A stretch of DNA of 12,136 nucleotides from Candidatus Cryosericum sp. (GTDB lineage: Bacteria; Caldisericota; Caldisericia; Cryosericales; Cryosericaceae), in the NCBI GenBank assembly GCA_049699855.1, contig JBNAWM010000043.1:1-12136 (forward strand), read 5' to 3'. A program made the translations under genes and the position numbers. This document shows positions 1 through 12,136 of the stretch, in pieces; position 1 is the first letter of the stretch; each line of letters opens with the position of its first letter. Below the pieces are notes generated by a model that saw nothing but the letters and a program-made list of their open reading frames with translations, had not been told where the DNA came from and made no database searches.

Positions 1-40
1 ACTCAAGGATCGGATGCGTGGTGATACGGCTGTCTTCCAC
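1..40 (-). CDS. 5' end (13 codons, runs off the window) of a divergent gene, probably a (2Fe-2S)-binding/FAD-dependent oxidoreductase (dye-linked proline dehydrogenase alpha / sarcosine oxidase alpha-like)
   Basis: Minus strand has SD GAGGTG (51..46), a 5-nt spacer and GTG at 40..38, reading MEDSRITTHPILE to the window edge. RIxxHPIL is an N-terminus I recognise from this family. Too short for the ORF track, and only 13 residues are visible. Confidence 0.55.
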   Translation of the reverse strand, partial: MEDSRITTHPILE

Positions 41-77
41 TTTTTCACCTCTCCACTACGAACTTGCTTTCCATTGG

Positions 78-106
78 AGTATAGAATCCATTTTCCGTTT
101 TTCCAG
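78..106 (-). promoter_or_regulatory. Possible sigma70-type promoter for the divergent gene
   Basis: -10 TATACT at 83..78 (5/6 match). The -35 at a 17-nt spacer (CTGGAA, 106..101) is poor. Confidence 0.3.
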
Positions 107-214
107 GACCAGTGAGAAACATCGCATCACTGCAAGCGATAGCGTACCCGTGGAGACAAATGAGAGAACATGTCCACACGGCCTATCTGGGAGGTTCCAA
201 AATCGTCTGCTGAC

Positions 215-242
215 TTGAACACCTTCCCAATCGGCGTACCAT
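215..242 (+). promoter_or_regulatory. Possible sigma70-type promoter for the 723-aa AOR
   Basis: TTGAAC (215-220), 16 nt, TACCAT (237-242), upstream of the strong SD AGGAGGT (265-271). Confidence 0.35.
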
Positions 243-276
243 GTGAGCGGATTCACGACCAATCAGGAGGTGGACG

Positions 277-2448
277 GTGAAGAGTATTGCCGAAATGCGA
301 CAGGAACACAAGATCCTGGCAACCTACACGTTTGTGCCGGGACAGGTGCATGCCGGGTACACCGACCGGCGGCTCTATGTCAATTTGACCACAAACGTCA
401 TCGAAGAACGGATCATCGAACCCATGGTCAAGGAGAAGTTCACCGGTGGCCGAGGCTATGGCATGTACTATCTGTGGCAGGCGATAAAGCCAACCACACG
501 ATGGAATGATCCCGAGAACGAGCTCATCTTCACCGCTGGCCCGTTGACCGGGCTGACACAGTACCCGGGCACCGGCAAGGCTCATTCCGTGACGATCTCG
601 CCGGAGACGGGCGTACCCGTCGACAACAACGGCGGCGGCTACTTTGCTCCATTCATGAAGTTCTCTGGGTTTGACTGCATCGAGTTTCAGGGCAAGGCGA
701 TTCAGGATGTCATTGTGGTCATCGATGGCAACAAGGGCGTGGTCACCATTGAGACGGCTTCCGACGAACCGACCGACAGCTACGAACTTCCAGAAGTTCT
801 GCACGCCATGTACGCTGACGGTGACAGCGACCGCAAAAACGTCAGCGTGGCCACGTCCGGCGCTGGAGCCGAACACTCCCTGATCGGCATCATCAACCTC
901 AGCTACTGGGATGCCAAGAGAAACCACGCCCGCATCAAGCAGCTTGCGCGCGGCGGACCTGGTACGGTGTTCAGAGACAAAGGGCTCAAGGCTGTTGTCG
1001 TCCACTTCAGCGGTACGACCCCTCTGTTGACCAACCCGGTGGATCTCGAACCCATCAAGTTCGCCGGAGCACGCATCAACAAGGAGATCCTGACGCTTGA
1101 CCATACGCACAGCCGCATGCGTGAAATCGGGACAGGCAACACGGTCGACATCCTGGACAAGTGCGATGTCCTGCCAGTCATGAACTACCGCTTTGGATCC
1201 GATCCGCGCACGCCGAAGATCGGGAGCGACGTCTGGCTGAACCTCATCACCCAGAACATGCCTGATGCCTGCTGGATCGGCTGTACCATGTCCTGCGCCC
1301 ATGGCGTCGACAACATCGAACTCAGGACGGGTCCGCTCAAGGGCCAGAAGGTGCTGGGGGATGGCCCCGAGTACGAAACCATCGGCGGACTGGGCGCCAA
1401 CACAGGTAGCTTTGACCCCCACTTTGTGCTTGAGGCGAGCTTCTACTGCGACTATTATGCTCTCGATCTCGTCGCCATGTCGACGATTCTTGCCTTCTTG
1501 ATGGAGTGCTACGAGCATGGCATCATCACCAAAGAGGTGACCGGCGGCCTTGACCTGCACTTCGGCAGTGACATGGACGCACTTGAACTCATTCATCAGA
1601 TCGGCCAGGGACGCGGCTTTGGAAAGGCAGCGGGATTGGGCGTCCATCGTCTCAAGAAGCTCTTCATCGAAGAGTACCATGCCGACCCTCGCTTCGTCAA
1701 CGACATCGCGATGGAAGTCAAGGGAATGGAGGTCTCGGAGTACAACTGCAAGGAATCGCTGGTCCAGCAGGGCGGCTATGCCATGGCCAACAAGGGACCT
1801 CAGCATGACGAGGCCTGGCTGATCTTCATGGACCAGGTCAAGGGCCAGCTGCCCACATTCCCTGACAAGGCTGAGTCGCTGTTCTTCTTCCCGCTGTTCC
1901 GCACCTGGTTCTCGCTCATGGGATTGTGCAAACTGCCATGGAACGATTCCGAGCCGCCGTCCAACCGCAACTACTCCGGTCTGGAAGCCGCAAAGATCCC
2001 GGAGCACGTGGAGAACTATCTCATGCTGTTCAAGGGAATGACCGGCATTAACCTCGACCTCGACGGATTGCTGGCCCAGAGCAAGCGCGTCTATGACTTC
2101 CAGCGCATGTTCAACCTGCGCATGGGCCAGGGAACGCGCAAAGACGACTGGATGCCCTACCGCGGCATGGGACCAGTGACCGAGGAGGAATATCTGTCTC
2201 GCCAGGAGCGCTACGACAAGCAGCTCACCGAAGAGGCCCACGTTGACATCGCAAAGATGAGCCTTGCAGAGAAGATGTCTGCTCTGCGTGAATACCGGGA
2301 ATCACAGTACCGCCAGCTGCAGGATGTCGTCTATGCCCGTCGTGGATGGGATGAAGACGGCGTGCCAACAGTCGAGACACTGAAAGCGGACGGCATCGAC
2401 TTCCCCGAGCTGGTCGAGCTGGCCGAGAAGCACTCGCACAAGAACTGA
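277..2448 (+). CDS. Tungsten-containing aldehyde:ferredoxin oxidoreductase family protein (AOR/WOR), divergent long form, 723 aa
   Basis: SD AGGAGGT 5 nt before GTG. AOR-family motifs: GGRGYG, DPENELIFTAGPLTG, SPETG..DNNGGG, ARGGPGTVF..KGLKAV, CWIGCTMSC (FeS ligands), GPEYET, KGME, GLCK, and C-terminal YARRGWDEDGVPT. Confidence 0.93.
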   Translation: MKSIAEMRQEHKILATYTFVPGQVHAGYTDRRLYVNLTTNVIEERIIEPMVKEKFTGGRGYGMYYLWQAIKPTTRWNDPENELIFTAGPLTGLTQYPGTGKAHSVTISPETGVPVDNNGGGYFAPFMKFSGFDCIEFQGKAIQDVIVVIDGNKGVVTIETASDEPTDSYELPEVLHAMYADGDSDRKNVSVATSGAGAEHSLIGIINLSYWDAKRNHARIKQLARGGPGTVFRDKGLKAVVVHFSGTTPLLTNPVDLEPIKFAGARINKEILTLDHTHSRMREIGTGNTVDILDKCDVLPVMNYRFGSDPRTPKIGSDVWLNLITQNMPDACWIGCTMSCAHGVDNIELRTGPLKGQKVLGDGPEYETIGGLGANTGSFDPHFVLEASFYCDYYALDLVAMSTILAFLMECYEHGIITKEVTGGLDLHFGSDMDALELIHQIGQGRGFGKAAGLGVHRLKKLFIEEYHADPRFVNDIAMEVKGMEVSEYNCKESLVQQGGYAMANKGPQHDEAWLIFMDQVKGQLPTFPDKAESLFFFPLFRTWFSLMGLCKLPWNDSEPPSNRNYSGLEAAKIPEHVENYLMLFKGMTGINLDLDGLLAQSKRVYDFQRMFNLRMGQGTRKDDWMPYRGMGPVTEEEYLSRQERYDKQLTEEAHVDIAKMSLAEKMSALREYRESQYRQLQDVVYARRGWDEDGVPTVETLKADGIDFPELVELAEKHSHKN

Positions 2449-2466
2449 CACAGTTCGTGCTTTTGT

Positions 2467-2497
2467 TCCCTCCCTGAGCGGCATGCTCAGGGAGGGA
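2467..2497. terminator. Perfect 13-bp stem hairpin after the AOR stop; likely terminator or mRNA-stabilising stem
   Basis: TCCCTCCCTGAGC (2467-2479), loop GGCAT, GCTCAGGGAGGGA (2485-2497). It starts 18 nt after the stop codon. The U-tail is weak (TTGACATT). Confidence 0.6.
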
Positions 2498-2526
2498 TTG
2501 ACATTGCATCTGGATTGGACGACAAT
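2498..2526 (+). promoter_or_regulatory. sigma70-type promoter of the ArsR gene (predicted leaderless)
   Basis: Perfect -35 TTGACA (2498-2503), 17-nt spacer, -10 GACAAT (2521-2526), then 6 nt to the ATG at 2533. Confidence 0.65.
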
Positions 2527-2532
2527 ACAACC

Positions 2533-2895
2533 ATGGACGACCGCGAGAGAATACACTGCGAACTGACGGCTCACATGTTCCGGGCGCTGGCCAACCCCAT
2601 GCGCATCTTCCTGCTGGACAAGCTCAGGGAGAGACCGTGGTGTGTCTGCGAACTGGCTGCCGAGGCAGGAATTGGCAAATCGGTCGCCTCTAAACACTTG
2701 TCCATGTTGAAAGAGGCTGGACTGGTAGAGTCAAAGAAAGTCGGCACGGAGAACCAGTATTCTCTGGCAGCACCTTGCGTCATCGAATTGACGTCCTGCG
2801 CAGAAGGCACGATTCTTACCAACCGCAAAAAGTCACTCTACCTCGATTTCGCCACTCCCGACGACACCGACAAGCCCTCCGGCGCCGGAACGTAG
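2533..2895 (+). CDS. ArsR/SmtB family winged-helix transcriptional regulator, 120 aa
   Basis: FRALANPMRIFLL..L....CVCELA...GI.KS..SKHLS.LKEAGLV...K.G....YSL matches the ArsR HTH pattern. ATG 2533 is preferred over TTG 2515 because the TTG lies inside the predicted promoter spacer. Confidence 0.9.
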   Translation: MDDRERIHCELTAHMFRALANPMRIFLLDKLRERPWCVCELAAEAGIGKSVASKHLSMLKEAGLVESKKVGTENQYSLAAPCVIELTSCAEGTILTNRKKSLYLDFATPDDTDKPSGAGT

Positions 2896-2915
2896 CCGCG
2901 CCAGCCTTCGGGTTC

Positions 2916-3749
2916 CTATCCCGAGATAAAGTTCCTCAGCCTGTCGAAGAACAGGTCTGTCTGTTCAAGATAGACGGAGTGGGCGCATTCGGGCACTGCC
3001 TCATAGGTTGCTCCAAGAGCTGAGGCTGCCGACTCCTGAAACCAGGGCGGAATCAGGCGGTCCTGCGCTCCTGCAAGGACAAACATGGGAAAGTCTTTTC
3101 CGAGGTAGTCGCTACGACGGTCATCAACAGCGAGCAGCCAATCCCGCTGGGCATCCATGAGACGAATCAGCCTGTACACCTTGTCCTTGAACCCCAGCAT
3201 GTGATGCTTGGCAGCCTCCACCGCCTCTTCGTGGGCACGAACGTACTTTTCACTGAACATCTTCTCGTACAGATACTCCGGGTAGACATCAAAAGGCAGT
3301 CCACGATACCAGCGCAGCGAAAGGTCCAGATACATCTCGAACAGCCGCGCCCGCTCCAGCAGCACACCGGACAGGAACAGCCCTCTGATTCGTTCTGGAT
3401 GCAGGCGCAGTACCTCGAGGCCGACGAAAGCGCCATACGATGCGCCCATTATCCATGCTCTGTCGACGTTATTGGCATCGAGCACGGCATCCAGCGCATC
3501 TGCGAATGGCTCAAGGCTGTAGGGAACGTCAGGAGCATCGGACTGACCCTGGCCAAGGTAGTCGTACAGCACGACATCGACGTCATCCTGAACATAAGGC
3601 AGATATTTGTTCCAGGAACTGGTGCTGGATGCCATGCCGTTCAGGAAGACAAGGACGGGGCGATCAGTTACCCCACGGCGCTCCCAGTGGTACTGATACC
3701 CATCCACTTGCACACTGCCATTTACGACTTCCTGCTTTCCTTCGTTCAT
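2916..3749 (-). CDS. Alpha/beta-fold hydrolase, 277 aa
   Basis: SD AGGAGG (3760..3755). Motifs: LVFLNG (oxyanion-hole region), DYLGQGQSD, nucleophile elbow GASYG, acid in AGAQDRLIP, catalytic His in CAHSVYLE. It starts 36 nt after the GRE stop on the same strand. Confidence 0.9.
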   Translation of the reverse strand: MNEGKQEVVNGSVQVDGYQYHWERRGVTDRPVLVFLNGMASSTSSWNKYLPYVQDDVDVVLYDYLGQGQSDAPDVPYSLEPFADALDAVLDANNVDRAWIMGASYGAFVGLEVLRLHPERIRGLFLSGVLLERARLFEMYLDLSLRWYRGLPFDVYPEYLYEKMFSEKYVRAHEEAVEAAKHHMLGFKDKVYRLIRLMDAQRDWLLAVDDRRSDYLGKDFPMFVLAGAQDRLIPPWFQESAASALGATYEAVPECAHSVYLEQTDLFFDRLRNFISG

Positions 3750-3785
3750 CTCATCCTCCTTTTGGATCGAGTTTGCAGAGCACCA

Positions 3786-6143
3786 TCAAAACGCCTGCTG
3801 CTCTGTCCGTGCGATGATCTCCTCCTGCAAGCCAGGCGTCAGGTCGCAGAAGAAGTCGCTGTAGCCGGCCACGCGCACGATGAGGTCACGGTATTTCTCG
3901 GGTTCGGCTTGAGCGGCGCGCAGTGTCGCGGCCGTGACGACGTTGAACTGGATGTGGTGGCCGCCCAGCGTAAAGTACGAACGGATCAGGTGCGTCAAGG
4001 CCTCCAGGCCTGCCTCGCCTTCCACCAGTGACGGCGAAAACTTCTGGTTGAGGAGGGTACCGCCGGTGCGCACATGGTCCATGCGGGCCGCAGACTGGAT
4101 CACGGCCGTGGGTCCCTTCCGATCTGCCCCCTGAACCGGCGATATGCCGTCTGACAGGGGCTGCCATGCCTTGCGGCCATCGGGCATGGCTCCGGTTACC
4201 GAGCCAAAGTAGACGTGAACGGTCGTGGACAGATAGTTCACGTGGTACGTCCCTCCCTTGGTATTGGGACGCCCGTCGATCGCATCAAACACCACGTCAA
4301 ACAGCCGAGCCAGGATGTCGTCAGCAGCGGCATCATTGTTCCCATACTTGGGCGAGCGGTTCCAGAGCATCAAGCGCGTCTTCTCATGACCAACGAAGTC
4401 TGCATCGACGGCGTCCAGGACCTCGTCCATGGTCAGGTCCTTCTGGTCAAAGACATGCGCCTTGAGCGCAGACAGACTGTCAGTACAGCTCCCCGGTGAA
4501 GTCACCTGAATGTAGGTTGAGTTGTACCGCGGACCACCATCGTTGTAGTCACGCCCGCGCGCGATGCAGTCATCTACGAACAGCGACAGGAAGGGCGCAG
4601 GCATCTGCTGTGCATACAGCCGCTCGATCACGTTGCTGCCGCGCACCTTGATGTCCACGAAGCGGTGCAGCTGCGCCGTGAAAGCCGCAAACAACTGGTC
4701 ATAGCTGGCAAACAACCGGGGGTCGCCTGTGCGCAGACCGATGACTTTGCCCGTCCGCGGGTCGAGGCCGTCGTGCAGAGCCACTTCAAGAATCTTGGGC
4801 AAGTTTAGGTAACCAGTGAGGATGTACGCCTCACGCCCGAAGGCGCCTGTTTCGACACAGCCGGACGTCCCGCCCATGCGTGCATCGACCACCGACTTCC
4901 CTTGGCGCAGCAGCTCTTCGACAACCATGTCCGCATTGAACACGGAAGGTTGACCCCACCCTTCGCGGATGATTGCGGCCGCCCGTCTGAGGAAGTGGTC
5001 CGGGCTCTTGCGGCTGAGCTGGATGTTGGAGGATGGCTGCAGCAGGTGCATCTCGTCGATGACGTCGAGCAAAAGATAGCTGACCTCGCTCACCCCGTCC
5101 GAGCCGTCCGGGCGCAGGCCCCCAACGTTGATATTGGCAAAGTCGGTATAGGTGCCGCTTTCAGCCGCTGTCACGCCCACCTTGGGTGGTGCCGGCTGAT
5201 TGTTGAACTTGACCCAGAAGCACTCCAGGAGTTCCATGGCTGACTCGCGGGTCAGTGTGCCATCGGCAAGCCCTTTCGTGTAGAACGGCTCCAGGTGCTG
5301 ATCCAGACGGCCAGGACAAAACGAATCCCAGGTATTGAGCTCGGTCACGACACCCAAGTGGACGAACCAGTACGCCTGCAAGGCCTCCTGAAAGGTGCGT
5401 GGAGCATGTGCGGGGACCCAGGAGCAGACCTCGGCAATATCCAGAAGCTCCACTTTCCGCGCGGGGTCCATCTCCGCCTCGGCCATCGAGCGGGCCAGGG
5501 CGGCATTGCGCTCTGCATAGCCAATCATGGCATCAGCTGCGATGGCCATGGCACGAAGCTCCTCGCGGCGCGCGGTTGCCTGCGGGTCGTTCAGGAAATC
5601 GAGGCTCGCAATGGCTTCTTCGACCTCTTCCTTCAGCTCCAGCAGCCCCTTGCGATAGATGACATCGCCCAGCACTGTGTGCCCCGGCGCCCGCTGCTCC
5701 ATGAACTCGGTAAACACGCCGGCTTCGTACGCATCCTTCCATGCGGGTTCCATCAGGGCAAAGATGCGGTCGCGTATGGATCGTCCGTTCCACGCAGGGA
5801 TGATTTCTTCCTGCTGGATCCGGCGCCCTTCCTCATCGACTTTGTATGATGTCTTCTCGCGGCGGTCGAGAACATCGAGGTCTTCCATACTGTGACAGCA
5901 CAGCTCCGGGAAGGTTGGCACCACTTTGGGCGCTGGGCCCCGCTCGCCCACGATCAGCTCACCGGGCCCAATGAACAGCTGCTTGTGCTCAAGAATGTAC
6001 TGCAGGAGACGCGCGCGGTAGACAGGCACCGACAATCCGCGCGCCTGCCGGTCGAACTCCGTCACCAGATGCGCCCGCTCCAGCGACAGCCTGGGAATTG
6101 CATCCAGGCTCTCTTGACGCAATCGTGCAACACGCTCATTCAT
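3786..6143 (-). CDS. hypD: Glycyl radical enzyme, trans-4-hydroxy-L-proline dehydratase-like, 785 aa (true start MNERVARL at 6143)
   Basis: Gly loop RVAGYS and Cys loop GTSGCVETG. HypD-type signatures FTEFMEQRAPGHTV, ELNTWDSF, KFNNQPAPPKVG, ESGTYTDFANIN and EAYILTGY retain the residues equivalent to C. difficile HypD H160, D278, S334, D339, F340, C434, E436, Y450 and T645 (numbering from memory). SD GGAGGT lies in the last codons of the activase, 4 nt before the ATG. Confidence 0.85.
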   Translation of the reverse strand: MNERVARLRQESLDAIPRLSLERAHLVTEFDRQARGLSVPVYRARLLQYILEHKQLFIGPGELIVGERGPAPKVVPTFPELCCHSMEDLDVLDRREKTSYKVDEEGRRIQQEEIIPAWNGRSIRDRIFALMEPAWKDAYEAGVFTEFMEQRAPGHTVLGDVIYRKGLLELKEEVEEAIASLDFLNDPQATARREELRAMAIAADAMIGYAERNAALARSMAEAEMDPARKVELLDIAEVCSWVPAHAPRTFQEALQAYWFVHLGVVTELNTWDSFCPGRLDQHLEPFYTKGLADGTLTRESAMELLECFWVKFNNQPAPPKVGVTAAESGTYTDFANINVGGLRPDGSDGVSEVSYLLLDVIDEMHLLQPSSNIQLSRKSPDHFLRRAAAIIREGWGQPSVFNADMVVEELLRQGKSVVDARMGGTSGCVETGAFGREAYILTGYLNLPKILEVALHDGLDPRTGKVIGLRTGDPRLFASYDQLFAAFTAQLHRFVDIKVRGSNVIERLYAQQMPAPFLSLFVDDCIARGRDYNDGGPRYNSTYIQVTSPGSCTDSLSALKAHVFDQKDLTMDEVLDAVDADFVGHEKTRLMLWNRSPKYGNNDAAADDILARLFDVVFDAIDGRPNTKGGTYHVNYLSTTVHVYFGSVTGAMPDGRKAWQPLSDGISPVQGADRKGPTAVIQSAARMDHVRTGGTLLNQKFSPSLVEGEAGLEALTHLIRSYFTLGGHHIQFNVVTAATLRAAQAEPEKYRDLIVRVAGYSDFFCDLTPGLQEEIIARTEQQAF

Positions 6144-6144
6144 G

Positions 6145-7041
6145 TCAACCTCCGACTCTTGCTTCAATGCCCGCGCTTGCAAACACACTCCGGATTCTGT
6201 CCATATGTTCAGTGGAGGGAGTCTCAAGCTCAGCAAGCTGATATACCCTTCCAAGTCTTGCGTACTTGTCCGTACCCATGCGGTGATAGGGCAGCAGGTC
6301 GATCTCGCGCAGCCCAAGCCCCTGCATCATCGCAATCATCCGCTCAAGGTTGTCGCTGCCATCGTTGACGCCGGGGATTACGGGGAATCGTACGATGACA
6401 TGGGCATGGACTGCCGCCAGCGCTGCGAGGTTGGCAAGGATCATCTCGTTTCCTGCGCCCGTCCACTTCCTGTGCTGCGTCGTATCCATGTGCTTGATGT
6501 CGTACAGGAATACGTCCACTGCTCCAGCGGCGTTCAGCAGTTCGCCTTGACCAACCATCCCGCTCGTCTCGACAGCCGTCGAGATACCCTCCAAGGTGCA
6601 CGCCTCGAGCAGACCTCGCAGGAAGGCAGGCTGGGCAAAAGGTTCACCACCAGAGAACGTGACGCCCCCACCCGACTCCTCAAAGAAGAGACGGTCCCGC
6701 ACGACTTCAGTCATCACGCCCTCTACGGTCATCATGCCACCCGCCATCGTCCGGGCTCCGGCAAGACAGGCATCCACACATGCTCCGCATGCCATGCAGG
6801 CGTCCGTCGCCCCCGGAACCCCATCCACCAGTACGGCGGCACCGGCCGGGCACGCCTTCACACAATCGCCGCACCCGATGCATCGCTCGACCATGATCAT
6901 CAACTGCGTACTCGGTTCCTGGCTTTCGGGGTTGTGACACCACTGGCATGCCAGCGGACAGCCCTTGAGGAACACGACCGTGCGTATCCCCGGCCCGTCA
7001 TGTAAAGCGTAGTGCATGACATTGAACACCATGCCGGTCAT
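6145..7041 (-). CDS. Glycyl-radical enzyme activating protein (radical SAM) with 2x[4Fe-4S] ferredoxin insert, 298 aa
   Basis: HDGPGIRTVVFLKGCPLACQWCHNPES (CxxxCxxC). Insert CIGCGDCVKAC...CMACGACVDAC. Also GGVTFSGGEP, VETSG, YDIKHMD and LLPYH. Its stop is 1 nt before the GRE ATG. Confidence 0.95.
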   Translation of the reverse strand: MTGMVFNVMHYALHDGPGIRTVVFLKGCPLACQWCHNPESQEPSTQLMIMVERCIGCGDCVKACPAGAAVLVDGVPGATDACMACGACVDACLAGARTMAGGMMTVEGVMTEVVRDRLFFEESGGGVTFSGGEPFAQPAFLRGLLEACTLEGISTAVETSGMVGQGELLNAAGAVDVFLYDIKHMDTTQHRKWTGAGNEMILANLAALAAVHAHVIVRFPVIPGVNDGSDNLERMIAMMQGLGLREIDLLPYHRMGTDKYARLGRVYQLAELETPSTEHMDRIRSVFASAGIEARVGG

Positions 7042-7094
7042 GCGTCTGGCCTGTCCCGCCCAATCATCAGTGCCATCGACGATCGTCGTTTCAT
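7038..7094 (-). CDS. Putative leaderless 18-aa upstream ORF (MKRRSSMALMIGRDRPDA) overlapping the activase start (ATGA)
   Basis: The ATG at 7094 is 6 nt after an extended -10 TGcTAGAAT. The TGA at 7040..7038 overlaps the activase ATG at 7041..7039. The activase has no convincing SD of its own. Confidence 0.4.
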   Translation of the reverse strand: MKRRSSMALMIGRDRPDA

Positions 7095-7100
7095 GGCGTC

Positions 7101-7128
7101 ATTCTAGCACAACCCACGACAAGGTCAC
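7101..7128 (-). promoter_or_regulatory. Extended -10 promoter of the activase-hypD-hydrolase operon
   Basis: TG-C-TAGAAT at 7109..7101, with GTGACC at 7128..7123 (16-nt spacer) as a -35. Confidence 0.55.
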
Positions 7129-7212
7129 ATTAACGATCCATGAAGATGGCTTTGCCCCTCCAAAAGAAGACAAGCCGGTTCAGCTCCAGTTCTGGATGAG
7201 TCGATGCGCTGG

Positions 7213-7240
7213 TTGTTCTTTGTATCTCCTCGCCTACAAT
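7213..7240 (+). promoter_or_regulatory. sigma70-type promoter of the moaD-like gene
   Basis: TTGTTC (7213-7218), 16 nt, TACAAT (7235-7240). SD GAGGTG follows at 7248-7253. Confidence 0.5.
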
Positions 7241-7258
7241 GGTTGCTGAGGTGCCACG

Positions 7259-7528
7259 ATGGCGATGGTAACGGTGAGAGTCTACTTGACTGAGGAATTC
7301 AAACAGGGGGCTGTTCCCGTGACGGCATCGAAGTATCTGGAAGCACTGCAGAGTCTGGTTGCGCAGTATCCAGTTCTCAAGGGTGTCATCCTGGGCACGG
7401 ACCTGCAGCTGAGAGGAGACTACATTTATCTCCTCAACGGGCGAAGCGTGGAGTTTCTGGGAAAGGGAGACACGCCGCTGGGGGATGGCGACTTCATAGC
7501 GGTCTTTCCACCGGTCGGGGGTGGATAG
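7259..7528 (+). CDS. moaD: MoaD/ThiS family ubiquitin-like sulfur carrier protein, 89 aa
   Basis: LLNGR...L....T.L.DGD.IAVFPPVGGG with a C-terminal di-glycine. SD GAGGTG is present. Such genes are typical neighbours of AOR genes. Confidence 0.88.
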   Translation: MAMVTVRVYLTEEFKQGAVPVTASKYLEALQSLVAQYPVLKGVILGTDLQLRGDYIYLLNGRSVEFLGKGDTPLGDGDFIAVFPPVGGG

Positions 7529-7531
7529 TCA

Positions 7532-7564
7532 GACCAGGCGCGGGGCGTAGCGCCTGGTCGTTTG
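7532..7564. terminator. GC-rich hairpin between the convergent moaD-like and FAD-oxidoreductase genes; likely terminator
   Basis: GACCAGGCGC (7532-7541), 8-nt loop, GCGCCTGGTC (7550-7559), followed by GTTTG on the + strand. Confidence 0.6.
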
Positions 7565-7579
7565 ATACACGGCAGTTTG

Positions 7580-8809
7580 CTACAACGCTGTCTTGAAAAC
7601 GGACGGGTATAAGTCGGCGTGTGTTACCGTCCCATGCAGAACCGACTCGACCATCGGACTGATGTTCGTCTTCTCTTTCATCATCCTCAGGTAAACGCCA
7701 GGGTTGAGGGCGCCTTCCCCGACAAAGACAAAGCCGCGTAGCTGTCCGTCCTTTACGACGATCTTCCGGTATTCGCCATCACTTGCGTACCGGTAGACCT
7801 CTCCCTCATCACGGGTGCTGATTCCACCGGTGAAAATCGTCTGTCCAAAGACCGTGAGGATATTTCTCAGCACATCGCCCGGATATGTCGTCGCCATGCC
7901 AAGCATATTCGCGGCAGCCGTGTTTGCCTGCTCAATAGCGACTGGCCAGAGAGCATGAAGCGTTTTCTGTCCCAGCAGGAGATCATCTGTTTCAACGGCA
8001 TCGCCGGCGGCGTAAATGTCCGGCACGTTCGTTTCAAGGTACTTTCCAAGAACAATTCCCTTGTTAAGCTGGACATCGCTGCCCTTCAGGAAGCCGGTAT
8101 TGGGGCGAACGCCTTTGCCGTAGACGACACAGCAGCCGGTGAGGACTTTCCCTGATGCGAGTTTCACCTCCAGGGCATCGCTCTGTTCCTTGATCTCTGC
8201 AATGTCCTCGCCCTTGAGCAGTTCCACATCGAGTCCTGCAAATGCCTTCTCGATGATGGCAGAAGCCTCCTTGTCGACAATCTGCGACAACATCCTGTCC
8301 GAGGAAATAACATAGGTGACGGGGATGCCAAGCTTCACCAGCGCGTCGCCCACCTCGGCATTGACCAGCCCGGCGCCCGACAGAATAACCCTCTTCTGGG
8401 AGGACTCGGCGATTCTCTTCTTGATGACCTCGACGTCTCCAATGTTTCGTACCCCGACGACAGCAGAGAGTCTGGAGCCCGGGATGTCGGGAATGAACGG
8501 TGACGTACCGGTTGCTATCAGCAGTCTATCATATTCATACTGCCCACCATCGCGGGTGTGGACTGTCTTGGCGACGGTGTCGATGCTGTCCACACCCTTG
8601 TTCAACATGACATCCACCCCGGCAGCCGCGGGAAGCGTGCAGTTGTCAAACCACGTCATCCCGGAGAGGATGTAGGGAAGGGACATCTTGCCATAGGGTG
8701 CAACGCCCTCCGCCGAAAGCACCGTCACCTCCTGCTCCGGGCTGAGCTGCTTGATTCTCGCAGCCGCCGTCATCCCTGCGATTGACGCACCAACAATCAC
8801 GTGTCTCAT
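7580..8809 (-). CDS. NAD(P)/FAD-dependent oxidoreductase (pyridine nucleotide-disulfide fold; AorC-like), 409 aa (true start MRHVIVG at 8809)
   Basis: FAD motif VIVGASIAG, YDRLLIATG, dinucleotide motif ILSGAGLV, GVRPN, ETNVPDIYAAGD and WPVAIEQA. The ATG overlaps the AOR stop (ATGA, 8809..8806). Confidence 0.9.
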   Translation of the reverse strand: MRHVIVGASIAGMTAAARIKQLSPEQEVTVLSAEGVAPYGKMSLPYILSGMTWFDNCTLPAAAGVDVMLNKGVDSIDTVAKTVHTRDGGQYEYDRLLIATGTSPFIPDIPGSRLSAVVGVRNIGDVEVIKKRIAESSQKRVILSGAGLVNAEVGDALVKLGIPVTYVISSDRMLSQIVDKEASAIIEKAFAGLDVELLKGEDIAEIKEQSDALEVKLASGKVLTGCCVVYGKGVRPNTGFLKGSDVQLNKGIVLGKYLETNVPDIYAAGDAVETDDLLLGQKTLHALWPVAIEQANTAAANMLGMATTYPGDVLRNILTVFGQTIFTGGISTRDEGEVYRYASDGEYRKIVVKDGQLRGFVFVGEGALNPGVYLRMMKEKTNISPMVESVLHGTVTHADLYPSVFKTAL

Positions 8810-10623
8810 GACAAATCTTGGAGTCCCAGCTCTTGCAGCCTTTCCTTCGTGGGGACACTGTCCTCGCCCCATCCTCTCAGCGAGTAGTATTCGCCCAGCA
8901 TCCTGTCCAGGTCTTCAACCTCTCCCTTTGAGGGTCCGGTGACGACCGGCTCATGCAGAATCCTTGGCGGCAAGGTGTCGTCCTTTCCGGTCAGGCCTGC
9001 CTTCAGGTTGAAGAGCTTCTCCATGTTCCAGATCCGCTCGCCAATCTTCAAGAACTCCTTCTCGTCGCACTCAAACCCCGTGGCCGCGGAGTACAGCTGA
9101 GCAAAGTCCGTGGCCTGCAGTCCAAATGTCGTAAACAGGCAGATGCCCAGCGAATCGAGCGCTGCTGTCAGGTCTTGCAAGAACTTCGTGACGGCTGCCT
9201 TGCCCTCGTACGCCAACCGGTCAAGGCCAGGCGAGAGCACCTCGGCAGCGATGGTGTAGCCTCTGACATGGCAGGCACCCCTGTTGCTGGTTGCATATTC
9301 AAGACCAATCCCTTTGACGCCTCGCGGGTCATAGGCGGGGAACTCCTGCTTCTTCACGGACATGGACAGTTCTGGATGCCCATAATGCTCGGCAAGTCTG
9401 TACGACCCCTGCGCCAGCAACTTCCCAAACGCGTCCTTCTGCTCTCCCATGGCACGAATGGATTCAACGAGAGCGTCAGGATCACCAAACTTCAGAGGGA
9501 AGGGGGCGTCCCCTGCCGGCATATACCCTTTCTCATAGAGCTCCATGGCACAGGCAACTGTCGACCCGGCCGAGATTCCATCAATGCCATAGCGGTCCGT
9601 CAGATAGTTTGCCATGGTGATGGCATTCAGATCGGAAACACCGCACATGGCCCCTAGCGACCAGATAGGCTCATACTCGGGCCCGCCACCGTGCTCGCCC
9701 TTGTACTTGCCTTCCTTGATGACCGTCACCCTTCCACAGGCAATCGGGCAATCCGAACATCCTTCGTTCCGCACCAGGTTCTGCGCACGCAGCGTCTCAC
9801 CGCTGATTTTGTCTGCCTCGGCAAAATAGGCGTCCTGAGCGTTCCTCGTAGGCAATGAACCCACAGAATTGATAATATTCACGAGAACTGCCGTTCCATA
9901 CAAGGGGAGCCCTCCGCTGGCAACGGGGTTCTGCGCGAGAATCTCGCGTGTTGACCGCACAGCCTCCAGAAACTTGTCGTGATCGGCAACCGAAACGCCC
10001 TTGTTCCCGCGCACGACGATGCCCTTGAGATTCTTGCTGCCAACCACTGCTCCAACACCTGTTCTGCCCGATGCTCTGTGCCCGTTGAACATGACGTTGG
10101 AAATCATGGACAGCTTCTCGCCGCCTGGTCCGATCTCCATGGTCTCAGCTTCGAGATGCGTTTCCTCCCGCAGCAGGCGGTCAGTGTCGTTGACAAGCTT
10201 GCCCCACAAATGCTTTGCATCACGGAACTCGACCTTGCCCTTGTTGATCCACAGGTACACGGGCTCGCTGGCCTTCCCTTCCAGGACAATCATGTCATAT
10301 CCCGTTCTCTTCAACATCGGGCCGAAATAGCCCCCAGCGTTGGAACAGGCAATGGTATTGTTGAGAGGGCCCTTGGTAATCACCATGACCCTGCCCGATG
10401 AAGGGGCAGTCGTCCCGTCCAGAGGACCAGTTGCGATGACAACCTTGTTTTCGGGGGAGAGCGGGTCTGCCTTGGGGTCTACCTCGTCCACGATGATCCG
10501 CGTACCATATCCCCTTCCACCAATGTATCTCTTTGCCCAGTCCTCACGCAGCGCTTCTTCCTTGACACTGCGGTCGGTGAGATTTACCCTGAGAATGGTT
10601 CCCTGATATCCTCCGTCCATCAT
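8806..10623 (-). CDS. aor: Tungsten-containing aldehyde:ferredoxin oxidoreductase catalytic subunit (canonical AOR, AorB-like), about 605 aa
   Basis: Motifs IGGRGYG, DPLSPEN, SNAGG, GRTGVGAVVGSKNLKG, CSDCPIACG, GPEYE, DRYGID, KKQEFPAYDPR, RGACH, DSLGIC and YYSLRGW. SD GGGGGTG and ATGA overlap with the upstream gene. The start could be 10623 or 10620. Confidence 0.95.
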   Translation of the reverse strand: MMDGGYQGTILRVNLTDRSVKEEALREDWAKRYIGGRGYGTRIIVDEVDPKADPLSPENKVVIATGPLDGTTAPSSGRVMVITKGPLNNTIACSNAGGYFGPMLKRTGYDMIVLEGKASEPVYLWINKGKVEFRDAKHLWGKLVNDTDRLLREETHLEAETMEIGPGGEKLSMISNVMFNGHRASGRTGVGAVVGSKNLKGIVVRGNKGVSVADHDKFLEAVRSTREILAQNPVASGGLPLYGTAVLVNIINSVGSLPTRNAQDAYFAEADKISGETLRAQNLVRNEGCSDCPIACGRVTVIKEGKYKGEHGGGPEYEPIWSLGAMCGVSDLNAITMANYLTDRYGIDGISAGSTVACAMELYEKGYMPAGDAPFPLKFGDPDALVESIRAMGEQKDAFGKLLAQGSYRLAEHYGHPELSMSVKKQEFPAYDPRGVKGIGLEYATSNRGACHVRGYTIAAEVLSPGLDRLAYEGKAAVTKFLQDLTAALDSLGICLFTTFGLQATDFAQLYSAATGFECDEKEFLKIGERIWNMEKLFNLKAGLTGKDDTLPPRILHEPVVTGPSKGEVEDLDRMLGEYYSLRGWGEDSVPTKERLQELGLQDLS

Positions 10624-11111
10624 GGATTCACCCCCTTGGCCATCTCTGAGGCAATACGCCGATATGCCTCAGCGACTCCGTGCTGCTTGCTCGAGACCTC
10701 ATCCTCGACCTCTACATAGGTCAGCGCCTCCGCCTTGCATACCTTGACGCAGGCAGGATCTCCACCGCACTGATCGCACTTGATGATCTCCTTGCCCAGA
10801 TGGTTGAGCTTGATGGAACCCCATGGACAGGCAACCACACACTGCTTGCAACCGATGCACTTCTCCTTGAGGAAGTCGACCAGACCAGTCTCCGTGTTCT
10901 TCACCAGAGCAGAAGTGGGACAAACCTCTGCGCAGTACGGTATCTCACATTGACTGCAGACCGTCGGGACAAATGTGAGATCTTCATGGAAGGTGATCAC
11001 ATTGATCCGGGAATCCAGTGGATTGAAGACATCCGTCTTGGCAAACGAACATGCGTCCATACATGCCCGGCAACCAGTACATTTCGCCGGCTCAAGTACA
11101 AGTACCTTCAC
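10620..11111 (-). CDS. 4x[4Fe-4S] electron-transfer protein (DmsB/CooF-like; AorA-like), 163 aa (true start GTG at 11111)
   Basis: CTGCRACMDAC, CSQCEIPYCAEVC, CIGCKQCVVAC and CDQCGGDPACVKVC give 16 Cys. SD AGGAGG (11124..11119) lies 7 nt before the GTG. Confidence 0.93.
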   Translation of the reverse strand: MKVLVLEPAKCTGCRACMDACSFAKTDVFNPLDSRINVITFHEDLTFVPTVCSQCEIPYCAEVCPTSALVKNTETGLVDFLKEKCIGCKQCVVACPWGSIKLNHLGKEIIKCDQCGGDPACVKVCKAEALTYVEVEDEVSSKQHGVAEAYRRIASEMAKGVNP

Positions 11112-11130
11112 ACTCGCGCCTCCTTGATGC

Positions 11131-11226
11131 AATTCCCTTTCCAAGCGCGGGAGGCACAGGAGTTTTCTCCGGTGCCCTATGGCTTCACTCCGTAGCATCT
11201 GCCGTAGGCCATGAAGCTCGGGTACC
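11131..11226 (-). ncRNA. Moco RNA motif riboswitch lacking P3 (tungsten-cofactor/Tuco-type variant) in the aorABC leader
   Basis: Minus strand: GGTACCC-GA-GCTTCAT-GGCCTACGGCAGATGCTACGGA-GTGAAGC-CAT-AGGGCACCGGAG-AAAA-CTCCTGTGCCT-C-CCG-CGCT-TGG-AAA-GGGAATT. It carries the Moco signatures CCGAG, CCUA..UAYGG, AGGG and CCUCCCG....UGGAAAGG. P1, P2, P4 and P5 all pair. Only 3 nt separate P2 and P4, so there is no P3. Confidence 0.85.
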
Positions 11227-11229
11227 TTA

Positions 11230-11257
11230 CTCATACTTCATCTGCGAAAATTGTCAA
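11230..11257 (-). promoter_or_regulatory. sigma70-type promoter of the aorABC-like operon
   Basis: Perfect TTGACA (11257..11252), 16 nt, TATGAG (11235..11230). The predicted start falls at the 5' strand of riboswitch P1. Confidence 0.6.
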
Positions 11258-11287
11258 GGATTTCTGTTGGAAGGACAGTTCAGTGCC

Positions 11288-12136
11288 TTATCGGTCCCTC
11301 GGTCTCTCCCTGGGCCCGATGATGATCGTGTGCGTCGGGATGCCCAGCGTATGACGATACTTCAGGACATGGCGCTCGTCATCCTTGAGAAATGTGCCGT
11401 CCGTCATCCACACGGAATAGCCAAACGGATACTGCAGCGGGGGCACAAAGATCTCAGTAGGCTCAATGATGCCGGGGTCATGACGGAAGGTGAACCGCAG
11501 GACCCTGCGGCGCATATCGAAGGACAACGAAAGAGGCTCGCCGGCCGTGGCAATGGGATACGGACGCACGAGAGCACGCAGAGCACGCCCGCCTTTGTCG
11601 AGGACCCGCACGTCGCGCCCTTGGTCTGCACTCCAGATGGACAGGTCTTCGCCGTTCCAGCCATCGCCACGCTCATTGGTGTTGCTCGCCGTGTAGTTCC
11701 AGATCGTCGCTGAACACAGGCTGCCTTCCACCGCGGACAGGCTCCGATCCATGAGTGCCTCCTGCTCGCTGAAGTCGCCCGTTCGGAACGCCTGTCCCCC
11801 GCGCAGATCATACTTGATGCCGATTTCACCAATCAGCGTGGGGCCATGCAAGCGCTCCGTCCCTGCCGTCGCAGCGTAGCCAGCTGCCAGGCAAAACTGC
11901 GACGGATGGCCCATGGTCCGATGACCACGCGGTGACGCAGGAAGTCGTACCCAAGCCACCTGCTCATCCGCTTCAGAAGCAACGGAACCATGTCATACCA
12001 GTGTGGCGCAGAAACCAGTCCCGTATAGCCATCGCCTACCAGGGGCGGAGGCGACTCAACCTCACCCTCGACAAAGATCAGCGCTGACGGATCTACCATC
12101 CGGATGGCGTCCACGTAGCGACGCACAAAGGGGACA
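11288..12136 (-). pseudogene. Glycoside hydrolase family 5 (endoglycoceramidase / steryl-beta-glucosidase-like, GH5_12-type) with GH5 C-terminal domain; 5'-truncated by the window and frameshifted near 11862
   Basis: Frame 1 (open from the window edge, stop at 11833) has IFVEG and APHWYD. Frame 2 (to 11288) has PTLIGEIG (nucleophile Glu), WNY, GDGWNGEDLSIWS, GGRAL..LVRPYP..TAG.P and PTEIFVP..QYP.GY. One extra base at CAG-GG-ACG joins the two frames. Confidence 0.75.

What the first reader, a model, noticed from the sequence alone, without database searches (positions are those of the whole stretch)
11112..11226. Tungsten-cofactor-type (P3-less Moco) riboswitch with an architecture predicting an ON switch for an AOR operon
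Seen: the aptamer closes at P1 (GGUACCC/GGGAAUU), and the SD AGGAGG lies outside it, 6 nt downstream. The 3' strand of P4 and the start of P5 (ACUC-cu-GUGCCUCC, 11163..11150) can instead pair with GGAGGCGCGAGU (11123..11112). That gives 12 bp with one G-U pair and a 2-nt bulge, covering the SD right up to the GTG start. Established: in the E. coli moaA Moco motif the SD lies inside P1 and the switch turns expression OFF, and P3-less variants were proposed to sense tungsten cofactor. Inference: here the two folds are mutually exclusive, so ligand binding would free the SD and the apo-AOR complex would be translated only when W-pterin is available. To my knowledge such an ON platform is not well validated experimentally.
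Basis: partly seen in the sequence, partly recalled or inferred. Interest (0 to 1): 0.85.

Follow-up and report, generated by a model that had tools for sequence, protein, structure and literature searches.

The report
Tungsten-cofactor riboswitch, probable translational ON switch
A known RNA sensor of the tungsten/molybdenum cofactor sits in front of a tungsten aldehyde-oxidoreductase operon and appears wired so that the enzyme is translated only when its cofactor is present, the reverse of the family's tested example.

Summary
Confirmed: a P3-less RF01055 aptamer (62.3 bits) leads a three-gene AOR operon, its Shine-Dalgarno lying outside P1; the 12-bp anti-SD helix is in the sequence. The ON direction rests on comparison. 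The genome's second copy, before tungstate uptake, has its SD inside P1. In 166 genome-derived leaders, pterin-enzyme genes had ON-like platforms 35:1 and supply genes OFF-like ones 85:4 (rules set post hoc). A hold-out gave 3:1 for AOR-family genes but 0:2 for formate dehydrogenases, and showed that SD distance alone miscalls. The one published model I found for a WOR leader proposes OFF (PMC11725836). Nothing here is shown by experiment; the ligand is untested. The scan noted this ON wiring before on other genomes. New variant of a known riboswitch; ON about 70%.

The parts
11252..11257 (-). Candidate -35 element TTGACA
   Evidence: Seen; TTGACA/TTGACT at the same distance from the aptamer in the Cryosericum-group aorB leaders listed
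11230..11235 (-). Candidate -10 element TATGAG, 16 nt from the -35; predicts a start near 11224-11222
   Evidence: TAnnAG in the own genus, TAAAAT/TATAAT in outgroups. The strict scan did not list it because position 6 is not T. Start site is inferred, not mapped
11131..11226 (-). P3-less Moco/Tuco aptamer: P1 (CCC 11222-11220 with GGG 11137-11135), P2 11217-11182, P4 11177-11152 with AAAA loop and one C-U mismatch, P5 11151-11141
   Evidence: RF01055 62.3 bits, E 2.7e-13; P4 covariation score reached by 0 of 500 shuffles in 20 orthologues
11150..11163 (-).
   Evidence: -19.4 kcal/mol, 24 of 488 background RBS as strong; no covariation above shuffles
11143..11149 (-). Anti-SD candidate Y: P5 loop CGCGCUU, pairs with AGGCGCG 11121-11115 and leaves P4 intact
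   Evidence: Ensemble probability 0.78 against 0.10 for X when the RNA starts at 11223; 5 of 488 background RBS as strong; covariation only in a register shifted by 2 nt
11119..11124 (-). Shine-Dalgarno AGGAGG outside P1, 7 nt before the start codon, no second anti-SD and no terminator between aptamer and SD
10620..11111 (-). 4Fe-4S small subunit gene (WorS-like), 163 aa, GTG start
   Evidence: orthologues start with ATG or GTG at the same place
8806..10623 (-). AOR-family tungstopterin subunit gene, 605 aa; its ATG overlaps the previous stop
   Evidence: AFOR_N E 2.8e-79; PDB 9mqx, 9g7j, 1aor, 8c0z at E 1e-177 or better; 49% identical to an Aromatoleum AOR
7580..8872 (-). FAD/NAD oxidoreductase subunit gene (WorN-like); probable start at the Met codon 8809, overlapping the AOR stop
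   Evidence: best hit NF045765, below its cut-off; start position inferred from the translation

Best explanation
A functional P3-less Moco-family riboswitch wired as a translational ON switch. The transcript starts at about 11223, so the aptamer is held by a 3-4 bp P1 and is only marginally stable. Metal-pyranopterin, probably the tungsten form, stabilises the P1/P2/P4/P5 junction, withdraws that strand and opens the SD. Overlapping stop/start codons would pass the control to the AOR and FAD subunits. The sister copy in the genome shuts tungstate uptake and cofactor synthesis off with the same signal. Shown: family membership, geometry, gene context, conservation, class-wide association. Inferred: start site, ligand, direction, register, translational coupling.
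For: RF01055 hit without P3. Sister copy L002 has the start codon 7 nt after P1's GGAAAGG, in front of an SLH-TupA-like gene with moeA downstream. SD-outside layout in all 27 distinct aorB leaders extracted, from Caldisericota, an Atribacterota group and one Thermotogota bin. Forcing P1/P4/P5 opens the SD more than twofold in 25 of 27 of them; SD opening costs 4.7 kcal/mol free and 2.1 in the aptamer fold for this copy, and the drop exceeds 1.4 in 30 of 40 enzyme SD-outside leaders against 6 of 36 terminator-type supply leaders. Genome-derived set: enzymes 35 ON-like, 1 OFF-like, 3 unclear; supply genes 4 ON-like, 85 OFF-like, 7 unclear; 16:1 and 2:39 as lineage units. The same strand is the antiterminator in OFF leaders (cognate -14.9 against permuted -12.7 +/- 0.4, n 44). 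Hold-out: AOR-family 3 ON-like, 1 OFF-like; supply 1 and 18. Tungstate raised aor1-2 mRNA about 30-fold in Sporomusa ovata, mechanism not given (PMC4973070, passages).
Against: No experiment and no RNA data. For GGAGG alone the predicted gain in this copy is only 1.7-3.5-fold, and it is reversed in the close relative L209. This copy is degenerate: AAAA loop, a C-U mismatch in P4, and an aptamer fold 6.6 kcal/mol above the free ensemble. Classes were defined after viewing the data, kin are not independent, and in the hold-out the distance rule miscalled 11 of 14 SD-outside records, two formate dehydrogenase loci and one AOR-family locus looked OFF-like. The excess complementarity of cognate strand and RBS is modest (p 0.010, while the negative control also reached p 0.050). 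The E. limosum paper models its WOR1 leader as OFF and saw no change in WOR1 mRNA on tungsten limitation (PMC11725836).
Confidence: 0.68

Rival explanations
1. The lineage has an ON switch but this copy has decayed to a weak or non-switching element that simply damps translation.
For: AAAA loop, C-U mismatch in P4, one base fewer at the P2-P4 junction, 3-bp P1; small predicted gain for GGAGG, 1.7-3.5-fold; unconstrained folding energy is unremarkable, z -0.70.
Against: Score 62.3 bits lies within the range of its orthologues (50-67); AAAA occurs in 13 of 27 aorB leaders; this copy's P4 changes are largely compensated and its altered strand pairs its own RBS at -19.4 where the common orthologue strand gives -11.4.
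Confidence: 0.13
2. It is an ON element but the sensed molecule is not tungsten-specific (Moco, molybdopterin or either metal), or it acts mainly through mRNA stability or Rho-coupled termination because the aptamer begins at the 5' end of the transcript.
For: P3-less = Tuco is a correlation; direct binding was not shown (PMC2408646). The genome also holds 2 xanthine-oxidase-family and 2 DMSO-reductase-family genes. The predicted start lies inside P1.
Against: Both copies in the genome control tungsten-linked genes; a TupA-like protein is present and TIGR01256 ModA was not found in this 97.9% complete genome. Folding predicts SD-level control in most orthologues.
Confidence: 0.13
3. It is an OFF switch like E. 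coli moaA, through an alternative start codon inside P1 or a sequestor that forms only beside the folded aptamer.
For: An in-frame TTG at 11132 follows GGAAAGG; the aptamer fold leaves a weak hairpin over the SD; published model for E. limosum WOR1 is OFF; the hold-out holds OFF-type leaders with the SD outside P1.
Against: The TTG is only 3 nt past the SD-like bases and reads TCG or TAG in many orthologues. Those OFF leaders carry their own anti-SD hairpin 44-60 nt long and cost 0.1-8.8 kcal/mol more to open in the aptamer fold; none of the 45 discovery SD-outside leaders has such an internal anti-SD motif, and this copy's sign is the opposite.
Confidence: 0.06

Closest known systems
E. coli moaA Moco riboswitch, Rfam RF01055 (Regulski et al. 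2008, PMC2408646; parts 1-5 of 7 of the text read)
   Same: Same aptamer family: P1, P2, P4, P5 and the conserved junction; cis position in a leader of pterin-cofactor genes.
   Different: No P3; AAAA in place of GAAA; SD outside P1; controls a cofactor-using enzyme; predicted ON where moaA was shown OFF by reporter.
P3-less 'Tuco' RNAs (58 of 176 in PMC2408646) and the five E. limosum copies, one before wor1 (PMC11725836; section 9, passages and SI part 3 of 6 read)
   Same: P3-less aptamer before a tungsten oxidoreductase operon, translational control proposed.
   Different: That paper proposes ligand-induced inhibition through a separate RBS sequestor, with no reporter test in what I read. 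Here no separate sequestor exists and the aptamer strand itself is the anti-SD.
Class III WOR / Aromatoleum aromaticum AOR, WorLSN (PMC13328260, section 10 read)
   Same: FeS, tungstopterin and FAD subunits in one operon; 49% identity of the large subunit to an Aromatoleum AOR.
   Different: The one Aromatoleum locus scanned with Rfam (L088) has no RF01055 hit; WOR clade not assigned here; metal content not tested.
ON-type riboswitches of other classes, such as glycine gcvT and adenine add/pbuE (recalled; glycine ON switch also seen in a search listing, PMC7161355)
   Same: Ligand frees expression by withdrawing a switching strand from a terminator or SD.
   Different: Different aptamers and ligands; they show that ON wiring is not new as a principle.

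Membership tests
RF01055 Moco/Tuco riboswitch | Covariance-model score above gathering threshold over the full model | tested here: met
   62.3 bits against 36, model 1-135, E 2.7e-13
RF01055 Moco/Tuco riboswitch | Stems P1, P2, P4, P5 around a conserved junction | tested here: met
   P4 covaries in orthologues; P1 is only 3 contiguous bp
RF01055 Moco/Tuco riboswitch | GNRA tetraloop on P4 with a receptor in P2 | tested here: not met
   Loop reads AAAA in register; 13 of 27 orthologous leaders share it and 14 have GAAA. PMC2408646 reports a few members without GAAA or receptor, so this weakens the copy, not the family assignment
RF01055 Moco/Tuco riboswitch | Lies in the leader of Mo/W cofactor genes | tested here: met
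   Directly before FeS, AOR and FAD subunit genes
P3-less (Tuco) subtype | P3 absent; host and genes tungsten-linked | tested here: met
   P3 deleted; 4 AFOR genes, TupA-like gene (below equivalog cut-off), ModA model not found
P3-less (Tuco) subtype | Binds tungsten-pyranopterin selectively | not testable with these tools
   Direct binding was not shown in PMC2408646; structure called unknown in PMC11672702 (passage)
moaA-type OFF platform | SD inside P1 | tested here: not met
   Start codon 24 nt after GGAAAGG here, 7 nt in the sister copy
Translational ON platform | SD paired in the ligand-free fold and open in the aptamer fold | tested here: met
   By computation only: 4.7 against 2.1 kcal/mol; 1.7-3.5-fold for GGAGG alone; more than twofold in 25 of 27 orthologues
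Translational ON platform | Covarying anti-SD helix | tested here: inconclusive
Translational ON platform | Ligand raises expression in vivo | not testable with these tools
   Needs a reporter

The most novel reading that the evidence does not exclude
RF01055 is a two-way regulator across several phyla. One switching strand (P4 3' side, CCUCCC, P5 loop) is wired OFF for metal uptake, cofactor synthesis and cofactor-free aldehyde dehydrogenases, and ON for tungsten AORs by three separately built platforms: SD capture (this locus), a terminator that begins in the P1 3' strand, and a terminator made from the P4 strand. This would reverse the published OFF model for WOR leaders and give a gain-of-signal sensor for tungsten cofactor.
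Probability: 0.6. Interest if true: 0.72.

Novelty: new variant of a known kind. Interest (0 to 1): 0.57.

Why it matters
The ligand of the P3-less Moco RNAs was proposed in 2008 and I found no direct test of it in the papers searched. An ON version gives a positive read-out, and this genome holds a matched ON/OFF pair of the same aptamer for one experiment. It would explain how anaerobes avoid making iron-rich apo-AOR without tungsten, and matters to work on AOR-dependent alcohol production. ON wiring itself is common in other riboswitch classes, so this is a new use of a known element, not a new kind.

Tried and rejected
Upstream in-frame ATG 11234 as start: it lies in the candidate -10 box and orthologues have no ATG there. 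In-frame TTG 11132 as an SD-in-P1 start: rejected. Intrinsic terminator between aptamer and gene: none listed. 'SD 15-60 nt outside P1' as a stand-alone ON marker: failed in the hold-out. Diverged aptamers before the other three AOR genes of the genome: the core profile found only the two known copies; one of those genes lies 277 nt from a contig end and for another only the 330 nt upstream, inside the preceding gene, were read. Expression data: no RNA holder listed. In one search the P1 indices were off by one and the SD-open values under forced helices X and Y are artefacts; one search replaces those rows. One search had a faulty pattern and was redone. One search repeated the genomes. Literature searches that showed no ON model for RF01055: with passages of PMC7266159, PMC10043782, PMC11477304, PMC7653027, PMC12318220, PMC11672702 and PMC3766115. 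Subscription papers are not in the library; the supplementary alignment of PMC2408646, which could show expression platforms per gene, and parts 1, 2 and 4-6 of the E. limosum SI were not read in full.

Full report
OBSERVATION. Rfam RF01055 matches 11235..11118 at 62.3 bits, E 2.7e-13, over the whole model with P3 deleted. Downstream lie a 163-aa 4Fe-4S subunit, a 605-aa AOR-family subunit and an FAD/NAD subunit, the layout of class III tungsten oxidoreductases (PMC13328260 section 10). The AOR start codon overlaps the previous stop. The closest named relatives of the AOR, at 89-91% identity, include Candidatus Cryosericum records.

ANATOMY, WITH CORRECTIONS. TTGACA, 16 nt, TATGAG lies just upstream, and the same arrangement is at the same distance in the orthologues of the genus. 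This is inference: the strict promoter scan did not list the site. The P4 loop is AAAA, shared by 13 of 27 orthologous leaders.

WHICH HELIX. Three registers were tested on 20 of the 27 distinct leaders (those of equal length, alignment A1). As a positive control P4 covaries (score reached by 0 of 500 shuffles). The P5-loop register that forms in this copy is not supported either. The same loop shifted by 2 nt is (3 of 500 for paired cells, 0 of 500 for the score; one pair is A-U in 11, G-C in 7, unpaired in 2), but it was the third register tried and the tree suggests only 2-3 events.

PREDICTED SWITCHING. Forcing P1, P4 and P5 opens GGAGG more than twofold in 25 of 27 leaders, median about 1200-fold, but only 1.7-fold in this copy (3.5-fold with three more 5' bases), and it closes it in L209. 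Over the wider -13..-5 window the cost here drops from 4.7 to 2.1 kcal/mol; the drop exceeds 1.4 in 30 of 40 enzyme SD-outside leaders and 6 of 36 terminator-type supply leaders (9 records skipped, leaders over 130 nt left out). Part of this is forced, because CCUCC is in the aptamer consensus and GGAGG in the SD consensus.

DIRECTION FROM CONTEXT. The genome holds two RF01055 copies. The other has its start codon 7 nt after GGAAAGG, in front of an SLH-TupA-like gene with moeA further down: the moaA-type OFF layout. I collected 229 distinct leaders, 166 from genome searches and 63 from a metagenome pattern that required a downstream GGRGG (biased, tallied apart); 9 loci gave no core hit and 2 hits had no anchor. 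First genes were clustered and named by Pfam. In the genome set, pterin-enzyme genes had ON-like platforms in 35 records, OFF-like in 1, unclear in 3; supply genes 4, 85 and 7; 31 records of other or no gene were left out of the test. As lineage units the counts are 16:1 and 2:39. ON-like means SD outside P1 without terminator, a terminator starting in the P1 3' strand (as before another AOR clade in the same phylum), or a P4-capture hairpin with a U-rich tract. In OFF terminators the same strand is the antiterminator (cognate better than all 20,000 permutations, n 44). Cognate strand-RBS pairing in 16 SD-outside enzyme lineages is modestly above permutation (p 0.010; negative control p 0.050) and above shuffled flanks (mean z -0.73 against -0.10, p 0.012; this copy z -0.5). 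The rules were set after viewing these data, kin are not independent, and five genomes entered because they carry the AOR, so the Fisher p values overstate.

HOLD-OUT. I applied the unchanged rules to 66 new loci, the best-scoring matches of three further phylum searches, not all matches. AOR-family first genes: 3 ON-like, 1 OFF-like. Formate dehydrogenases: 2 loci, both OFF-like. Supply genes: 1 ON-like, 18 OFF-like, 3 unclear (p 0.009 for AOR alone, 0.031 with the dehydrogenases). The distance rule failed: 11 of 14 'SD-outside' records, all from the Cloacimonadota search, precede an unnamed secreted protein (9) or an aldehyde dehydrogenase (2) and carry their own sequestor hairpin, so the aptamer fold closes their SD by 0.1-8.8 kcal/mol. 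The three AOR-linked ones gave +5.4, -0.1 and +6.5. The ON reading therefore needs a short linker without a second anti-SD, which this locus has.

LITERATURE. Regulski et al. showed OFF control for E. coli moaA, proposed tungsten cofactor for P3-less RNAs from gene context, and could not show binding; I saw no ON model in parts 1-5 (PMC2408646). The E. limosum paper reports a P3-less copy before wor1 and states in its SI that ligand binding inhibits WOR1 translation; WOR1 mRNA did not change on tungsten limitation (PMC11725836). As printed there, that leader has a hairpin beginning in the P1 3' strand and followed by U-rich bases, which my rules would call ON-like; I read this by eye and did not compute it, and the unchanged mRNA speaks against a transcriptional ON switch there. 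S. ovata aor1-2 mRNA rose about 30-fold with tungstate, with no riboswitch mentioned (PMC4973070). Seven searches showed no ON model. Earlier notes of this scan propose the same ON wiring on other genomes; they are unchecked and not counted as support. No look-alike window was on record.

VERDICT. A true RF01055 member of the P3-less type that most likely works as a cofactor-activated translational switch for a tungsten AOR complex (0.68). New variant of a known kind; interest 0.57.

Noticed in passing
L002 (G000:C23:11905-12022, minus): Second P3-less copy with SD inside P1 before an S-layer-anchored TupA-like protein, moeA on the same strand downstream: a matched OFF control in the same genome.
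   Followed up: yes
L012, L025, L033, L035, L039 (same genus); L003, L030, L411, L429: RF01055 copies before NAD-type aldehyde dehydrogenases whose best models are glutamate-semialdehyde (P5C) dehydrogenases (partial proteins, below cut-off); SD-in-P1 or sequestor layouts suggest a cofactor-free back-up switched off when tungsten cofactor is present.
   Followed up: partly
window 3786-7041, minus: Trans-4-hydroxyproline dehydratase HypD (above cut-off) and its activase lie just downstream of the AOR operon. HypD yields P5C (recalled), so glutamate semialdehyde is a candidate substrate for this AOR; co-transcription not shown.
   Followed up: no
L404-L431 (Cloacimonadota search), e.g. L417:1652-2482: An unnamed secreted-looking protein of about 270 aa with no Pfam hit at 1e-12 and no NCBIfam hit (3 tested) sits behind OFF-type RF01055 leaders with a separate SD sequestor in 17 loci; Atlas clusters are hypothetical, with a weak lead to PF00174. 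Candidate new metal or pterin uptake protein.
   Followed up: partly
L356-L365 (G256): One small genome carries 13 RF01055 copies, nine before Tat-type FeS plus AOR pairs, each with a P4-capture hairpin and U-rich tract.
   Followed up: partly
L028, L044-L048, L309: A short-P2 variant with GCAA/GUAA loop and a terminator starting in the P1 3' strand precedes a second AOR clade in Caldisericota and Atribacterota.
   Followed up: partly
window 277-2448 (+) and 7259-7528 (+): A second, divergent AOR-family gene (723 aa) with no aptamer found in the 276 nt before the contig end, and a MoaD/SAMP-like gene on the opposite strand after the operon.
   Followed up: partly
L386, L398: Tandem RF01055 copies with separate terminators before formate dehydrogenase alpha subunits in Bacillota: an enzyme under OFF-like wiring, an exception to the pattern.
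   Followed up: no
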